DNA from: a virus
Taxonomy: Duplodnaviria; Caudoviricetes
DNA length: 62,720 nucleotides
Strand: one strand, 5' to 3'
IMG/VR virus record: IMGVR_UViG_3300037242_000251
Coordinates: 1 to 62,720 of that record
This document shows positions 1 through 62,720 of the stretch, piece by piece. The notes under the pieces are model-generated. The model was not told the DNA's origin. It searched no databases and was given only the letters and a program-made list of their open reading frames with translations. The position numbers and the translations under genes were made by a program. Each line of letters opens with the position of its first letter. The stretch's first letter is position 1.

Positions 1-122
1 GAGCAGCGGGCGATGTGAAGTAAATTGGCCGCTGCCTCAGCCTTTGGCGGGCAGTCGTTTGCTCCGTCTTCGATTTGATCTAGACCGTTATTGACGTAGA
101 CTTGGCCGATTGCCCCCATATG
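1..122. repeat. Terminal direct repeat (copy 1), circular assembly overlap
   Basis: 1-122 is identical to 62599-62720; it lies inside a reading frame that continues across the junction. Confidence 0.95.
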
Positions 123-305
123 CTCACCACCGAAAATGTGTCGGCAGTTGCAGGAATGGTTGTCGTCTGCCAGATGCCCGGCCACCCACGGCCCCGGCGT
201 CACACCTTGCAGCCCGTCGCGTATCTCGCGGGCGATCCTGGTGGCCTCAGCGTCGTCTAGTGCGATCTGCTCTGCGGCGGTGTCGGTGGGGTTGTCGGTT
301 GCCAT
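1..305 (-). CDS. 5' part of Ead/Ea22-like protein spanning the origin (continues 62598-62361)
   Basis: ATG at 305 (MATDNPTDTAA...VTPGPW...) is in frame with ORF 62361..62717 through the overlap; TPGPW and ANLLHIARCSP resemble Ead/Ea22 motifs. Confidence 0.7.
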   Translation of the reverse strand, partial: MATDNPTDTAAEQIALDDAEATRIAREIRDGLQGVTPGPWVAGHLADDNHSCNCRHIFGGEHMGAIGQVYVNNGLDQIEDGANDCPPKAEAAANLLHIARC

Positions 306-307
306 TT

Positions 308-730
308 TCACTTCACCTTCCCTCTGCTCTTCAACCACGCCGCCTCGCGCTCTGCGACGCGCTTCTGCCAGACATCGGCCTTTTGTGAGAACGTGATAGC
401 CCAATATGGCCCGACCATCTCGCCGTCTGTGATGCTCCAGAAGCGGCGCAATTCGTGGACGGGCAGAGCGAAGGCCAGTGCCGCAGCGACGGCGCGCGGG
501 CCTTCGTGCTGGGGGCCGTGAAACTCGATCGTCGGCTCCGGGTAGGTGTGCCCCGGCCCTCCCTCGCACGACTGACAGGTCTCGATGCCCTGCGAGCGAA
601 GGATCTGGACGTAGTGCGCGATGCCGACGTCGAGCCCGGGCAGATCGAAAGCTTCAAGGCCGTCCAGCGACCCGATTGGCAGTTTGTTATGCGGGTCGGG
701 ACCCGCTCCCTTGGCTCTCTGGGTGCTCAT
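308..730 (-). CDS. Hypothetical phage protein (D-x-G-I...T-C-Q-S-C-E-G motif)
   Basis: 140 aa, GGAGAG SD, ATGA-coupled to the upstream mini-ORF. Confidence 0.75.
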   Translation of the reverse strand: MSTQRAKGAGPDPHNKLPIGSLDGLEAFDLPGLDVGIAHYVQILRSQGIETCQSCEGGPGHTYPEPTIEFHGPQHEGPRAVAAALAFALPVHELRRFWSITDGEMVGPYWAITFSQKADVWQKRVAEREAAWLKSRGKVK

Positions 731-832
731 CTCTTCTCTCCTGTCAAGGCGGTGTCGGGATTGGGCTTGGGGGTCATTGGCCGTATCGGCGAGCTATCTC
801 GCTCATCCCCGCTGCTGGTTCCCGACCCTCAT
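727..832 (-). other. Chain of three ATGA-coupled mini-ORFs (803-832 MRVGNQQRG, 774-806 MSEIARRYGQ, 727-777 MTPKPNPDTALTGEKR)
   Basis: Read by hand; four consecutive in-frame ATGA stop/start overlaps at 832, 806, 777 and 730. Confidence 0.55.
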
Positions 833-864
833 GCTTGCGCGCGGCTTTGGGGAATGGGGCGCCT

Positions 865-1119
865 CTATGCCGATGGCGACAGATCCGTCTCGATATCGTG
901 GAGGCCAACCACTTTCTTTGCCGCGGGCGCCGCGCTGGGCAGCGTTGGCTGTGGCTCGCCGTTCCACACCCGCAGGCGCTCGTCGATCCCCGCCATCAGC
1001 TTATCGCGTGACTTGCCGACCGCCACGCTGTAGACGCGCTGCGCCTCCTCGATCGCGTCGTTCTGGGCCTCCTGGGCCGCCATCAGCTCGGCGAGATGAG
1101 CGTCGATGATATCTTGCAT
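865..1119 (-). CDS. Hypothetical protein, first gene of the leftward operon
   Basis: GGAGG SD before ATG 1119; 84 aa, helical N-terminus. Confidence 0.7.
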   Translation of the reverse strand: MQDIIDAHLAELMAAQEAQNDAIEEAQRVYSVAVGKSRDKLMAGIDERLRVWNGEPQPTLPSAAPAAKKVVGLHDIETDLSPSA

Positions 1120-1136
1120 GTCGTCCTCCAAGGTGC

Positions 1137-1191
1137 TTGACATAACAATACGTATCGTTATAGCGTGCGCTTGTCAATAACAATCTGTTAT
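1137..1191. promoter_or_regulatory. Overlapping divergent sigma70-type promoters with operator ATAACA-N3-TGTTAT (1177-1191)
   Basis: TTGACA at 1137 (+) and 1177-1172 (-); AT-rich island; near-palindrome ATAACAATACGTATCGTTAT at 1142-1161. Confidence 0.7.
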
Positions 1192-1426
1192 GAGAATGAC
1201 GCAGAAGCCCTCCTTCGACTTCGCCAGGTTCCTCACCGACAAGTGGGGCGATCCTGACCGGCTACTCGCCTTCTTGCAGGCCTACGGTTACGCCGACGTG
1301 CCGCGCCCGACGATCAACCAGTGGTTCCGCCGCGGCAGCGTCCCCGCCGAGCACTTCGCCACCCTGGTGAGCCTGCTCAAGATCGAGACCGGCAAGGATG
1401 TCCCGATCGAGGAGTATCTGCGGTGA
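1190..1426 (+). CDS. Cro/YdaS-like HTH regulator
   Basis: 78 aa; pattern WG...L...TINQWFRRGSVP; first gene after the divergent promoter. Confidence 0.7.
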   Translation: MRMTQKPSFDFARFLTDKWGDPDRLLAFLQAYGYADVPRPTINQWFRRGSVPAEHFATLVSLLKIETGKDVPIEEYLR

Positions 1427-1830
1427 TCGAAATCCGCATGGACGGCCAACCGATCGGCAAGGGGCGGCCACGCTTCGTGCGCGCCACCGGGCGCACCTAC
1501 ACACCCGAGAAGACGGCCCGCTATGAGGACCGGCTGGCGTGGGCGGCGCAGGCCGTCATGGCGGGTCGGCCGCTGCTGACGGGGCCGCTCAACGTCACGG
1601 TCATCGCTTATATGGAGGTCCCGGCGAGCCGATCGAAGAAGTGGCGCACCGAGGCGTTGGTCGACGAGCACAAGCCGACCACCAAGCCGGATGCCGACAA
1701 CATAGCCAAGCTGCTGGATGCTCTAAATAAAATAGTCTGGGTTGATGACGCTCAAATTGTCGCACTTCTTATTTTCAAGAAATATTCGAGTCGACCCAGA
1801 ATCGAAATAGAAGTGACGCCGATCGCTTGA
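1423..1830 (+). CDS. rusA: RusA-family Holliday junction resolvase
   Basis: PIGKGRPRF, YTP, KPDADNIAK, DALN, DDAQIV motifs; GTGA overlap start. Confidence 0.9.
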   Translation: MIEIRMDGQPIGKGRPRFVRATGRTYTPEKTARYEDRLAWAAQAVMAGRPLLTGPLNVTVIAYMEVPASRSKKWRTEALVDEHKPTTKPDADNIAKLLDALNKIVWVDDAQIVALLIFKKYSSRPRIEIEVTPIA

Positions 1831-1856
1831 CACTCTATAACAAGCTGTTATTATAG
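1827..1856 (+). promoter_or_regulatory. sigma70 promoter with operator ATAACAAGCTGTTAT (1837-1851) in its spacer
   Basis: TTGACA 1827-1832 followed by TATTAT/TATAGC -10 candidates. Confidence 0.7.
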
Positions 1857-1887
1857 CCGGGCGAACCTGAGAATCGGAGAAACTGAG

Positions 1888-2100
1888 ATGCAGATACAGA
1901 AGCACTGGGCGGTCGGCGATAAACTTTTCGACAGCTACGCTGATGCGCGCATCTACATGGTGTCGCGACGCAGCGAACTGCAGCGCGATTTGCTTGTCTA
2001 CATCTTAGCTGAGAATATCGGCGCTTCTGCGGAAATTCCATTGGCGGACATCGCCGACGCGATCCTTGCCAAGTTCAAGATCACTCCGCGCAAGCCGTGA
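1888..2100 (+). CDS. Hypothetical protein
   Basis: 70 aa, GGAG SD, overlaps helicase start. Confidence 0.7.
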   Translation: MQIQKHWAVGDKLFDSYADARIYMVSRRSELQRDLLVYILAENIGASAEIPLADIADAILAKFKITPRKP

Positions 2101-3419
2101 CGCCGATGCCCACCCAGATTGTAGCGGCCGATTTCCTCGCGCGCCGACGCCGGGCGTTTCTGTGGGACGCCCCGCGCGTCGGCAAGACCGGCTCCGCGAT
2201 CATGGCGGCCGACTACGTCGGCGCTCGCTCGATCCTGGTCGTGACAACGGCCAGCGGCCGTGGCGTGTGGCGCAGAGCCTTTCCGGCCTGGCAGGCGACG
2301 CCGCGCCGCGTGCGGGTGCTGGGCAGCGACCCGGAAGGCTCGACCGATGTCGGTATCGTCTCCTGGGGCATGCTGGCTTCGCTGCCGCGGGCGATCGGCC
2401 AGCGACCCGATCTGATCATTCTCGACGAGGACCAGGAAGCGACCAATCCCGAGGCGCAGCGCTCGCAGCACATCTACGGGACACCAGTCGGCGACAAAAT
2501 GCTAACGGCGCGCGCCATCGTTCAACCCGCCGACCGGGTGTGGCACCTGTCGGGCAGCCCCTTCCCGCACGACCTCGGCAACGGCTGGATGCGGCTGCGC
2601 GCTTCGTTTCCCGATCTCCTCAAGGCCCAGAACGGCTGGCCGGACGTCACCCGCTTCGGCGATTTCCGCGAACGATACTGCAAGATGGGTCGCAAGAAGT
2701 TGCCGAACGGCGAACGCATTCCGGTGGTGCTGGGCGGGCGCAACGAAGCCGAGCTCAGAGAGAGGATCGCCGGCACGTTCCTGCGCAGAACACAGATCGA
2801 CGTCGGCATCCAGCCGCCGCGCTACGACACGCTGCCGCTGATCGTCTCGGACGCCGAGCGGGCGCGCTTTGCCCAGACACCCAACGAGGCGGCGATTCTC
2901 GCAGCCGCCGCAGCCGGCTCGACCTACGACCTCGAGATGGAGCTCGGCGCGCTGTGGCGCCAAACCGGCGTCGTCAAAGCGCGCGCGACTGTCGAGGCGG
3001 TGCGCGAGCAGATGCGCTGCGGGCTCGACAAGCTGGTTCTCGCCTATTGGCACCGCGATGTCGGCGACATTCTCGAAGAGGGGCTTAAGTCTTTCGGATT
3101 AGTCCGTCTGGACGGGAACACATCGCCGGCGGACCGGGAACAGTGCGAGCGTCGCTTTCGCGCGCCCTCGAACCGCATTTTTCTCGGTCAGATCAAGTCC
3201 GCCGGCGAGGCCATCGACCTGTCCGCCGCCGACGAGATGTGGCTGGTCGAGTACGCACTGAGCCCGCGCCTGATGGAACAGGTGTCGAAGCGCATCGTCA
3301 ACGTCGAGAAGAAGCGCAACTGCTTTGTGCGCGTGGTGACGATCGATCAAAGCGTGGACGACCGAATCGCCGAACGGCTCTTGGATTTGTGGAAGTCTAT
3401 CAACGAGGTGACGAGATGA
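2097..3419 (+). CDS. SNF2-like superfamily 2 helicase
   Basis: PRVGKT Walker A, IILDED Walker B, LSGSP motif III, GEAIDL motif V. Confidence 0.9.
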   Translation: MTPMPTQIVAADFLARRRRAFLWDAPRVGKTGSAIMAADYVGARSILVVTTASGRGVWRRAFPAWQATPRRVRVLGSDPEGSTDVGIVSWGMLASLPRAIGQRPDLIILDEDQEATNPEAQRSQHIYGTPVGDKMLTARAIVQPADRVWHLSGSPFPHDLGNGWMRLRASFPDLLKAQNGWPDVTRFGDFRERYCKMGRKKLPNGERIPVVLGGRNEAELRERIAGTFLRRTQIDVGIQPPRYDTLPLIVSDAERARFAQTPNEAAILAAAAAGSTYDLEMELGALWRQTGVVKARATVEAVREQMRCGLDKLVLAYWHRDVGDILEEGLKSFGLVRLDGNTSPADREQCERRFRAPSNRIFLGQIKSAGEAIDLSAADEMWLVEYALSPRLMEQVSKRIVNVEKKRNCFVRVVTIDQSVDDRIAERLLDLWKSINEVTR

Positions 3420-4348
3420 TCAAGATCGAAATTAGCTGCCTGCCGGAAGAAGTCGACGCGCATCTCAAGGCGCTCGGCTTGATGAAGAAAATCGCTGAGC
3501 GACAAATATCGGTTCAGTGGGCCGTCGTCGAGAAGCCGGAGACTGAACAGGAGGCGGTCGCAGAGGCCGAAAACCCTACCTCGTCAAATTCAGCCCCGGA
3601 GCAGCCGAGCGTGTCTGGCGACGCCTCTACCAAAGCCGCGGAACCTCAGCATGAAACAGCGCCCGGCGCAGTCGCGATGGACGGCGACCGCGAGCGCGGC
3701 AAGGCTGGTCCTGGTCATCGGCGCCGCACCAACGAGCAGATCAAGAGCGACGACGCCTATTTCGCTTCGCTACCCAAGAGCGAACCGCTTGCGCCCGGCT
3801 CCGAGGCTCCGCTGATCTCGACCGGCGAAGAGCGGCTGGACTCGCGCGACGCCGCTGACGAAGCGGCTGAGACTGCCGCGCGCAAGAGCGACAAGCCGAC
3901 GCGAGAGGACCTGCGAGCCGCTGTTGGGCGCTACACCGAAAAGTTCGGCCCCAAAGCGTCGATCGACAACATCCGCCAGATCATCGGCAAACCAATAATC
4001 GAAGTGACGGAAGACGAGATGGCGGCGGCGATCGCGCGAGTCGAGAAGGCAACGACCGAAGAGGTGCAGCCGATCAACCCCGAACCGGTCGAAGCGCCGC
4101 AGGCGACCAAGGCCGATGTCGTCGAGGCGATCAGGGCCTACGGCAAGAAATATGACGGCGAGTCGGACGATCCCAAGAAGATGCCCTTCACTCAGGAAGA
4201 CATGCCGAAAATCTTCGCTGCCGCGTTTGGCCCCGGCGTCGTCGGGCTGAAAACAGCGCCGCAGACGCCGGAGGGCCTCGGCAAGGCGCTCGCCGCCGTC
4301 AACGCCGCGGTGCGCGACAATCCGTTCAAGCGCGAGGCGAAAGGATGA
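3416..4348 (+). CDS. Acidic, largely low-complexity hypothetical protein
   Basis: ATGA-coupled 310 aa ORF with GAGG SD; RRRT..QI basic patch. Confidence 0.75.
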   Translation: MIKIEISCLPEEVDAHLKALGLMKKIAERQISVQWAVVEKPETEQEAVAEAENPTSSNSAPEQPSVSGDASTKAAEPQHETAPGAVAMDGDRERGKAGPGHRRRTNEQIKSDDAYFASLPKSEPLAPGSEAPLISTGEERLDSRDAADEAAETAARKSDKPTREDLRAAVGRYTEKFGPKASIDNIRQIIGKPIIEVTEDEMAAAIARVEKATTEEVQPINPEPVEAPQATKADVVEAIRAYGKKYDGESDDPKKMPFTQEDMPKIFAAAFGPGVVGLKTAPQTPEGLGKALAAVNAAVRDNPFKREAKG

Positions 4349-5631
4349 GCGAAGCGCACCACACCCGCGACCACGAAGAATGGTCAGCCTCGTCGACCGC
4401 CGCGAACTGGACCTGTTCGGGCCGCATCGCCATGTGCACGCTCGTCGGCGAAGAGAAGGAAAGCGAACACGCGGCGCGTGGCACCGCTGCTCACACTGTT
4501 GCGGAACGCTGTCTGCGGCAGAACGTCGAAGCCGTGGCGCTTCTCGGCGAGACGATTCAGACAAAGCAGCACGAGATCGAAATTGACCAGGAACTTGTCG
4601 ATTCGGCGCAGACGCATGTCGACTACGTCAAGTCGCTTTCGCGAGCGCCGGAAGACCGCACCTTCATCGAGCAGAAGTTTTCACTGGCGAAGCTCGATCC
4701 GCCGTTCGGCGCCGGCGGCACTTGCGACGCGATCGTCCTCCATGCCGACAGTCTCGAAGTGGTCGATCTCAAGAACGGCATGGGTGTTGTCAGCGTCAAC
4801 GAGAACAAGCAGCTTCGCACTTATGCGCTATGCGCGCTGCTGAACACGCCAGACGCAAGCGGTGTCAAGACGGTCATTTCGACGATCGTCCAACCGCGCG
4901 CGCCGCACAAGGACGGCCGCATTCGCTCCGAGACCTATCATGTTGCCGACCTGATCGACTGGACCGTCGATCTGCTGGCGCGCATGAAGCGGTCCAAGCA
5001 GGCGTTGACCGAGTTCGAGGCGCTTGGCGGCAGCCGTGTCAAGTTCGACGAATGGGCAGAGACATGGCTGCAGACTGGCGCCTGTACCTTCTGCCCCGCA
5101 ATGGGCATCTGCCCCAAGCAGCGCAAGGAGGCGCTGTCGATCATGGGCGACACCGCGCAGAAGTGGTTCGAGGAGCCGACGAGCGAAGAGCCACTAGCCA
5201 TCGGCAACGCGCCGTCGATCGCTTCGCCGGAAGAACTGGCGCACTGGCTTGACGGCTTGAAGGCGCTGGAAGAATGGATCAAGGCGGTGCGCGGCTATGC
5301 GCACTCGGCGGCCGAGCGCGGCGTTGAGATTCCCGATTGGGTGATCGTCGATAAGATAGGCAACCGCGCGTACATCGAGAAAGACGAAGCGAAGCTGGCG
5401 GCGCTAATCAAGGCCAAGCTGGCGCTGACCGACGATCAGATATTCGAGCGTTCAGTGCGCTCGGTAGCGCAGCTTGAGAAAGTGCTCGGCGCCAAGCGTA
5501 AAGCAGAACTTACAGCACTCGAAAAAGTGCTGTGGGAGAAGCCCGTCAAGGGAACCAACCTTGTGCGGGTTGACAAAACCACCCGACCGGCGGCGAAGGG
5601 CCTGACCGAGCGGCATCACGAAGAACTGTGA
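4345..5631 (+). CDS. DUF2800-type Cas4-like PD-(D/E)XK exonuclease
   Basis: A.RGTAAH, GTCD, VVDLKNG, QLRTYA, CTFCP...C motifs; usual position before SSB and PolA. Confidence 0.85.
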   Translation: MSEAHHTRDHEEWSASSTAANWTCSGRIAMCTLVGEEKESEHAARGTAAHTVAERCLRQNVEAVALLGETIQTKQHEIEIDQELVDSAQTHVDYVKSLSRAPEDRTFIEQKFSLAKLDPPFGAGGTCDAIVLHADSLEVVDLKNGMGVVSVNENKQLRTYALCALLNTPDASGVKTVISTIVQPRAPHKDGRIRSETYHVADLIDWTVDLLARMKRSKQALTEFEALGGSRVKFDEWAETWLQTGACTFCPAMGICPKQRKEALSIMGDTAQKWFEEPTSEEPLAIGNAPSIASPEELAHWLDGLKALEEWIKAVRGYAHSAAERGVEIPDWVIVDKIGNRAYIEKDEAKLAALIKAKLALTDDQIFERSVRSVAQLEKVLGAKRKAELTALEKVLWEKPVKGTNLVRVDKTTRPAAKGLTERHHEEL

Positions 5632-5647
5632 AACGGAGAAACTGAAA

Positions 5648-6301
5648 ATGGCTAGTAGCGAAGAAATCAAAACGCCTCTGTGCCGCCTCTCATACGCTCG
5701 TGACCTGTTCACGGCGCGCGCCGCCGACGAGAAGTATCCCGACAAGAACCTCAAGTTTGGCTGCACCCTCATATTTCAAAAAACTGACACGGCGGCGCGC
5801 GCCATGTTGGAGAAGTTGGCCGCCGACACGATCGTCGCCGAATGGGGTCCTAAGGGTCTCGAACGGGCGAAGATGAAGCTGATCAAGACCCCGTTCTTTG
5901 CCGGTGACGGCCCTGAAGCCCGCTACAAGAAAGGCGAGCGAGTCGGCGAACTCAACCCGGGCATGGGCCCGGACGTATGGTTCATCCGCGTCAGCGCCCA
6001 GGCCAACCGGCCTCCGGCGGTGTGGTGGAAAAACCACAACGTGCAGGAGACTGAGAAAACGGTCTACAGCGGCTGTTACGGTAAGGCGGTCGTCAACGCC
6101 TTCACGTCCGACCACGCGACCGGCGGCCAGCGGGTGTCGTTTGGCATTTCCGGCTTTCAAAAACACGCCGAAGGTGAACGACTCGGCGGCAGCCCCGGCG
6201 ACATCGACAAGGAGAAGTGGTCCGAGACAATCGCCGACGAGGGCGAGGCGCCTGCCGAAACGAGAACCGGCGCCGGACCAGGTGGTTTGTTCGGCGAATA
6301 A
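5648..6301 (+). CDS. DUF2815 ssDNA-binding protein
   Basis: RLSY..LF, PFFAGD, VYSGCYG, VSFGI..FQK..EGERLGG motifs; acidic tail. Confidence 0.85.
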   Translation: MASSEEIKTPLCRLSYARDLFTARAADEKYPDKNLKFGCTLIFQKTDTAARAMLEKLAADTIVAEWGPKGLERAKMKLIKTPFFAGDGPEARYKKGERVGELNPGMGPDVWFIRVSAQANRPPAVWWKNHNVQETEKTVYSGCYGKAVVNAFTSDHATGGQRVSFGISGFQKHAEGERLGGSPGDIDKEKWSETIADEGEAPAETRTGAGPGGLFGE

Positions 6302-6312
6302 GGAGAGACGCT

Positions 6313-6516
6313 ATGGCCGACTTCTGTAAGCAATGCTCGATCGCCGAGTTCGGTGAAGATTTCGGCGACATGGCGAACATTACGACCGCAGAGGACGAAG
6401 CGCAGAATCGCTACGCGCTCGTCCTCTGCGAGGGCTGCGGACCCACGCAAGTCGACCGTGAGGGTCGCTGCGTCTCCCCGGACTGTCACGAAAAACACGG
6501 AGCCAAAGATGTCTGA
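6313..6516 (+). CDS. Small Cys-rich (Zn-binding) phage protein
   Basis: MADFCKQCS...LCEGCG...CVSPDC; AGGAG SD. Confidence 0.75.
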   Translation: MADFCKQCSIAEFGEDFGDMANITTAEDEAQNRYALVLCEGCGPTQVDREGRCVSPDCHEKHGAKDV

Positions 6517-6790
6517 ACTGACAAAGATCACCGGCGGCAAAGTCACATTCGGCCTGACGCTCTCACCGAAGCAGTACGAGTCGAAGAGGGCGGACGTTGA
6601 ACTGACGTTCACCATTGGCGAAGGCGATTCTTACGACGAGGTGTTCGACAAAGCGTCGCGCGCCGTTGTCAATCGTGTGCGACAGCTGGTCGACTTGCCA
6701 AAGCTGCCGGAGCCTGCTGCGAAACTAGCAGAGAAGACTGAACCACCGAAGACTGATCCATCGAAGCCGACAAGTCTGTTCGGTGACTGA
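6509..6790 (+). CDS. Hypothetical protein
   Basis: 93 aa, GGAG SD, QYES..V motif, ends SLFGD. Confidence 0.7.
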   Translation: MSELTKITGGKVTFGLTLSPKQYESKRADVELTFTIGEGDSYDEVFDKASRAVVNRVRQLVDLPKLPEPAAKLAEKTEPPKTDPSKPTSLFGD

Positions 6791-6791
6791 T

Positions 6792-6861
6792 TTCCGGCGC
6801 CGGGTAAAAGCGTAGCCGGAACGGCGGTCGCGTCGCGTTTCCTCCCCGCGGCGCGACTGCC
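6792..6861 (+). ncRNA. Two-hairpin intergenic RNA element with UUUCCUCCC loop
   Basis: Stem 6792-6798/6815-6821 and 15-bp stem 6823-6837/6847-6861 (two G-U pairs) with anti-SD loop. Confidence 0.5.
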
Positions 6862-6880
6862 ACCAACTCAAGAGGGCGAA

Positions 6881-7084
6881 ATGGCGAAGCAACTCGTCGA
6901 TCTGAAACTGTTCGTGTGTCGCGATGTCGACACCGATCTGGCGATCCTGGTGCGGCTTGACGAGGACGCGAAGAAGGTCTGGCTGCCGCGCAGCGAGATC
7001 GAAGTCGAGTACGAACGCGGCAGCATGAACATCGCAACGGTGACGATGCCGGTCTGGCTCGCCGAAGAGAAGGAACTCGTCTGA
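6881..7084 (+). CDS. Hypothetical protein (VWLPRSEIE / TMPVWLAEEKEL family)
   Basis: 67 aa with SD, coupled to next gene. Confidence 0.75.
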   Translation: MAKQLVDLKLFVCRDVDTDLAILVRLDEDAKKVWLPRSEIEVEYERGSMNIATVTMPVWLAEEKELV

Positions 7085-7359
7085 TGCCGAAGCAAGAAGC
7101 AGCCAAGCACGATCCGACGCATCTCGGCAACGCCGAGAGCGGCCATCTGCGCGCTTTCATTGAGCGGGTGGAGCGAATGAACGAGGAAATCAAAGCGCTC
7201 TCGGACGATCGGAAAGACATTTTCGCCGAGGCGAAGGGCCACGGATTCGACGTCAAGCAGATGCGCCGCGTCATCAAGATACGCTCTCAGGACCGGGAGA
7301 AATGGGAAGAGGAAGAGCAGATTCTCGATCTCTACCTCAGCGCGCTCGGTCTCCTATGA
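7084..7359 (+). CDS. gapR: GapR-like (DUF2312) DNA-binding protein
   Basis: LRAFIERVERM.EE...D.KDIFAEAKG.GFD.K.MR..I..R...LDLY..ALG. Confidence 0.9.
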   Translation: MPKQEAAKHDPTHLGNAESGHLRAFIERVERMNEEIKALSDDRKDIFAEAKGHGFDVKQMRRVIKIRSQDREKWEEEEQILDLYLSALGLL

Positions 7360-7583
7360 CAGCCGTGGCGCACTGGACCACCGAGGAAGACGTCGAACTG
7401 ATGCGCCACGTCGATCCAACGTGGCCGAACGGCGCCTTTGTCGCGCGACTGAAGCGACCGGCCAGCGTCGTCGCCGAGATCATGACACGGAAGTTCGGAC
7501 GCCGTATCACGAAGAACGCGGTGATCTCACGCAAGAATCGGCTGCGCCGGCCAGCACAAGGAGGACCGCGTGGAGATCAGTAG
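7356..7583 (+). CDS. GcrA-like N-terminal HTH protein
   Basis: WT.E...L ... AS..A ... ITKNAVISR..RL matches the GcrA DNA-binding domain. Confidence 0.7.
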   Translation: MTAVAHWTTEEDVELMRHVDPTWPNGAFVARLKRPASVVAEIMTRKFGRRITKNAVISRKNRLRRPAQGGPRGDQ

Positions 7584-7899
7584 CTTCAATCATCTGTTCG
7601 CCGAGGCGCAAGAGCGCAGCATCCATCTCGACACGCTGCATCAGAACGCCGGCGGCGAGTTCGTCGCGGCGTGGCGCGCCACGCGCCCGCACCGGCTCGG
7701 CCCGAGCATCGCACACCAGCGGCCATTCGACGCGGCGCGCGACGCCTTCGTGGCGCTACTTGACGAGCCGAAAACGTTCAACGGCATACCTATAATTCTT
7801 GATTCATCCATTGGGCCAAACACGGTCGAGATCAAGGAGCCGCGCCATACTGTAGTGGTCACGAACATCGCTGGTTCTGAGGAGGGCTTGTTCGGATGA
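7570..7899 (+). CDS. Hypothetical protein
   Basis: 109 aa, GGAGG SD, ends GLFG. Confidence 0.65.
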   Translation: MEISSFNHLFAEAQERSIHLDTLHQNAGGEFVAAWRATRPHRLGPSIAHQRPFDAARDAFVALLDEPKTFNGIPIILDSSIGPNTVEIKEPRHTVVVTNIAGSEEGLFG

Positions 7900-8153
7900 G
7901 CAGACCTCGTATCTACCGCTACGTCCGCGGCGGCGAGCCGCGCTTCGTCCCACTCCGGCCGGCGATCCGCATCAGCGACGACGATCTGACGGCGCTCAGG
8001 CTCGCGCACCCCGGCTCGACCGGCCACCCGCGCGGCCTGCCGAGACGCTGCGGCGTCAAGACCGGGCTGAGGGCGATCGCCGCGATCCTGGGATGCAGCG
8101 AGCACGTGGTGCGCTATCGGCTGCGAAAGATCGCCGAGCGGGAGGAATCATGA
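7896..8153 (+). CDS. Small basic protein with C-terminal HTH
   Basis: LRAIAAILGCSEHVVRYRL; ATGA-coupled at both ends. Confidence 0.6.
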   Translation: MSRPRIYRYVRGGEPRFVPLRPAIRISDDDLTALRLAHPGSTGHPRGLPRRCGVKTGLRAIAAILGCSEHVVRYRLRKIAEREES

Positions 8154-8629
8154 GCGAATGGGAGACAATCGGAAAATCCGACGACTGGCGCTCGCCGAAA
8201 TATATTTTTAACGCGATGAATGTCGTTTTCTGGCTCGACGTTGCCGGCATTCAAGGAACATTTGGTAACGTTCCGTGTCAGCACGCGCTGCTACAAGATA
8301 GTCTCGAAGCGGAATGGGGTGGCTTCGTCTGGATGAACCCACCGTTCGGCGGTCGCAACGCGATCCGGCCGTGGTTAGAGAAGTTCTTCGCTCACGGCAA
8401 CGGCGTGGCGCTCATGCCTGACCGCACGTCGGCGCCATGGTTCCAATGGGCGGCGCGACGCGCCGACGCGGTGCTGTTTCTGTCGCCGAAGGTGAAGTTT
8501 GAGCGACCCGACGGGACAATCGGTAAGTCGCCCGGCAGCGGCACGGCACTGATGGCGGCGGGATCGGAGGGTGTTCAAGCACTCGTCAACGCAAAGAAAC
8601 TCGGTTGGTTGGTGAAATCCTATGGCTGA
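8150..8629 (+). CDS. Phage Dam-like DNA N6-adenine methyltransferase
   Basis: DDW.SP, LDVA, VWMNPPF, DRTSAPWF motifs. Confidence 0.85.
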   Translation: MSEWETIGKSDDWRSPKYIFNAMNVVFWLDVAGIQGTFGNVPCQHALLQDSLEAEWGGFVWMNPPFGGRNAIRPWLEKFFAHGNGVALMPDRTSAPWFQWAARRADAVLFLSPKVKFERPDGTIGKSPGSGTALMAAGSEGVQALVNAKKLGWLVKSYG

Positions 8630-10850
8630 ATGCCGCTGCGACTTCGAGACTAGATCCGATGTCGATCTGAAAACTCGCGGCGCCGGGCCGTACTTCGCCT
8701 CTCCACACTGGCGGGCGCTCATTCTGGTCTACAGCATCGACGATGCGCCGATCCAGACGTGGACCGGCGGACCGTGCCCCGACGATCTACGATCGCATAT
8801 CGAGGACGGCGGTTGGATCAGGGCTTTTAATTGTTCGTTCGAGCGCCATTGCTTCGACGAGATGGCCCGACGCTGCGGCTGGCCATTGCCCGCCTTCGAC
8901 CGCTATCGCTGCTCGATGGCGACGGCGTCGGCGCTCGGCCTGCCGCGCAGCCTCGACAAGCTGGGAGAAGCGCTGGGCCTGAAGGTCCGCAAAGACAAGC
9001 GCGGCGCGGCGTTGATCCGCTTCTTCTCGGTTCCGGCCAAGCATGAGCCACTCATCTTCCGGGAGCCGGCCGACCACCCGAAGGAATTCGCCGAGTTCAT
9101 TGCCTACTGCCGGCAGGACGTCGAGACCGAGGCGGAGGCCGACCGGCGCATGGTTCCGCTCAGCGACGACGAGCAGGCCGTCTACACGCTCTCCGAGACG
9201 ATCAACCAGCGCGGCATCCGCATCGATACAGCCTCGGCGCGCGCCGCGATCCGGCTGATCGAGAAAGAGAAGGCGCGGCTCGACGCCGCCATGACCGAAG
9301 CGACGGGCGGCGCGGTGACGGCCTGCACGCAGGCGGCGCGACTGACGGCTTGGCTCGCCCGAGAAGGCGTGACGATGGACGGCGTCGCCAAAGACGACGT
9401 CCTGGAGGCGTTCGAGCTCGACGATCTTCCCGAACAGGCGCGGCGCGCTCTTGAGCTTCGCCAGGAGGCGTCCAAACCGTCGACCACCAAACTGCTGGCG
9501 TTTCTGCGCTGTGCCGACAAAGACGAGAGAGTGCGCGGAACCTTTGGCTATCACGGGACCGGTCCGGGCCGGTGGACGTCGGCTGGTGGTGTGAATCTCT
9601 ATAATCTTCCGAGGCCACGCCCCGTCTTCGACAACGCAGACCTCGACCCGGCGACGTTATTCGCTGCCTTCCGCGGCGAGGAGCCAGCGCTGCTGCGCGA
9701 GATGTACGGCGACAACCTCGGCAAACCGACGCACCTCGTGTCGGACGCCATGCGCGGGTTCCTGATCTCAGCGCCCGGCAAGGACTTCATCGCGGTCGAC
9801 TACTCCGGCATTCAAGGCGCGCTCTGCGCCTGGTTCGCCGACGAGAAGTGGAAGATGCAGGCGATGCGCGAGATCATCGCCGACCCGGCACGCCCGGACC
9901 TCTATCGCCGCACTGCGGCGAGCATCCTCAACACAACGACGGATGTCGTCACCAAGAAGCATTGGGGCCGTCAAATCGGGAAAGTTGCCGAACTGGCGCT
10001 GGGCTTCCAAGGATCCGTAGCCGCGCTGGTGTCGATGGCGGCGAACTACAACATGCTGCGCCGCAATCTGCACGACCTTTACCCCGGCGTGTGGTCGGCG
10101 GCTGACGAAGCGGCGCGCGAGCGCGCAACCAAGCGGTATGAACAGCGGCTAAAGAGTCGCGATCGACAGAAGACCGATATTCTCACCCGAGAGGCGTGGC
10201 TCGCCTGTATGATCGTGGTTCACGCTTGGCGGCGCCAAAACGCCGATATCGAGGCAGCGTGGAGCGATCTAGAAAATGCGGCGCGCGCCGCGCTGCGCGA
10301 ACCCGGCGTCAAACAACGCGCACTAGGCCGCATCGACTATCTCTACAAGAATGGCTTTCTGTGGTGCCGGCTACCGAGCGGGCGTTGCATCGCCTACGCC
10401 AAACCGCAGCTACGCGACCAAGTCTGGGCCAAACTGCAACTGAATGACGGGACTTGGGGCGAAGCTGAAGTCGTCGACCGTGAAGAAGCTGAAAAGCTAT
10501 CACTCGTCGGGCGAGCGCAGATTCAAGGAGTGACATCTGCGAAGGTCACGGCGCTGGGCTTCGATTCCACGACCCAGAAGATGATCCGCTACGGCCTGTA
10601 TGGAGGACTTCTCATGGAGAACTGCGCGCTCGGAACAGAATCCGACATCCTGCGCATCGCGATGCGGAAGTGCGAAAGTGCAGGATACCCGATCGTGCTG
10701 CACGTCTACGACGAAGCCGTCGCCGAGGTCGAGCGAGGCTACGGCTCGATCGAGGAGATGGAGCGACTCATGCTCGACATGCCGGCGTGGGCTGAGGGTT
10801 TACCGCTCGACGCACATGGCTGGCGCGGCAAGCGATATGCTAAAAAATAA
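8622..10850 (+). CDS. polA: Family A DNA polymerase with 3'-5' exonuclease, atypical active site
   Basis: ExoI DFET, ExoIII YCRQD; motif A DYSGIQ, motif B RQIGKVAELALGF, motif C HVYDE. Confidence 0.92.
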   Translation: MAECRCDFETRSDVDLKTRGAGPYFASPHWRALILVYSIDDAPIQTWTGGPCPDDLRSHIEDGGWIRAFNCSFERHCFDEMARRCGWPLPAFDRYRCSMATASALGLPRSLDKLGEALGLKVRKDKRGAALIRFFSVPAKHEPLIFREPADHPKEFAEFIAYCRQDVETEAEADRRMVPLSDDEQAVYTLSETINQRGIRIDTASARAAIRLIEKEKARLDAAMTEATGGAVTACTQAARLTAWLAREGVTMDGVAKDDVLEAFELDDLPEQARRALELRQEASKPSTTKLLAFLRCADKDERVRGTFGYHGTGPGRWTSAGGVNLYNLPRPRPVFDNADLDPATLFAAFRGEEPALLREMYGDNLGKPTHLVSDAMRGFLISAPGKDFIAVDYSGIQGALCAWFADEKWKMQAMREIIADPARPDLYRRTAASILNTTTDVVTKKHWGRQIGKVAELALGFQGSVAALVSMAANYNMLRRNLHDLYPGVWSAADEAARERATKRYEQRLKSRDRQKTDILTREAWLACMIVVHAWRRQNADIEAAWSDLENAARAALREPGVKQRALGRIDYLYKNGFLWCRLPSGRCIAYAKPQLRDQVWAKLQLNDGTWGEAEVVDREEAEKLSLVGRAQIQGVTSAKVTALGFDSTTQKMIRYGLYGGLLMENCALGTESDILRIAMRKCESAGYPIVLHVYDEAVAEVERGYGSIEEMERLMLDMPAWAEGLPLDAHGWRGKRYAKK

Positions 10851-10885
10851 TTCGACAATCGCTTGACACACGCCATACAGACGTG
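10843..10885 (+). promoter_or_regulatory. Promoter-like element, copy 1 (AAAAATAATTCGACAATCGCTTGACACACGCCATACA)
   Basis: TTGACA at 10863 with A-rich upstream tract; closely similar to the reverse complement of 20311-20347. Confidence 0.6.
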
Positions 10886-10927
10886 AGACAGTTCACGCAG
10901 AGAAAATTGACAAGTGAGGGCACGGCC

Positions 10928-11344
10928 GTGGAGAAACACTTCATCATCTTCGCATCGCCAGGAACATTTTTCCCGGAGACAACCGAACGGCCGATCGACA
11001 GTTGGGATGTGGCAAAGGCCATCAAGATGAGCCACACCGTCTTAGAGCGCTACAACGCGCGACCTTACGGGTTCTACTTCTCGACGAGATCGCGCAGGGC
11101 TGACGATCTTGACAGCCGAGAAACGGCCAAAAGCAACTTCTACTATCTCGGCGGGAAGATCGAGACGAAGGCCGAAGTGTTCGCTCGCAACGACCCGGAG
11201 GAAAATGTCCTGCGCGCCAATATGGAGTGCAACAGCATCGACCGGATCATCATCAACGATAATTCATGGCGCTTCACCGGACCGTTGCGAGACACAGATG
11301 TCGTGCTTGACTACGAGCCGGCGCAACGAGAGATCACGCCGTGA
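10928..11344 (+). CDS. Hypothetical protein (F.SPGTFF.E / RPYGFYF family)
   Basis: 138 aa from GTG with GAGG SD. Confidence 0.75.
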   Translation: MEKHFIIFASPGTFFPETTERPIDSWDVAKAIKMSHTVLERYNARPYGFYFSTRSRRADDLDSRETAKSNFYYLGGKIETKAEVFARNDPEENVLRANMECNSIDRIIINDNSWRFTGPLRDTDVVLDYEPAQREITP

Positions 11345-11529
11345 AACTCGCCGAGAACAAGAAGCGCCGCCGGGTCCAGCTGGGCGTCCGCCTGCCGGTC
11401 GATCTGGCCGAGACGATGGACAAGCTGTGCGAGAGCGGCGACATCACGCGCACCGATCTGGTCGTCGCGGCGCTGAGAAAGCACCTGGGCAAGCCGGCGC
11501 CGGCGGCGCTGGGGAGGAGCGAGACATGA
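11341..11529 (+). CDS. Ribbon-helix-helix (CopG-like) protein
   Basis: VQLGVRLP.DL...D......ITRTDLV..AL pattern. Confidence 0.75.
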   Translation: MKLAENKKRRRVQLGVRLPVDLAETMDKLCESGDITRTDLVVAALRKHLGKPAPAALGRSET

Positions 11530-11771
11530 CCGAAAAGCAGACGCATGGAATATGGGGTGTCAAGATGTCCGATTCACCTGCAAAGACGCAGAATATCGCC
11601 GTTTGCGACGGCGGCGACGGTCTCGTATGGCTGCACCGCACGTCTTACGAAGGCGCCGGGTTAACGCCTGACGAGGCCGAATGGTTTGCCGAGCAAATCG
11701 TCGCGTCGGCCAAGCGTGTTCGCATCAGAGCAAACAAGAACGGCGTCGGTCTCGCCGGGGCCTTGCCATGA
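11526..11771 (+). CDS. Hypothetical protein
   Basis: ATGA-coupled 81 aa, GAGGAG SD. Confidence 0.6.
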   Translation: MTEKQTHGIWGVKMSDSPAKTQNIAVCDGGDGLVWLHRTSYEGAGLTPDEAEWFAEQIVASAKRVRIRANKNGVGLAGALP

Positions 11772-11974
11772 TCGTCCTGTTGATCTGCATCCCGCTGGCG
11801 CTGATCGTCGGACTTCTGTGGGGCTACGCCGCCGGGCTGAACAGCCGGCGCGCGCCAACCGCCGACGACATCCGGCACGAACGCGAAGCGGAATGGGCGC
11901 GGCATCGGACGTGCGGCGATCTTCATACGCGCTGGCTGGCGGTTCTGCCGGACGATCCTGGCGTCGAGCGATGA
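11768..11974 (+). CDS. Small membrane-anchored protein
   Basis: N-terminal hydrophobic helix, ATGA-coupled. Confidence 0.55.
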   Translation: MIVLLICIPLALIVGLLWGYAAGLNSRRAPTADDIRHEREAEWARHRTCGDLHTRWLAVLPDDPGVER

Positions 11975-12024
11975 TAGCTTTCGACTTCTGAGAGAAGACT
12001 ACCTGGGCAAATGAGGAGAGAAAA

Positions 12025-13266
12025 ATGTCAATCGTATTTCGCATCATCGTCAGTTTGATCTTGCTGACAATCTTCGGTGCGTTCGCCGCTCTCTACCAGA
12101 GCGGCGAGACGATCGCGCTCGGCGAAGTCGCCGGGCATCAATTCGACAACAGCGACGTCGCCGCGCTTGGCGTGCAGGGCGTCTTTTCGTTCTCGCGTTT
12201 CCTACGCGCGTGGGGTTTCTTCATTGTGGTCGGTGCGCTCGCGCTAATCTGGTGGCGACCCGTATGGAAGTGGGCGACGACGCTCGCCGCCATGACGCTG
12301 CTCGTCGGCTTCATGGCTCCGCACTCGGCGCACGCCTACTACGACAAGACGGACTACGCCGAGGTCTATCTGGTGTTGCCGAACGAGTCGGCATTCTGGA
12401 TCCCCGACACCGGCGCCAATGCGACGACGCAGACCAACATGGATTCGGAAGCCTACTTCCAAGCCAACAAGATCGCGACGAAACGGTTCCAGATTCCCCA
12501 CGCCGTGCTGCCTGGATCTGGCTGGTTCTCCGGCTACTACGTCCCGACCGGGCGCCTGATCGTCGTCGATCGCACGCCGTACAACCGCGAGTGGACGAGG
12601 GATTCCGGTCGCGGCACGTCGGCCAAAGACGAATCGTTCCCCTGCCAGACCTCAGAGGGAATCAACGTCACCGTCGAGATCGGCATCGCCTCGTCCGTGG
12701 TCGAGCAGAACGCCGCGAAATTCCTCTACTACTTCGGCGTTCGCGCGCCGCAGGGCGACCGCAAAGACCCGGTTGTCATCTTCAATTCGGTTTACCAGGG
12801 GCGGTCCTTGGCCGAAGTGATGGATGGCGTCGTGCGCGGTAAGGTCTCGGCGCTCGTCTGCGCGGAGATCGGCGCTCGCACACTCGACAAAGCGAACGGC
12901 GAGATCAACGCCATCATGGCGAAAGTGCAGGACAACGTCGCCGCGTTCCTCGACACGCGAGGAATCACACTCGACTACGTCGGCTGGGCTGGCACGTGGT
13001 CTTTCGACGCCCCCATCCAGGACGCGATCAACCGCCGTTACGTCTCGACGCAGGACAAGATCGTCGCCGAGACGCTGCAGCCCTACGCGCAGACCATCAT
13101 GACGCTGGCTGTTGCCGACGGTATTCGCACGTCGGTCGGCAAGTTCGACGGCAAGCTCCCGCAGACACTTTCTGGCCTGTGGCTATTTCCGTCAAACTGG
13201 ATCGAGAGCATCGCCGGGGTCGCAAAAGCCGTAACTACGCCAGCCGCCGCTCCAATCGCCAAATGA
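12025..13266 (+). CDS. SPFH/band-7-like membrane protein
   Basis: N-terminal TM helices; T.EGINV.V, GITLDYVG, IQDAIN motifs; GAGGAG SD. Confidence 0.7.
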   Translation: MSIVFRIIVSLILLTIFGAFAALYQSGETIALGEVAGHQFDNSDVAALGVQGVFSFSRFLRAWGFFIVVGALALIWWRPVWKWATTLAAMTLLVGFMAPHSAHAYYDKTDYAEVYLVLPNESAFWIPDTGANATTQTNMDSEAYFQANKIATKRFQIPHAVLPGSGWFSGYYVPTGRLIVVDRTPYNREWTRDSGRGTSAKDESFPCQTSEGINVTVEIGIASSVVEQNAAKFLYYFGVRAPQGDRKDPVVIFNSVYQGRSLAEVMDGVVRGKVSALVCAEIGARTLDKANGEINAIMAKVQDNVAAFLDTRGITLDYVGWAGTWSFDAPIQDAINRRYVSTQDKIVAETLQPYAQTIMTLAVADGIRTSVGKFDGKLPQTLSGLWLFPSNWIESIAGVAKAVTTPAAAPIAK

Positions 13267-13272
13267 TCTTCT

Positions 13273-13604
13273 GGTAGTGTCTCAGTTTGAAAATTGATGG
13301 GCTTGACGCCCGCTCGCACGGCCCCGACGATGATATGCGCCTGTTTCACGACCGCAGGATTGATAGGCTTACCATCAGCTTCGGCCGCGACGACCGCTCG
13401 GCAAACGTCGATCAGAATCGAAACGTCGTACCCATGCACCTTCGTCAAGGTAGTGGAATTTCCGCCCGCGGAACGCGATTGAAATATAACGGGATTTGCC
13501 AATTTTTCCCGCAAAGTTCGCCCGACATAAGGCGCCATTCTTTTGCTGTTCACGAACTCCGGGAGGCGACTTCCGCTGACACCAAGACCTAGCGCCGCAC
13601 CCAT
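13273..13604 (-). pseudogene. Fragment of a P63C-type phage protein inside the insertion
   Basis: MGAALG...GYDVSILIDVCRA...QAHIIVGA resembles the region N-terminal to the P63C domain; cut by the left IR. Confidence 0.55.
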
Positions 13605-13761
13605 CTTCGTCATTGCGAAGAACGTTGGTGACCATGCACGGGCGAAGCCGGAGACCCCCCGGCTTCGGTTTGGTCTCCGGGTAATAGGCGGTGACGATGT
13701 CGTATGCGGCAGGCGGGCGGTCAACCCATTTTGCGCTTATCGGGGTCGCGGACGTAGCCAT
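13600..13761 (-). pseudogene. N-terminal fragment of a PemK/MazF-like toxin
   Basis: PAAYDIVTAYYPE...PGGLRLRPCMV resembles the GDIV...P....K.RP..V start of PemK-like toxins; similarity stops near 13604. Confidence 0.45.
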
Positions 13762-13942
13762 CGATAATTGTCCAATGCCCCTTAGACATCGTCTCCGCAG
13801 CCGCAGCGCGGAGTTGAGCAATTCCTTCCGGCGTTACGTCATCGTCGTATTGGAAGGCCTCCGGCGGGCAGGGGGGAGAGCCCTCATAGCGATGGTCGCT
13901 CTTCTTCCCTGCGGGGGGGCGCCTACGAAGAAACGACAGCAT
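13721..13942 (-). CDS. Small passenger protein, possible antitoxin
   Basis: 73 aa, GGAGG SD, overlaps the toxin-like fragment. Confidence 0.45.
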   Translation of the reverse strand: MLSFLRRRPPAGKKSDHRYEGSPPCPPEAFQYDDDVTPEGIAQLRAAAAETMSKGHWTIIDGYVRDPDKRKMG

Positions 13943-14279
13943 CGATACCTCCAAAGAGAGTAGCGGACCGACAGGCGCGAGCGGATTCGCTGACTGTCGC
14001 TTGATTGGTATTTTTTGTGGCTACGGTGGCATGGACGCCTGAACAATGGCTGAACCGCGTCCGCTCGTCTTGATATTTAAGACCTCCCGAGAAATTTTTA
14101 AGTGGGGGTGCGGCTTTTGCGGCACACCCTTTTTCAGATTTGGTAGGCCACTTCCGTCAATCTGACAACTCGGGTCGCCCCCGCTTGTTCCCAGCCTCTA
14201 TGCATAAAAATTCAGTTCGGCAAACTGAGACACTACCGATCTTCTTAGGCGACTTGCACCGAACACGATTCTATCACAA

Positions 14280-14393
14280 AGTAATGGCCCCGCCGGGGCA
14301 AACCGGCGGGGCCTGAAGGCTGCTGAGCGACCAGCGGCCGGGCGCCTGGGCGAGAGGCAATCCATGTCTACCACTGCTCGTGCTAGGGGTCAA
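14280..14393 (-). ncRNA. Candidate antisense RNA 1 with promoter (counter-transcribed to the MTase leader)
   Basis: Minus-strand TTGACC (14393-14388), N17, TG-n-TAGACA; ends at GC hairpin 14286-14313 plus U-rich tail. Confidence 0.55.
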
Positions 14394-14417
14394 CGACGCA
14401 CGCGAGCGGCGGTATGA
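14364..14417 (+). CDS. Leader peptide 1 MSTTARARGQRRTRAAV, coupled to the MTase
   Basis: GAGAGG SD; stop overlaps the MTase start (ATGA 14414-14417). Confidence 0.6.
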   Translation: MSTTARARGQRRTRAAV

Positions 14418-15382
14418 ACGCCCTTCCCTCGACATTGGCGCCCATCGTCGAGATATGGCAGGGCGACGCACTGCGTTGCCTCGAGCTGCTGCCGAGCGAT
14501 ACGTTTGATTGTGTCGTGACGTCGCCGCCCTATTGGGGGCTGCGCGATTATGGCGTCGAGGGCCAGATAGGCCTTGAGCCAACGATGGCGGCCTATCTCG
14601 CAACGATGATCGGCGTCTGTCGCGAGCTACGGCGCGTGCTCAAACCGAGCGGCACATTCTGGCTCAACATCGGCGATAGCTATTCAGGATCATGGGGCGC
14701 ACAGGGGCGACGAATCACCGAAAGCGACGACCCGTCTTGGCACGGATCGCAAATCAAGAATCATCCACGATTCGCTAGTGGGACAGGATCATCAAAGCGG
14801 AGCGGTCTGAAGCAAAAAGACCTCTGCATGATCCCCAACCGGCTTGCCATCGCGCTTCAAGACGACGGCTGGTGGGTACGCAGCGAGATCATCTGGGCAA
14901 AACCGAACCCGATGCCCGAGAGCGTTACTGATCGGCCGACATCATCACACGAGAAGATATGGCTGCTGGCGAAGAGCGAGCGCTACTATTTCGATGCGGC
15001 GGCGATTGCCGAGCCGTCCGTCGCCGACCACGGATCGGGCAACGGCTTCAAACGCGACGCGAGATTGAGCTACGCCGACGCGAGCGGAGCACGCGGCAGC
15101 GAAGAACAATGGACGGGAGTCAGCGGAACGCGCAACGCCCGCAATGTCTGGACGATCAGCACCAAACCCTTCAAAGGCGCCCATTTCGCGACTTTCCCGC
15201 CCGATCTCGCCGAACGCTGCATCAAAGCCGGCTGCCCACCAAGCGGACGCGTTCTCGACCCGTTCGGCGGCGCCGGAACAACCGGTCTGGTGGCGCAGCG
15301 TCTGGGTCGCAGTGCGCTGCTGATCGAACTGAACGAGGGCTACTGCGAAATGGTGCGTCGGCGCATCGAGGCGGCGCGATGA
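14414..15382 (+). CDS. Beta-class DNA N4-cytosine/N6-adenine methyltransferase
   Basis: TSPPY, HFATFP, VLDPFGGAGTT motifs. Confidence 0.92.
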   Translation: MNALPSTLAPIVEIWQGDALRCLELLPSDTFDCVVTSPPYWGLRDYGVEGQIGLEPTMAAYLATMIGVCRELRRVLKPSGTFWLNIGDSYSGSWGAQGRRITESDDPSWHGSQIKNHPRFASGTGSSKRSGLKQKDLCMIPNRLAIALQDDGWWVRSEIIWAKPNPMPESVTDRPTSSHEKIWLLAKSERYYFDAAAIAEPSVADHGSGNGFKRDARLSYADASGARGSEEQWTGVSGTRNARNVWTISTKPFKGAHFATFPPDLAERCIKAGCPPSGRVLDPFGGAGTTGLVAQRLGRSALLIELNEGYCEMVRRRIEAAR

Positions 15383-15414
15383 CGAGGGACTTTACAAGCC
15401 ACAAAATTGAGATC

Positions 15415-15538
15415 AGAAATGGAAACCCCCGATCCGCGGCGAGACGGACCGGGGGCTCGATTGCGGGCGCTGATAACGCCGGCGGAGCGCCTGTATGAGA
15501 GGCCCCTGATGAGTACCATCGCTAGCGCCTGCGGTCAA
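15415..15538 (-). ncRNA. Candidate antisense RNA 2 with promoter (counter-transcribed to the primase leader)
   Basis: Minus-strand TTGACC (15538-15533), N17, TG-n-TACTCA; ends in hairpin about 15423-15458 followed by CCAUUUCU. Confidence 0.6.
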
Positions 15539-15565
15539 TCTGACCTGCGAGCGATTGTCTCGTGA
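15509..15565 (+). CDS. Leader peptide 2 MSTIASACGQSDLRAIVS, coupled to the primase
   Basis: GAGAGG SD; stop overlaps the primase start (GTGA 15562-15565); paralogous to leader 1. Confidence 0.6.
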   Translation: MSTIASACGQSDLRAIVS

Positions 15566-17697
15566 ACGTTCAGCCAAAGATCAGCCCGTTCCAGCACCTG
15601 TGGTCGCTCGGCTACCGCAGGCTCATCCCGATCATCCCACCCAACGCCCCGGTCACGCCGACATGCGCCGTCGGCAAGAAGCTGGCGAAGGGTAAGGACA
15701 CCCGCGGCAAAACGCCGGGCAAGCGGCTGGCATCGGGCGAATGGACCTCAATCACCGACTGGCAGACGCTCGAGCCGACCGAGGCGGACCTGTCGGCGTG
15801 GGCCCAAATGGGCGCCAGCGTCGGCGTCAAATGCGGCCGCGGTGTCGTGGCGATCGACGCCGACTGTCTCAACCCTGAGCACGCCGCGCTGGTGCGCGCC
15901 GAGGTCGAAAAGTACGTCGGTCCGACGCCGGTGCGGATCGGCCGAGCCCCCAAGGCGCTTTATCTCTGCCGCAGCGAGGGCGACGTCTCGCTTGCCTACG
16001 CCAGCGTCAACTATGGCGACGGCGCCGAGAAGGTGGAGATCCTGAGCGGGCAATTCGTCGCCGAGGGCCTCCACCAGTCCGGAACGCCCTATCGCTGGGA
16101 GAGTGGCGTCTGGCCGTTCGATAAGCTGCCGATCGTCTCAACGCAGGCGCTGTCCGACCTGATCCGGTCGCTGGAGCGCCAGCTACCCAAAGCCAAGCGC
16201 AGCGTCGAGCTCTCGGCGCTGGCGCCGGTCGACCAGAAGTTGCTGGTGGGCAGCGTCGACATCATGCGCGAGGCCGTGCGGCTAACGCCGAACAGAGTGG
16301 AGCGGCGATCAAAGTACGTCGAGTTCGGCACGGCGTTGAGGGCGGCCCTGCCATTCAACGAAGACGCCGCTCACGAGATGTGGGTCGACTGGTGCGGGCG
16401 CTGGGAAGACGGCGAGAACGACGCCGAGACGATCGAAGTCGACTGGAAGTCGTTCAAACCGCCACACAGCATCGGCGCCAATTACATCTACGACATGGCG
16501 TTCACGGCGACCGAAGGCGCATTCCGCGGTCGCGCGCATGATCTGATGCGGCGCTTTCATGAGCGCCCAGCCGAAAGCGAAGCCGCCAAGTCGGAGTTGT
16601 TTGTCGTCAGCGCCGCCAGCCTGACCGGAGCCGAACCGCCGGCGCAGGCGTGGCTGGTGCGGGACCTTATTCCGACGCGCAACGTGACGATGCTGTCGGG
16701 CGACGGCGGGGCGGGCAAGAGCCTCCTGGCGCTGCAGCTAGCCGCCTCGGTTGCCGCCGGCGCCAACTGGCTCGGAATACCACTTGAGCGTGGGCGGGCC
16801 CTGTTCCTGACGGCCGAGGACGAGATCGAGGAGCTGCACAGGCGGCTGAGCGCGATCGTGCGCGGGACGGCAGCGTTCAAGATGGCGGACCTGACTGGGC
16901 TGAGCCTTGTTTCGCTCGACGGACAGGACGCCGTGATCGCAGCGCCGTCAGGCAAGGACGGGTTGCTGAAGCCGACCGAGATGATGACGCGAGTTCGCCA
17001 GACCGTGAAGCGGCTGGCGCCGACGCTGGTGGTTCTGGACACGCTGGCGGATTTATTCGGCGGCGATGAGATCAAGCGCGTCCATGCGCGCCAGTTCATC
17101 GGAATGCTTAAGGGGCTGTGCAACGAGTTTGGGACGACCGTGCTGCTGCCGGCGCACCCATCTCTGAGCGGCATGAGCAGCGGCTCGGGGATGTCGGGCA
17201 ACACGGCATGGAACAACTCGGTACGGTCGCGGCTGTACCTCGAGCGTCGTTTCGGAAAGTCAGAACAGGATGAGCCCGATCCTGATGTTAGAGTGCTGAC
17301 GACGAAGAAGGCGAACCGGGCCCGCCGCGGCGTGCGCTACGTGCTGCGGTGGTCAGCGGGGCGCTTCGTGCGCGAAGGCGTGGAGGTGGAATCGCGAGAG
17401 GCGGATCAGGAACGCGAAATCGAGTCGATATTCATGCGGGTGTTCGATGAGACAATCGACAGCGGGCGCACTTTATCGCACCTCGTTACAGCGCCGAACT
17501 ACGCTCCGAAAGTCGCCGAGGCGCACGCGATCGCCGGCGGCGTGAACCAGGCTCGCTTCACTGAGGCGATGGAGCGCCTGTTCGCTCGTCGCGCGATTGA
17601 GGTCAAGGAGGTCGGACCACCGTCTCGGGTCCGCAGGACGGTGGTTAGAACAAAACGTATCGTTGAAGATAGCGAGGAGAATGACCTATTCGGATGA
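15562..17697 (+). CDS. Primase-polymerase fused to RepA-like (AAA_25) helicase
   Basis: N-terminal bifunctional prim-pol (GKTPG, VAIDAD, QFVAEG.H), PriCT-like middle, GDGGAGKS, LVVLDTL, SGNTAW. Confidence 0.9.
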   Translation: MNVQPKISPFQHLWSLGYRRLIPIIPPNAPVTPTCAVGKKLAKGKDTRGKTPGKRLASGEWTSITDWQTLEPTEADLSAWAQMGASVGVKCGRGVVAIDADCLNPEHAALVRAEVEKYVGPTPVRIGRAPKALYLCRSEGDVSLAYASVNYGDGAEKVEILSGQFVAEGLHQSGTPYRWESGVWPFDKLPIVSTQALSDLIRSLERQLPKAKRSVELSALAPVDQKLLVGSVDIMREAVRLTPNRVERRSKYVEFGTALRAALPFNEDAAHEMWVDWCGRWEDGENDAETIEVDWKSFKPPHSIGANYIYDMAFTATEGAFRGRAHDLMRRFHERPAESEAAKSELFVVSAASLTGAEPPAQAWLVRDLIPTRNVTMLSGDGGAGKSLLALQLAASVAAGANWLGIPLERGRALFLTAEDEIEELHRRLSAIVRGTAAFKMADLTGLSLVSLDGQDAVIAAPSGKDGLLKPTEMMTRVRQTVKRLAPTLVVLDTLADLFGGDEIKRVHARQFIGMLKGLCNEFGTTVLLPAHPSLSGMSSGSGMSGNTAWNNSVRSRLYLERRFGKSEQDEPDPDVRVLTTKKANRARRGVRYVLRWSAGRFVREGVEVESREADQEREIESIFMRVFDETIDSGRTLSHLVTAPNYAPKVAEAHAIAGGVNQARFTEAMERLFARRAIEVKEVGPPSRVRRTVVRTKRIVEDSEENDLFG

Positions 17698-17727
17698 GAG
17701 TGCGGTATACGTTTTGTTATAATTGTC

Positions 17728-17908
17728 TTCCAACCCCTTCCAACCCCCCTTCCAACCCCTAAAAACGGTCTTCCAACCCCCCTTGCAACCCCCCTTGCAA
17801 CTCCCCTTCCAACCCCCTTCCAACCCCCTTCCAACCCCCCTACTCACACCCCTACCCCCTACGGGGGTATAGGGGGCTTGGAAGCCCCCACCCCTCCCGT
17901 ATGGGGTC
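17728..17908. repeat. Nine TT(C/G)CAAC(C)n tandem units plus three hairpins; candidate replication origin
   Basis: Units at 17728, 17738, 17750, 17771, 17783, 17795, 17807, 17818, 17829, directly after the primase gene. Confidence 0.75.
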
Positions 17909-17917
17909 CGCGATAAA

Positions 17918-17932
17918 ATAACAATGTGTTAT
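17918..17932. promoter_or_regulatory. Operator ATAACAATGTGTTAT
   Basis: Third perfect match to ATAACA-N3-TGTTAT. Confidence 0.65.
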
Positions 17933-18053
17933 AGAAGATAGAAAAACACTCCGACGAATAAGCGAATAACCGACGCGACCCAACCCCAATCCGACGATCT
18001 TTAGAAAAGGGGCGCCAAGGCGCATCGCAGCGTCGGGAGGCTGTGAGACACCT

Positions 18054-18085
18054 AAAAATGAAAAGAGCGGCCCTGAGACCGCTCT
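18054..18085 (-). terminator. Intrinsic terminator of the leftward early operon
   Basis: AGAGCGG/CCGCTCT stem followed by a T tract on the minus strand. Confidence 0.6.
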
Positions 18086-18111
18086 AATCGCTTCCTACAC
18101 CCTATCGGGCG

Positions 18112-18210
18112 CTACCCTCTCGCCCACCACAGCGCCGCGAGCGCGGCGGCGAGATAGATCGCCTGAGCGGCGAACGGCAGAAGCGCTTCTGCGACGCGGC
18201 GGGCGGTCAT
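18112..18210 (-). CDS. 32-aa hydrophobic peptide
   Basis: MTARRVAEALLPFAAQAIYLAAALAALWWARG, ATGA-coupled. Confidence 0.45.
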   Translation of the reverse strand: MTARRVAEALLPFAAQAIYLAAALAALWWARG

Positions 18211-18428
18211 GACGGCGCCTTGAGCGTGCTCAGTGCTGCGCGGGCTTCTTTGGCGGCGCGTTCAAGGAGTTCGGCAGGTAGGCAAACGCTATTCGACGCA
18301 AAGCCTGATTCGATCCGTCCGGCCCATGCGCGTAGCTCTCGTGCGTTACCGCTGTAGAAGCGGATGAACCTCGCAGCGCGTTCGCACTCTTCGGCGAGGT
18401 AGCGAATCAGATATTCTTGCTCGGTCAT
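18207..18428 (-). CDS. Hypothetical protein
   Basis: 73 aa, AAGGAG SD. Confidence 0.7.
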   Translation of the reverse strand: MTEQEYLIRYLAEECERAARFIRFYSGNARELRAWAGRIESGFASNSVCLPAELLERAAKEARAALSTLKAPS

Positions 18429-18493
18429 TTTTTCTCCTTTTCAGAATGTTTGCCGCGTCGCCTGAGTGGCTCGGCGCGGGCGCAGTATTTCTG

Positions 18494-18673
18494 TTAATGC
18501 GAAAGAGCGTAGAGCACGGCAAGTAGGCCGGCGACGAAGATCGACAGTGCGGTGAGCTCGGCCGCAGCGCGAGCGGGCGCAGCGAGCCGGCGGAGTATCC
18601 GACGGCGGAGGTAGCCTGGCGGCCTCAGGAGCGGGCGTCGCGGCGCATTGGGTGATATACAGGGCGCGCTCAC
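18494..18673 (-). CDS. 59-aa basic protein with C-terminal TM helix
   Basis: GTGA-coupled, read by hand. Confidence 0.4.
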   Translation of the reverse strand: MSAPCISPNAPRRPLLRPPGYLRRRILRRLAAPARAAAELTALSIFVAGLLAVLYALSH

Positions 18674-18957
18674 GTCGTCACCTTGGCGCGAACGAAAATG
18701 GCGTCTCGGCCCGGTTGGCAGCGCGGTCGATCAACCTCGACCCAGACGCGCGAACCGTCCGGCAATCCGCCGCTAAAGTAGTCGCCTTCCCAGCCGAATG
18801 TTTCGCACAGGGCGAGCGCCGCGGCGGCGTGGTTGGCATCGTCGCCTAGCGCGTCATCCCAGCCGAGCGTAATCGCGCCAGCGCTCGCCGTCGCCTTGAC
18901 GCGCGATCCGCGCACGTTGCCTGGTCCGTGGTATTTCGTGACGATAGCTTGTGACAT
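18670..18957 (-). CDS. Conserved phage early protein (QAIVTKYHGP...GSRVKA family)
   Basis: 95 aa, GGAG SD, recognisable family motif. Confidence 0.75.
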   Translation of the reverse strand: MSQAIVTKYHGPGNVRGSRVKATASAGAITLGWDDALGDDANHAAAALALCETFGWEGDYFSGGLPDGSRVWVEVDRPRCQPGRDAIFVRAKVTT

Positions 18958-19040
18958 TTTTATCGCTCCACATTGTCGATCAATTTTTCGTGATCGCTCA
19001 AGCGCCGGCGCGCATCGCACGCGCGCCGGCGGTTCAGCGG

Positions 19041-19451
19041 TCAGGCTGCGCGCAGCTTCGGCATGTCGGCGCAGGTTTGCCGCGCAGCTTTGATCGCTTC
19101 GCTGATCATGCTCGGAAAGTAGTCGCAGATAGCGCGGTTCTGCGCCTTCAGCGCTAAGGTGTTGCGCGCATCGTCCGGCGAGCGGAAATGCGATTCGCGA
19201 AATTCTTGCGGCGACGCGTAGGCGCACCCGCCGAGATAGTCGGCGCCGACGATGTTTCCGCGATCGCTACGGCCGTCGAGCAGGTAAACCGCAACGCGGG
19301 CGGTAAACCAGTCGACGGCGCCGCTGCGCACGGCTTCGATATCCTCGGCGAATTCGAAGGAGTCGGCGGGATCGCATTCTTCTGGCGTCACGTCGAACGC
19401 GACAAGGAAGTGGCGCGTGCGGAATTCCCAGATTGTTTCCCAGTGAGACAT
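19041..19451 (-). CDS. Conserved phage early protein (DYLGGCAY family)
   Basis: 136 aa, GAGG SD. Confidence 0.75.
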   Translation of the reverse strand: MSHWETIWEFRTRHFLVAFDVTPEECDPADSFEFAEDIEAVRSGAVDWFTARVAVYLLDGRSDRGNIVGADYLGGCAYASPQEFRESHFRSPDDARNTLALKAQNRAICDYFPSMISEAIKAARQTCADMPKLRAA

Positions 19452-19514
19452 GATCGTTCCTCTCGTTTGGCGTGGTCGCCGTGCATGCGCCCTTGCGAGG
19501 CGCATGGGCTGCGA

Positions 19515-19760
19515 TCAGACCTTGGGTTCGCGGGAAAGGCGATCCACAACCCAGCGTTCGGCTTGAGCCTTCAGCGCCACCCTCAGGCGCGCGTCATCGT
19601 TTTCGTGGTAGTAGTAGGCCACATAGCGATCAGGCACTCGCGCGATAATAACGCGCCATGCTCCCGTCATTGCTTCGTCGCTGACTCCTATCGGAGCCCG
19701 CGCTACAGCCGCTTGTTCCGCCGTTGGAGTTGCCGCAACCCGGTTCGGATGGTTTGTCAT
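19515..19760 (-). CDS. Hypothetical protein (MTNHPNR start)
   Basis: GGAG SD within a 17-bp start-associated repeat. Confidence 0.65.
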   Translation of the reverse strand: MTNHPNRVAATPTAEQAAVARAPIGVSDEAMTGAWRVIIARVPDRYVAYYYHENDDARLRVALKAQAERWVVDRLSREPKV

Positions 19761-19773
19761 CGTCTTCACTCCC

Positions 19774-19998
19774 TCAAAAATCAGGGCTCAACCCAAGGTC
19801 ATCGCGGTCAAAGCCGTCAACGTGGTCAGTGACGCGATGGATAGCGGCTTGTCGGCGATCATAAGCTGCTTGAGCCTTGCGGTTTTGCGCGAGCCAGCTA
19901 GCGACGTTTCGTTTTCGCACATTGGCGTCTTTAGGCGGCAGCCCTTGCGCTGCGCGCCATGCGGCATTTTTGGCGAGACGCTTTTCTTCGTAAGTCAT
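19774..19998 (-). CDS. Hypothetical protein (ends DRDDLGLSPDF)
   Basis: GGAG SD within a 17-bp start-associated repeat. Confidence 0.65.
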   Translation of the reverse strand: MTYEEKRLAKNAAWRAAQGLPPKDANVRKRNVASWLAQNRKAQAAYDRRQAAIHRVTDHVDGFDRDDLGLSPDF

Positions 19999-20053
19999 CG
20001 TCTTCACTCCGCCCCTGAAAGCCCCGAGGCGCGGGCTTGTTCGATGCTGGCGA

Positions 20054-20269
20054 TCAGTCGACAATATTCGCGTAATCCCAGTCGAGACGCCAAAGTTTCA
20101 GGCGCCGCTTGATTTGCGGGTGATCCATTTTGACCAGAACGTAATCGCTTTGCCCGGCCGCACCGTGGCGGAAAGCCGTCACTTCACCAAAGCGGGCGCC
20201 GCGCATCCAAGCGTCATAGTGCACGGGGATTTCGATGCGTTTGCCGACAAGGCCGGATTGGTCGCTCAT
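20054..20269 (-). CDS. Hypothetical protein (DAWMRGARFGEV family)
   Basis: 71 aa, GAGGAG SD, first gene of the leftward operon. Confidence 0.75.
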   Translation of the reverse strand: MSDQSGLVGKRIEIPVHYDAWMRGARFGEVTAFRHGAAGQSDYVLVKMDHPQIKRRLKLWRLDWDYANIVD

Positions 20270-20299
20270 GATTTGCGCTCCTCTCGTTCGATGAAATGA

Positions 20300-20347
20300 G
20301 TCTGCGCTTATGTTTGACGTTTGTCAAGCGTTTGTCGAAATATTTTT
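20300..20347 (-). promoter_or_regulatory. Promoter-like element, copy 2
   Basis: Minus strand AAAAATATTTCGACAAACGCTTGACAAACGTCAAACA, homologous to 10843-10879. Confidence 0.6.
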
Positions 20348-20388
20348 CTCATGTTGAGATTAGTGCACTACACGCCTATTTTTCAAGG

Positions 20389-20664
20389 ATGGCGTATAAG
20401 CGGCCGGCGAAGCATCAGCCTCTCACGGTTCGGTTTCGCGTTCCTCAGCGAGCGGCTATTCTCAGCATGGCGGCTCGGCGCGGAATGACGGTTCCGGCAT
20501 TGCTGCGCTCTTTTGTTTTGCCGCATATTGACGTAGCGAGCGACGTAGAACTCATACAAGTTGTTACGCCGTCTATTCCGCAGCGCTCGATCGTGGCGCC
20601 CGAGAATCGCGGGAAGACAGAGCGGCCGGCGAACGGCTCGGGCTTTGCTGACCGGCTAAAATAA
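20389..20664 (+). CDS. Putative ribbon-helix-helix regulator
   Basis: LTVRF......I...A.RRGMTV..LLR pattern; followed by hairpin and T tract 20678-20706. Confidence 0.55.
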   Translation: MAYKRPAKHQPLTVRFRVPQRAAILSMAARRGMTVPALLRSFVLPHIDVASDVELIQVVTPSIPQRSIVAPENRGKTERPANGSGFADRLK

Positions 20665-21119
20665 CAGGCTGTTCGATCTCGGCCGGTTAGCCGAGCCGCT
20701 TTTTTCATCAAGAATCGCGTCCGAACCACCTTCCAGACGTCGCGATTGATCGCCGACCTAGCGCGGCCACTTTCGATCGCTTATGCTTTAAACCTTTGAT
20801 ATACCTTGTGTTTCAACGAGCGAGCACTTGAAATCCGATCCGGCGCTGCAGCTCGCCAGGCCGGGGCGCCGGCTCGCCGGGACTGCTTTTCGCGTTAAAA
20901 CGTTGTTTTTGTTAGAGAATTGGACACCGGCCCCGGCATGGTTTCGAGTGCCCCATCTCGCACCACCCCCCAAAAGTTCCTCCGCACAGGCGTACAATCT
21001 GTTATAGAAATCAGATACTTATACGAATTGTTACTGCGCCGGACCGCCATAACCGATTGTTATTGACGCGCGCGTCGGGCCGCCACATGCTCAACAGATT
21101 GAAAAGAGGAGCAAATCCA

Positions 21120-21803
21120 ATGCAGGCAGTCGCTTATCTCCGCGTCAGCACCGGACGCCAGGGTCGCAGCGGGCTCGGCATCGAGGGCCAGCGTGAGTTG
21201 ATCCGGGTCTTTGCTGCGGCAAATAACGTCGAAATTGTCGCCGAATTCGTCGAGATTCAGACCGGAAAGGGTGTAGACGCCTTCAATCGCCGGCCTCATT
21301 TGGCTGCGGCGTTTGCCGAGGCTCGCAAGCGCAAGTGCGCGGTGTTGGTCGCCAGACTCGACCGTCTCAGCCGCAACGCCGCTTTCGTCGCGGCGCTGAT
21401 GGAGCGCAAGGTGCCGTTCTTTGTCGCCGAGCTCGGGCTCGACGTTGATCCGTTCATGCTGCACATCTACGCGGCGGTGGCCGAGAAGGAGCGTCGGATG
21501 ATCGGTGCCCGCGTCAAGTCGGCGCTGGCGGCGGCGAAGGCGCGCGGCGTCACCAGGGCCGGCAAACCGTTTCGCGTCGGCAATCCGCGTATCATGGAGG
21601 CCCACGGCAAGGCGCTCGCCGCAGTCCGTCTTGAGGCCGATCGCTTCGCCGCCAATGTCGCGCCACTGATCCGGCCGCTGCGTGATCAGGGCCTCACGCT
21701 GCGCGAGATCGCTGGCGCGCTCGATGCGCGTGGCGTCGCTACCGCCAGGGGCGCTCCGTGGTCGCCCACCACCGTCTCGGCCGCTCTGCGCCGGGCCGCT
21801 TGA
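21120..21803 (+). CDS. Serine recombinase (resolvase family) with C-terminal DNA-binding domain
   Basis: YLRVST catalytic motif, LDRLSR, E..ER..I..R; GAGGAG SD. Confidence 0.92.
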
Positions 21804-21828
21804 CTGATACTATGGTATCGAGTAATTT
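21800..21828 (+). promoter_or_regulatory. Promoter TTGACT-N17-TAATTT with palindrome GATACTATGGTATC in the spacer
   Basis: Palindrome family also at 32629-32640 and 48699-48710. Confidence 0.6.
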
Positions 21829-21954
21829 CGATTCGCTGCTCGCAAGGCGGTCGTGGCGGCGACGACTTCTCAGGGTCCGACACTTAAGTGGCCGGATGAA
21901 GCCTTAGGAAACTTGGGTTTGTCGCTGCTGCCGTCGCTTTCTCGGGAGGCGGGA

Positions 21955-22047
21955 ATGAAGATTCACTGGGAAGACGCAATGTTTGCTGGGTTCTTCCTCG
22001 CGGGTCTCGTTATTCTAGCCGCCATGCTGAAAGGATTGCTGTGGTGA
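21955..22047 (+). CDS. 30-aa membrane peptide
   Basis: GGAGG SD, single TM helix. Confidence 0.5.
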   Translation: MKIHWEDAMFAGFFLAGLVILAAMLKGLLW

Positions 22048-22301
22048 GCGCACTCATTGGCGCCAAGTCTTGCCGCTCCTGTCAGCACCGGCGCATCATG
22101 GGTCAGGAAACCTTCTGCTATCGCTACCCGCCGGCGACCCACGTCGTGCCGGTCCAGCAGCCGAACGGCAAGCCAGGCTTCGGCTTTCAGTCGGTCTACC
22201 CCAGCGTCAATCCCGACATGCCGTGCGGCGAATACGCGCGCAGCGAGATTTTCGCGGCCGAAGAAGCGCAGCCTCCGCTCAGCGCCAGGATGCAGCAATG
22301 A
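22041..22301 (+). CDS. Cys-rich phage protein (CxxC...CYRYPP...P.V....CGE)
   Basis: Recognisable four-Cys family pattern. Confidence 0.7.
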   Translation: MVSALIGAKSCRSCQHRRIMGQETFCYRYPPATHVVPVQQPNGKPGFGFQSVYPSVNPDMPCGEYARSEIFAAEEAQPPLSARMQQ

Positions 22302-22492
22302 GCGAACTCGACGAACTCGAGCGCGATCTGCTCGCGGCGGCCGACACCTGGTTTTCTCAGGCGCTGCACTTGAAGCTGCAGCGGCTCATCCAGATCGCGC
22401 GCGACGGCGAGCGTTCGAAGCTGGCGCTCCATCGCAAGATGCAGGACGAGACGGCCGATTACGTCGGCGACCAGGAGCCGCTCGACATATGA
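22298..22492 (+). CDS. Hypothetical protein
   Basis: 64 aa, ATGA-coupled. Confidence 0.6.
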   Translation: MSELDELERDLLAAADTWFSQALHLKLQRLIQIARDGERSKLALHRKMQDETADYVGDQEPLDI

Positions 22493-22683
22493 CCCGGCAC
22501 TGGCGCGACAAGGGCGACGACGCCAAGCGTCACCACGTGACGATCGCCGTGTCGCAGAAGCTGCGGGACCGGCTGTGGGCTTTCGCCGCGGCGATGGGCA
22601 AGCCGCCGACGGTGGTGGCGCACGATCTGATCGACCGCGGCGTGCCAGTTCCGATTGATGAGAAGCGGGGAGAGGTGGGATGA
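22489..22683 (+). CDS. Putative ribbon-helix-helix protein
   Basis: VTIAVS..L.DRL...A......P..VA..LI..G. Confidence 0.55.
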   Translation: MTRHWRDKGDDAKRHHVTIAVSQKLRDRLWAFAAAMGKPPTVVAHDLIDRGVPVPIDEKRGEVG

Positions 22684-22919
22684 TCGTCACGTTTGGCGGT
22701 GTGGCGGCCAATATTGTTGGGCGCGGTAAAGAATTCGTTGTTGTCAACGCGACGGAAAGAGAGTGGCTGCGTAATGGCGTTACGCATCATGTTGCTGGGT
22801 TTGAAAACGGCCAATGCCGATTAGTAACATGGCATAAAGGGGATTCTTCGATGCTGCAAGAAGTGGCGGCGTGGCAGGCACGAGGATTTCAGCGGTCAGA
22901 GCAAGGAGAGCGAAAGTGA
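22680..22919 (+). CDS. Hypothetical protein
   Basis: 79 aa, GAGG SD, ATGA-coupled, lower GC. Confidence 0.55.
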   Translation: MIVTFGGVAANIVGRGKEFVVVNATEREWLRNGVTHHVAGFENGQCRLVTWHKGDSSMLQEVAAWQARGFQRSEQGERK

Positions 22920-22938
22920 TGATCGACGAGGCGCTGCG

Positions 22939-23133
22939 GTGAACTACGATCACGGCTATATGAGCCCTGAGTTCGCGCTCATCTCGGCTGGCTATCTGAG
23001 GGTCGACGTGTGTCATCTTCCGGCGATGCTGCGCGCTTTGCCCGATCCCGTCAGCATCCGCGAGCGGGCTGTCGTCGCGGCGATTCGCTGGCGGATTAAT
23101 CATGCGCGGCTGACTGAACGGAGGCGGGCGTGA
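22939..23133 (+). CDS. Hypothetical protein
   Basis: 64 aa, overlaps next start. Confidence 0.45.
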   Translation: MNYDHGYMSPEFALISAGYLRVDVCHLPAMLRALPDPVSIRERAVVAAIRWRINHARLTERRRA

Positions 23134-23699
23134 CGATCATTTGTGTGAAGAGCGGCGTGATCGCCGCCGACGGTTCCTCGTGGCAGATCGATGTTCTTGT
23201 TCAGGAAGACAAGCGTAAGATTGTGCGGTCGTTCGACGGCGCGCTGGGCGCTGCGTCCGGGGTGTCCAGCGATGCGCATAGTTTTCAGTCGTGGTTCATG
23301 GTCACAAGTTCGCTCGTCGAACGTGTCGCAGCCACCGTGGAGTTTTTGGCTCTCGATGAGAAGGCGGAGTTCTCAGCGATCTGGATCGAGCCGGATGGCG
23401 ATGTGTGGAAAATCGCCTATGGCGGCAGGTCTCATCCGGTGAGCAAGGATCAACCGCAAGCGATTGGCGGCGCCTGGGAGATGGCGCTCGGCGCGATGTA
23501 CGCTGGGGCTTCGGCCGAGCAGGCTGTCAGCATCTGCGCGAGCCGCCATCGTTATTCGGGAGGGCGAGTGTTCGTTGAGCGTCTCGCGCCAGTCGAGAAG
23601 CCGGACGAGGAGGCGTCCGCCGAGGTTGTCGACGTCGGCGATCGTGAGCCGCTTGTGGCGTCTCCACAGGAATGGGCCGTCAGGATGGGGCTCGCGTGA
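23130..23699 (+). CDS. HslV/proteasome-beta-like Ntn-hydrolase
   Basis: N-terminal Thr (MTII...IAADG), KI, AIGG...ALGAM..GASA.QAV...SGG. Confidence 0.7.
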   Translation: MTIICVKSGVIAADGSSWQIDVLVQEDKRKIVRSFDGALGAASGVSSDAHSFQSWFMVTSSLVERVAATVEFLALDEKAEFSAIWIEPDGDVWKIAYGGRSHPVSKDQPQAIGGAWEMALGAMYAGASAEQAVSICASRHRYSGGRVFVERLAPVEKPDEEASAEVVDVGDREPLVASPQEWAVRMGLA

Positions 23700-24337
23700 A
23701 AGCCGATCTTTACCAGGCGCTCGGCGTCGGGCGCGATGCGAAGTCCGACGAGATTCGCCGGGCCTATCGCAAGGCCGCCAAGCGCGCGCATCCTGATGGC
23801 GGCGGCACGGTCGAGTCCTTCGCGCTGGTGCGAACGGCGGTCGATGTTCTCTCCGACGATGAGCGTCGCAAACAGTACGATCAGACTGGCGAGTTCGGCG
23901 ACAAGCCGGTCGACAATCGCGACGCGCTGGCGATGACGGTGGCGATGAACGCCATCGATGCGGTGATCGGCGCGATCATCAAGCATGGCGGCGATCCGGC
24001 GCATTACGACGTCGTTGCTGACGCTAAGAAGCATCTGACGAAGTGTCTGCTAGAAGTCGCCGTAAAGACGGCGAGCACGTTTGATGAAGCCAAAGCGATC
24101 CGAAAATTAGCTAAGCGGTTCAAGTCGAAGAAGGACAAGCCGAATCGCATCGGCGCGATGCTGGACGCACGCGCTGCTGAAACTGAGCGCAATGCGTCTA
24201 ATGGACTGGTCGAAGAAGAGAATATCCGAGACGCGGTGAAGATTCTCGATGAGCATGAGTTCGAATGGGTTGATCAGCCTTATGGCGCTCCAGCTGGCCA
24301 GAGCGCCTTGGCGAATTTTCAGTATCGGGGCTTCTGA
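23696..24337 (+). CDS. J-domain (DnaJ-like) protein
   Basis: DLYQALGV...IRRAYRK....HPD...LSD..RRKQYD. Confidence 0.9.
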   Translation: MKADLYQALGVGRDAKSDEIRRAYRKAAKRAHPDGGGTVESFALVRTAVDVLSDDERRKQYDQTGEFGDKPVDNRDALAMTVAMNAIDAVIGAIIKHGGDPAHYDVVADAKKHLTKCLLEVAVKTASTFDEAKAIRKLAKRFKSKKDKPNRIGAMLDARAAETERNASNGLVEEENIRDAVKILDEHEFEWVDQPYGAPAGQSALANFQYRGF

Positions 24338-24609
24338 TGGCGCCGGAGGATGTTGTTCGTTTGCTCGGCGTCTCAAAAGTTCATTTGACGCCCGATGATT
24401 TGGAGGCTCGCGGCTGTTGTCTGTTTGGGCCGCAGTGGCAATGCGCGATGGCGCGAGCGCTGCACGTCAATGATCGAACGGTTCGCAGATGGAAGTCGGG
24501 TGATCGGCCTATCCCAGGTTCTGTTTCGGTGGCTCTTGATGCTTTGCTTCTTAGGCAGGCAATCGCTATCGGTGTGTTGATCCAGATGATCGACAGGAAG
24601 GCCGGCTGA
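24337..24609 (+). CDS. HTH protein
   Basis: LFG..WQ..MARAL.V..RTVRRW.SG.RPIP. Confidence 0.75.
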   Translation: MAPEDVVRLLGVSKVHLTPDDLEARGCCLFGPQWQCAMARALHVNDRTVRRWKSGDRPIPGSVSVALDALLLRQAIAIGVLIQMIDRKAG

Positions 24610-26495
24610 TGGCGCCGCGCGCGAAGAAGTGGCTCAAGCTGCTGGAGGCGTTTGTCGCTGAACTTCGCATCAAATCGAAGGAGGTCGTCTCGTCCGACGA
24701 GCGTGGCGCGAAGCTGGAGATGTGGGAGAGCCAGCGCCGCTTTCTGCATGAGGTCGGGCAGGGCCTCGACGACGGCGTTCATTCGTTCAACTGTCTCAAG
24801 AGCAGGCAGCTCGGGATCACCACGATCTCTCTCGCGATCGATGTTTTCTGGCTTGCGGTCCATCGTGACCTGATCGGATGTCTCGTCACCGACACCGAGA
24901 AGAACCGCGAGGTCGATCGCGGCATCATCGAGGGTTACGTCGCCTCGGTCGAGGACGGTTACTTTGGCGACAGCTTCCGCATCATAAAGTCGAATCGGCA
25001 GATGCTGCAGTTCTCGAACGGCTCTCGGCTCGATCTGCTGGTCGCCGGCACCAAGAAGAAGTCGATTAGCTGGGGCGAGGGGCAGGGCTACGCGTTGGCA
25101 CACGAAACGGAGGTGGCCGCATACGGCGACGTCGAGGGCCTGAAATCGCTGGAGGAGGGCTTCGCGCAGAACAATCCGAATCGGCTGTTCATCCGCGAGT
25201 CGACCGCCAAGGGTATGAATCACTGGCGCACGCGCTGGATGTCCGGTCTCAACGATTTGACCGAGCGTTCGTTCTTCATCGGCTGGTGGGCCGGCGACAA
25301 CAACCGCATTGAGCGGTCGGACCCGCGCTATTCGTCTTTCGCGTTGGCGCCAACGACTGGCGCTGAGGCGCACATGCTCAAGCAGGTCGACAAGCTCTAC
25401 CAGCATCGCGTCACGACCGAGCAATTGGCGTGGTTCCGCTGGAAGCAGACCAAAGCTGGCGCCGAGCAGAACTTGCTCGAGCAAAATCAGCCTTCGACGG
25501 CCGAGGACGCGTTCGTCCAGACCGGCTACTCGTTCTTCCAGGTCGCCGTCATCGGTCAGGACATGAAAAGGATTCAGGACGATCCGCCGATCTTCAAGGG
25601 CTACCGCTACGAGGTCGACGGCGACTTCTTTCATTTCAAGATGCACGAGATGGATCCGAGCGTCGATGACGTCGACGACGTCGAATTGAAGATTTGGGAG
25701 GAGCCGGTCGAGGATGGCCGCTATGTGATCGGCTTCGACCCGGCCTATGGGCGAAACGACCACAAGGACCACCACTTGATTCATGTCGCGCGTTGTTTCG
25801 CCGACAAGATGGTGCAGGTCGCCGAGTATTGCACCGCCGACGTCGAGACCAAGCACGCCTCGTGGGTGCTGTTTCACCTGTGCGCCGCTTATCGCAACTC
25901 GATGTGCAATGTCGAGCTCGGCGGGCCGGGGCGTCTCGTGATGGCTGAGTTCGAGCACTTGCGTCAGTTGATCGGCGCCGAGATGAACCAGGCCAAGACC
26001 GCGGCGCGCGGCTGGGAGGACGCCGGAGCCAATGCGCGCTGGTATCTCTACCACAAGGCCGACAGTCCCGGCGCCGGCTACATGGCGAACTTTGAGACCA
26101 ACTGGCGCACCAAGATGGAACTGCTGCACGGTTATCGCGGCGTCTATTCCAGCCGTGAGATCGTCATCAAGTCCTACGGTCTCTTGCGCGAGATGTCGAT
26201 CGTGGTCGTCAACGACGGCGACATCGGCGCACCCGAGTCGAGCGACGAGAACATGAAGGATGATCGGGTGTTCGCCGCCGCGCTAGCGTCGCGCGCATGG
26301 ACCGATTGGGTGCGCAAGGATATGATCGCTCAAGGGCTGACCTATGAGGTCGTGATGCGGATGGAGTCGGGTCAAGAGACCAAGCAGGAAACGGCGATCA
26401 ACTCGATCGTTCGCAATTTCCTGAAGACGCAGGAAGAACGGGCGAACATGGAGCCCGAGCCGCCGAAGTGGATGACCGACCAGGGATTGGCTTGA
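24609..26495 (+). CDS. terL: Terminase large subunit
   Basis: KSRQLGITT Walker A, HETE Walker B, EST motif III, YVIGFDPA and DDRV nuclease motifs. Confidence 0.92.
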   Translation: MAPRAKKWLKLLEAFVAELRIKSKEVVSSDERGAKLEMWESQRRFLHEVGQGLDDGVHSFNCLKSRQLGITTISLAIDVFWLAVHRDLIGCLVTDTEKNREVDRGIIEGYVASVEDGYFGDSFRIIKSNRQMLQFSNGSRLDLLVAGTKKKSISWGEGQGYALAHETEVAAYGDVEGLKSLEEGFAQNNPNRLFIRESTAKGMNHWRTRWMSGLNDLTERSFFIGWWAGDNNRIERSDPRYSSFALAPTTGAEAHMLKQVDKLYQHRVTTEQLAWFRWKQTKAGAEQNLLEQNQPSTAEDAFVQTGYSFFQVAVIGQDMKRIQDDPPIFKGYRYEVDGDFFHFKMHEMDPSVDDVDDVELKIWEEPVEDGRYVIGFDPAYGRNDHKDHHLIHVARCFADKMVQVAEYCTADVETKHASWVLFHLCAAYRNSMCNVELGGPGRLVMAEFEHLRQLIGAEMNQAKTAARGWEDAGANARWYLYHKADSPGAGYMANFETNWRTKMELLHGYRGVYSSREIVIKSYGLLREMSIVVVNDGDIGAPESSDENMKDDRVFAAALASRAWTDWVRKDMIAQGLTYEVVMRMESGQETKQETAINSIVRNFLKTQEERANMEPEPPKWMTDQGLA

Positions 26496-26505
26496 GGAGA
26501 TTTTA

Positions 26506-26910
26506 ATGGCGAAACCGCAGCAGCGAGAGGTTCAGAAGGCGGCGTCGCAGCCGGACGACGGCCTGTTCGATGACGCGCCGTCGAGCGAACCGGTGGTTGA
26601 GTCGCCTGTCCTGGCGGTCGCGGAAGAGGCGCAGGTCGAGCCGGTCGCCGCTGAAGTGATCCTCGCGGAAGGCTTCAGCGCCTTCCCGCTTGAGCCGCCA
26701 GAGGGCCGCTACAGCAAAGAGCCGCCTTACGATCATGCGCCGGTGTGGTTGACCAATGGTGAGCACGGCGCTGTCGGTCAGTGGCAGGTGACGCGGCGTT
26801 GGGACGGCCCGAAGAAGCGCTGGGGGCCGGTCGGCTTCTGGGCGCTGCGGGCGACGGGTGGACGACCGGTTGGCTTTACGCCGACGGGCTGGCGCGTGTG
26901 GAGAGACTGA
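26506..26910 (+). CDS. Hypothetical protein
   Basis: 134 aa, GAGGAG SD, Trp-rich C-terminus. Confidence 0.7.
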   Translation: MAKPQQREVQKAASQPDDGLFDDAPSSEPVVESPVLAVAEEAQVEPVAAEVILAEGFSAFPLEPPEGRYSKEPPYDHAPVWLTNGEHGAVGQWQVTRRWDGPKKRWGPVGFWALRATGGRPVGFTPTGWRVWRD

Positions 26911-27539
26911 TGGCCACGTCCACTGTCGAGGCCGAGTGGGTCGACTCGGAGCATTATCTGGGGCCGAAGATGAAGCGCATCACGTTTCAGTGCGGCAAGT
27001 GCAACCACCGCTGGGTGCGCACGCTGAAGGTCGAACCTAAGCGTGACCCGCCATGCCCCAACCGCCGCTGCGAGGAGGCGGCCGAGAAGGCTGAGATGCG
27101 GCGCGAGATCGAGAACCTGAGGCAAATGCTGGAGGAGCAGCGCGCGCCAGCGACCGTCGGCGCCAATGTGCGCGTCAGGGCGATTGACGAGACGGCGAAG
27201 ATCGTCATGGAGGATCAGAAGCTGACCAATCTGCGCGATGGTCTGCGCGAGGGCGACACGATGGCGCCCAAGTTGCCGCAGCGCCAGCAGGAACTCGCCG
27301 ATGCGATGTTCTCGCCCAAGACGACCGGCGTCACGCCGGTGATCGATATGGGTGGGCGGCGTCAGTCGATCCCGTCGGCGCGTCTTCGTCAGGTCGGCCT
27401 GCGCGCGATCGGCGGCGCCTACGCGCAGAACTCGGTCAAGCCGACGGCGATTATCCCGAAGGATCGCCCGGCGACGGTGGCGGTTAAGAATGAGCGTTAC
27501 AATCCCGGTCGGCCAAGCGCCGAAGGATACAAGAAGTAG
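26910..27539 (+). CDS. Zinc-ribbon protein
   Basis: CGKC...CPNRRC; coupled start. Confidence 0.7.
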   Translation: MATSTVEAEWVDSEHYLGPKMKRITFQCGKCNHRWVRTLKVEPKRDPPCPNRRCEEAAEKAEMRREIENLRQMLEEQRAPATVGANVRVRAIDETAKIVMEDQKLTNLRDGLREGDTMAPKLPQRQQELADAMFSPKTTGVTPVIDMGGRRQSIPSARLRQVGLRAIGGAYAQNSVKPTAIIPKDRPATVAVKNERYNPGRPSAEGYKK

Positions 27540-27548
27540 GAGAAAGCC

Positions 27549-27713
27549 ATGAAGACATCGAAGCCGACGCGCGGCGTCGGGCCATTCGCCAAAGCTGCCG
27601 TGCCGGTTCAGGCGGCGGTGAAGCCGACTGCTGTTAAGACGGCTCCTGGCCGCATCGGCAATCTCGGCGCTTTCGCGCACGCGCCGAAGAAGAAATCGTC
27701 GAAATCGCGTTGA
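27549..27713 (+). CDS. 54-aa basic protein (…GNLGAFAHAPKKKSSKSR)
   Basis: AGGAG SD; below the ORF-track cutoff; no acidic residues. Confidence 0.7.
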   Translation: MKTSKPTRGVGPFAKAAVPVQAAVKPTAVKTAPGRIGNLGAFAHAPKKKSSKSR

Positions 27714-27744
27714 CGTTTCGGCCGGGCGCGCGCATCATCGTTCT

Positions 27745-27826
27745 CGATCCGCAGGCCCCCGTCTGCTGGTCTGTTTGCACTCCCCTATTCCGTAGACTTG
27801 AGCCCCGCTTCGGCGGGGCTTTTTTC
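27745..27826 (+). ncRNA. Candidate ~80-nt sRNA with its own promoter and terminator
   Basis: TTGACG (27710)-N17-CATCAT (27733); 5' hairpin, CU-rich single strand, terminator. Confidence 0.45.
27801..27826 (+). terminator. Intrinsic terminator between convergent units
   Basis: AGCCCCGC-TTCG-GCGGGGCT then a T run. Confidence 0.85.
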
Positions 27827-29726
27827 AATTCAGCAGCGGTCGCGCGAAGCGGTTGAAGATGTTGATCGCGCCGCGCGCGGCGACGTTGGCGCCCTCAAAG
27901 ATTGCCCATGTCGCGATTGACACTTCGATTGCGCCGACCGGGACGGTCCACTCGGCGAAGCGCCGGTAGCCGGTCGCGCTCAGCGGTGCGGTGAAGGTCG
28001 CCGGCCCGGCGTTGGTCTGGTAGCTCACGACCACTGTCGCGGCGATCGGCGTCAGCACGATCGAGCGGTTGACGTAGAACGACACCGCCCAGGTCAGCGT
28101 GTCGCCGATCCGCGCGTAGCGCGACGTTCCTCTCCCCATCTGTGGCGCCGTGAAGTTCGGCGTCAGCGAGTAGATGCACGTCATCGTGACGATCGGCGGG
28201 ACCGGCGGCGTGACGGGTTCTACATAGGACGCCGACTGGTCCCACATCGTCGGCGGGCGCAGCAGCGTCCAGCGCCCGAGGCCGCTCTCCTCCATCCAGA
28301 AGACCGACGGCGTCGGTGTCGGCGGCGGGGGCGGCGCGATCGACAGCGAGGCGCTGTCGGGCGGCTGCGGTAGGCGCAGACGCGACACATCACTCTGGCC
28401 GAGCCACTGCGAGACGAAGCTGATCGATGGTGCGGCGACGGGCGCCGAGGGGTTGCGTGCGTCGTCGAGCGGCCGGATCGGCGCCAGCCGCTTGATATCG
28501 CTCTGGCCGAGCCACTGCGCCGGCGTCACGAGGATCGTCGAACCGGTCGGCGTCCATGCGACGAAGCGGGCGTCGCTCGGTTTTGGCGGCGATAGGTGTG
28601 GTGTGTCGCTTTGTCCGAGCCACTGCGCGATGTCGTTCGGCAGGAACTCCGTCCCGTAGCCGATCGGCGCTGCGAGGTCGTCGATGCGCCGGTTCGGCGG
28701 TAGCCGCGCGGTGTCGCTCTGGCCGAGCCACTGCGACACGTAGGTGATGGCTGCGGCCGGCGTGATTTTCTGCGGCGGCCACGGCGTGTTGTCGAGTGCG
28801 TGAAGCGGCGGTAGGTGTGTTGGTAGGTTGTGGTCGTCACCCCACTGCGAGACATAGATTGGTGTGACGACGGCAGGTGGCTGCGCTGGCCACGGTGTGT
28901 TGTCGAGCATGCGAGGCGGCGGCAGTCGCGCGGCGTCGCTTTGACCGAGCCATTGCGAGACGAAAGTTGTGACGGGAGCGGCCGAGATGATGCCGACGGC
29001 GCCAGCCAGATCGGCGACTTGCCGCGGCGGCGCCAGTCTCGGCAGCGGGGTTGAGTCGAGCCACGGCGGCGCGAACAAGAATGTATAAGCGATCTGGCCG
29101 CGAGCGCCTGCGCCAGATGTAACAGCGGCTACGGTGGAACCACCACCGCCGCCCGGTGCGGAGCCCGATGTTGGGGAAGTAGGACTGCCGTTGCCACCGG
29201 CGCCACCATCCGGCGTGCCGCCCGCAGCGCCGCCCGTACTAGACGAACTACTACCAGCGCTACCCGATCCAGCGCCGCCACCCCCTCCGTCTGTGCCGTT
29301 TGCCGTGCTTTTGCCATTACCGCCAGCGAATAGCGTCGTGCCAATGCAACTCGCCGTTGCTCCGCCGTTCCCCTGAGAACTGGCTAACCCCCCGAAGCCG
29401 AGAGCCCCAAGACATCCGGTTGTCGAGGAGGCGGGCGAGGAATTTGTTCCGAGGTTAACCCAAGAACTAACGCCGTTGCCACCGCCGCCATTAAGACGAC
29501 CTGCGCCGCCGGTCCCTACATTCCAGAATAAAGTTTGCCCCGGAGAGCAGGCAATAGTTGACGCGGCATAGGCTCCTCCACCACCTCCGCCGGGTCCGAC
29601 ACCTCCGGTGTCTGCGCCGCTACCACCGGCGCCCGCACCACCATAAGATTCTACGATGGCGGCGATTGCTCCAATAGGGACGACAACGCTGCCAGCCCCG
29701 GTCGTAGTGACGACGACGCGGGCCAT
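27825..29726 (-). CDS. Glycine-rich domain plus Pro-rich SQWLGQSD repeat protein, probable virion appendage
   Basis: N-terminal Gly-rich domain (GGGGGGAYA, APGGGGG, GARG); about 7 repeats of about 39 aa. Confidence 0.75.
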   Translation of the reverse strand: MARVVVTTTGAGSVVVPIGAIAAIVESYGGAGAGGSGADTGGVGPGGGGGGAYAASTIACSPGQTLFWNVGTGGAGRLNGGGGNGVSSWVNLGTNSSPASSTTGCLGALGFGGLASSQGNGGATASCIGTTLFAGGNGKSTANGTDGGGGGAGSGSAGSSSSSTGGAAGGTPDGGAGGNGSPTSPTSGSAPGGGGGSTVAAVTSGAGARGQIAYTFLFAPPWLDSTPLPRLAPPRQVADLAGAVGIISAAPVTTFVSQWLGQSDAARLPPPRMLDNTPWPAQPPAVVTPIYVSQWGDDHNLPTHLPPLHALDNTPWPPQKITPAAAITYVSQWLGQSDTARLPPNRRIDDLAAPIGYGTEFLPNDIAQWLGQSDTPHLSPPKPSDARFVAWTPTGSTILVTPAQWLGQSDIKRLAPIRPLDDARNPSAPVAAPSISFVSQWLGQSDVSRLRLPQPPDSASLSIAPPPPPTPTPSVFWMEESGLGRWTLLRPPTMWDQSASYVEPVTPPVPPIVTMTCIYSLTPNFTAPQMGRGTSRYARIGDTLTWAVSFYVNRSIVLTPIAATVVVSYQTNAGPATFTAPLSATGYRRFAEWTVPVGAIEVSIATWAIFEGANVAARGAINIFNRFARPLLN

Positions 29727-29736
29727 CGGTCAGTCC

Positions 29737-30012
29737 TTAGGAGCAGGCGGCGATGTGGCGACGAGATTCCATGCGGTCAAGCCATTTCTCGATCGGCCGG
29801 CAGCCCTTGCCGACGCAGCGCATGCAGATTGGCCCGTTGCAGCAGTGGCACCACGCGCCGATACCGTCGTCGGTCGCCCGCTTGAACGGCGGCTTGTCGA
29901 CGACCTTCGAACAGTGGAGACACGTGAACGTCTCGACTTCTGTCGGCCGGGCGAAAGCCGGGTCGGTGATGATCGAGTAGCCTCGAGACTTTCTCTGACG
30001 GCTAGGTCCCAT
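29737..30012 (-). CDS. Cys-rich Zn-binding protein
   Basis: CLHC, CHCC, CMRC motifs. Confidence 0.7.
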   Translation of the reverse strand: MGPSRQRKSRGYSIITDPAFARPTEVETFTCLHCSKVVDKPPFKRATDDGIGAWCHCCNGPICMRCVGKGCRPIEKWLDRMESRRHIAACS

Positions 30013-30343
30013 GATCGCGGTCCCATAGGAAGCGGGTGTAGTCGGCGAATTCGGCCTTGTTCCACCCGGTCTGGTTGTCGCACAGTGGGAAGACGAAGCC
30101 TTCGCCGCTGTAGGAGAGATTCCACGCCCGCGCGTCCGCTTCGATCACGACTGGCGCCTCACTGCCGCGCATCGTCAGCTTCGTGTTGCTGCACACAACG
30201 CGCGTGTCGGCGGCGTTGGCGGGGCTGTTCGAGTTTGCCTTCGCGCCGATCCCGCGCGGCGCGACGTAGCCTTTGTCGTCGGCGGTGAGCGCGCCGCGCA
30301 CCTGTTCGGCCGCCGGCGCGCCGCAGAACCTGCAGGGCTTCAC
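30002..30343 (-). CDS. Hypothetical protein with CxxC
   Basis: GTGA-coupled, VKPCRFCG. Confidence 0.6.
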   Translation of the reverse strand: MKPCRFCGAPAAEQVRGALTADDKGYVAPRGIGAKANSNSPANAADTRVVCSNTKLTMRGSEAPVVIEADARAWNLSYSGEGFVFPLCDNQTGWNKAEFADYTRFLWDRDHGT

Positions 30344-30813
30344 AGGTCGTCGTACTCGATGCCGAACAGAACGTTCGACGCGTAGGTTGGCGACAGCGCC
30401 AGCAGCGACAGGCCGACGAGATTGGTCGCCGCCCAGGTCAGCATCGCGTCGGTGTCCTGCGCCGCCCACTGCATCGACGCGCGCTGGTTGAGCGAGCGCG
30501 AGAAGATGTCGAGCGTATAGGTTCCCTCGGCGGTGTAGGCGTTATGTGCCACGGTGCGCGAGGCGACGTCGGCAGGGTTGAGCGGATCGGGCGTGACGGC
30601 AGTCGAGGTGCCGTCGGCTGTGGCGCGCTGGACCTCGTAGACGATCTGGCAGTCGGTTGCGTTGGGCGCGCCGTCGGGGCCCATCTGCAACGCGACGGCG
30701 CGGCCGCGGCACAGCGTTGCGGTGGCCGCCCAGACCTGGACCTGCGTTTTGAAAGTGGTGGTGATCGCTTGCTGGGCGTTGGTCATGCGGTTGTCGACGT
30801 GAAATCTTGCCAT
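30340..30813 (-). CDS. Putative virion structural protein (beta-rich)
   Basis: 157 aa, AAGGA SD, downstream of portal. Confidence 0.65.
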   Translation of the reverse strand: MARFHVDNRMTNAQQAITTTFKTQVQVWAATATLCRGRAVALQMGPDGAPNATDCQIVYEVQRATADGTSTAVTPDPLNPADVASRTVAHNAYTAEGTYTLDIFSRSLNQRASMQWAAQDTDAMLTWAATNLVGLSLLALSPTYASNVLFGIEYDDL

Positions 30814-30831
30814 GGGTTTTCCTTTCGTGAG

Positions 30832-32619
30832 TTACTTCTTGCCGCCTTGGTGCAGAGCCAATTTTGTCGCCTGTTCCTTCTCCGCCGCTTCGGCCTGCGC
30901 AACTGCGCGGCGTGTGATGTCGGCTTGCAGTGCCTCGGGATCGGTGACGTCGAGATGTTCGACGGCGGTCGCGGGCGACATCAGGCCGGTCTTCAGCATG
31001 TCGAAGACCAGAGCCTTGGCGTCGGCCGAGAACGCGGGCGAAGAACTGTGCTCGTCGACGGTCAGCGTCACGTCGTCGGGCAGATCTTCGTAGCTGAAGT
31101 AGACCGGAACCATGCCTTTGGCGGGCGGCGTCAACAACAGCGCCTCGTCTTTCGACGCGACGCTCTGCACGCCGGCCTCGGCCTCGGGAACCCAGGCGAC
31201 CAGCTTCTTGTCGACGTGGGCGCGGAACATGTCGAGCGTCAGGGCGCCCATGTGCTCGACGTCGCGCTCGATCAACAGTGCGCGGTCCTTGAAGCGCGGC
31301 GAGAACATCCGCACCAGCGTGTCGGCGTGCGCGCCCGACCGCACGCCCTTCTCGCCGTGGCCCTTGGCGATCGGCGGCACACCCATCATCTCGTCGAACA
31401 TGCGCTCGTACTCGTGCAGCGAGGCCCACAGGTCTTGGGGGATCTCGGTGCGGTCCTTCTCGATTTTGGCGTTGGGGTTGGTGTCGACGAAATGACCGCC
31501 CGGCTTCTTGTACTTCGACAGCGCCAGCTGCGTGACGCCGGTCGAGCCGACGAATTTCGTCGTCGGGTCTTCTTGCATTCGCAGCATCCGGTTGGTGCCC
31601 ACTAGCCGTGTGTTGATCGCCTCCTGCAGATAGACGAGCCGCTGCACCTCGGAGGCGCCCCAGAAATAGGTCGGGACCGGGTTCGGGCAGAAGGTCGAGT
31701 AGGGGTGGTCGCCTTTCAGGCACGGCGCCGAGGTTTGGTTCGACGGATCCCACGCGAGTGCGTTCTGGATCGTGTATTTGCCCATGATCAGCATGTCGTC
31801 GCCGACCAGTTGGAACGTCGCCCAGTCCTCGCGCTCGTCGTCCCATATCCAGGTCTCGTTGATCTCGATCAGGCTCTGCTCGACGGTCGGGTCGAGCTGC
31901 GGCTGCGGCCGGCCCATCCAGTCGACCAGCCCGCGCGTTGGGTTGTTGTTCTGCCCCGCCGCTTGCAGCGGGTACAGGCCGCCGACGACGATGTTCATCG
32001 CCGTGCCGCGCGTGTCGGTGAGTCCGCCGGCGCTCTCGCGCGAGTAGTTCCTCACCTTGCGCATCAGTTCGTTCTTGTCGGGGTGATTCTTCACTAGGCC
32101 GAGGAACTGGTCGCGCGTGATCAGCATCGCGTGGTTGAAGGCGCTCATGCTTTCGTCGAGCTTGTCGTAGTTTTCGCGCAGCACGCCGAAATCCTCGGGC
32201 TGCACCAGCCAGGTCGACATTCGTCCGCCCGAGAACGACTGCTTGATGATTCCCTTGCCGCGTACGAGGCCGATGTTGACTGCCTGGCTCAGCATCGAGT
32301 CGGCGTCGCAGCGCCGGTACTGGTTGCGGATGTGCGCCGCCGCGGCGCGGCCCTTCGCTTCGTTGACGACCGAGGGATAGTCGGGGTCGCCGATGTGGAA
32401 GCGCAGCGATACCGGCGAGAACAGTAGCGATTCGAGGTCGTCGAGCGACACCCACAGCTTGTTGTACATCGCCGGTGTCGAGGGGTCCGCCGAGCCGGTG
32501 TCGACGTAGTTCTGGTAGAAGACGCCGCGGTTCATCCTCGCCTGGCGCGAGGACATGCAGTGCGAGGCGGTCTCCCGCACGAACTGGGTGAGGCGCTTGG
32601 CGTCTCGCGGTATCCTCAT
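30832..32619 (-). CDS. Portal protein
   Basis: 595 aa; YFWG.SEV..L..LQ..IN and G.GEKGVRS segments; size and neighbourhood. Confidence 0.75.
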   Translation of the reverse strand: MRIPRDAKRLTQFVRETASHCMSSRQARMNRGVFYQNYVDTGSADPSTPAMYNKLWVSLDDLESLLFSPVSLRFHIGDPDYPSVVNEAKGRAAAAHIRNQYRRCDADSMLSQAVNIGLVRGKGIIKQSFSGGRMSTWLVQPEDFGVLRENYDKLDESMSAFNHAMLITRDQFLGLVKNHPDKNELMRKVRNYSRESAGGLTDTRGTAMNIVVGGLYPLQAAGQNNNPTRGLVDWMGRPQPQLDPTVEQSLIEINETWIWDDEREDWATFQLVGDDMLIMGKYTIQNALAWDPSNQTSAPCLKGDHPYSTFCPNPVPTYFWGASEVQRLVYLQEAINTRLVGTNRMLRMQEDPTTKFVGSTGVTQLALSKYKKPGGHFVDTNPNAKIEKDRTEIPQDLWASLHEYERMFDEMMGVPPIAKGHGEKGVRSGAHADTLVRMFSPRFKDRALLIERDVEHMGALTLDMFRAHVDKKLVAWVPEAEAGVQSVASKDEALLLTPPAKGMVPVYFSYEDLPDDVTLTVDEHSSSPAFSADAKALVFDMLKTGLMSPATAVEHLDVTDPEALQADITRRAVAQAEAAEKEQATKLALHQGGKK

Positions 32620-32700
32620 ATCTATACCATCCTATAGTATTGATATTCTTCGTCTTTTCCGCACGTTATATTGACATGAGCTTTCGGTCCAGCGTAGTCT
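32620..32700. promoter_or_regulatory. Divergent late promoter region
   Basis: ATCCTATAGTAT palindrome 32629-32640; TTGACA (32671)-N18-TAGTCT rightward. Confidence 0.6.
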
Positions 32701-32758
32701 CGCGTCCGTTCGGGGGTGAGGCTAGTCTCTTCCCCTCTTTCGTGAAAAGGAGACTCCC

Positions 32759-32803
32759 ATGGTTCGTCATCGTCACAAGGGCCGCAAGGGCCGTCGGAAG
32801 TAA
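32759..32803 (+). CDS. 14-aa basic micropeptide MVRHRHKGRKGRRK
   Basis: AAGGAG SD 6 nt upstream; followed by 11-bp hairpin 32819-32844. Confidence 0.65.
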   Translation: MVRHRHKGRKGRRK

Positions 32804-32871
32804 TCGACCATGCCAGCCGGGCGGGGAGCTAAGGCTCCTCGCCCATTCTTCTCTCTGAGGTCCGCTCGTTC

Positions 32872-33267
32872 ATGCCGATGCCCATGCCGATGCCCGGCGC
32901 TCCTGCTCCCGCACCTCAGGGTGTGGCGGGACCGGCGTCCGCTCCGGGACCGATGAAGGGCGCCGCGGCGGGCGGCATGGAGAAGCTCAAGCTCTCGCTC
33001 AAGGGTTTGCAGGAGTCCCTGCCCAATCTGCCGATGGGCTCCGCCATCCACACCGCCGTCCTCAAAGCTTTGACCGACATCGGCAAGGCGGTCGAGAAAG
33101 AAGGCGGCGGCCAGGGCGATCCTGGCGCCATGATCCAGCAGCTCGTCGAGATGGCCCGCAACGCCAAGCAGGCTGGGGTTCCGCCCCCGCAGATGCCCGG
33201 CGCCGGCGGCCCGGCGCCGCCGATGGGCGGCGCTCCCCCCGTCCCCCCGCCCCAGATGGGCGCTTGA
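32872..33267 (+). CDS. Pro/Gly-rich head-associated protein
   Basis: 131 aa, helical core with Pro-rich ends. Confidence 0.7.
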   Translation: MPMPMPMPGAPAPAPQGVAGPASAPGPMKGAAAGGMEKLKLSLKGLQESLPNLPMGSAIHTAVLKALTDIGKAVEKEGGGQGDPGAMIQQLVEMARNAKQAGVPPPQMPGAGGPAPPMGGAPPVPPPQMGA

Positions 33268-33281
33268 GAGGAATTACACAG

Positions 33282-33479
33282 ATGACCAGTGGAAAATTTC
33301 CCAAGGCGTATGACGGCGACGTCAAGGTCGATAACTCTTTGATGGAATACACGCAATTCCCGCAGATGGACATCGGCGCTCGTCCTTCTGGCATGCCGAA
33401 GGGCGGCGTCAGCGGCATCAAGTCACTTGAGCATGTCGGCAAGGACGGTTCGCGCGGCTCCGCGCCGAGGGCCAAGTAA
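33282..33479 (+). CDS. Small head-module protein
   Basis: 65 aa, GAGG SD. Confidence 0.65.
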   Translation: MTSGKFPKAYDGDVKVDNSLMEYTQFPQMDIGARPSGMPKGGVSGIKSLEHVGKDGSRGSAPRAK

Positions 33480-34063
33480 TGGCTGAGGCTACCCAGTCGC
33501 AGATTCGCGCCGAGGAACTCCTGAACGAGTTGCTGCGTGACGGTGAGGTCGGCGGCAAGGTCAGGAAGCTCGCCAAGGCGAAGTACCCTGACGCGCGTAT
33601 CGTCGACATCGACAGTGTCGCCGAGCCGCTCGTCGCGCCGCTGAAGGCCGAGAACGCCGCGCTCAAGGAGCGTCTCGACAAGCTCGAGGAGGCTCGCGCC
33701 ACCGAGAAGGAAGACGCGGAGAAGCGCGTTGCTCAGACCAATCTCGAAACGGCGCTGACCAAGGCCCGGCAGGATTACAACCTGACCGACGAGGGCTTCG
33801 ACAAGATGGTCGCCCGGATGAAGGAGACCGGCAACTACGCCGACGCGGACGCCGCGGCGGCCTGGGTTGCCTCCAAGACGCCGGCGCCCGCCGCTCCCGG
33901 CCCGACGTGGCGCGGGCAGGATTTGAACCTCTTCGGTTCGAAGGATAGGGACGAGGCGCTGGTCAAGCTCCACCGCGACCCGGAGGGGTACCGCGACGAT
34001 CAGATCGAGGAGTTTCTGCGCGATCCCGACAAGTTCACGCGGGAGACGCTGGGCGTCCAATGA
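33479..34063 (+). CDS. Putative scaffolding protein
   Basis: Charged coiled coil directly upstream of the major capsid gene. Confidence 0.65.
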   Translation: MAEATQSQIRAEELLNELLRDGEVGGKVRKLAKAKYPDARIVDIDSVAEPLVAPLKAENAALKERLDKLEEARATEKEDAEKRVAQTNLETALTKARQDYNLTDEGFDKMVARMKETGNYADADAAAAWVASKTPAPAAPGPTWRGQDLNLFGSKDRDEALVKLHRDPEGYRDDQIEEFLRDPDKFTRETLGVQ

Positions 34064-34086
34064 CGATTTTTGTCGCTCATGAATTC

Positions 34087-34128
34087 ATCGCGCTCGGTGC
34101 GGAAATCACCGGGCGCGGTCTTTTGTTT
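34087..34128 (+). terminator. Terminator-like hairpin before the capsid gene
   Basis: 13-bp stem 34087-34099/34107-34119 plus CTTTTGTTT. Confidence 0.55.
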
Positions 34129-34142
34129 CAAGGAGTGCTGTG

Positions 34143-35213
34143 ATGGCCTATCCGAATTCTCCGGTTTCGACGCTAACCGGCTCAGGAATCACGCCTTCTG
34201 GGCAACTTGGGGCGCAGTTGGCCGCCCTGACGCGCCGTGCCTTTTTGAGCACTTGCTACGTCCAAATCTATCAGAGCCACCCCCTTCTTTCACTTTTCAT
34301 GTCGAACAGCAAAGCAGCGCGCGGCGGCGTCTCGCAGATCACCGTTCCGGTGCAGGGCAACAGCTTCGTCCAGTTCTCGTGGGGCGGCTTTGACGGCAAC
34401 TTCCCGATGCCGACCGATCAGGCGGCGATCCAGAACGCGCAGTTCAGTCTCAAGCTCGGCATGGTGCCGATTGGCTTTTTCGGGATGGAGGCCATCCTGC
34501 AAAGCTCCGAGGTTGTCATTCCCAAGCTGCGCGCCGTGATGAGCGACGCCGCGGTGGTGATGAAGCAGTCCTATGCGCAGGCGCTCTATTCGAACAACTA
34601 CGCCAACACGCAGATTTGGGATTCGCTCAGCCAGGCTTTCGACGACGGCACCAACGTCCCGTCTTACGGCGGCATCGCGCGCTCGCCCGGCTCGTTCTGG
34701 GCCGGCCAGCTGATCAGCAACACCGGCGCCGCAGTGACGACGAGGGTCGGCGCGGCGCAGATTCTGACGCGCATCCAGTCCGGCGCTGGCGGCGAGGCGC
34801 CCGATTTCGGTGTGATGAACCCGGCCAACTGGGCCGAGCTCATGACCGACTTCATGAGCCTCGAGATGTACCAGACCCGGCCGCGCTCGATCTACGAGAA
34901 GGACGATGTGGTCAACGCCGGCTTCCGCGGCATCAAGGTGCTCGACACGCCGATCTTCCCCGATCCGTTCTGTCCGCTCGGCTCGGCCTACTTTCTCAAC
35001 AGCCGCTACACCGGCATGTACATGTCCGAATACGCGCCGATGACCTTCTCCGGCTTCGAGCCGCTGATCAACGTCGGCCAGATCGCTGACGTCGGCGTTC
35101 TCATCTCGTGCGCCGATCTCGTCTGCGCCAAACCGTCCTCGGGCGCTCAGGTGACGGGCATCACCGGCGCGGCGTGGCAGTCTGTTCCGGGCACTTCGCC
35201 CGCCGTGATCTGA
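34143..35213 (+). CDS. Major capsid protein
   Basis: 356 aa, AAGGAG SD; GG..I.VP, YGGI.R, AGF.GI, D..CP...YFLN pattern of HK97-fold capsids. Confidence 0.8.
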   Translation: MAYPNSPVSTLTGSGITPSGQLGAQLAALTRRAFLSTCYVQIYQSHPLLSLFMSNSKAARGGVSQITVPVQGNSFVQFSWGGFDGNFPMPTDQAAIQNAQFSLKLGMVPIGFFGMEAILQSSEVVIPKLRAVMSDAAVVMKQSYAQALYSNNYANTQIWDSLSQAFDDGTNVPSYGGIARSPGSFWAGQLISNTGAAVTTRVGAAQILTRIQSGAGGEAPDFGVMNPANWAELMTDFMSLEMYQTRPRSIYEKDDVVNAGFRGIKVLDTPIFPDPFCPLGSAYFLNSRYTGMYMSEYAPMTFSGFEPLINVGQIADVGVLISCADLVCAKPSSGAQVTGITGAAWQSVPGTSPAVI

Positions 35214-35225
35214 AGGAGTTGAACG

Positions 35226-36350
35226 ATGGGTGTCTATGGCGGTAACGGCCTCGCTCCGTCTCTCGGCGGCGGTTTGTCGACCAACAGACTCGTGCTCAAA
35301 GCTGGCAACGTGTGGCCCATCCCTTCTGGATGGTTCATGATTCGCACTGGCCCCTACACGACGATCCAGCAATACGACGTGATCACCGGTATCTGGTTTT
35401 CGATTGGCGGTGGCGGGTTCGGCGCCAGCGTCGAGTACGTCCATTCGGATGGCCAGAATTATCGGCTCGCCAATCAGAATGGCTGTGTCGTTGGCGCGGT
35501 GCTCACCAACGTCGGCTCGGGCTACACTTCGGCGCCTGTCGTTACGGCTTCGGCTGGCGGCTCGGTGTGGAAGGCTATCGTCGGCGGCGCGGTCAGCCAG
35601 ACCGTTACCGTCTCCAACGCCGGCACGAACTACACCTATCCGCCGCTGGTTCTGTTTTCCGCGCCGCCGCCCGGCGGTGTTCAGGCGACCGGCTACTGCA
35701 CGCTGTCGGGCTCGACGGTCTCCACCGTTACGATGGTCGACCAGGGCGCTGGCTATCTTTCGGCGCCGACGGTCGTCTTCCAGAACGATCCTCGCGAAGG
35801 CCTGAACGGGACGACCGTCGGCGCCGGCGCCACCGCTGTCGCGGTGTTGACCGGTTCGCAGACGATCACCGCGCTCCTCTGTCTCGACCACGGCAATCCG
35901 ATCGCCTTCACCGCCGGTTCGGCGACGACCATCCCGACGCTGGCCTTCTCGGGTGGCGGCGGCTCGTCGGCCGCCGCGACGTCGCTGATGAACTGGTCGG
36001 TGGTTGGTCTGCAAAGCGGCTCCTACGCCAACGGCACCTCGGGTATCACCGGCTCGCAGGCGATCATTGTCGGCGTCGACCAGCCGACTGCAGCCAACAG
36101 CACCGTGCTCAACACCGCGGTGCAGGCGAGCCTCGTACGCGGTCGCCAGTGCTTCTTGTCGGCCGCGCCGGCCGCCGGCGTGTTGCCGGCCTATACGGCT
36201 TGGGTGGTGCGTGACGGCGGTATTTACCAGGGCACGCCGCTGCTGGTCATCGAGACCAGCCAGGCGACGACGCCCGGCGCGCTGGTCACGGCGCTGGCGA
36301 CGATGGGTTATATCACGTCGGACACGAGCTACATCGAAGGGCCGGCCTGA
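35226..36350 (+). CDS. Virion structural/decoration protein with GSGYTSAP-type repeats
   Basis: 374 aa, three G.GY..AP repeats, follows the capsid gene. Confidence 0.7.
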   Translation: MGVYGGNGLAPSLGGGLSTNRLVLKAGNVWPIPSGWFMIRTGPYTTIQQYDVITGIWFSIGGGGFGASVEYVHSDGQNYRLANQNGCVVGAVLTNVGSGYTSAPVVTASAGGSVWKAIVGGAVSQTVTVSNAGTNYTYPPLVLFSAPPPGGVQATGYCTLSGSTVSTVTMVDQGAGYLSAPTVVFQNDPREGLNGTTVGAGATAVAVLTGSQTITALLCLDHGNPIAFTAGSATTIPTLAFSGGGGSSAAATSLMNWSVVGLQSGSYANGTSGITGSQAIIVGVDQPTAANSTVLNTAVQASLVRGRQCFLSAAPAAGVLPAYTAWVVRDGGIYQGTPLLVIETSQATTPGALVTALATMGYITSDTSYIEGPA

Positions 36351-36393
36351 TGTAGTTGTGAGCCGAGAGTATTTTTCAACAGGAGACGCGCAT

Positions 36394-36660
36394 ATGGCCC
36401 AGATTGTCACGAAGTTCAAAGATGTTTCGGTTGGCGACGTCGTCAACCTCAAGTCCGGCAGCCCCGACCTCACGGTTGTCGGCTTCGCTATGGCCGACGC
36501 CGTCGGCCCGATCCCGCCGACGACCGCCGGCGCGACTTTCGTCGAGGAGTCACTCGCGGCGGTCTGTTACGGCTTCACCACGACCGGCGCGCCGATCTCG
36601 GCCAAGTTTCCGGTCGAGGTTCTCAACGTCAAGACGCCGGTCGCTCCCGTCAAAGACTGA
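36394..36660 (+). CDS. DUF2158/YodC-like protein
   Basis: VGDVVNLKSGSPDLTV...FP.E.L; AGGAG SD. Confidence 0.75.
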   Translation: MAQIVTKFKDVSVGDVVNLKSGSPDLTVVGFAMADAVGPIPPTTAGATFVEESLAAVCYGFTTTGAPISAKFPVEVLNVKTPVAPVKD

Positions 36661-36679
36661 CACGACGCTCGGACGTCTT

Positions 36680-36720
36680 AAGAGCCCGCGCCTGCGAATA
36701 GCGGGCGTGGGTTCTTTGTT
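36680..36720 (+). terminator. Intrinsic terminator
   Basis: AAGAGCCCGCGCCTGC/GCGGGCGTGGGTTCTT stem plus TGTT. Confidence 0.7.
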
Positions 36721-36728
36721 GGTGAGCC

Positions 36729-37529
36729 ATGCCTCTTAGCGCCATTCTCAACGACGCCTCGCAGCTGCTGAATGACCCCAACTACAGCTTCACTTCGAAG
36801 CCGCAGCTGATCCGCTGGGTAAATCAGGCCCGGCGCGAGTGCGCCAAGCGAACGCAGTGTGTGCGCCGTCTGATCACCGGCCAGTCGGCGTTCGGGGCCA
36901 GCGCGCAGGCGGGCTACGCGATCCCTGGCGCGATGCAGCCTGGCGCGCTGCCGGGCGCGTTTCCGCAGGGCGCCTCGGGGACTTATGGCGCGGTGCAGAA
37001 TGCGATGATGACGATCGTCGGCGTCGAGCGTTACCCCTACAACGGCTTCTTCAACACTTTCCTGCGCCAGCAGTACGCCGGCTGCGGCCAGGTGATCGAC
37101 TCGGTGGCGCTGGCGGTCAACTGGGGTGGTACGACGCGGCCCCAGCTCGACTATCTGACTTGGGACGACTTGCAGGCCTACGCGCGCGCCTATGCGGTGC
37201 TGAACACGTCGTGGCCGTCGGTCTGGTCGGTTTATAACGACGGGCCGCAGGGCGAGATTTGGGTGTTCCCGGTTCCCAGCCAGGCGACCGAGATGGAGCT
37301 CGACGCGATCTGTCTGCCGAGCAACCTCAACACAGACAATGACTTCGACGCGATCCCCGACGGCTTTCAGGAGTCGTTGATGTTCGGCGCCGCCAAGTTC
37401 GCTTTCATGGCGCGTGGCCGCTATGCGCAGGCCCAGGTGATGGAGGGCGAGTTCGCCGACGCGATGGGCGTCGCGCGCGTCGCCGTCGATCGTGGAAAAA
37501 CGAAGTCGTATTATTATTCGGTGCCTTAA
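36729..37529 (+). CDS. Putative head-tail adaptor
   Basis: LL.DP......L..W.N.A N-terminus, I...PVP, IP..F....GA; position. Confidence 0.65.
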   Translation: MPLSAILNDASQLLNDPNYSFTSKPQLIRWVNQARRECAKRTQCVRRLITGQSAFGASAQAGYAIPGAMQPGALPGAFPQGASGTYGAVQNAMMTIVGVERYPYNGFFNTFLRQQYAGCGQVIDSVALAVNWGGTTRPQLDYLTWDDLQAYARAYAVLNTSWPSVWSVYNDGPQGEIWVFPVPSQATEMELDAICLPSNLNTDNDFDAIPDGFQESLMFGAAKFAFMARGRYAQAQVMEGEFADAMGVARVAVDRGKTKSYYYSVP

Positions 37530-37804
37530 TGCCGCAGGACCGCATCGCCTCTATTATCGCCCAGGCCCGCGTCATTCGCGACGGGATCGACCAGGCGCGC
37601 GACGAGACGCTGGTGCGCACCGCGACGCTCGAGCTTCTGCTCGGCGCGCTGATCGATCTTGGCGCGCAGATCAGCGACGACAAATTCCGCGAGGCGCTGC
37701 GCAACAATGTCGCCAGCCAGACGATGTCGATAGTCCGCACTCAGGAAGCGTTCCAGAAGGTGCTTGACGCCGAGCGCGCGGCGGCGGAGGCGCGTGATGC
37801 CTGA
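37529..37804 (+). CDS. Hypothetical protein
   Basis: 91 aa, coupled. Confidence 0.6.
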   Translation: MPQDRIASIIAQARVIRDGIDQARDETLVRTATLELLLGALIDLGAQISDDKFREALRNNVASQTMSIVRTQEAFQKVLDAERAAAEARDA

Positions 37805-40610
37805 CCCGCGCGGCCAGATGGCGGCGAAGGCCCAGGAGACTCTCGGGCTCCCGCCGGGTTTTAAATCGTATTCCCCATATCCTTTTGGCGGGATGAACGT
37901 TCAGGCCTCGGCGGTGGCGATCGCCGACAATGAGTTTCTGTGGCTCGAGAACTTCGTTCGGCTCGGCGACGGCAATCTGCGCACGGTGTGGGACCGCGGC
38001 GCGCCGATCTTCACCGCCTTGGGCGGTCTGACGATCGTCTGGAAGTGCTTCTACAACATCGCGACGACCTACTACTGCGCGGTCTTCCTGTCCGACGGCT
38101 CCGCCGTTCAGGTCGAGGTGGCGACGCAAACACAGACGCAGATCGGCCCGGCGGGCCTGTTCTACGACGCTTCGAGCGGCGATCTGCCCTACGCGCGCCA
38201 GTGGGGCACGCAGTACCTGCTGATCAGCAATCGCAACACCGACAACGACTACTGGGCCTGGGACGGCGTGCTGCTCTACTCAGCCGGCTCGGTCGCGCCG
38301 GGTGGCGTCGACCTTAACTCCGGTGGCGCTGGCTACTCGACCCCGCCGACGCTGACCGTTTACGGCGGCTTTGGCTCCGGCGTCGAGATCACGCCGGTCG
38401 TACTCGGTGGCCAGGTGGTCGAGATGAACATCACCGATCCCGGCTCGGGTTACCAGCCCGGCGACGTCGTCCAAGTGGCGTTCAGCGGCGGCGGATCGAA
38501 TAACTCGGCGATTCTGACCGCTTCGCTCGCCGCGACGACGCTGGCCGGCGTAACGGTGACGGCGGAGGGTGAGGGCTACACTTTCGCCAGCGTCCAGTTC
38601 GTCGGCGGTGGCGGCGGATCGGGCGCGGTCGCCACGGCGACGATCGTCGACGGCGCCATCACGGCGATCGTGGTGACCAACCAAGGCTCGGGCTACACTA
38701 CCGCGCCGTCGGTCGAGATCATCGGCGACGGGACGGGCGCCGAGGCTTCGGCCGTGCTGACACCTTCCAGGGTGGCCTCGGGGTTGGCGCCGACTTCCGT
38801 CGCCAGTCTGACGCGCACCAGCGGCGGGTCTGGTTACACCGGTTCGGCCTTCGTCTTTTTCCTCGGCGGCGGGGGAACGGGGGCGACCGCCACGGCGACG
38901 GTGTCGGGCGGCGCGGTGTCGGCGTTGACGCTGACCAGCGGCGGCTCGGGTTACACCTCGGCGCCGGAGGTGCTGATCTTCGCCAGCGCCGGGACGGGCG
39001 CGACTGCGACGGCGACCCTAACTTCCAGCGGCGCGTTGAGTGGCGTCACCGTGGTCAACGGTGGTTCGGGCTTTACCAGCGTGCCGCTGCTGACGATCGT
39101 CGGGGGCGGCGGGGCCGGCGCCACCGCGATCGCGGTGCTGACCGCGACGTCAATTGCTTCGGTCAATCTGACGGCGGGGGGCTCGGGCTACACTTCGGCG
39201 CCGTCGGTCGCCTTTGTTGGCGGGGGTGGTACGGGGGCGGCGGCGACCGCCTACCTCAGCGGCGACGCGGTCGCCTACATCGTCGTCACCAATGCGGGCT
39301 CCGGTTACACCGCGCCGATCCAGGTGACGCTGAGCGGCGGGGGTGGCTCGGGCGCCGGGGCGACCGTGCTTTATGCGCCGACCTCGATCGCTTCGGCCGA
39401 AGTCATGTCGACCGGCCAGTTCTACACCACCGCGCCCGCCGTCGAGGTCTCGCCCGGCGCTAACAACGCCGCGTCGGCGACGATTACGCTGATGCCCTTC
39501 GGGGTCAGTGGCTCGGTGATGGAGACGTTCCTGTCGCGGCTGTGGGTATTCAATCCGGCGCCCTCGCAGACTTCGACCCTGCCGCCGGGCGGCGACTGGT
39601 CGGTTTCGGCGCCAGGATCCTTCGTTGATTTTGCAACTTCCGACGGCGGCGTCGATGCGGTCAACACCGACGCTTTCCTCGATCTTCAGTACACGCAGGT
39701 GCGCCAGTCGTCGGGCTATCTCTACGCCTTCGGCAACGGCTCGGTCAGCGTCGTCTCCAACGTCAACTCGTCCGGCAGCCCGGTCTCGACGACGTTCAAC
39801 TACCAGAACGTCGACCCGCAGGCTGGCTGCGCGTGGCGCGACGCTCTTCAGGACTTCGGTCGCTCGACGATCTTCGCCAATACGACTGGCGTCTTCGGCC
39901 TCTACGGCGGCGCGGCGACCAAGATTAGCGGCAAGCTCGATCAGCTGTTCACCAGTGCAATCTTCCCGCCGGCGGCGGGCGCGGTGACGCCGTGCGGCGC
40001 GATCGCGACGATCTTCAGTATCAAGCACTACATGCTGCTGATGACGGTTCTCGATCCCGATACCGGAGCCATGCGCAACGTCATGGCGACGTGGAACGAG
40101 AAGGACTGGGTCGTCACTTCGCAGACCGTCAGCTTTCAGTTCATCGCCACCCAGAAGCAGGGTAGCGAGTACGTCGCTTACGGGACCGACGGGACTTCGG
40201 TCTACCCGCTGTTCGCCTCGCCGTCCTCCAGCTTGCAGAAGCGGTTCGACACCAAGCTCTACGGCTCCGACCGCATCTTCATCGAGAAAGCGGCGCAGGG
40301 CGTCTGGTTTCAGGCGCAGGACAACTCGGCCGCCGAGGTCGGAATCAACGGTGTCGTGGATGTGGCGATTTCAGGCATGAACGGGGGTGAAGTCAGCGAT
40401 TTGGCCGAGACCGTGCCGTCCGGGGTGTCCCAGCCGTTGCAGAACCAAGTGCAGTTGGCGTCCTCGCCACCGGCGTGGAACGTCTGGGGTACGTCAATTC
40501 AGGGCAATGCCTTCTTCTCGATGGGCCTGCGATTTGTCAGCAGCAGCCCGGATTTCACCTTAGCCGATCTCGTGATAGGCTACACCGAGCACACCGCGTT
40601 CTTCGCGTGA
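37797..40610 (+). CDS. Putative tail nozzle/stabilisation protein with inserted GSGYT repeats
   Basis: 937 aa; F.GMN...LENF start typical of podovirus tail hubs; about 10 G.GY repeats in the middle. Confidence 0.65.
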   Translation: MPDPRGQMAAKAQETLGLPPGFKSYSPYPFGGMNVQASAVAIADNEFLWLENFVRLGDGNLRTVWDRGAPIFTALGGLTIVWKCFYNIATTYYCAVFLSDGSAVQVEVATQTQTQIGPAGLFYDASSGDLPYARQWGTQYLLISNRNTDNDYWAWDGVLLYSAGSVAPGGVDLNSGGAGYSTPPTLTVYGGFGSGVEITPVVLGGQVVEMNITDPGSGYQPGDVVQVAFSGGGSNNSAILTASLAATTLAGVTVTAEGEGYTFASVQFVGGGGGSGAVATATIVDGAITAIVVTNQGSGYTTAPSVEIIGDGTGAEASAVLTPSRVASGLAPTSVASLTRTSGGSGYTGSAFVFFLGGGGTGATATATVSGGAVSALTLTSGGSGYTSAPEVLIFASAGTGATATATLTSSGALSGVTVVNGGSGFTSVPLLTIVGGGGAGATAIAVLTATSIASVNLTAGGSGYTSAPSVAFVGGGGTGAAATAYLSGDAVAYIVVTNAGSGYTAPIQVTLSGGGGSGAGATVLYAPTSIASAEVMSTGQFYTTAPAVEVSPGANNAASATITLMPFGVSGSVMETFLSRLWVFNPAPSQTSTLPPGGDWSVSAPGSFVDFATSDGGVDAVNTDAFLDLQYTQVRQSSGYLYAFGNGSVSVVSNVNSSGSPVSTTFNYQNVDPQAGCAWRDALQDFGRSTIFANTTGVFGLYGGAATKISGKLDQLFTSAIFPPAAGAVTPCGAIATIFSIKHYMLLMTVLDPDTGAMRNVMATWNEKDWVVTSQTVSFQFIATQKQGSEYVAYGTDGTSVYPLFASPSSSLQKRFDTKLYGSDRIFIEKAAQGVWFQAQDNSAAEVGINGVVDVAISGMNGGEVSDLAETVPSGVSQPLQNQVQLASSPPAWNVWGTSIQGNAFFSMGLRFVSSSPDFTLADLVIGYTEHTAFFA

Positions 40611-40620
40611 GGAGAGAGCC

Positions 40621-40890
40621 ATGACCATGCGCACCAAAGGCGTCAAAATGGACTTCGAGAACCTGATCGCGCGCGGTGAGAACCCGCGCGGCCTGACCGC
40701 TCAGACTGCCAACGGTACGGCGCATTGGAAGGGCACTGGCTGGAACAAGGATGAGCCGAATTGGGGCGACGGTTTTCCCGCAGCGGTAGGCGCCGCTACG
40801 GCCGCGCAGGCTGAGTGGAACTCGCCTGATCGTCAGGTTCGTCCCGGTCCGACGCGGCCCGACGGGCGTTCGAATCGGACGGGCGAGTGA
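40621..40890 (+). CDS. Hypothetical virion-module protein
   Basis: 89 aa, GAGGAG SD. Confidence 0.65.
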   Translation: MTMRTKGVKMDFENLIARGENPRGLTAQTANGTAHWKGTGWNKDEPNWGDGFPAAVGAATAAQAEWNSPDRQVRPGPTRPDGRSNRTGE

Positions 40891-40891
40891 C

Positions 40892-41224
40892 GTGCTCCCC
40901 GCGCTCGAGAACCTCCCGCAGACGCAGGACGAGTGGAGCCGATTCTCGTGGGACCACCGCGACAGTCATGACCGCATCCGCGCGGCGATCAAGGTGCAGT
41001 ACAGCGTCAATCTGAGCGACTACCAGATCGACCCGATCAACCCGAACTCGACCAACGATTTCTTGCAGAACAATTCGCAGCTGCATAGCGACATGAACGG
41101 CATTCTCGGCTTGCAGAGCGCCAATTTGCAGGACGCCGATCTCGGCGACCCGAAGCAGTTGCAGGCATGGATTCAGCTACACTATCAAGAGCACCTCTAC
41201 GCTGAGCTGAAACTGGAGATTTGA
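40892..41224 (+). CDS. Hypothetical virion-module protein (H...H and W...H..EH motifs)
   Basis: 110 aa in operon. Confidence 0.65.
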   Translation: MLPALENLPQTQDEWSRFSWDHRDSHDRIRAAIKVQYSVNLSDYQIDPINPNSTNDFLQNNSQLHSDMNGILGLQSANLQDADLGDPKQLQAWIQLHYQEHLYAELKLEI

Positions 41225-41793
41225 TCGTGGCGCCGTTCATCGTCTTCGCGCTACCGAGAAGCAGAACGGCGTGGCTGGCGCGCTATCTGTCCTACAACGG
41301 CAGGCTTGTCGGTCACGACGTCGCGGCGAAGAGCGCCTCGATAGCGGGTTTCTTCCACAACTTTGCGACCGACATGGACGGCACGGTTGAGACTGGCGCG
41401 ATGATGGGCTGGCGGCTGTTTCGCGAGCAATTTCCCGAAGCGCCGATCGCGGTTATTCGCCGGCCCATCGAGGATGTGAAACTGAGCCTGTCGCAGTTCG
41501 GCGTTGTTCCTCGTGATGGCGATTTGGAAGCACGCGACGTTTTTCTAGACGAGATCGAGAGACAGTTTGGTGTGTTGACGATGTCGTTTCGAGATTTGTA
41601 TAGCAACGAAAATCGGCAGCGCATGTTCGAGCATTGCCTCCATCGTCCATGGGACCCGCATTGGGATGCGAAGCTGGCGCCGATCAATATCCAGATCGAC
41701 GTCGACGCCGCGCTGCGGGCAGTTGCGACAAATCAAATTGCGATCGCCGCGATGAAGAGAGAGGTGGCGGCGCGCTCTTCGGTCGATGCGTGA
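41221..41793 (+). CDS. Sulfotransferase-like P-loop protein
   Basis: FIVFALPRSRTAWL resembles the 5'-PSB loop; later HD and IRRP...V..S. Confidence 0.6.
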   Translation: MIVAPFIVFALPRSRTAWLARYLSYNGRLVGHDVAAKSASIAGFFHNFATDMDGTVETGAMMGWRLFREQFPEAPIAVIRRPIEDVKLSLSQFGVVPRDGDLEARDVFLDEIERQFGVLTMSFRDLYSNENRQRMFEHCLHRPWDPHWDAKLAPINIQIDVDAALRAVATNQIAIAAMKREVAARSSVDA

Positions 41794-42253
41794 CGTCGTC
41801 ATCGCGTGGGAGACGTGGGCTTCGGTGTGGCCCGAGGGAGACGCGTTGGCGCGAGCGCACTTCGGCGAGGTCGAAGGAAGCCTCGCCGAGAAGCGGCCGT
41901 ATGAGGTCGACGCACAGTTGATGGTGGAAGCGGAGAGATGCGGTGCGCTTCGTGTCGTCGGGGCGCGCGTCGGGGGTCGTCTGGTCGGGTACTGCACGTG
42001 GAGCCTGATGCGCGATCCAGAGTCGAGAGGGCTCGTTATGGCGAACCAAGGCGCGATCTACGTCGATCCCGAGTTTGCTGGCGTCGGCTACAAGATGGTG
42101 GCTTTTTCGCTTCCAGGGCTTAAGATGTTTGGCGCTGACTACGCGCTGATGCACCACCGCATGCTGGGGCGCGGAGCGCGCCTCTGGGTGTGGTTCAAGC
42201 GGCTCAGAGCGACGCTGATCAAGCATGAATATTATCTGTGGCTAGGAGACTAG
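41786..42253 (+). CDS. GNAT-like acetyltransferase
   Basis: AR..G.LVGY, IYVDPEF.GVG motif A. Confidence 0.65.
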   Translation: MRDVVIAWETWASVWPEGDALARAHFGEVEGSLAEKRPYEVDAQLMVEAERCGALRVVGARVGGRLVGYCTWSLMRDPESRGLVMANQGAIYVDPEFAGVGYKMVAFSLPGLKMFGADYALMHHRMLGRGARLWVWFKRLRATLIKHEYYLWLGD

Positions 42254-42255
42254 GC

Positions 42256-43446
42256 ATGCCGAGTGTTTCTCTTCCAGCCGCCATCGCCGGCGGCATCGGT
42301 GACGCCACTGCCGGGATCGGTGGTCTTCTCAGCGGTCTATTTGGTGGCGGCGCTGCCGCCGCGACGGGCGCGGCTGCTGCGGGCGCCGGGGCGGCGGACG
42401 CAACCGGCGGCCTGCTGGCGATTCCCGGTCTCGACGCCGCCGTCACGGCAGCGCCCTCGCTCGCCACGTCGCTAGCTGGCGCCGGCGGCGCGGCTGGCCT
42501 CGACGCGACGATCGGCTCGGTTGGCGCCGACGCCGCGGCGCTGAGCGGGTTCTCGTCGCTCGCCGGCGCTGACGCTGCGGGCGCGGCTGACGCGCTTGGC
42601 GCCGGCGTCCCCGGTTCGGCGGGCGGCGCGAGCGCACCGCTGGCCTCGCCCGGCGCAGCCGTCACGACTCCCGCCACCGGCGCCGCGCCGACCGCCGGTT
42701 CGGCGGGATCGGCCACCGCTGGCGCGGCCCCGGCTGGCGTCGCCGCCTCGCCGAGCGCTACCGGGACTTTCGGCGCGGTCGACCCCTCGCTGATCCAGGG
42801 CGCCTCGGCGCCGGCCGGCCTGACCGGCGACGCGGCGGCTGGCGTCGGCTCGTCTTCCGCGCCGGCGGGCCTGACGAGCGCCGCCAATGGCGTCGCGGCG
42901 GCTGCTCCGGGCGCTCCCGCAGCCGCGCCGACCGGCGCGGGTCTGCTTGGCTCGCTGAAGACCTACGGCCCGCTGGCGCTTAGCGGCGCCGGTCTGCTGT
43001 CGTCGGTGCTGAGCGGCGATAAGAAACCCGCCTTCGAAGGCCAGATCAGCGCCGAAGCGGCTCAAGCAGGTGCGCAGGGCCAGCAGCTTGAGTCTTATCT
43101 CACCTCCGGCACGCTGCCGCCCGGCGTCTCGGCAGGCCTGACTTCGGCGCACGACGCCGCCGCCGCGACGATTCGCTCGCAATACGCCGCGCGCGGCCAG
43201 ACCGGTTCGTCGGCCGAGGCGCAGGATCTCGCCAATCTCGCCAACACGACGGTCAGCCAGGGCGCACAGATCGCCACCAATCTTCTCCAGCAGGGCGTCA
43301 GCGAGAGCGAGTTCTCGGCGCAGCTTTACGAGGAGTTGATGAAGACCTCGATCCAGCAGGACGCCTCGCTCAGCCAGTCGATCGCCAGCTTCGCTGGCGG
43401 CCTTGCCGGGCTCGGGCTCAAGTCCGCGCCGACGGCGACAGGGTGA
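42256..43446 (+). CDS. Ala/Gly-rich ejection (pilot) protein
   Basis: Low-complexity N-terminus, AARG..GSS motif; AGGAG SD; position. Confidence 0.6.
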   Translation: MPSVSLPAAIAGGIGDATAGIGGLLSGLFGGGAAAATGAAAAGAGAADATGGLLAIPGLDAAVTAAPSLATSLAGAGGAAGLDATIGSVGADAAALSGFSSLAGADAAGAADALGAGVPGSAGGASAPLASPGAAVTTPATGAAPTAGSAGSATAGAAPAGVAASPSATGTFGAVDPSLIQGASAPAGLTGDAAAGVGSSSAPAGLTSAANGVAAAAPGAPAAAPTGAGLLGSLKTYGPLALSGAGLLSSVLSGDKKPAFEGQISAEAAQAGAQGQQLESYLTSGTLPPGVSAGLTSAHDAAAATIRSQYAARGQTGSSAEAQDLANLANTTVSQGAQIATNLLQQGVSESEFSAQLYEELMKTSIQQDASLSQSIASFAGGLAGLGLKSAPTATG

Positions 43447-43449
43447 TCC

Positions 43450-45342
43450 ATGCCGACTGCTTTTCCGCTTGCAGCCGATCCATTCGCCACCGGCGCCTCG
43501 CCACTCGCGCCGGCGCCAAGCCCGCTCGATGACTCGAACGACCGGGTGAAGACGTTCGACGCCAAGCAGGACCAGCTGGCGGCCAAGCTCGACACGATCC
43601 GCGCCGACACGGCGGCCAAGAACGACAAGTTGGAGGACTTCTTCGCCGCGAACAAGCCGCCGGTCTACAAGCCGCCCGCGCCCTATAAGCCGCCCGAGCA
43701 GTCCGGGCCGATTGAGGCGTGGGGCTCGTTGGCGATGGCCTTCGCTATGCTCGCGTCTCGTTTCACTCGGACGCCGATGACCACGGCGATGAACGCCGGC
43801 GCCGCGGTGATGACGGCGATCAAGCAGAAGAACGCTGACGCCGCGACGGCTGCTTATCAGCAGTGGAAGGACGCCAACACGCAGGCGCTCGACATGGCCA
43901 AGTACCAGCAGTCCGCCTATGCGAATCTGATGGCGACGATCGAGCGGCGCGAGAAGAACAACGTTGATCTCTCCAAGGACCAGCAGGACGACGTGCGCGC
44001 GCAGATCACCGCGCTCGCCTCGGCGTTCAAGGACGAGACGATGCTGAAGATCGGCGAGGCGCACGACCTCAACGCGCAGAAGTTGGAGTACGACCGCCGT
44101 CAGCACGAGCTCGATATGCTCGACACTCAAACCAAGCGGCTCGAGCAGGGCTGGGAGAAGATGCAGGGTCAGGTCGAGGGCGCCAAGGCCGAGAAGGAAG
44201 CCATGCAGACGCCGGAGTACAAGGCCGCGATCGCGGCGGGCGACACGATGGCGATCGGCAAGATTCTCGCCGAGGCCAACCCGGACAAATATCTGGAGAA
44301 GTATCAAGCCGAGAAGGACAAACAGGAGAAGGAGCAGGACAGTATCGCTGGCCAAGCCCGCGCGCAGTATAGCGATTGGGTCGCTTCGCCGGAGGGGCAG
44401 TCCGCCTCGCCTGACGAACGGATGAAGAAAGAAGCCGCGATTTATGGCGCCTTCAAGTCGCAGGGCGGCGCGCGTTTGCTGCCGCCGCTGACCGACGCCA
44501 ACAAGCACTGGCAGGCCGGCGAGCTCGCCTCCTATCAGATGCCGTCGCCGGGCCAGCTGCAGATTGCTCGTGAGCCGGGCTGGGATGGGCCGGACGGCGC
44601 GCTGGAAGAGGCCAAGAAGATTAACCCGGATTTCAACCCGGCCAAGTACAAATCAGTGCAAGCCGTTCGGCAAAAATTCACAGCTGGTAAAGGGGCTGAC
44701 GCCATCGCCTCCTACGTGCGGCTAGATCAGCATCTTCAATTTTTCAAGGGCCTCGTTACGAATTTGTCCGACGGAACTGATGTCAAGACGCTTAACGCTA
44801 TTGCGAAATTGTGGGGCCAGCAAACCGGCAATTCGAATGTCTCATCCTATGAGACTGCGTTGGAATTAGTCGGCGATGAAATCGTCAAGGCGGCGACTGG
44901 AGCCGGCGTCGCTGGGGCGCTCAGCGATCGTGAGAATATCAAGAAGAATTTCGATCCGTCGCTTACCAAGGAACAGCTACGCGCTAACATCAACGCGGTG
45001 GAGGTGCTGGTCGGCGGCGCGATGACCTCGACGCTCAATCAAGCACGCCAAGCGCTCAGCCCGCAAGAGATGGCCGATGCTGTCGGCGGCCCAGAAGTGA
45101 TGGAGCATTTTCACGTTGATCCTGCTACTGGCAAGCCGCGCGTCGATGGGGCCTACGACTTTGGCGGGCAGAAGTACGGCGTCGGGCCGGACGGGATTAA
45201 AGCGGATCAGGTTGCTCAGCCCGCTCAAGGCGCGGCGAAGGGCCCGCCCGGCGCGACCCGCAGCGCAACACTGGCGGATGGCCGCAAAGTCTATTTGGTT
45301 GGCGGCGCTTGGGTGGACGAGAGCGGAAAGCCCACCCAATGA
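43450..45342 (+). CDS. Putative internal virion/ejection protein
   Basis: 630 aa, helical, in the ejection cluster. Confidence 0.6.
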   Translation: MPTAFPLAADPFATGASPLAPAPSPLDDSNDRVKTFDAKQDQLAAKLDTIRADTAAKNDKLEDFFAANKPPVYKPPAPYKPPEQSGPIEAWGSLAMAFAMLASRFTRTPMTTAMNAGAAVMTAIKQKNADAATAAYQQWKDANTQALDMAKYQQSAYANLMATIERREKNNVDLSKDQQDDVRAQITALASAFKDETMLKIGEAHDLNAQKLEYDRRQHELDMLDTQTKRLEQGWEKMQGQVEGAKAEKEAMQTPEYKAAIAAGDTMAIGKILAEANPDKYLEKYQAEKDKQEKEQDSIAGQARAQYSDWVASPEGQSASPDERMKKEAAIYGAFKSQGGARLLPPLTDANKHWQAGELASYQMPSPGQLQIAREPGWDGPDGALEEAKKINPDFNPAKYKSVQAVRQKFTAGKGADAIASYVRLDQHLQFFKGLVTNLSDGTDVKTLNAIAKLWGQQTGNSNVSSYETALELVGDEIVKAATGAGVAGALSDRENIKKNFDPSLTKEQLRANINAVEVLVGGAMTSTLNQARQALSPQEMADAVGGPEVMEHFHVDPATGKPRVDGAYDFGGQKYGVGPDGIKADQVAQPAQGAAKGPPGATRSATLADGRKVYLVGGAWVDESGKPTQ

Positions 45343-48167
45343 GCCTGCTCGACGACAATCCCGTTCTTGATCAAACGCCGCCTTGGGCGCCGAAGGCTCC
45401 GCTCGCTCAGCCGGCGCCCAGCCCGGCGGCACCTGTTAAGATCGAAGCGTCAGCTCCTAAGATGACGCCCGAGACGCATCCGCACTATTTCAGCACCCCT
45501 GCCGCCCCTACCGCGCCCGGCGCGCCGGCGCAGACCGCTGCCGAGAAGCCGGCGGCGGGCGACTACATGGCGGTGGTGCGCCGACGCGAGAGCGGCGGCA
45601 ACGACATGGCCGGCAACGGCGTCGCCTTCGGTCGCTACGCCTTCACGCCCAAGACGTGGCTGGGCGTCGCCGCCGCGCATCCCGAGCTCGGGCTAAAGCC
45701 CGAGGACATCTGGAGCGGCGACAAGCAGGATCAGGCGATGCAGGCGATCACCGCCGACAACGCTAAGGTTTTGGCCCAAAACGGTATCGCGGCTTCGCCG
45801 GGCAACCTCTACATGATGCATTTCCTCGGAACCGGAGGCGGGCCGAAGTTTCTAAAAGCGATGCAGGCTCAGCCGGGCGCCGACGCGGCGGCGATGTTTC
45901 CGCTTGAGGCGCGCTACAATCCGACGATCTTTTTTCAGAACGGTCAGCCGCGCTCGCTCGGTCAGATATACGCTTCGATGACGAAGGACTTCGGCGGAGC
46001 ACTCTCCGACGGGCTTCAGACGAAATCCGTCGAAAATTCTGGGCTGCAAATCGCTTCCGACGCCATGTCCGATGCGACGAACGATTCTTCGTTGCCGCCG
46101 CTCCCGCCGGGCGCGAAATTGGACCCGCTCGGCGAGGCCGCGAAGATTGACGCGTCGAAAATTGACATTCCGCCGCTACCGCCCGGCGCCACGCTCGACT
46201 CGCAGGAAGCCTATCAGCAGGACGTGCAGGGCAAGTCCTATGAGTCCGAAGCGGAAAAGACGAAAGCGGCGAGCGAGAAACCGCTGAGCGTCTGGGAGGC
46301 GCTTTCGCCGTCTCGTTTCTTTCAAGCGCGAGAGGACCTTGGCAAAGGCGTTGCTTCCGGTCTCGCTCAAGACGTGACCGGCGCAGGCGAGCTACTGCCG
46401 AACGCCTTGGGCGGGGGAAAGGCGGCGGAGGCGACTCGCGCGCTGCAAGGTGTGGGCGACCCGACAGGACAGAAGATTGGTGAGGTTGGCGGTCTGCTCG
46501 CTCCTATCGGCGAAGGTCTGGCAGGAGTGGGCGCCAGCGCCAAGGCGTTGGTCGAAGAGGGACCAAAGCTGGCGACCATGGCGAAAGGCGCTTTGAGCGG
46601 CGCGCGTGGCGCGGGGCTCGCCGGGGCGATGACGCCAACCGGCGAGAGCGACGATGAACAGCGGGCCAAAGACAAGCTGGCTGACACCGGGCTCGGCGCG
46701 GTGACAGGGGCCGCTGCTGGCGGTGTGATCCCAGCGGCTTCTGGCGCGGTCAAGTGGGTTGGCAAGGAGGCAAGCACGCTCCTCGGAACCACGGCGAAGA
46801 AGGCTGTCGCCGAAGCCAAGACGCTCGCCGAGGAACTCCGCAGCGGCATCGATGCCGAGACCGGCAAGGCGCTGACCGCCGAAGAAAAGGCGGCGAAGGT
46901 CGCTCAGATCGAGAAGACGAACGCCAAGGCCCAAGGCGCCGGTGACGAGGCCGAGACAGTCGTTCATCAGGCGAAGATCGCCACTGAGGCGGCCAAGCCG
47001 GTCTCGACGCCCGAAGCGCTGGGCGAGCAGGTCCACGACACCGCGGTCAAGGACATGGAGTCCTTGAAGGCCGAGCGGACCGAAAAGTCAGGCTTCGACA
47101 AGGCGGTCAAGTCGGACGGCGGCGCGCCGTTGGTGCCGACTAGCCAATTCGCTGCCAAGGCTAAGGCAATGGAAGCTGAGACCAAGAGCCCGGAGCTGAA
47201 GACCGCGCTGGAGCAATTCCGCAAGTCGTTGACCAACGCGCCGAGCGTTAAGGGGCAACCGGTCGTCAAGGCAGTGTCGATCCGCCAGGCGCGCGAGATC
47301 ATCGAGACGCTCAACAGAAGCATCGACGAGATGGCGCCGAATGCGGCTCATCGGCTTACCGAGGTCCGCGACGAGTTCTTGAAGCACCTAGAAGCGACGC
47401 ATCCACAGATGAAGGCGGCGCGGTTGAAATACGCCGAATTGTCGCGGCCGCTCGACGTCTATGAGCGCACCGGCGCGCTCAAGAAAGCGGCGATGGAGGA
47501 CCCCTACTCCGGCGCCGCAACGATGGACCCGGTCAAGATCAAGGCCGCCGTCACTGGCAAGACGCAGGCCGGCGCCGAGGCCCTGCAGAGGCTGATCGGG
47601 AAGAACCCGGCGATCAAGGAGTCGGTTCGCAACGTCCTGCAGCGTGAGCTGTACGGCGCCGGGGCGACGAACCGCACGCCGACCGCCGCGCAACTGCGCT
47701 CGTTCTTGCAGAACAATCGCATGACGCTGGAAAAGACTGGCCTTTACGACGAATTCTCCAAAGTGAAGCCGAGCCTTGAGGCGGTCGAGGCGGCGCCAAA
47801 GCGGGCGGCTGAGACGCAGCGTAACATTGCCGATTTGGCGAAGACCAAGGTCGACGCCACCACGGCGCGCAACAAGCTGAAGTCGCTACAGATCACGATG
47901 AACGAGCCGAAGAACACCCCGGCTCAGGTCGTGGCCGAGAGTAAATCGACGGCGGAGTGGCTGCGCGGCAGACAACTCATGACCGACAGCCAATACGAGA
48001 AATTCACCAGCGATCTTCGCGACGCTCAAAAGAGCATCGCCGAGGCCAAAACTCAGGAAGAGGCGCGGGACAGGGCTCGGTCATTGGCGGCCAAAGTCGG
48101 CGTCGGGCTCGGGCTCCTCGGGACCGCCGGCGAGCAGATATTCCAGCACAAGATCAGGCTCCAGTGA
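45339..48167 (+). CDS. Large ejection protein with N-terminal lysozyme-like/transglycosylase domain
   Basis: RESGG...A.GRY.F...TW and LY.MHFLG.GG...NP motifs. Confidence 0.75.
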   Translation: MSLLDDNPVLDQTPPWAPKAPLAQPAPSPAAPVKIEASAPKMTPETHPHYFSTPAAPTAPGAPAQTAAEKPAAGDYMAVVRRRESGGNDMAGNGVAFGRYAFTPKTWLGVAAAHPELGLKPEDIWSGDKQDQAMQAITADNAKVLAQNGIAASPGNLYMMHFLGTGGGPKFLKAMQAQPGADAAAMFPLEARYNPTIFFQNGQPRSLGQIYASMTKDFGGALSDGLQTKSVENSGLQIASDAMSDATNDSSLPPLPPGAKLDPLGEAAKIDASKIDIPPLPPGATLDSQEAYQQDVQGKSYESEAEKTKAASEKPLSVWEALSPSRFFQAREDLGKGVASGLAQDVTGAGELLPNALGGGKAAEATRALQGVGDPTGQKIGEVGGLLAPIGEGLAGVGASAKALVEEGPKLATMAKGALSGARGAGLAGAMTPTGESDDEQRAKDKLADTGLGAVTGAAAGGVIPAASGAVKWVGKEASTLLGTTAKKAVAEAKTLAEELRSGIDAETGKALTAEEKAAKVAQIEKTNAKAQGAGDEAETVVHQAKIATEAAKPVSTPEALGEQVHDTAVKDMESLKAERTEKSGFDKAVKSDGGAPLVPTSQFAAKAKAMEAETKSPELKTALEQFRKSLTNAPSVKGQPVVKAVSIRQAREIIETLNRSIDEMAPNAAHRLTEVRDEFLKHLEATHPQMKAARLKYAELSRPLDVYERTGALKKAAMEDPYSGAATMDPVKIKAAVTGKTQAGAEALQRLIGKNPAIKESVRNVLQRELYGAGATNRTPTAAQLRSFLQNNRMTLEKTGLYDEFSKVKPSLEAVEAAPKRAAETQRNIADLAKTKVDATTARNKLKSLQITMNEPKNTPAQVVAESKSTAEWLRGRQLMTDSQYEKFTSDLRDAQKSIAEAKTQEEARDRARSLAAKVGVGLGLLGTAGEQIFQHKIRLQ

Positions 48168-48490
48168 GCGACCTCCTCGACACGATCGACGCCGCTGCCG
48201 CCAGTCTGTTGGACGCGGCTGGTTTCGGTGCTAAGGTGGAAGGCGTCGAGCCGCCTAAGGTCGAACTCGCCGAGCGAGTGAACGCCTTCAAGGCGGTGGT
48301 CGACTGGGCCAAGACACGCAGCGCGTTGAAGCCGACGGAACCGGGAAAGTCGAAGTTCGATGCCATCCGAGACAAGTTCCGTGACCCGCCTAAGCGTCGA
48401 GGACGTGGCGCCGCGACCGAGAGCGGTCCCGAGCCCGCCGCCTCAGCCGAGCCCACCGACACCAACGGAGCCGACCTCTTCGACGCATGA
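48164..48490 (+). CDS. Hypothetical protein
   Basis: 108 aa, GTGA-coupled. Confidence 0.6.
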   Translation: MSDLLDTIDAAAASLLDAAGFGAKVEGVEPPKVELAERVNAFKAVVDWAKTRSALKPTEPGKSKFDAIRDKFRDPPKRRGRGAATESGPEPAASAEPTDTNGADLFDA

Positions 48491-48494
48491 TACG

Positions 48495-48689
48495 ATGGTC
48501 GCGACCTTCCGCAGCCTCGCCTACGTGCTTAGCGCTCGCGCTCTCCTGTTTCTGGCGCTGATCTTCTCCTTCGTTCTCGCCGTCATGGCGATGCTGAGCC
48601 AGACCCAGTTCTCGCTCTACGTCCTGTTGGCGGGGTCCGCCTTTACCGTCATCCCCGTCGCCTATCTGGAGACGCGCCGCCGAACCTGA
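48495..48689 (+). CDS. Two-TM membrane protein
   Basis: Two hydrophobic helices; start uncertain. Confidence 0.55.
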   Translation: MVATFRSLAYVLSARALLFLALIFSFVLAVMAMLSQTQFSLYVLLAGSAFTVIPVAYLETRRRT

Positions 48690-48698
48690 CGCATATCC

Positions 48699-48710
48699 AT
48701 ACTATAGTAT
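48699..48710. promoter_or_regulatory. Perfect palindrome ATACTATAGTAT upstream of tail-fibre genes
   Basis: Intergenic, AT-rich; matches 21807-21818 and 32629-32640. Confidence 0.6.
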
Positions 48711-48761
48711 CGAAACATGTCAAGCCAAAAGCGGTCCTCGACATAAAAATGAGGTGACAAA

Positions 48762-49403
48762 GTGCAGTGGGTCGGCGTCGGAAATCAGGCTAAACAACAC
48801 CCCATTTACACGGCGGACGGTGCGGTCGTAGCGGGCGGAACGCCGCAGCTCGTGCTGCCGGTGACGCCGTCGCGCTCCTTCCTGATGCTCCAAAACCTGT
48901 CGGCGGGTTCGCTCTATTTCGAGTTCGGCTCGGCGCGCGCCACGGCGGCGTTGACCAGCGGCGTGATCTCGTCGATCACGGTGACGAACGCCGGTTTCAA
49001 CTTCACCAAACCGCCGGTAGTGCGCTTCGCCGGCGGCGGCAATTCCGGCAACACCTCTTTCCTCGGTCTCAACCAGCCTGGTGGCGACAGTCCAAACTCG
49101 TCGATCACCGCCGGCCGTGTCGCGCGGGCGCACTGCGTGATGACCGGCACGGCGCCGAACCTGTTCGTCTCTTCGATCGTCATTGACGACGGCGGCGCCG
49201 GCTACGTCATCGCACCCTACGTCTTCATCTTCAATTCGGACCTTGACCCCTACGGCTGCGCCGCGCCGTCGGCGACCTCGGGACTGCTGATGGCGACCGG
49301 CGCGGCGCCGCTCATCCTCAACGGCTCGTCGTGCCCTACCGACTCGATCTCCGTCTACGGCGGCACGACTGCTTGGGCCTATCTCTGCCGCTGGATGACC
49401 TGA
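48762..49403 (+). CDS. Virion structural protein
   Basis: R.FLMLQN.S...LY..FG motif with inserted G.GY-type repeats; GAGG SD. Confidence 0.65.
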   Translation: MQWVGVGNQAKQHPIYTADGAVVAGGTPQLVLPVTPSRSFLMLQNLSAGSLYFEFGSARATAALTSGVISSITVTNAGFNFTKPPVVRFAGGGNSGNTSFLGLNQPGGDSPNSSITAGRVARAHCVMTGTAPNLFVSSIVIDDGGAGYVIAPYVFIFNSDLDPYGCAAPSATSGLLMATGAAPLILNGSSCPTDSISVYGGTTAWAYLCRWMT

Positions 49404-49404
49404 C

Positions 49405-49971
49405 GTGGCGGCGCCGCTACCGACCGTCAACATCCAAGGCATCGGCGCTGTCGGCGCTGACCAGCTCAATACCTACGTCCAGACCGTGATCAATTTCGCG
49501 CAGCTGCGCACCTTCACCGGCCTGACGAACATGCTGGCGGCGGTGCAAGGCGGCTCGGCGCCGGGCGACGGGTTGGGCGGCTTCTTCTGGTACAACGCCG
49601 CCAGCACGGCGAGCGACAACGGAACGAGCATCATCGTTCCAAGCGGCGCGGTGCAGGGCGCATGGCTGAAGCTGTCGCCAGTCTACTCCTACCAGACGCC
49701 GACGACCGGCTTTTCGATCCAGCCGGCGAACGGCGTCACGTCGCTGCTGCTGGATCCAGCCGGAACGCTGGCGGCGGGCACGATCGTCTTTCCCGCGACG
49801 CCGATTGACGGTCAGATGTTCAACGTCTCGACCAGCCAGATCATCACCGCGCTGACGCTCTCGGCGCCGGCGGGTCAGACGATTCTTGGAACGATCACGA
49901 CGCTCGCCGCCAACGCTCATGCCGCGTGGCAATACGTCGCCTCGGTCGCCAAGTGGTTCAGGGTGTCCTGA
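49405..49971 (+). CDS. Short tail fibre/adaptor protein
   Basis: N-terminal GD...G.FWY...S.A.DN...IIVP....GAW anchor domain shared with the next gene. Confidence 0.7.
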   Translation: MAAPLPTVNIQGIGAVGADQLNTYVQTVINFAQLRTFTGLTNMLAAVQGGSAPGDGLGGFFWYNAASTASDNGTSIIVPSGAVQGAWLKLSPVYSYQTPTTGFSIQPANGVTSLLLDPAGTLAAGTIVFPATPIDGQMFNVSTSQIITALTLSAPAGQTILGTITTLAANAHAAWQYVASVAKWFRVS

Positions 49972-51461
49972 TGGCGCCGCCGCTCCCCACCGTCACGCAG
50001 CAAGGACAGGGCGTCGTCGGCGCTGACCAGCTCAACACCTACGTCCAGACGGTGCAGAACTTCGCGCAGCTGCGCACCTTCGCCGCGCTCGACGACATGT
50101 GCGTGATGGCGCTCGGTGGCGCTGCGGAAGGTGACGGCAGCCAAGGTCTCTTCTGGTACGACGCCACCAGCACCGCGGCTGACAACAACACGACGGTGAT
50201 CGTCCCGACCGGCAATCTGCAGGGCGCCTGGCTGCTGCTGCCACCGGGGTCCAACTCGCCGGGCAACTTTGCCAGCTTGACGGTCAGCGGCAACGCGACG
50301 ATTGGCGGCAATCTCGCCGTCGGCGGTACGTTGAGCGTGACTGGCGTCGCCAGTTTTGCCGCTGACATCTTGATGACCGGCACAGGTGAGATCGAAATTC
50401 CGGCCGGCACGACCGGGCAGCGCAGCGCCTCGCCGGTAGCGGGCATGATCCGCTACAACACCTCGCTCAGCCAGTTCGAGGGCTACGGCGCTTCGTGGTC
50501 GCCGCTGGCGGGAACTGGCGTCGCTTTCCCGCCCGGCGGTCGGTTGACGCTGACCAGCGGTGTTCCGGTTCTCTCCGCGACCGTCACCGCGGCGAGCGGG
50601 CTCATCTACACGCCCTACGTCGGCGCCACCGTACCGCAATGGAACGGCTCGGCGTGGAGCTCGACGACTTTCGCTGAGATCAGCCAGTCGCTCAGCGACA
50701 CGGTGAACTCGCCGGCCGCCGCGGTATCGGCGAGCGTCTACGACCTTTTCGTCTGGTTCAAGAGCGGCGTCGCGACACTCTCGCGCGGGCCAGTCTGGAC
50801 GAACGTTACGACGCGCGCACAGGCGTTGTCGCGCGTACAGGGTTTCCTCGTCAATTCGCTCAGCATCACCAACGGTCCTGCCGCTGGCTATGGCCTGTGG
50901 GTCGGCACGATCATGACCGACACTTCCGCCGCGGCGGTGACGTTCGCTCCGAACCCGGCGGCGGCGGTCGGCGGTCCGTTCACCGGGTCGGGCGGCGGCA
51001 ACTCCGGGGCGTGGGTCGGGCTGTGTAATGCGTTCAACCGCGTATCGTTGACGGCGGTCGCGCGCGACAGCTCGACGAGTTGGACCTACGCAACGGCGAC
51101 GTGGCGCCAGGCCGACAACGCTCCTCAGAACCGTATCAGCTTCGTCGTTGGCTTCGGCGTTGCCGGCAGCTCGCCGGAGGATTCGATCTTCGCCGGATAC
51201 ACGTCCTATTCGACGACCGCCAGCTCGCAAATCGGGTACATCGGGGTGGGTATCAACAGCACTTCGTCTCCCTCCGGTCAGGTGGCTTCCAACGCGTCGA
51301 GTACTGATCCCAACAGCCAGACGGCGGCATATGCAGGCGTAACGAGCGCCGGGCAGCAGTACGTTCAGGCGCTCGAATACGCAGCCGGCGCGACGATCAC
51401 CACCGTTGGCTCCACTGCGGTCGGCCAGCTCATGCAGCTCGTCGCACAGTTGAGGTTCTGA
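49971..51461 (+). CDS. Tail fibre protein
   Basis: Same anchor; P.GTT.QR....G.IRYN.....FEGY and GRLTLTSG.PV segments. Confidence 0.8.
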   Translation: MAPPLPTVTQQGQGVVGADQLNTYVQTVQNFAQLRTFAALDDMCVMALGGAAEGDGSQGLFWYDATSTAADNNTTVIVPTGNLQGAWLLLPPGSNSPGNFASLTVSGNATIGGNLAVGGTLSVTGVASFAADILMTGTGEIEIPAGTTGQRSASPVAGMIRYNTSLSQFEGYGASWSPLAGTGVAFPPGGRLTLTSGVPVLSATVTAASGLIYTPYVGATVPQWNGSAWSSTTFAEISQSLSDTVNSPAAAVSASVYDLFVWFKSGVATLSRGPVWTNVTTRAQALSRVQGFLVNSLSITNGPAAGYGLWVGTIMTDTSAAAVTFAPNPAAAVGGPFTGSGGGNSGAWVGLCNAFNRVSLTAVARDSSTSWTYATATWRQADNAPQNRISFVVGFGVAGSSPEDSIFAGYTSYSTTASSQIGYIGVGINSTSSPSGQVASNASSTDPNSQTAAYAGVTSAGQQYVQALEYAAGATITTVGSTAVGQLMQLVAQLRF

Positions 51462-51462
51462 G

Positions 51463-51765
51463 ATGCGCTGGCTCGTCCTATTCGCTTTGCTCGCTGCGCC
51501 GGCGCTCGCTCACGACGCTTGGTCCGACGGCTCGGCGGTTCCACCGTGGGTTAAGTCGATGTGCTGTGGCGAGGCCGACGCGCATCAGCTCGCCGACGGC
51601 GAGGCTTGGCAGGAAAGCGATGGTTGGCATTTCCGCGCCGTCGACGCGGTCGTTCCCGACACAAGCGTGCTGCCGAGCCAAGACGAGCACGTGTGGGCGT
51701 TTTGGAACCTGGCTTATGGGCGCGCCGCGCCAATCTACTGTCTGTTTATCCCGATGGGCGCCTGA
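51463..51765 (+). CDS. Exported Cys-containing protein (AH…CC…D…C family)
   Basis: Signal peptide ending ALA-H; CCGEAD. Confidence 0.7.
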   Translation: MRWLVLFALLAAPALAHDAWSDGSAVPPWVKSMCCGEADAHQLADGEAWQESDGWHFRAVDAVVPDTSVLPSQDEHVWAFWNLAYGRAAPIYCLFIPMGA

Positions 51766-51767
51766 CA

Positions 51768-51953
51768 ATGATCGCGCTCAAACCCTTCGTCGTCCCGACT
51801 GTCACAGCGCTCATCGGCATGGCGCTGCTGATCTTCTGGGCCTATGACAACTACGACGGCTGGGGTAAGTTCGTCCTTGGCGGAGGGTTTCTGGTCGCCG
51901 GGCTGTACGGCGTGTCCGAAGCGGCGGAAACGAGAAAGGACGACGAATCGTGA
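51768..51953 (+). CDS. Two-TM small membrane protein
   Basis: 61 aa, overlaps endolysin start. Confidence 0.6.
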   Translation: MIALKPFVVPTVTALIGMALLIFWAYDNYDGWGKFVLGGGFLVAGLYGVSEAAETRKDDES

Positions 51954-52639
51954 CCGGCATAGCGCTCACCTCGACTCAACTCCTTGCCGCTGCGCCGAAC
52001 GCGCTTCCGAACGTCGTCGCGGCGATCGTCGAGGACTGGCCGGTGCAGTCGGTTAAGTACCAGATCACCACGCGCAACCGGATGCTTGGCTTCCTGTCGG
52101 TGTGCATCGAAGAGTCCGGCGGTCTGACGGCGCTGGTTGAGGACGACAATTACTCCGCCGCACGCGCCGCGCAAGTCTTCCCGTCGATCTTCCCGACCGT
52201 CGCGTCGGCTGAACCCTACGCCGGCAACCCGGTAGCCTTCGCTAACAAGGTCTACGACGGACGCATGGGCAACATCCTCGGCTCCAACGACGGCTGGAAT
52301 TTTCGAGGCCAGGGCTTGCTGCAGGTGACGGGGCGCGACGAATTTGCGGCGCTTTCCAAGGCGACTGGTCTATCCCTGCTGGCAAATCCGAACTTGGTCT
52401 CCAGCGACGAGTATCTGTTGGAGTGCGCGTTGGCGACCTTCAACATGTACGCCTACGGCAACATTCTCGTCCTATGCGACGCCGGCAATTTCGAAGGCGT
52501 CTGGGCGCTGGTCGGCGACGGCACGCCGAGCGGCCCGGTCGTCAATCTGGCGAACCACGAGGCCGCGCTCGCGGCGCTGGAGAAGACGCTGACGGCGCTG
52601 CGGCTAGCGTTTTCGCAACTGGAGAAGGTGATCCTGTGA
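51950..52639 (+). CDS. Glycoside hydrolase family 19 endolysin
   Basis: EESGG, ANKVY..RMGN....DGW.FRGQGLLQVTGR. Confidence 0.9.
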   Translation: MTGIALTSTQLLAAAPNALPNVVAAIVEDWPVQSVKYQITTRNRMLGFLSVCIEESGGLTALVEDDNYSAARAAQVFPSIFPTVASAEPYAGNPVAFANKVYDGRMGNILGSNDGWNFRGQGLLQVTGRDEFAALSKATGLSLLANPNLVSSDEYLLECALATFNMYAYGNILVLCDAGNFEGVWALVGDGTPSGPVVNLANHEAALAALEKTLTALRLAFSQLEKVIL

Positions 52640-53298
52640 CCACGCTGGTCGTCGTCGGCATGAAGTCTGAGGCCAACATCGTCTCGACGATGCCCGACAC
52701 GGTCGTCGTGATTGGCGCTGGCGCCGCCATCCAGCTGACTGCGGACATCGAAGCGGCGATCGCCGGCGGCTGCGACCACGTCTTGTCATTCGGAACCTGC
52801 GGCGCGCTGGCGCCGGACCTCGTCGCTGGACAACTGGTCGTCGGCACGCTGATCGAGGACGCGCCGAACCTCGACATCGACTGCGACGAGACGTGGGCCG
52901 CCAGCATCGAGGCGGCGACAGGCGCGACGCCGGTCAGCGTGACGACCGCCGCCACAACGGTGGCGACGGTCGCCGAGAAAGCCACGCTGTTCGCCTCGAG
53001 CCACGCCGACGTCGTCGATCTTGAATCCTGCGTCGCGGCGCGAGTCGCCAAGGCCCACAACCTGCCCTTCGCTGTGCTGCGCGCGGTTTCCGACGCCGCC
53101 GATCAGGACATCCCGCCCGCCGCGCTCGCGGCGCTGACCGCGACCGGAAATATCGACGTCGGGGCGATCATCGCGTCGCTGACGATCGACGACGATCAGA
53201 TACCGGCGCTGCTGAAGCTGGCCGACACCTCGGCGCTGGCTTTCAACGCACTGGCGCAGGCGCTCGCCGACCTAGGCATAAACTACGGAGAGTGCTAG
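52636..53298 (+). CDS. hpnG: HpnG-like (hopanoid-associated) nucleoside phosphorylase
   Basis: VVGM..EA, LSFG.CGAL.PDL, EKA.LF....A.VVDLES, PFAVLRAVSD, PPAAL.AL...G.ID; GTGA-coupled to the endolysin. Confidence 0.75.
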   Translation: MTTLVVVGMKSEANIVSTMPDTVVVIGAGAAIQLTADIEAAIAGGCDHVLSFGTCGALAPDLVAGQLVVGTLIEDAPNLDIDCDETWAASIEAATGATPVSVTTAATTVATVAEKATLFASSHADVVDLESCVAARVAKAHNLPFAVLRAVSDAADQDIPPAALAALTATGNIDVGAIIASLTIDDDQIPALLKLADTSALAFNALAQALADLGINYGEC

Positions 53299-53348
53299 TA
53301 TAGAGAAACCCCGCGCCCGGCGGTCTCCGAGCAAAAAGGAGAGTTGCC

Positions 53349-53564
53349 ATGATTGGCTTAGCGATCGGCATCCTGTGGCTCGCGATCGGAGTGATCGTTC
53401 TCGGCGCGATCCTCTACATCCTGTTCTGGGCGGTTCGCATGTTCTTCCCGATTCCGCCCAACGTCGAGAAGGCGGTATGGGCCGTGTTCGGAATTCTCAT
53501 CCTGATCTACTTGCTGATGGCGGTCGAAGGGGGCACTCTTCCCCATCCCGCTTTGTTTCGATAA
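53349..53564 (+). CDS. Small hydrophobic holin-like membrane protein
   Basis: 71 aa, two TM helices, AAGGAG SD. Confidence 0.65.
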   Translation: MIGLAIGILWLAIGVIVLGAILYILFWAVRMFFPIPPNVEKAVWAVFGILILIYLLMAVEGGTLPHPALFR

Positions 53565-53668
53565 CCGGGAGAGTCAGGTTCCCGATCTCCCGCCTGAGCC
53601 GCGCCCACCGGGACCGATCTGCACGAATTGCTGAACCTGCGCGATGAACGAATTAGAGAGGACGAAGA

Positions 53669-54007
53669 ATGGAAATCGGCCCGAACATCAAAGGGTACAT
53701 CAACCTCGTCATCGCCATCTGCGGCGTGATCGGGACAGTCGGCGTGAGCGCCTTTCCCGACTACATCCCGCCGGGCGTGGCGAAGGACGTCGTCCAGACC
53801 GCCGCGCTGATTTTCGCGATCTACGGCGGTCTCAACAGCGCCGGGAATTTCCTGTCGTCCAACCAGCCGGGTCTCTTCGCTCCCAAGGATCCACCCGTCG
53901 TGGTGGCGGCGAAGAAAGTGGCTGATCTGCCCTCGACGGCGACCTCTGCGGCGATAGCGGGGGCCAAGGCGTCGGCCGTGTCCGCCATCGACGCGCATCA
54001 ACCGTGA
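53669..54007 (+). CDS. Holin-like membrane protein
   Basis: Two TM helices, lysis region. Confidence 0.55.
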   Translation: MEIGPNIKGYINLVIAICGVIGTVGVSAFPDYIPPGVAKDVVQTAALIFAIYGGLNSAGNFLSSNQPGLFAPKDPPVVVAAKKVADLPSTATSAAIAGAKASAVSAIDAHQP

Positions 54008-54016
54008 GATAAGAAG

Positions 54017-54187
54017 ATGCTCGTCGTCGCGATCCTCGGAACCATCGGCGCCGTCGTCTGGACGGTGTTGGCGATCCAAGCGAAGGCTTTGTCAAAGGCG
54101 CCTTCACTGGGGTTTGAGGGTGGCGGATTAGTTGCGATTATGTGGCTGATCGTGGCGGCGTTGTGGGCCGTGTGGTGGTTCGCATGA
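54017..54187 (+). CDS. 56-aa two-TM peptide
   Basis: Read by hand; ATGA overlap with next gene. Confidence 0.5.
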   Translation: MLVVAILGTIGAVVWTVLAIQAKALSKAPSLGFEGGGLVAIMWLIVAALWAVWWFA

Positions 54188-54357
54188 TCCTCATCGTTGT
54201 CGCCGCCGCGTCCGCAGCCGCTGGCGTCATCTTCGGCATGTGGGCGGAGCGCCGCAGCATCGCCGCGAACGACGCGCGCGTGAAGCAAACAATCTGTGAC
54301 CTCGGCGCGGCGATCGCGCAGGGGATTAGCATCGACCAGAAGGAAACTACGCCATGA
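54184..54357 (+). CDS. 57-aa N-anchored membrane protein
   Basis: ATGA-coupled at both ends. Confidence 0.55.
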   Translation: MILIVVAAASAAAGVIFGMWAERRSIAANDARVKQTICDLGAAIAQGISIDQKETTP

Positions 54358-54722
54358 GAAAATTGTTCGTTTCAATGATCGTCGCCCCGGCGATCATGCT
54401 CGCCGCCTGCACCTCAACCGAAGTTCAGGCCAACGTGTTGGCGGCTTGCCAGGCGCTCGGCGCCGGGGCGTCCGCCGTCGCCACTGTCGCCGGGCTCCTG
54501 CCCGATGGGACGGAGGTTTCCTCTGTGGTCACAGGGATCGTGACCGATGTGACCAACGACTGCCCGGCCTTCGCCAGCGACGTCGCCAACGCGGTGGCGG
54601 CGATCTCGAACATCGGCGGGTCGGGCACCGTGTCGGTGGCGGCGCAGACTGCGTCGATGAAGGCTCGCGGCGAGCGGATGCGGGTGTCGGCGCCGTTCCA
54701 CTTCGGTCCCTACGGCAGCTAA
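54354..54722 (+). CDS. Lipoprotein (possible spanin component)
   Basis: Lipobox LAAC at residues 16-19. Confidence 0.65.
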   Translation: MRKLFVSMIVAPAIMLAACTSTEVQANVLAACQALGAGASAVATVAGLLPDGTEVSSVVTGIVTDVTNDCPAFASDVANAVAAISNIGGSGTVSVAAQTASMKARGERMRVSAPFHFGPYGS

Positions 54723-54734
54723 CGAGGAGGCCCC

Positions 54735-54872
54735 ATGCGGCCCGTACTCGAAATCGGCGCAGCCGTCATAGGCGTGGTCGCGTTCCTGTACCTCGTGTTT
54801 GTGGTCGTCGCGTGGGGCGTCGTTCCGTGGATCATTGATAAGTTCAGAGGGTGGCATGCCAAACTCAGTTAG
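54735..54872 (+). CDS. 45-aa membrane peptide
   Basis: GAGGAGG SD, single long TM helix. Confidence 0.55.
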   Translation: MRPVLEIGAAVIGVVAFLYLVFVVVAWGVVPWIIDKFRGWHAKLS

Positions 54873-56055
54873 CGTCGCCGCGACCTCGAGCAGCGGTATC
54901 GACTACACCATCGCCCTAACCGTCACCGGACCGAAAACGGCGACGATCGATCTCGGCAACGGAGAGAGCTACGCGCTGACCGGAATGCAGCGCAACGGTG
55001 ATTCAGCGACCTGCCAAACCTCAGTGCTGTTCGCCACAGCCCAAGTCGCGGTGCTGGTCGGTCCAGCGTCGGTCGAGATCGAAGTCAGCGGCATTTGGCT
55101 TGCCCCTCCGCCCGCAACCTATGCGATCAGTGCGGCTGACAGCGCCGCCATCATCGCTTGGCTGCAGAACTTCCCCGAAGGAGGCGCCGCAGTGGTCTTC
55201 CCGTACGAATTTGGAAAAGGGCCGCCCTTGTCGTTTCCGTTCAAGTTCGGCCGCCGCAGGATGGTCGCACCGAAGGCGTGCATGCGCTTCCGTGACTATC
55301 AGCTATTGAGCTTCCCTGGCGCGCCGGCATCGGGGGATTACCGTCCACAGGCTGCGCAGGCGCTCGCCCAGATGTACGACAACGATACACTGGGCGACTG
55401 CGTCATCGCCTGGATGGCTCACGCGATCGGCGTCTTTACCGGCAACGCCAGCGGCACGCCGGATATTTTCTCGACGCAGGATATCGTCTCGATGTACGCG
55501 GCGATCGGCGGCTACAACCCGGCCGACCCAAGCACCGACCAGGGCTGCGACGAGAACACCGCGCTCGACTACTGGCAGGCGACTGGCTTCGTCGGTCACA
55601 AGATCAGTGGCATCCTGTCGGTCGACGCCACCAATCCGAAAGAGTGCGCGGCCGCGGTCTGGCTGTTCGAGAATCTGATGTTCGGCGTGGCGTTGCCCGA
55701 CGAGTGGACGCACCCGACTCCCGCCGGCTCCGGCTTCGTCTGGGACGTTGCCGGTGATCCTGACCCAGATCAGGGCCACTGCTTCGGCTCGGCGTCGTGG
55801 GACGAGAATGGCGTCGGGGTGCAGTCGTGGGGCATGAGCGGGTCGATCACTTATGCGGCCGTCGCGAAGTACGCCGTCGCCTCAGCTGGAGGGCAACTGT
55901 TCAGCGTCATCACGCCCGAGATCCTCAACAAGGCGACGCTGAAGTCCCCGGCTGGGTTTGACTTCAATCAGCTCACTGCCGACTTCGTCGGCATGGGCGG
56001 TACGGTGACGACCGCGCAGCCGCCAAACCCGACGCTGGTCGGGAAGAAGGCGTGA
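54856..56055 (+). CDS. Papain-fold cysteine peptidase-like protein with N-terminal extension
   Basis: ND.LGDCV.A (Cys), GHC (His), VQSWG. Confidence 0.65.
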   Translation: MPNSVSVAATSSSGIDYTIALTVTGPKTATIDLGNGESYALTGMQRNGDSATCQTSVLFATAQVAVLVGPASVEIEVSGIWLAPPPATYAISAADSAAIIAWLQNFPEGGAAVVFPYEFGKGPPLSFPFKFGRRRMVAPKACMRFRDYQLLSFPGAPASGDYRPQAAQALAQMYDNDTLGDCVIAWMAHAIGVFTGNASGTPDIFSTQDIVSMYAAIGGYNPADPSTDQGCDENTALDYWQATGFVGHKISGILSVDATNPKECAAAVWLFENLMFGVALPDEWTHPTPAGSGFVWDVAGDPDPDQGHCFGSASWDENGVGVQSWGMSGSITYAAVAKYAVASAGGQLFSVITPEILNKATLKSPAGFDFNQLTADFVGMGGTVTTAQPPNPTLVGKKA

Positions 56056-56240
56056 CGAGATCGAAGTTCCACGGCGCCTCGTGGGCGCTTCTGGTACGAC
56101 GGGCTGAAGGAGGAAAGATCGCACGCATGGCTGAGACAGAGAGGCGGATGCGAGAAGCCTGTGCCGATCCCGACCGTCGTGCGCGTCTCGTGCAGATCGT
56201 CGGCGAAGCGCCGCTGAAACGGTTCTCTGGAGCTGCTTGA
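56052..56240 (+). CDS. Hypothetical protein
   Basis: 62 aa, GTGA-coupled. Confidence 0.45.
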   Translation: MTRSKFHGASWALLVRRAEGGKIARMAETERRMREACADPDRRARLVQIVGEAPLKRFSGAA

Positions 56241-56242
56241 GT

Positions 56243-56962
56243 ATGGCTATGGCGAAGACCCCGTTAGGGCGTGAGGACAACATCGTGACGGAACCCAGGA
56301 ATGGAGGCAGCCGTCCGGTCCCCGATCCGACCGCGCTGACCAACGAGCTCGTCGCACAGGCGACGCTGGCGCTGCGAGAATTTCTTGAGTCTCAAATCGC
56401 CAACGTCAAAGAACTATCCGACCAGAAAGTTCAAGCACTCACTGAGACAGTGGCTGTCTTCAAGACGGCGGTCAACGAACGGTTTCAACTTGGCGACGTC
56501 CAGACCGAGAAGGCGGCGCGCGACGTGAAGTCGGCCGTCGATGCGGCCTTCGCGGCGGCGAAAGAGGCCGTCGGCGAACAGAACAAGTCGAACGCCTTGT
56601 CCATCGCCAAGAGCGAACTCGCCACCACGAAACAGATCGACCAGATCGTCGAGAACCAACGAGTCTCGACCAAAAACACCGATGACAAGATCGACACGCT
56701 CAAGAGCAACTCCGACGACAAGTTCGCTGACCTGAAGAACCGTTTGGTCGCAATGGAGGCGCGCGGCAGCGTGATGGATCCAGCCACCGCGAAAGCCATC
56801 AGCGACATGGCTCATTCGTTGTCAAACTTACGGGCTGGTTCGGATAACGGGGTGGGGCGAGACCAGCAAACTGATCGCATCGGTAATCTGGTGGTCGGAT
56901 TCTTCGCGGTGCTCGCCACTTTGATCTCGCTGGTCGCTATCATCCTTCACTTCGTTCATTGA
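56243..56962 (+). CDS. Coiled-coil protein with C-terminal TM helix
   Basis: PDPT.LT, AVDAAFAAAKEAV.EQN.S...I.KSE..T.KQID. Confidence 0.75.
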   Translation: MAMAKTPLGREDNIVTEPRNGGSRPVPDPTALTNELVAQATLALREFLESQIANVKELSDQKVQALTETVAVFKTAVNERFQLGDVQTEKAARDVKSAVDAAFAAAKEAVGEQNKSNALSIAKSELATTKQIDQIVENQRVSTKNTDDKIDTLKSNSDDKFADLKNRLVAMEARGSVMDPATAKAISDMAHSLSNLRAGSDNGVGRDQQTDRIGNLVVGFFAVLATLISLVAIILHFVH

Positions 56963-57010
56963 CGGCGCTGATCCCCGCTGCGCCGGTCATGCAGGGGAAG
57001 TAGGGCCACG

Positions 57011-57340
57011 TCACGGCACGATAAATCCATCGACGATGCTGCCGTGAAACGCGCAGGCCGGTTTTTTCGGCCCATGCGCAGCTACGGTGTAGTTGATGCT
57101 TGGAGTGATGGTGACGCGCTCAAACCAGTCGGTTGCGCCGGGCATTGGCGTCGCCTGCCAGCGTCTCGGCTCTTCTTCCCGAACGCTCTCACCGAGCAGG
57201 ATTGAACACGCAAATGGTTTGCCACAGCGAGGGCACCAGAACGACAATTCCCAGTCTTCGGTCGGCGCCATCATTACCGGGTGCTGCGTTGTAGCCTTCA
57301 TAATCTGACGAACGTTGGGGCTGAGATCGGCCAAGCGCAT
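57011..57340 (-). CDS. DUF6527-like metal-binding protein
   Basis: F.CP.CG...W...T.TPSI...C.FHG.I.DG. Confidence 0.6.
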   Translation of the reverse strand: MRLADLSPNVRQIMKATTQHPVMMAPTEDWELSFWCPRCGKPFACSILLGESVREEEPRRWQATPMPGATDWFERVTITPSINYTVAAHGPKKPACAFHGSIVDGFIVP

Positions 57341-57352
57341 CTCGTCTCTCCA

Positions 57353-57574
57353 TTATTCCGGCGCGCGAAGGTCGCGGGCGCAGATGGCTTCGTCTTTTCG
57401 TAGCACTTCGCCGGTGTCGAGATTGAGAACGATGACACGGCTCCTACGGTTGCCGCCGACCGGCAGCGTCGCCGCGAAATTCATCGCTTCGGTGGCGCTC
57501 ATGCGATGCCACGTTCTGTGTTCACGCGAGCGACCATCTTCGCTATCTCGCGTGTGGAGAATCTGAGTGACCAT
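57353..57574 (-). CDS. Hypothetical protein
   Basis: 73 aa in the leftward array. Confidence 0.55.
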   Translation of the reverse strand: MVTQILHTRDSEDGRSREHRTWHRMSATEAMNFAATLPVGGNRRSRVIVLNLDTGEVLRKDEAICARDLRAPE

Positions 57575-57575
57575 C

Positions 57576-57644
57576 TTACGTCAGCCCCATCGCCGGTCCT
57601 GCGGCGAGAAGAACGGCGAGGAGGGGGAGGGTGAGGCGGGTCAT
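57576..57644 (-). CDS. 22-aa signal-peptide-only ORF MTRLTLPLLAVLLAAGPAMGLT
   Basis: AAGGAG SD, ATGA-coupled. Confidence 0.45.
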   Translation of the reverse strand: MTRLTLPLLAVLLAAGPAMGLT

Positions 57645-57862
57645 GGGAGGGCTCCTTTGCCGTGGCGCTCTAACTCGTGAACATCACGGCATGAAGGGTT
57701 GCCGCAGACGTGAACGCTCTGCTTGCCGGCGGAATCAATCGCGCAATCGGAACAAGCGAAGATGGTCGGCTTGCCGCAGACTACACACGGAGCGAGCGTG
57801 AACGGGCAATCGTTGTGGCCGACATGCGTTCCGCCGCAAGTTGGGCAGTTCTCAATGCTCAT
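57641..57862 (-). CDS. Cys-rich Zn-binding protein
   Basis: CPTC, CVVC, CSDC, C....C; may start at GTG 57916. Confidence 0.65.
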   Translation of the reverse strand: MSIENCPTCGGTHVGHNDCPFTLAPCVVCGKPTIFACSDCAIDSAGKQSVHVCGNPSCRDVHELERHGKGALP

Positions 57863-57912
57863 GCGCTCATTCCTTCCATTCGCCCAACGCGGGATGCGCT
57901 GGGGGTTTGCAG

Positions 57913-58083
57913 TCACTTGGCGAGCAGCCACACCATGATCTTCGCCAGCGTCCCAGAATCGCAAGCGTAGCCGCGCTCGACCCGACTTAGAGTCGCGTGT
58001 GAAACGCCAATCTGCTTTGCGAGCGCTCGCACAGTGAGCGACCGCGAGTCGCGATAGCCGGATAGCGCCAGACCGAGCTTCAT
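57913..58083 (-). CDS. 56-aa XRE-type HTH protein
   Basis: YR....LTVRALAKQIGVSHATLSRVERG; ATGA-coupled; absent from the ORF track. Confidence 0.75.
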   Translation of the reverse strand: MKLGLALSGYRDSRSLTVRALAKQIGVSHATLSRVERGYACDSGTLAKIMVWLLAK

Positions 58084-58421
58084 CCCTTCCCCTTTCGTAT
58101 GTCTTCGAGAGTTGAGCGGGCGAGGCGGAAGTCTCTAACGATGACCCCCGGTGCGTATCGTCTATTATCGTGCCCTGGAGGATACTTTCCCTCGAAACTA
58201 CGGGCGCATTTGCCAAACGGCTCCAGCGCCTTCTCCGCACGGTCGAGTAGGGCGCGGAGGGTGGCGATCGTGGCGTCGCGGGGGTCGGGCGGCGAATCCC
58301 AAGTGCAGTATTCTGTCTTGCGATCGCCCGTGTTGCGCCAACCGACCATCGTCGGACAATCACAAGGCTTTGTCAGTCCGACGGCTTCTGCGCCACACCC
58401 GCAGCATTTGAACGGAGCCAT
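58080..58421 (-). CDS. Mosaic accessory protein (ALEPF / DFRLARS module)
   Basis: 113 aa; shares a module with the Ea22-like gene. Confidence 0.65.
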   Translation of the reverse strand: MAPFKCCGCGAEAVGLTKPCDCPTMVGWRNTGDRKTEYCTWDSPPDPRDATIATLRALLDRAEKALEPFGKCARSFEGKYPPGHDNRRYAPGVIVRDFRLARSTLEDIRKGKG

Positions 58422-58425
58422 CCCC

Positions 58426-58689
58426 TCATCCCTCCTTGCTGGCACGGTCGGCTGACCGCTTGATCCGCTCGATTTCGTCGTCTAGAGCGCGCTCTAGTGT
58501 CGCCTTAAAATCAAGCTCGTCGTTTATCCAGACTTCGCAGCCAGAGACGTCTATCTTGAGCACGATCGCACGCGGATTGTCGCCGGTCGACGAAATATCA
58601 ACCTCTGGCCCAAATGATGTGACAAGCGCGCGCCAACGAGCCGCGTCTTTCGACGCCACCGCCTCCGGGCTCATATCAACCTCAGCCAT
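58426..58689 (-). CDS. Mosaic accessory protein (MAEVD…RASKEG)
   Basis: Start and stop lie in repeated joints. Confidence 0.7.
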   Translation of the reverse strand: MAEVDMSPEAVASKDAARWRALVTSFGPEVDISSTGDNPRAIVLKIDVSGCEVWINDELDFKATLERALDDEIERIKRSADRASKEG

Positions 58690-58693
58690 TCCC

Positions 58694-59026
58694 TCATCCC
58701 TCCTTGCGGGCGCGGAGCTTCGCAGCCCACTCGCTGATTAAACTCCAGACATCGCCCATGTGTTCAAGGCCACCCGGCGTATCAACGAAACCTGCTTCTT
58801 GTTGCCGGAGATATTCGTCATGGATTCCGACAATATCGTCGCAAATCTGCTTCTCCACCGACTCTGCGGTAGAGGGGGATTCGGCGGCGTGGCTCCCAAG
58901 CACCATTTGGAAGCCCGGTAGATGTTCTCTGGCGGGTCGGCTGGGGTAGTGTGCCACGAGCGACTCGACGATGCGGCCGGCCTCGTCAAAGTCCATGCTG
59001 GCATTGGCGCAGAGCTTCTCACTCAT
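58694..59026 (-). CDS. Mosaic accessory protein (MSE…AESPS…RARKEG)
   Basis: Three joints shared with 60549..60857. Confidence 0.7.
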   Translation of the reverse strand: MSEKLCANASMDFDEAGRIVESLVAHYPSRPAREHLPGFQMVLGSHAAESPSTAESVEKQICDDIVGIHDEYLRQQEAGFVDTPGGLEHMGDVWSLISEWAAKLRARKEG

Positions 59027-59094
59027 CGCGGGGCTCCTTTGGTGGGGTGGTCACGGCTCAATGTTCTCTGCAATCAACACGTCAGATATGAGTT

Positions 59095-59373
59095 CTACGA
59101 TCGTAGGCGAGAACGTGCGAAGCTCTTGCGCCATTTGCCGTTGTTCTCACGGCGCCATTTCGCGCCTGCACGTGCGCAGTTATATGCTTCATCGACCATC
59201 GCTTGATCACTCTCGGGGCGTTCCCCACACGCTATTGCGAACTGCCGATTTCGCGCCCACTCGGCGACACGGCGCTCAAAATCTGTGTCGCGCGCCAGCA
59301 AGATAAACATCGGCTCGTCAGGCAGCGCGTTCCCGTAGCAATCGAATGAACCTGGATTGTTCTTGGTTCCCAT
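59095..59373 (-). CDS. Conserved phage protein (MGTKNNPG.FDCY…DEPMF.LLARD)
   Basis: Recognisable family motif, AGGAGG SD. Confidence 0.75.
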   Translation of the reverse strand: MGTKNNPGSFDCYGNALPDEPMFILLARDTDFERRVAEWARNRQFAIACGERPESDQAMVDEAYNCARAGAKWRRENNGKWRKSFARSRLRS

Positions 59374-59396
59374 CTCATCCCTCCTTGCGGGCGCGG

Positions 59397-59627
59397 TCAT
59401 TTTACCACGCAAGAGCCAAAAAGCTGCGCTAGTCCTTGCAATTGAACGCTTAATAGCGCGTCGGTTTCAGAGGTTAATTTGCTCGCCTGCTCCATCAGCA
59501 TTGCGGCATGAAAAGCGTTGTCGCCACGCAGAAAGACGCCGGGCCAGTCGTCATCTCCAAATTGAATCGGCCCCGTTTCAACACGTCCGCTGGTTTCCGG
59601 CATCGACAGTTTGCGAATCTCACTCAT
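59397..59627 (-). CDS. Conserved phage protein (RVETGP.QFGD.DWPGVF.RGDNA)
   Basis: Recognisable family motif, AAGGAGG SD. Confidence 0.75.
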   Translation of the reverse strand: MSEIRKLSMPETSGRVETGPIQFGDDDWPGVFLRGDNAFHAAMLMEQASKLTSETDALLSVQLQGLAQLFGSCVVK

Positions 59628-60013
59628 CGCGCGCCTCCTTTGGTCTGCGCCTCAGCCTCAGCCTCAAGCTCGGCGGCGCGGCCGATCTCGTTGCCAATAT
59701 GCTTGAGTGCTGCCTCCCATCCTGCACCGAATAGCGGGCCGATTGGCGCTGGGCCTATAAGGTGGCTATCCGCGATCACCTTCGCCATTGCCTCGACGCA
59801 TTCCCGCAGCCCAGCGGCATGGGCGCGGCGGGCGAAGGCGAGTACAAGCTTTGTCGCAAGCCCGATTGCGCGATCAATATACTTTTGCTCTTCGCCGGTG
59901 TTGAGGCACCGCACATATCGCACAGGGTCTGCATAGTGCGACGCGCAGTCCGCCAAGATTTCGATCGCAAGCTCTCTCGCCTCGGTATCGAAGCGGTCGG
60001 GGGGAGGGGTCAT
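59624..60013 (-). CDS. Mosaic accessory protein (MTPPPDRF…RRAHAAG…RAAELEAEA)
   Basis: 129 aa; three joints shared with 61434..61712. Confidence 0.7.
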   Translation of the reverse strand: MTPPPDRFDTEARELAIEILADCASHYADPVRYVRCLNTGEEQKYIDRAIGLATKLVLAFARRAHAAGLRECVEAMAKVIADSHLIGPAPIGPLFGAGWEAALKHIGNEIGRAAELEAEAEAQTKGGAR

Positions 60014-60207
60014 GGCTTGGACTCTCGTTCTCTGCGTTCGATCATTTTGGTGAGTTCGTGTAGGTCTGGCTCTGAGGTCATAACGAAATCGAGCGTCGAC
60101 TCGTTTGGCGTTCGGACAAAAACGGAAATCTTCACGCCGGGCATGAACAGCCACAGCATATTGTCCATGTGCGCCGCAACTTCGTCTTGCACTTCGGCGA
60201 GCGTCAA
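60010..60207 (-). CDS. Hypothetical protein
   Basis: 65 aa, coupled at both ends. Confidence 0.6.
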   Translation of the reverse strand: MTLAEVQDEVAAHMDNMLWLFMPGVKISVFVRTPNESTLDFVMTSEPDLHELTKMIERRERESKP

Positions 60208-60335
60208 TTTCGTTTTTTTCCCATGAGAATGGCGAGAAGAAACACGACGGAGGCGGCGGGGACTGCTATAATCGCAATCACAGTCGCGAGTAGAACATCG
60301 CCGACTGTGATTGCGTGGTGAAGGATAGCATCCAT
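60204..60335 (-). CDS. 43-aa membrane peptide
   Basis: MDAILHHAITVGDVLL…MGKKRN, read by hand. Confidence 0.5.
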   Translation of the reverse strand: MDAILHHAITVGDVLLATVIAIIAVPAASVVFLLAILMGKKRN

Positions 60336-60359
60336 CTTTTCATCCTTCCTTGCGTGGCT

Positions 60360-60545
60360 CTACCGACAGGTACAAGTGCAGCGGCGAGTTCCACCATCAA
60401 CAAATAGTCCCTCGTTGTTCTTCATGCGCGGGCGCTTGCTATATGGCACGAAGTCACGGTCTATTGGGGCCAACACGAAGCGCGCTGAGGGTGTGGTGGG
60501 CTTGACATCACTCGGTGTTGATTTCCAGTTTGGGTCATAAAGCAT
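60360..60545 (-). CDS. Hypothetical protein (MLYDPNW start), possibly a remnant
   Basis: 61 aa; the downstream RKEG joint is out of frame. Confidence 0.4.
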   Translation of the reverse strand: MLYDPNWKSTPSDVKPTTPSARFVLAPIDRDFVPYSKRPRMKNNEGLFVDGGTRRCTCTCR

Positions 60546-60548
60546 TCA

Positions 60549-60857
60549 TCAATCCCTTCTTGCACGGATCGTGGCAGCACATTCCCGCGCTTTAAGTTGA
60601 CTGTCTGATCCGTTAAGGCAATCAGCAGCTAGTTTGTCGCACACTACAGCACATGCCTCCCGTTCCTTCTCCACCGCCTCTGCAACAGAGGGGGATTCGG
60701 CGTATCGGCGATTGAGCGCGTCAACGATGTATTCGGCGATATGCCACTCGCAGACAGCGATATTGACGCCCTCGTGGGTTCCGTTCTCAATCACAGCCTG
60801 ACCATCGTCCAACGGACGGCTGCGGATGAACCAAGGCAGGTGCGGAATCTCACTCAT
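60549..60857 (-). CDS. Mosaic accessory protein (MSEI…AESPS…EREACA…IRAR)
   Basis: 102 aa, AAGGAG SD in repeated joint. Confidence 0.7.
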   Translation of the reverse strand: MSEIPHLPWFIRSRPLDDGQAVIENGTHEGVNIAVCEWHIAEYIVDALNRRYAESPSVAEAVEKEREACAVVCDKLAADCLNGSDSQLKARECAATIRARRD

Positions 60858-61437
60858 CGCGGGGCTCCTTTGGTGGGGTGGGGACTGCGCCCCATTGATC
60901 AGCCATCGCGGCGGCGATACCTGTCAACGTTCGGCTTCGTTCTTTCCAACGATCGGGACCAGGTGATTCGTAATGCACGCGCGGTTCACGCCCCGATACA
61001 ATCTTGGTCGGCTTGAGCGGCGGCAGATTTTTCAGCCAGAGACAGGTCGCCTTTGTCTCGCCGTGGCCGAACTGCCACGGCTGGATGATCTGGTCCGGCT
61101 TGCGGATGCGACTCGATATAATCGAGATCGGATTTTCGAGCGCGATGCATGGTATATCCGCATCAAGAAGTTCCCGAACGAACAGCAAAGCTTCTTTCTG
61201 CTCAGCAACCTTATCCTTAAACCAGCGCGCGCCGCTGACGGCCAAATGGGTGCAAGGAGGATGAGCAATCAGCAAATCCCAATCACCAAAACTCAAGCAT
61301 CCTCGAACGTCGTTTTGATAGTGGTGCGGTGAGCTATCTTCCGCCGGCAAAAGATCGCAGGACCACGCATCATGCCCGCGATCACGGAAAGCGCGGCGCA
61401 CGCCCCCCGAAAATTCGCAGGCGACCAACACCCTCAT
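60850..61437 (-). CDS. Short C5-cytosine methyltransferase-like protein
   Basis: VLVACEFSG, DLL, HPPC, ENP, K.TCLW motifs. Confidence 0.8.
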   Translation of the reverse strand: MRVLVACEFSGGVRRAFRDRGHDAWSCDLLPAEDSSPHHYQNDVRGCLSFGDWDLLIAHPPCTHLAVSGARWFKDKVAEQKEALLFVRELLDADIPCIALENPISIISSRIRKPDQIIQPWQFGHGETKATCLWLKNLPPLKPTKIVSGREPRVHYESPGPDRWKERSRTLTGIAAAMADQWGAVPTPPKEPRDE

Positions 61438-61712
61438 TTCCCCTCTCCCTTCTTCGCCTCAGCCTCAAGCTCGGCGGCGCGGCGCTCAAATTCATCGCGT
61501 AGATTTTGAAAGGACCACCATGTCGGCGTGTTTTCAAATTGCTTCAACGACGCGGCATAGGCTTCAATATAACCGACGCTATTTCTCAACCCCTCCACTT
61601 TCCCAGCGGCATGGGCGCGGCGTAGGGCGCGAGCGATTGCAGGCTCAAATTCAGCGATACCACCAGCTAGGGGTATCGCCTCGGTCTCGAAGCGGTCGGG
61701 GGGAGGGGTCAT
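61434..61712 (-). CDS. Mosaic accessory protein (MTPPPDRF…RRAHAAG…RAAELEAEA)
   Basis: 92 aa, ATGA-coupled. Confidence 0.7.
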   Translation of the reverse strand: MTPPPDRFETEAIPLAGGIAEFEPAIARALRRAHAAGKVEGLRNSVGYIEAYAASLKQFENTPTWWSFQNLRDEFERRAAELEAEAKKGEGK

Positions 61713-62368
61713 GTCTGGGTCTCGGGTGGGGAGGGGAGCGGACGCCAGCCAACTATCTCGAACAAGTCGTCGCCAACATTGAACCCCTCAAATGCGTCGT
61801 GCAGGTTGCCGTCAGAATTAGTCCACTGGTCGTCGAACCAGACGGCATTTTCCACTCGAAATTCGACCGCGAGTTGCTTCGTACCGTCCGCATTCATGAA
61901 ATATGAGCGGCACCACAGGTCGATTGGCTGCATATCGCTCTGACGCGGCGCGCTCTCAATCGGCCGCCACTCATTCTCCGCGCGCAGCTTCGCCAGTTCG
62001 GCGCGGGCGGAGTCGCGTTGGGCGAGCATGGCGGCAGCGTCAGCCAGCGCTTTCTCTTTAAGACGGTAAATTCGTAGATTTGAATCTTCACTATCTCGCA
62101 GTTGTTGAAGTACTTCGGCATCAGAAAGATGGCACGCTGGAACCGATATAGCGTTTGGGCCGAAATGATCGCGCGCCGCCTCGCGTGTTGTGAACGTCTC
62201 GCCACAATGAAAGCATCGCCAACTTTGCTCCGCTCGCTCTGCTCTGGCGAGCAGAGATTCGAGAAAATTGGCAGAGTCCCTGTGGTCTTCCCAGTTGCGG
62301 GCATCATCCTTGCGTAGATCGGCGATCTTTTTCCTCACCGCCTCCGCAGACGTATCGACCTCAGCCAT
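61709..62368 (-). CDS. Mosaic protein: MAEVD start, WRCFHC zinc finger, C-terminal DUF551-like domain
   Basis: WRCFHCGETF...HFG; WRPIESAP...WRPLPSPP; AAGGAG SD. Confidence 0.75.
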   Translation of the reverse strand: MAEVDTSAEAVRKKIADLRKDDARNWEDHRDSANFLESLLARAERAEQSWRCFHCGETFTTREAARDHFGPNAISVPACHLSDAEVLQQLRDSEDSNLRIYRLKEKALADAAAMLAQRDSARAELAKLRAENEWRPIESAPRQSDMQPIDLWCRSYFMNADGTKQLAVEFRVENAVWFDDQWTNSDGNLHDAFEGFNVGDDLFEIVGWRPLPSPPETQT

Positions 62369-62720
62369 TGGGGTTCTCCTTGGCGCGCAGGGCGGAACGG
62401 GCGCGGCGAAGGTCGCCAACCCGAATATGTGGGGCCTCGTTGTGCTGCATCATCGGTCGAAACATGTCGCGGTCAGACTCATCAGAGCCCACGTCACGTT
62501 CTGCCTTGATAGCAAACGGCTCCAGCGCCGCCCGCAACTCCGCGATCGCCTTCGTCTGGGCGTCGAAGGCGTCGAGCAACACGCCGATGCGGTCGGGGGA
62601 GCAGCGGGCGATGTGAAGTAAATTGGCCGCTGCCTCAGCCTTTGGCGGGCAGTCGTTTGCTCCGTCTTCGATTTGATCTAGACCGTTATTGACGTAGACT
62701 TGGCCGATTGCCCCCATATG
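62361..62720 (-). CDS. 3' part of the Ead/Ea22-like protein (starts at 305)
   Basis: Continuous frame across the terminal overlap, 180 aa in total. Confidence 0.7.
   Translation of the reverse strand, partial: HMGAIGQVYVNNGLDQIEDGANDCPPKAEAAANLLHIARCSPDRIGVLLDAFDAQTKAIAELRAALEPFAIKAERDVGSDESDRDMFRPMMQHNEAPHIRVGDLRRARSALRAKENPNG
62599..62720. repeat. Terminal direct repeat (copy 2), circular assembly overlap
   Basis: Identical to 1-122; implied unit genome 62,598 bp. Confidence 0.95.

Follow-up and report, generated by a model that had tools for sequence, protein, structure and literature searches.

Duplicated leader-ORF cassettes with predicted antisense RNAs upstream of a phage methyltransferase and primase-helicase

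The window analyzed here, the full 62,720 nucleotides of IMG/VR virus record IMGVR_UViG_3300037242_000251 (Caudoviricetes), holds two copies of a ~165-bp control cassette: A, before a DNA methyltransferase (MTase) gene, and B, before a primase-helicase gene. Each cassette is probably a self-contained convergent transcription unit, in which a short leader ORF is faced by a predicted antisense RNA gene. We consider it likely that the output of the gene behind each cassette would depend on this predicted cis-encoded RNA.

Layout of the two cassettes

A preliminary description of this DNA had proposed that the regions upstream of the MTase and the primase share one layout: a GC hairpin, a GCGCCTG-N3-GAGAGGC element carrying the Shine-Dalgarno (SD) sequence, a short ORF overlapping the main start, and, inside that ORF on the minus strand, TTGACC-N17-TAnnCA with a TGn extension. 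All of these elements are present in both copies, base for base (Table 1), and leaders A and B can be aligned in blocks. The GC hairpins lie at 14286-14313 and 15423-15458, with T-rich tails on the minus strand only. A pattern search of the window finds GCGCCTG-N3-GAGAGGC without mismatch at 14342-14358 and 15487-15503 only; with up to two mismatches allowed, four matches compare with an expected 1.92, and at least four also occur in 15 of 100 shuffles, so the motif count by itself is not significant. The minus-strand pattern TTGACC-N14-TGGTAnnCA matches exactly at 14393-14365 and 15538-15510 only, two occurrences against 0.25 expected, a count reached in 2 of 100 shuffles. Sense and antisense promoter-like sites are convergent, with ~110-135 bp between them. 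On the sense side, all ten cassettes that have upstream sequence show a CTTGAC-like hexamer 26-29 nt before the hairpin, and the -10 behind it is weak and A-rich.

Table 1. Positions of cassette elements and downstream genes in the window
Feature	Position	Strand	Remarks
Sense -35-like hexamer, A	14254..14259	+	TTGCAC; putative promoter
Predicted antisense RNA A	14275..14359	-	~85 nt; SL1 14358-14344 (anti-SD in loop), SL2 14339-14318, SL3 terminator 14313-14286, U-rich tail 14285-14276
Shine-Dalgarno, leader A	14352..14357	+	GAGAGG; 6 nt before leader ATG
Leader ORF A	14364..14417	+	17 aa, MSTTARARGQRRTRAAV; TGA overlaps MTase ATG at 14414 (ATGA)
Antisense promoter A (putative)	14365..14393	-	-35 TTGACC 14393-14388; 17-nt spacer ending TGG; -10 TAGACA 14370-14365
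DNA methyltransferase	14414..15382	+	322 aa; PF01555 N6_N4_Mtase, E 2.4e-48
Sense -35-like hexamer, B	15391..15396	+	TTTACA; putative promoter
Predicted antisense RNA B	15414..15504	-	~91 nt; SL1 15503-15489, SL2 15483-15463, SL3 terminator 15458-15423, U-rich tail 15422-15412
Shine-Dalgarno, leader B	15497..15502	+	GAGAGG; pattern match and anti-SD duplex
Leader ORF B	15509..15565	+	18 aa, MSTIASACGQSDLRAIVS; TGA overlaps primase GTG at 15562 (GTGA)
Antisense promoter B (putative)	15510..15538	-	-35 TTGACC 15538-15533; 17-nt spacer ending TGG; -10 TACTCA 15515-15510
Primase-helicase	15562..17697	+	711 aa; Prim-Pol, PriCT-2 and AAA_25 domains

The nearest solved structures to the MTase are N6/N4 MTases, and the C-terminal half of the primase-helicase resembles the RSF1010 RepA helicase (1g8y, E 6.5e-13). 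The phage's other replication genes are a T7-like set; its host group is soil alphaproteobacteria of the Hyphomicrobiales type.

Cassettes in related elements

The same cassette is found 11 times in eight elements whose primases are 40-100% identical to that of the window, and the 11 copies amount to about five independent lineages. Besides the window, A and B occur together in L006 (primase identity 80%) and L005 (56%); L002 and L007 (both 55%) also carry the cassette, and more distant relatives have a single copy, namely L009 (44%), L164 (a Rhizobiales MAG, 43%) and L145 (40%). Every relative with at least 40% primase identity and available upstream sequence carries the cassette; L004 (72%) is left out because a contig end cuts off its upstream region, and the count is exclusive of ~20 full-length primase relatives from ENA/Logan (P0004, P0007-P0023). 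Upstream of the L085 primase, 37% identical, the cassette is absent.

Wider searches added little. Among INPHARED phage records, blastn gave distant MTase matches only and no close relative, while an exact-pattern scan of IMG/VR returned only the L002 contig. CM R1, built from type-A copies only, was run on 233 further loci around helicase-only relatives and produced six matches with E <=1. Of these, L164 is real, L147, L023 and L176 are terminator-like only, and L017 is G+C-rich sequence without cassette elements; sequence inspection covered these five and left out the sixth, L173. CM R2, applied to 151 genomes of the order of G001, gave matches with E <=0.01 in 16 genomes. Inspection of 14 of the 18 non-G001 matches, together with L245, found terminator hairpins, none with TAnnCA plus an anti-SD; the four partial matches L251, L253, L254 and L258 fell outside it. 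L153, which matches a loose regular expression, lacks the rest of the cassette.

The preliminary description had held that the functional elements are conserved while the spacers have diverged, and the 11 cassettes bear this out: the elements keep a fixed spacing, and the 17-nt promoter spacer is identical between cassettes at only 5-11 of 17 positions, against 4-6 of 6 for each hexamer. It had also staked its reading on conservation of the promoter and of the stop/start overlap in relatives, which are kept in 11 of 11 and 10 of 10 cassettes, respectively.

Leader ORFs, their probable coupling and the putative antisense promoter

Leader ORFs run to 15-28 codons across cassettes (including 15, 17, 18, 24 and 26), and in all ten cassettes with a main gene behind them the leader TGA overlaps that gene's ATG or GTG start. 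The leader peptides are short, hydrophilic and rich in Arg, Ser and Thr, and are not toxin-like. Neither the MTase nor the primase-helicase has more than a slight SD of its own: the anti-SD duplex of leader A is -5.1 kcal/mol versus -2.3 kcal/mol for the region upstream of the MTase itself. Across the family, each of the 11 leaders has an SD duplex of -5.1 kcal/mol or stronger, and nine of ten main genes have a weaker SD than their own leaders. The L009 main gene has a good SD of its own (-6.6 kcal/mol). In nine of ten cassettes, some or all of the main start is paired. Masking of this start by a hairpin was set aside as weak and non-uniform, with z below -2 in only three of ten and pairing partners that differ.

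Inside the leader ORF, all 11 cassettes carry minus-strand TTGA(C/T)(C/G)-N17-TAnnCA. The -35 matches the sigma-70 consensus at five of six positions, the spacer is 17 nt in every cassette, and the TGn extension is present in nine of 11. The -10, TAnnCA, agrees with the E. coli consensus TATAAT at three of six positions and lacks the T at position 6; because TAGACA and TACTCA both lack this T, a consensus promoter scan lists neither putative antisense promoter.

Within the first 33 leader nucleotides (n=11), the only invariant bases are the TG of the start codon, a TA corresponding to -10 positions 1-2, one A, and a TCAA belonging to the -35; the single A is the T of the extended -10 on the minus strand. 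Codon 2 always ends in T and encodes S, G, H, P or F, codon 3 always starts with A and encodes T, N, R or K, and Gln10 is always CAA, in a genome of 63% G+C. Since the leader residues vary while the fixed bases are those of the promoter hexamers, the constraint acts on DNA rather than on the peptide.

The predicted antisense RNA and its terminator

RNAs of roughly 75-90 nt had been expected from these promoters, with a 5' hairpin complementary to the leader SD and an end at the GC hairpin and U-tail. With 5' ends assumed 6 nt after the -10, the predicted lengths are 85 nt for A and 91 nt for B (Table 1), and the range across cassettes is ~79-97 nt. Both RNAs begin with a GCCU/AGGC stem that places the anti-SD in a 7-nt loop. 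Predicted RNA A folds at -44.8 kcal/mol (z -2.7; CM match 136 bits) and B at -43.5 kcal/mol (z -3.6), and B is matched by CM R1 at 44 bits (E 4e-10). Three stem-loops are present in ten of 11 cassettes, the first two stems of L145 being unclear, and the 5' anti-SD stem-loop is the most conserved part of the RNA. Rfam has no family at gathering score in the whole window; at 14200-15620 its matches are at chance level only, the best being an unrelated family at E 1.1.

Covariation across both leaders and related primase leaders, a check that the preliminary description had suggested, favors the predicted structure. In alignment A6 (ten rows), 95.9% of cells are paired, and compensatory changes on both sides occur at 13 of 23 pairs; these pair counts are inflated because the alignment was fitted to the structure of the model. 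None of 500 shuffles does as well, and slid controls give at most five such pairs. SL2 is identical at only 10 of 23 positions between window A and B, yet it still pairs.

The 3' ends have the form of rho-independent terminators, a G+C-rich stem followed by a U-run on the transcribed strand, with stem and T-rich tail in 11 of 11 cassettes and the tail behind the hairpin on the minus strand only. Site A (14313-14286) has 11 G-C pairs and the tail ATTACTTTGT; the minus-strand sites of B are 15444-15427/15435-15410. From its base, the stem holds for at least 11 bp on the minus strand in all 11 cassettes; on the plus strand it is interrupted in six. Minus-strand coding was rejected as an alternative: frames are not kept, with stops in L005B and indels that shift the frame between winA and L006A.

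A reading in which only the sense side is functional is unlikely on these data. In it, the 5' leader would be structured and, together with its coupled upstream ORF, would set how fast the primase or MTase is translated, and the minus-strand 'promoter' and 'terminator' would be by-products of mRNA structure and leader coding. The leader SD, frame and stop/start overlap are indeed conserved on their own, the antisense -10 fits the E. coli consensus poorly, and the hairpins fold about equally well on the plus strand: for whole RNAs, the antisense strand is more stable in six of 11 cassettes and the sense strand in five, with 24 versus 20 G-U pairs, a comparison that is neutral as a strand test. 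This reading leaves unexplained, however, why TCAA, TA and the exact 17-nt spacing persist while the encoded residues change, why all 11 cassettes have T-rich tracts behind the minus-strand hairpin despite the G+C content, and why G-U pairs keep the terminator stem whole on the minus strand only in six of 11.

Proposed mechanism

We propose that the sense promoter gives an mRNA whose 5' UTR would hold a single good ribosome-binding site, that of the leader ORF, and that ribosomes terminating at the leader TGA would translate from the overlapping MTase or primase-helicase start. The minus-strand promoter inside the leader would produce the short RNA, ending at the rho-independent terminator, whose 5' stem-loop could pair with the mRNA leader across the SD and block translation of the leader, which would also shut off production of the coupled protein. 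With each copy of the genome as a source, such an RNA would exert dosage-dependent negative feedback on the replication initiator. Firing of both promoters, translational coupling and repression by the RNA are what we infer from this arrangement.

It is quite improbable that a minus-strand RNA is made and acts in some other way, whether through transcriptional interference, through cutting of the duplex by RNase III, or as an RNA that works in trans or as a primer. Such action would suit the convergent spacing of the two promoters, the complementarity of the whole RNA to the 5' UTR, and the predicted pairing of antisense RNA A with mRNA B across the SD (-35 kcal/mol versus about -20 for shuffles). 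Against it, the greatest conservation falls on the anti-SD stem-loop, and the main genes are SD-less and probably coupled, which together point to translation as the target. Interference, RNase III cleavage and a block of the ribosome-binding site are not mutually exclusive.

Duplication around the methylase slot

The cassette is duplicated around a variable methylase slot. The MTase and cassette B together behave like an indel, in that a DNA contig from run X3 joins 14420 to 15598. This indel was the only variant given by the DNA contigs compared with the window, and among the listed sequencing runs that contain this DNA none is of RNA. L002 and L007 each carry a single cassette and lack the MTase, and L005 carries A and B in tandem without an intervening MTase. 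The same observations would fit a recombination scar, in which the MTase was inserted with a duplicated piece from upstream of the primase and the second copy has no regulatory role. This is very improbable, as no functional element is missing from either copy in the window, L006 or L005, despite the divergence between the copies, and the single cassettes in L009, L164 and L145 indicate that the element predates the duplication. It is also extremely improbable that the hexamers are conserved as sites bound by a protein, such as a repressor or the initiator, rather than as a promoter: short invariant blocks at fixed spacing would fit this too, but the two blocks are neither repeats nor palindromes of each other, and they match a -35, 17 nt and a -10 with upstream TG, followed by a terminator at 79-97 nt.

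A broader and more tentative possibility, which we regard as doubtful, is that the cassette is a portable dosage-sensing module: plasmid-style copy control of a replication initiator, duplicated as a regulated slot for swapped methylase genes, with antisense RNAs that cross-pair over the shared SD block. If so, cross-pairing of the two RNAs would tie methylase output to primase output, and the phage may pass through a phase of controlled genome copy number, in a plasmid-like or carrier state.

Comparison with known antisense control systems

Antisense RNA combined with a coupled leader peptide is the textbook form of copy-number control in IncFII, IncI and IncB plasmids. A full-text literature search, assessed at the level of titles and abstract openings, returned no report of such control before a phage primase-helicase or phage methylase.

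Small counter-transcripts are also encoded just upstream of the replication initiator gene in repABC plasmids of alphaproteobacteria, where no coupled leader ORF is known. The window cassettes share the host class and the predicted counter-transcript just upstream of an initiator gene. They differ from repABC in their neighbors, which are the MTase and primase-helicase rather than repB/repC; the window gives no Rfam match, ctRNA families included, and no repA, repB, repC context.

P22 sar and IS10 RNA-OUT are short antisense RNAs that arise from a promoter within the 5' end of their target gene and span its ribosome-binding site, and the antisense RNA of hok/mok/Sok blocks an ORF that lies upstream of the main ORF and is coupled to it. 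The targets of these RNAs are an antirepressor, a transposase and a toxin, respectively, unlike the MTase and primase-helicase of the window, and the Rfam scan gave no match to any family. Membership in type I toxin-antitoxin systems is not indicated, as the downstream genes encode the 322-aa MTase and the 711-aa primase-helicase, with no small hydrophobic toxin ORF.

Passages in PMC8053102 describe leader ORFs that overlap the rep start codon in IncI2 (repR-repA, with a 19-aa leader) and in IncI1/IncB (ColIb-P9 repY-repZ, pMU720 repB-repA), with an antisense RNA of ~70-108 nt from the leader region. The window likewise has a short leader ORF overlapping the main start and an antisense RNA predicted from the leader region, whereas replicon type, host group and sequence differ. 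In IncI1 and IncB, a pseudoknot is needed for rep translation.

A working parallel proposed at the outset was CopA/tap. In plasmid R1 (IncFII), according to passages in PMC5717011 and PMC8053102, a cis-encoded antisense RNA from the rep mRNA leader inhibits translation of the tap leader ORF, to which RepA is coupled. The window resembles R1 in that the leader stop overlaps the main start, the main gene is without a good SD, and the predicted RNA ends in its own terminator hairpin. Unlike in R1, the cassettes precede genes for a phage Prim-Pol/AAA_25 primase-helicase and for a DNA MTase rather than IncFII RepA, the putative antisense promoter is situated within the leader ORF, and the predicted RNA covers the leader SD itself and has three stem-loops. 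CopA/tap-like control stands as a description of how the cassettes may work, and not as family membership: there is no Rfam match, and the proteins (PF01555 and Prim-Pol/PriCT_2/AAA_25) show no homology to IncFII RepA and are not plasmid Rep proteins. If real, the cassette would add to Rfam a family now absent from it, and would mean that phages of Hyphomicrobiales-type hosts meter a replication initiator by gene dosage, using a compact 165-bp module with separable parts. Its duplication around a variable methylase gene suggests that an incoming gene can gain regulation by copying a resident control element. The predicted RNA would then represent a new family working like R1 CopA/tap-repA, here in a phage.

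Cassettes upstream of phage primases

The window covers a complete virus record (62,720 bp, 62.8% G+C) with identical 122-bp terminal repeats, which would fit an assembly that is circular or circularly permuted. Among its products are a major head protein and large virion proteins, along with a replication set comprising a family-A DNA polymerase, helicase, exonuclease, Gp2.5-like ssDNA-binding protein, RusA and a primase-helicase, whose helicase half has a lookalike in RSF1010 RepA. The cassette region is flanked by an SPFH-domain gene on one side and this primase-helicase on the other, with cassette A preceding an N6/N4 DNA methyltransferase (MTase) and cassette B the primase-helicase. A serine recombinase and two more MTase genes lie elsewhere in the window; when the whole window was scanned with a covariance model, neither of these MTase genes proved to have a cassette in front of it.

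Positions of features in the window
Feature	Position	Detail
Terminal repeat	1-122; 62599-62720	122 bp, identical copies
DNA methyltransferases, additional	8093-8629; 60850-61437 (minus strand)	phrog_111 and phrog_757
Sense -35-like hexamer, A	14254 (plus strand)	TTGCAC; with its -10-like stretch within 14254-14285
G+C hairpin, A	14286-14313	downstream of sense hexamer
SD block, A	14342	GCGCCTG-N3-GAGAGGC
First stem-loop (SL1), A	14344-14358	loop CUCGCCC
Leader stop/main start, A	14414	ATGA
N6/N4 DNA methyltransferase	14414-15382	PF01555, E 2.4e-48
Sense -35-like hexamer, B	15391 (plus strand)	TTTACA; with its -10-like stretch within 15391-15422
G+C hairpin, B	15423-15458	downstream of sense hexamer
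SD block, B	15487	GCGCCTG-N3-GAGAGGC
First stem-loop (SL1), B	15489-15503	loop CUCAUAC
Leader stop/main start, B	15562	GTGA
Primase-helicase	15562-17697	Prim-Pol/PriCT-2/AAA_25 domain matches
Serine recombinase	21057-21803	phrog_95 integrase / phrog_125 invertase
Major head protein	34140-35213	

Every element named in the preliminary description lies in the window where it had been placed. The SD block, which has no other exact match in the window, contains the Shine-Dalgarno (SD) sequence 6 nt 5' of the leader ATG, and the leader ORFs of 17 (A) and 18 (B) codons end in a TGA that shares bases with the main start. Within each leader ORF, the minus strand carries an exact copy of TTGACC-N14-TGG-TAnnCA; no third site occurs in the window with up to two mismatches allowed, and the count of two (0.25 expected) is reached by 2 of 100 shuffles. 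A generic promoter scan of the window lists neither putative antisense promoter because the -10 lacks a T at position 6, while a terminator scan lists both hairpins on the minus strand, each with a T-rich tail.

A protein search returned about 30 full-length primase relatives (36-79% identity). Primase relatives in genomes are all alphaproteobacterial, chiefly Hyphomicrobiales and Rhodobacterales. Among relatives with DNA drawn from IMG/VR, JGI metagenomes and GTDB genomes, every one at least 40% identical and with upstream DNA carries a cassette. In locus L006 (primase 80%) an MTase follows cassette A and the primase follows B, L005 (56%) has both cassettes in tandem with no gene between, and L002 and L007 (55%) have one each; cassettes are also present in L009 (44%), the Rhizobiales MAG L164 (43%) and L145 (40%). 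A contig end cuts off the upstream region of L004 (72%), and L085 (37%) has no cassette upstream. A covariance model built from five type-A copies alone recovers the remaining cassettes: type-B copies at 44-53.5 bits (E 1e-10 to 1e-13), L164 at 26 bits (E 4e-5), L009 at 18.4 bits (E 0.006) and L145, though at E 0.15, with 13.4 bits. These matches all lie immediately 5' of a primase in the same orientation. Nothing further convincing emerged from the window, 233 loci of helicase-only relatives or 150 other genomes from the order of genome G001; matches examined in these loci and genomes are plain terminators.

Constraints on the leader

When the 11 cassettes are aligned at the leader start and the first 33 nt compared, the invariant bases are TG in the start codon, TA (+6/+7), A (+10) and TCAA (+28 to +31). 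On the minus strand they correspond, in that order, to positions 5-6 of the -10, positions 1-2 of the -10, the T in an extended -10 (TGn), and TTGA of a -35, with a 17-nt spacer in all 11. The peptides begin variously with MST, MGT, MSN, MHT, MFK or MPR, yet a T always ends codon 2, an A begins codon 3, and residue 10 is Gln encoded by CAA. Because these bases are fixed while the peptides differ, the constraint acts at the DNA level, which is what a promoter would need. Between pairs of cassettes, identity is 4-6/6 for each hexamer versus 5-11/17 for the spacer, bearing out the earlier proposal of conserved elements and diverged spacers.

Past Gln10, leader lengths diverge (15, 17, 18, 24 or 26 codons, and 28 in L005A, where no gene follows). 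The frame is kept: in all 10 cassettes followed by a gene, the leader TGA overlies that gene's ATG or GTG, so the stop/start overlap first described in the window holds across relatives. The leader SD/anti-SD duplex reaches -5.1 kcal/mol or better in 11/11, and SD pairing upstream of the main gene is weaker than that of its own leader in 9/10 (the exception is L009). A hairpin between the first leader codons and the main start region occurs in type A and window B cassettes, but it is not uniform and its z is weak, and the proposed control does not draw on it.

On the sense side, all 10 cassettes that have sequence upstream carry a CTTGAC-like hexamer 26-29 nt 5' of the hairpin (the window pair and homologous places in L002, L005, L006, L007, L009, L145 and L164). 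The A-rich -10-like stretch that follows—TAGAAT in L009, TAAAAG in L002 and L005A, CAGAAA in type B—is complementary to the antisense U-tail as well, a double use that makes for a very compact convergent unit. If the CTTGAC-like site is the sense promoter, the mRNA would start at the hairpin and its whole 5' UTR would be complementary to the antisense RNA.

Predicted antisense RNA

Assuming a 5' end 6 nt past the -10, the predicted minus-strand RNAs are 85 nt (A) and 91 nt (B) and share a three-stem-loop fold (z -2.7 and -3.6). In SL1, GCCU pairs with AGGC (4 bp) to close a 7-nt loop containing the anti-SD; the A and B loops differ on identical stems. SL2 retains the same bulged stem in both types at 10/23 identity, and SL3 is the terminator. 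The covariation proposed as a check is present in the aligned leaders, with 13 of 23 pairs changed on both sides. In an alignment of 10 cassettes that leans to its model, represents about five lineages and contains hairpins able to form on either strand, pairing cells reach 95.9%; 0/500 shuffles match the observed pairing and two-sided changes, and slid partners give at most 5 pairs.

Folding of the two strands is neutral overall, the antisense being more stable in 6/11 (G-U pairs 24 vs 20). It is the terminator that appears to give the direction of the transcript, as minus strand: T-rich tails follow the SL3 stem on this strand only, and its stem is unbroken over at least 11 bp in 11/11 through wobble pairs, whereas the plus-strand version is interrupted in 6/11. 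Coding on the minus strand is ruled out by stops in L005B and by frame-shifting indels between close relatives.

Duplication and the methylase slot

Cassette B and the MTase behave as one unit, gained or lost as a whole. In run X3, a 246-nt DNA contig (depth 54) links 14420 to 15598 through 32 letters of different sequence, representing a near-identical phage without window 14421-15597, that is, without the MTase and cassette B. There, the primase directly follows cassette A, with leader A placed for direct coupling, a single-cassette form also seen in L002 and L007. In the tandem of L005 (2181-2502), leader A, 28 codons in all, extends into the cassette B promoter region. The slot in L006 (147-902) holds a different MTase of 251 aa, which has only its N- and C-terminal ends in common with the 322-aa window enzyme. 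It begins with MNVQP, as does the primase, and the duplication therefore took in the first primase codons. The single cassettes of L009, L164 and L145 show the element to be older than its duplication. Cross-regulation between the two cassettes is possible, because antisense RNA A is predicted to pair with mRNA B across the common SD block at -35 kcal/mol, compared with about -20 for shuffles and -50 to -56 for cognate pairs.

Proposed control and known systems

These features are best read as antisense inhibition of leader translation with coupled synthesis of the main gene product. The putative antisense RNA would inhibit translation of the leader ORF, and the primase-helicase or MTase would be produced by coupled re-initiation only. 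As genome copies rise, antisense RNA would rise with them and output per template would fall. Further analogues are P22 sar, IS10 RNA-OUT and hok/mok/Sok. In literature surveyed mostly at title and abstract level, no instance of such a layout ahead of a phage primase turned up.

Published accounts of R1 CopA/tap-repA and IncI2 repR-repA describe this mode of control, with an antisense RNA acting on a leader and translational coupling (PMC5717011, PMC8053102). The cassette had been called CopA/tap-like, which stands for the proposed control scheme and fails for family membership: having no match in Rfam, different proteins and a putative antisense promoter inside the leader ORF, it is not a member of either family.

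Follow-up and report, generated by a model that had tools for sequence, protein, structure and literature searches.

An acidic HpnG-like protein encoded beside the endolysin gene in phage lysis cassettes

The complete genome of a peat phage examined here (IMG/VR record IMGVR_UViG_3300037242_000251, positions 1 to 62,720; this whole stretch of 62,720 nucleotides is referred to as the window) carries, within its lysis cassette, a gene whose 220-amino acid product (P0001) is predicted to be catalytically intact and to belong to a phage-borne, acidic subclade of the HpnG family. HpnG, the hopanoid-associated phosphorylase, takes adenine off adenosylhopane to give ribosylhopane in the synthesis of the C35 hopanoid side chain. 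In many soil and plant-associated bacteria the membranes are stiffened by hopanoids, which are also major geochemical biomarkers. The phage protein is most likely an adenine-releasing enzyme which would act on adenosylhopane and be produced together with the lysis proteins.

The lysis cassette of the window

The cassette consists, in order, of a holin-like gene, the endolysin gene, the HpnG-like gene, genes for membrane proteins and a spanin-like pair (Table 1). The stop codon of the 61-aa holin-like gene overlaps the start of the endolysin gene (GTGA), and the GTG start of the HpnG-like gene (52636-52638) overlaps the TGA (52637-52639) of the endolysin gene in the same manner. Since the HpnG-like gene is chained to the endolysin gene by this GTGA it is probably expressed late in infection together with the genes for the lysis proteins. 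The sequence GGAGAAGG, which contains GGAG, lies 8-15 nt upstream of the GTG. The open reading frame can be extended in frame to 52423; the homologues start at the position of 52636 (MKTAVVVGM...). The junction of the two genes is bridged by contigs from the runs of another study (e.g. X3 record 12, spanning 52432-52710 with one differing letter), and their arrangement is not an assembly artefact. The contigs from four runs are short pieces, and the high-depth bins represent 21-24-nt matches of unrelated contigs.

Table 1. Features of the lysis region of the window (L numbers designate other loci with an HpnG-like gene)
Feature	Length (aa)	Coordinates	Strand	Evidence
Holin-like protein	61	51768..51953	+	two hydrophobic segments, charged C-terminus (hydropathy scan, start-codon listing)
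Endolysin, weakly GH19-like	229	51950..52639	+	phrog_181 (5.1e-41)
HpnG-like PNP/MTAN-fold enzyme (P0001)	220	52636..53298	+	TIGR03468, PF01048, AF2 model, clade
Membrane protein of lysis region	71	53349..53564	+	two hydrophobic segments (hydropathy)
Membrane protein	112	53669..54007	+	BLAST links to genes adjoining the HpnG-like gene in L004, L013 and L047
Small protein	56	54017..54187	+	two hydrophobic segments
i-spanin-like candidate	71	54142..54357	+	N-terminal hydrophobic anchor; architecture only
o-spanin-like lipoprotein candidate	122	54354..54722	+	lipobox LAAC, residues 16-19; architecture only
phrog_19005 protein		54799..56055	+	Atlas lead 'Peptidase C39-like'

A sequence-only reading of this DNA had described a PNP/MTAN-fold protein of 220 residues starting on the stop codon of a GH19 endolysin gene and preceding holin-like genes. 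The open reading frame, the GTGA overlap, the match to PF01048 and the AF2 model agree with the first part of this description, and genes for small membrane proteins and for a lipoprotein do follow downstream. The upstream protein is an endolysin according to its PHROG match (phrog_181, 5.1e-41); its assignment to GH19 is weak, the score against Pfam GH19 (PF00182; E=0.0058, 16.9 bits) falling below the cut-off of 25.5 bits.

Neither the 71-aa membrane protein that follows P0001 nor the 122-aa lipoprotein candidate has a Pfam or PHROG match; the gene for the latter overlaps, at its start, the stop codon of the i-spanin-like candidate. Single-linkage clustering ties the 112-aa membrane protein to the product of L003 7095-7481 (phrog_263 holin, 4.8e-05). 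The treatment of these 'family 1' membrane proteins as a single holin family was rejected, the alignment being heterogeneous, with shared domains and no uniform homology. Homologs of the phrog_19005 protein are encoded near the HpnG-like gene in L002, L004, L013 and L047. No hpnH gene was found in the window, where the neighbours of the HpnG-like gene are lysis genes and not hopanoid genes, nor were SGNH or Lipase_3 domains found there.

Family, fold and phylogeny of the HpnG-like protein

The best family match of P0001 is to TIGR03468 (HpnG) with 147.9 bits, residues 3-208 aligning to positions 4-211 of the 212 in the model, and since the alignment spans this range it takes in the short N-terminus as well as the C-terminal extension. 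This accords with the earlier description of these two regions as HpnG-type, the extension being homologous to that of HpnG. MTAN and other nucleosidase models reached 20-34 bits over residues ca. 104-158 only, among them TIGR01704 (20.7 bits, cut-off 73.8) and PRK05584 (28.1 bits, cut-off 169), both with partial coverage. The comparison of HpnG with MTAN/PNP models which the sequence-only reading had proposed is in favour of HpnG (147.9 versus 20.7-34 bits). Its identification of the protein as HpnG stands as far as the best and full-length match is concerned; the score fails the curated TIGR03468 cut-off of 187.1 bits, and P0001 is also under the PRK07077 cut-off. The match to PF01048 (PNP_UDP_1; 47.4 bits) is above its cut-off of 25.1.

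The AF2 model of P0001 (pLDDT 92.7) includes a helical C-terminal extension (H175-213), and its top PDB matches by Foldseek are MTANs (TM 0.56-0.68). In the BFVD fold search no phage protein was recovered, the only matches at E ≤ 0.001 being three nucleoside phosphorylases of giant viruses. The DLES motif pointed out earlier is present as D128-L-E130-S; among the 20 closest relatives its second position is occupied by L (7), F (7), M (5) or C (1), while E12, E130 and D153 are invariant (alignment A1). Aligned with MTANs, E130 and D153 fall on the ME and SD motifs; the catalytic acids of MTAN are E12, E174 and D197 (E. coli numbering), and by alignment P0001 carries equivalent acids. Between 38 phage-type and 226 other sequences, 31 alignment positions reach 80% conservation or more in each set, and every one of them is shared, including E12, D128, E130, R149, D153 and nine in the C-terminal extension, and no catalytic position separates the phage-type from the other HpnG-like sequences.

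The phage-type sequences (38 cluster representatives) form a separate branch (support 99, SH-aLRT 94) which stands apart from all named hopanoid-associated phosphorylases. In a tree with an AMP-nucleosidase outgroup the 38 are sister to 49 cellular rows, one deeper branch having a support of only 19. Ten other members of the clade were scanned; TIGR03468 was the best model for nine and NF005476 for one, and all ten scored below 187.1 bits on TIGR03468 (125.6-163.1 bits). A cluster look-up of ten clade members returned no informative names. The acidity noted from the sequence is confirmed by a pI of 4.05 and a net charge of -21 for P0001, and extends to the clade, in which a pI below 6 is found in 37 of 38 members, the count among other HpnG-like proteins being 32 of 224. 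The cellular relatives of the clade are mostly basic. This acidity could reflect a different location or substrate.

Both known host genomes (G001 and G002) carry shc, hpnH and an HpnG of their own above the cut-off (203.4 and 205.8 bits on TIGR03468), in keeping with the earlier expectation of a hopanoid-making host; by gene content these hosts are predicted to make hopanoids. TerL_ATPase (PF03354) had no match in either genome. The native HpnG of G001, the one host genome on which this comparison is based, shares 32% identity with the prophage copy and 33% with P0001. Because the phage-borne sequences form a separate acidic clade and the native enzyme is this distant, recent capture from a host is unlikely, which argues against the suggestion in the sequence-only reading of a passively acquired host gene.

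It is nevertheless conceivable, if rather unlikely, that this is a neo-functionalised soluble nucleosidase in which the HpnG scaffold serves a water-soluble adenosyl substrate (MTA, SAH, 5'-deoxyadenosine, or a nucleotide or signalling molecule) and hopanoids are uninvolved, its purpose being adenine salvage, relief of product inhibition of radical-SAM enzymes or methyltransferases, or interference with host signals. The separate clade with scores under the HpnG and PRK07077 cut-offs, the strong shift in pI and the low identity between the native and prophage copies are compatible with such a change, and a host which owns HpnG leaves a duplicate activity in need of a reason. Against it, the MTAN, futalosine and MTAP models reach only the core of P0001 (13-34 bits), whereas the C-terminal extension specific to HpnG and all positions conserved in the family are retained. 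Furthermore, the gene lies among lysis and membrane genes rather than genes of nucleotide metabolism, and there is no match to nucleosidase-type defence effectors in PADLOC (four clade members were scanned, none with a family at E up to 1).

The copy at L005 is part of a bacterial contig of 2.46 Mb in which an integrase-family gene is found some 34 kb from it, a setting that would suit a lysogenic-conversion or exclusion gene expressed from a prophage and remodelling the envelope hopanoids of the lysogen against superinfection or for stress tolerance. We regard this as very improbable. The window phage is complete with terminal repeats, encodes its own DNA polymerase, helicase, primase and exonuclease, and gave no match to tyrosine integrases; a phage-type copy occurs in just one of 401 genomes sampled from the order of G001, namely in G001 itself; and the coupling to the endolysin gene implies late expression.

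Recurrence beside lysis genes

Genomic context is visible for 8 of the 38 clade representatives. After near-identical loci were collapsed there are eight non-redundant lineages, all of them phage-like. In seven a peptidoglycan hydrolase gene lies upstream of the HpnG-like gene within 0-3.7 kb; in the eighth (L013) the sequence extends only 838 nt upstream. Linkage with lysis genes, for which the sequence-only reading had called for a survey of phages, is hence not a singleton. These hydrolases are of four unrelated types: phrog_181/weakly GH19-like (window and L019), Amidase_2 plus PG_binding_1 (L002 and L004), Rv2525c-like (L003 and L005) and Phage_lysozyme2 (L047). In L005 a Lipase_3 gene overlaps the stop codon of the HpnG-like gene, and in L004 an esterase-like gene (phrog_8480) is located ahead of the endolysin gene.

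Relatives were sparse in the viral databases. A tblastn search of P0001 against 50,697 INPHARED records of GenBank phages gave no match. In IMG/VR, scanned non-exhaustively through short peptide patterns, P0001 as a single query found no relative, the A1 profile of its 20 closest relatives found two loci, and P0125 found L047; neither P0122 nor P0126 recovered any, and with a profile built from 12 cellular HpnG sequences (A4) no viral relative was recovered.

At the nucleotide level L003 and L005 have only the HpnG-like gene in common (676 nt, 90.5%), their endolysins being 38-57% identical in tblastx pieces, and between several of these phages it is the sole alignable stretch. The gene was exchanged recently between L003 and L005. 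Because the HpnG-bearing phages share other genes of the module, its conserved position may partly be inherited synteny and not selection for linkage.

This bears upon the proposal that the gene is an auxiliary metabolic gene, or passenger, which raises or sustains ordinary C35 hopanoid synthesis in the infected cell (e.g. for acid tolerance in peat), is mechanistically unconnected with lysis and owes its place in the lysis region to inherited synteny. The loci share families 1, 2 and 6 around the HpnG-like gene, as would a module of common ancestry; the host-like hpnH genes reported in amoC-phages (cited below) indicate that phages do carry hopanoid side-chain genes in host-like form; and the dN/dS of the HpnG-like gene is moderate (0.22-0.58 over 21 pairs), values of up to 0.58 suggesting that it is under no tight constraint. 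We nonetheless consider this proposal unlikely, since the HpnG-like gene has stayed in place through at least three replacements of the endolysin by non-homologous types, it is the only part of several of these genomes that aligns at the nucleotide level and has been passed between L003 and L005, and its start or stop overlaps the endolysin gene in the window and the lipase gene in L005.

Proposed role and comparison with known systems

We tentatively propose that a phage-borne acidic HpnG is made with the lysis proteins, cleaves adenosylhopane, shifts the hopanoids and so conditions the envelope for lysis. In the infected cell the enzyme would remove adenine from adenosylhopane, or a very similar lipid-linked 5'-substituted adenosine, and the extended-hopanoid pool of the envelope would shift while the lysis proteins accumulate; our committed guess is that a hopanoid-stiffened envelope would thereby be conditioned for the action of holin and spanins. 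The site of action might be cytoplasmic, ahead of holin triggering, or periplasmic, once the enzyme has escaped through the holin lesion. As no signal peptide or transmembrane segment was found in P0001, extracytoplasmic action would need release by the holin. An effect in the opposite direction, in which the enzyme keeps the envelope sound until lysis, is possible. Quite improbable, in our estimation, is a dedicated lysis accessory, a hopanoid-directed counterpart of mycobacteriophage LysB, in which the enzyme, produced along with the endolysin and released by the holin, would strip adenine from adenosyl-hopanoids and loosen the outer membrane for the spanins, in some phages jointly with the lipase or esterase encoded nearby.

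An adenosylhopane-processing enzyme with a branch that is phage-specific, conserved, mobile and fixed within lysis cassettes would offer a concrete, testable handle on hopanoid-stiffened envelopes. It could reveal either a new accessory lysis step or phage metabolic genes of a new class, with which membrane lipids are reshaped. Adenosylhopane-type compounds serve as soil markers, and therefore phage control in peat or permafrost could affect the reading of biomarker signals. A soluble, acidic relative may also prove more tractable than cellular HpnG, which reviews call a putative phosphorylase known from knock-outs and for which no solved structure was found.

The phage protein resembles HpnG in its best full-length match, length class, short N-terminus, helical C-terminal extension, conserved positions and hopanoid-making hosts. 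It differs in scoring below the cut-off, in forming a separate clade, in being acidic rather than basic and in the location of its gene in phage lysis cassettes, cellular HpnG being encoded beside hopanoid genes. With MTA/SAH nucleosidase (MtnN/Pfs) and futalosine hydrolase it shares the fold and the acid catalytic residues; MTANs lack the C-terminal helical extension. Mycobacteriophage LysB is a lipid esterase encoded in a lysis cassette, without a signal peptide, in phages of a host with an unusually reinforced outer layer. Here, too, a putative lipid-directed enzyme without a signal peptide is encoded beside an endolysin; the resemblance is one of role only, since fold and chemistry differ (an N-ribosyl bond versus an ester).

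In the literature, part of it represented by title or abstract, no published description of an HpnG-like gene in a phage lysis cassette was found, in line with the earlier remark that no example had been described. The nearest case is that of the amoC-phages (155-338 kb) which, according to a preprint, carry hpnH genes highly similar to those of their hosts (bioRxiv 10.64898/2026.06.18.733297). On that description both are phage genes of the C35 hopanoid side-chain pathway, but unlike the host-like hpnH the HpnG-like gene belongs to a divergent, phage-specific clade and resides in a lysis cassette.

Family assignment and the phage-type clade

At 62,720 bp and with direct terminal repeats, the window is a complete virus record; its products include virion and tail proteins and its own DNA polymerase, helicase, exonuclease and primase-like proteins. 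It contains no tRNA genes, and nothing in it matches the tyrosine-integrase family. Of the DNA sequencing runs listed as containing it, the best bear the labels of peat and permafrost metagenomes.

The sequence-only reading took its 220-amino acid protein P0001 for a relative of HpnG, the family which removes adenine from adenosylhopane in C35 hopanoid side-chain synthesis, rather than a generic nucleosidase. The preference for HpnG stands: TIGR03468 (HpnG) is the best NCBIfam model (147.9 bits, E=3e-43; residues 3-208 on positions 4-211 of 212), ahead of NF005476 (128.2 bits, cut-off 215) and of the MTAN, MTAP and futalosine models (13-34 bits, partial coverage), but the score falls short of the curated cut-off (187.1 bits). 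The Pfam match is PNP_UDP_1 (47.4 bits). An AlphaFold2 model based on 20 relatives (mean pLDDT 92.7) has terminal helices at residues 175-184 and 186-213, and its best solved matches in Foldseek are MTA/SAH nucleosidases (TM 0.56-0.68). Among solved structures a profile search matched only MTANs and remoter phosphorylases, and no HpnG. In published accounts, HpnG is known through knock-outs which accumulate adenosylhopane, and is termed a putative phosphorylase whose proposed phosphorylated product is yet to be observed.

A word-indexed search (8,000 candidates scored) gave 284 proteins at E ≤ 0.001, comprising a top tier (P0002-P0020) of 46-65% identity and a lower tier of about 42% or less, many of whose members are named "hopanoid-associated phosphorylase", as in Roseomonas. 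An exhaustive search returned 6,042 representatives at E ≤ 0.001, only 20 of them at E ≤ 1e-30. All collected proteins of 180-300 amino acids and two native host HpnG sequences were placed in a FastTree phylogeny of 264 rows; three proteins beyond this size range, taken to be P0027, P0234 and P0259, were left out. P0001-P0020 and 18 further representatives form one clade of 38 (support 99), hereafter phage-type, which on midpoint rooting lies across the root from the two host natives and from every one of the 27 named hopanoid-associated proteins. The 38 stay together (SH-aLRT 94) in a quick IQ-TREE search of 92 rows, which also held 15 named proteins, 35 random others, the two host natives and two AMP-nucleosidase outgroups; rooted on the latter, the clade comes out as the sister group of 49 cellular rows, with one deeper branch supported at just 19, and its origin may lie within the family or at its base. 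Ten more clade members were scanned, and the best model was TIGR03468 for nine and NF005476 for one, all below the cut-offs.

The acidity noticed in the sequence is real (P0001 has a pI of 4.05 and a net charge of -21) and extends to its clade, where 37 of 38 members have a pI below 6 (median 4.6), against 32 of 224 other HpnG-like proteins (median 9.2). The DLES motif was likewise borne out, its second position being L in 7, F in 7, M in 5 and C in 1 of the 20 closest relatives. At all 31 positions conserved at ≥ 80% in both groups the residue is identical; these include E12, D128, E130, R149 and D153, also W87 and K115, and nine fall between P160 and G214 of the C-terminal extension. At the 60% level just five positions tell the groups apart, none of them catalytic. 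The phage-type proteins are an acidic clade specific to phages, their active site intact, and we read them as re-surfaced enzymes in which the active site and substrate frame are conserved. One of the two main rival explanations is that the clade has shifted to a soluble adenosyl substrate, which would fit the change of charge and the sub-threshold scores, but the HpnG-specific extension and the conserved positions have been retained.

Placement among lysis genes

The GTG start of the P0001 gene overlaps the TGA stop of the endolysin gene (GTGA), with GGAGAAGG 8-15 nt upstream, and a second GTGA joins the endolysin start to a holin-like gene; these successive overlaps imply serial translational coupling of the three. 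The upstream protein had been called a GH19 endolysin; it is an endolysin by its PHROG match, but the GH19 resemblance is weak (Pfam E=0.0058, below cut-off). Four small membrane proteins are encoded downstream, and two overlapping genes there are, by architecture, a spanin-like pair. With holin-like and endolysin genes before it and membrane and spanin-like genes after it, the P0001 gene therefore occupies the middle of a lysis cassette. The junction of the endolysin and HpnG-like genes is spanned by short contigs from other studies' runs (X3 record 12, for example, has one other letter in 279 nt), so it is not an assembly chimera.

Features of the window and of loci carrying phage-type HpnG-like genes
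Locus	Position	Strand	Feature	Remarks
Window	51463-51765	+	100-aa protein	directly before holin-like gene; signal-peptide-like N-terminus, several cysteines; sole domain match weak, sub-threshold Cupin_6 (E=0.0031)
Window	51768-51953	+	holin-like	61 aa, two TM
Window	51950-52639	+	endolysin	phrog_181, 5.1e-41
Window	52636-53298	+	HpnG-like (P0001)	220 aa
Window	53669-54007		membrane protein	same loose family in L013
Window	54142-54357	+	small membrane protein	N-terminally anchored; stop overlaps next start
Window	54354-54722	+	lipoprotein candidate	lipobox LAAC
Window	54799-56055	+	phrog_19005
Window	56237-56962	+	helical-looking, hydrophobic tail	~240 aa
L002	10304-11167		phrog_19005
L004	5212-6828	+	phrog_8480 "lysophospholipase L1-like esterase"	538 aa, 1.5e-17; directly upstream of amidase endolysin
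L004	10030-11208		phrog_19005
L012	2481-4097		phrog_8480	near-identical to L004
L015	114-1730		phrog_8480	near-identical to L004
L005	7989-8669		HpnG-like
L005	8663-9316	+	Lipase_3/phrog_21992 esterase	overlaps stop of HpnG-like gene
L013	1476-2303		phrog_19005
L047	6659-7432		phrog_19005
L047	8778-9488	+	helical-looking, hydrophobic tail	~240 aa

Profile scans recovered phage-type loci from IMG/VR (L002, L003), genomes (L004, L005) and metagenomes (L012-L015, L017, L019), and a 98.8-kb viral record (L047) carries P0125. Nucleotide comparison reduced L004, L012 and L015 to one lineage, and likewise L002 with L017 and L003 with L014, leaving eight non-redundant lineages including the window, which match 8 of the 38 clade representatives. 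The linkage to lysis genes is no singleton, since a peptidoglycan hydrolase lies upstream in seven of the eight and is of four unrelated types. L002 and L004 have an Amidase_2 plus PG_binding_1 endolysin ending 83 nt before the HpnG-like gene; L003 and L005 an Rv2525c-like (glycoside) hydrolase followed by a phrog_263 holin or small ORFs, respectively; L019 a homologue of the window endolysin (weak GH19 Pfam match) and then one membrane-protein gene; and L047 a Phage_lysozyme2 protein 3.7 kb before the gene, membrane proteins being encoded on both sides. L013 has only 838 nt of upstream sequence, in which a membrane protein is encoded that shares a loose family with window 53669-54007. Tail-fibre genes are nearby in L002 and L005.

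A phrog_19005 protein accompanies the HpnG-like gene in five of the eight lineages. It has no Pfam match; an ESM Atlas lead to "Peptidase C39-like" viral clusters (score 0.97) raises the possibility of a second enzyme for lysis or processing. The overlap of the esterase and HpnG-like genes in the lysis region of L005 suggests that the two may form a pair directed at lipids, and the phrog_8480 protein of L004 could equally be a tail-associated deacetylase. No SGNH or Lipase_3 domain was matched in the window. Downstream of the HpnG-like gene, the window and L047 each encode a largely helical-looking protein with one C-terminal hydrophobic tail; with no BLAST similarity at 1e-5 and no Pfam match, the likeness is architectural only.

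Hosts and apparent gene exchange

Of the phage-type loci, L005 belongs to G001, an alphaproteobacterial MAG, where its contig measures 2.46 Mb, and L004 to G002, a Hyphomicrobiales MAG, on a contig of 31 kb. Each MAG possesses a native HpnG above cut-off (203.4 and 205.8 bits) as well as the phage-type gene (141.4 and 145.5 bits), and both have hpnH and squalene-hopene cyclase genes, which exceed their cut-offs and lie some 5 kb from each other. Native hpnG is on another contig than shc/hpnH or far off, and so outside the core hopanoid cluster. In G001 the native and prophage copies are 32% identical, and an integrase-family gene is found about 34 kb from the latter. Among 401 genomes sampled from its order G001 alone gave a phage-type match (346.6 bits); 20 other matching genomes scored 127-153 bits, resembling the G001 native gene (143.4 bits).

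In several phage pairs the HpnG-like gene is the sole nucleotide-alignable stretch (694 nt between the window and L002). Between the 16-kb loci L003 and L005 only this gene aligns (L003 7981-8653, L005 7981-8656; 676 nt at 90.5%); the HpnG-like proteins are about 91% identical and the endolysins just 38-57% (tblastx pieces). Such gene-only matching between diverged neighbours points to a recent gene-sized exchange between phages. By pairwise dN/dS (0.22-0.58, 21 pairs), the gene is under purifying selection, though not tightly. The other main rival holds it to be a metabolic passenger that owes its place to inherited synteny, as the neighbouring gene families common to the loci would allow; against this, the endolysin has been repeatedly replaced and L003 and L005 appear to have exchanged the HpnG-like gene alone.

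A possible role in lysis

The P0001 gene is real, conserved and mobile, and belongs to the HpnG family; such genes are placed in lysis modules, and the known hosts of these phages make hopanoids. We propose that the enzyme would cleave the adenine off adenosylhopane or a closely similar compound, would be expressed together with the lysis proteins, and would change the extended-hopanoid pool so as to serve lysis. The effect may run in either direction, the envelope being weakened for holin and spanin action or sustained until lysis. As P0001 has neither signal peptide nor TM segment, it would have to leave the cytoplasm through the holin lesion in order to act in the periplasm.

The literature yielded no description of a phage HpnG, a full-text search for HpnG with phage giving only an unrelated review, and nothing relevant on lysis cassettes with nucleosidases or hopanoids with phage lysis, papers here being judged mostly by title or the start of the abstract. 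No relative was found among GenBank phages, and in BFVD only giant-virus nucleoside phosphorylases matched. A phage HpnG-like gene opens to experiment the question of how phage lysis and envelopes stiffened by hopanoids interact. No hpnH was matched in the window; the nearest item in the literature is a 2026 preprint on amoC-phages, among whose listed genes is a host-like hpnH (bioRxiv 10.64898/2026.06.18.733297).
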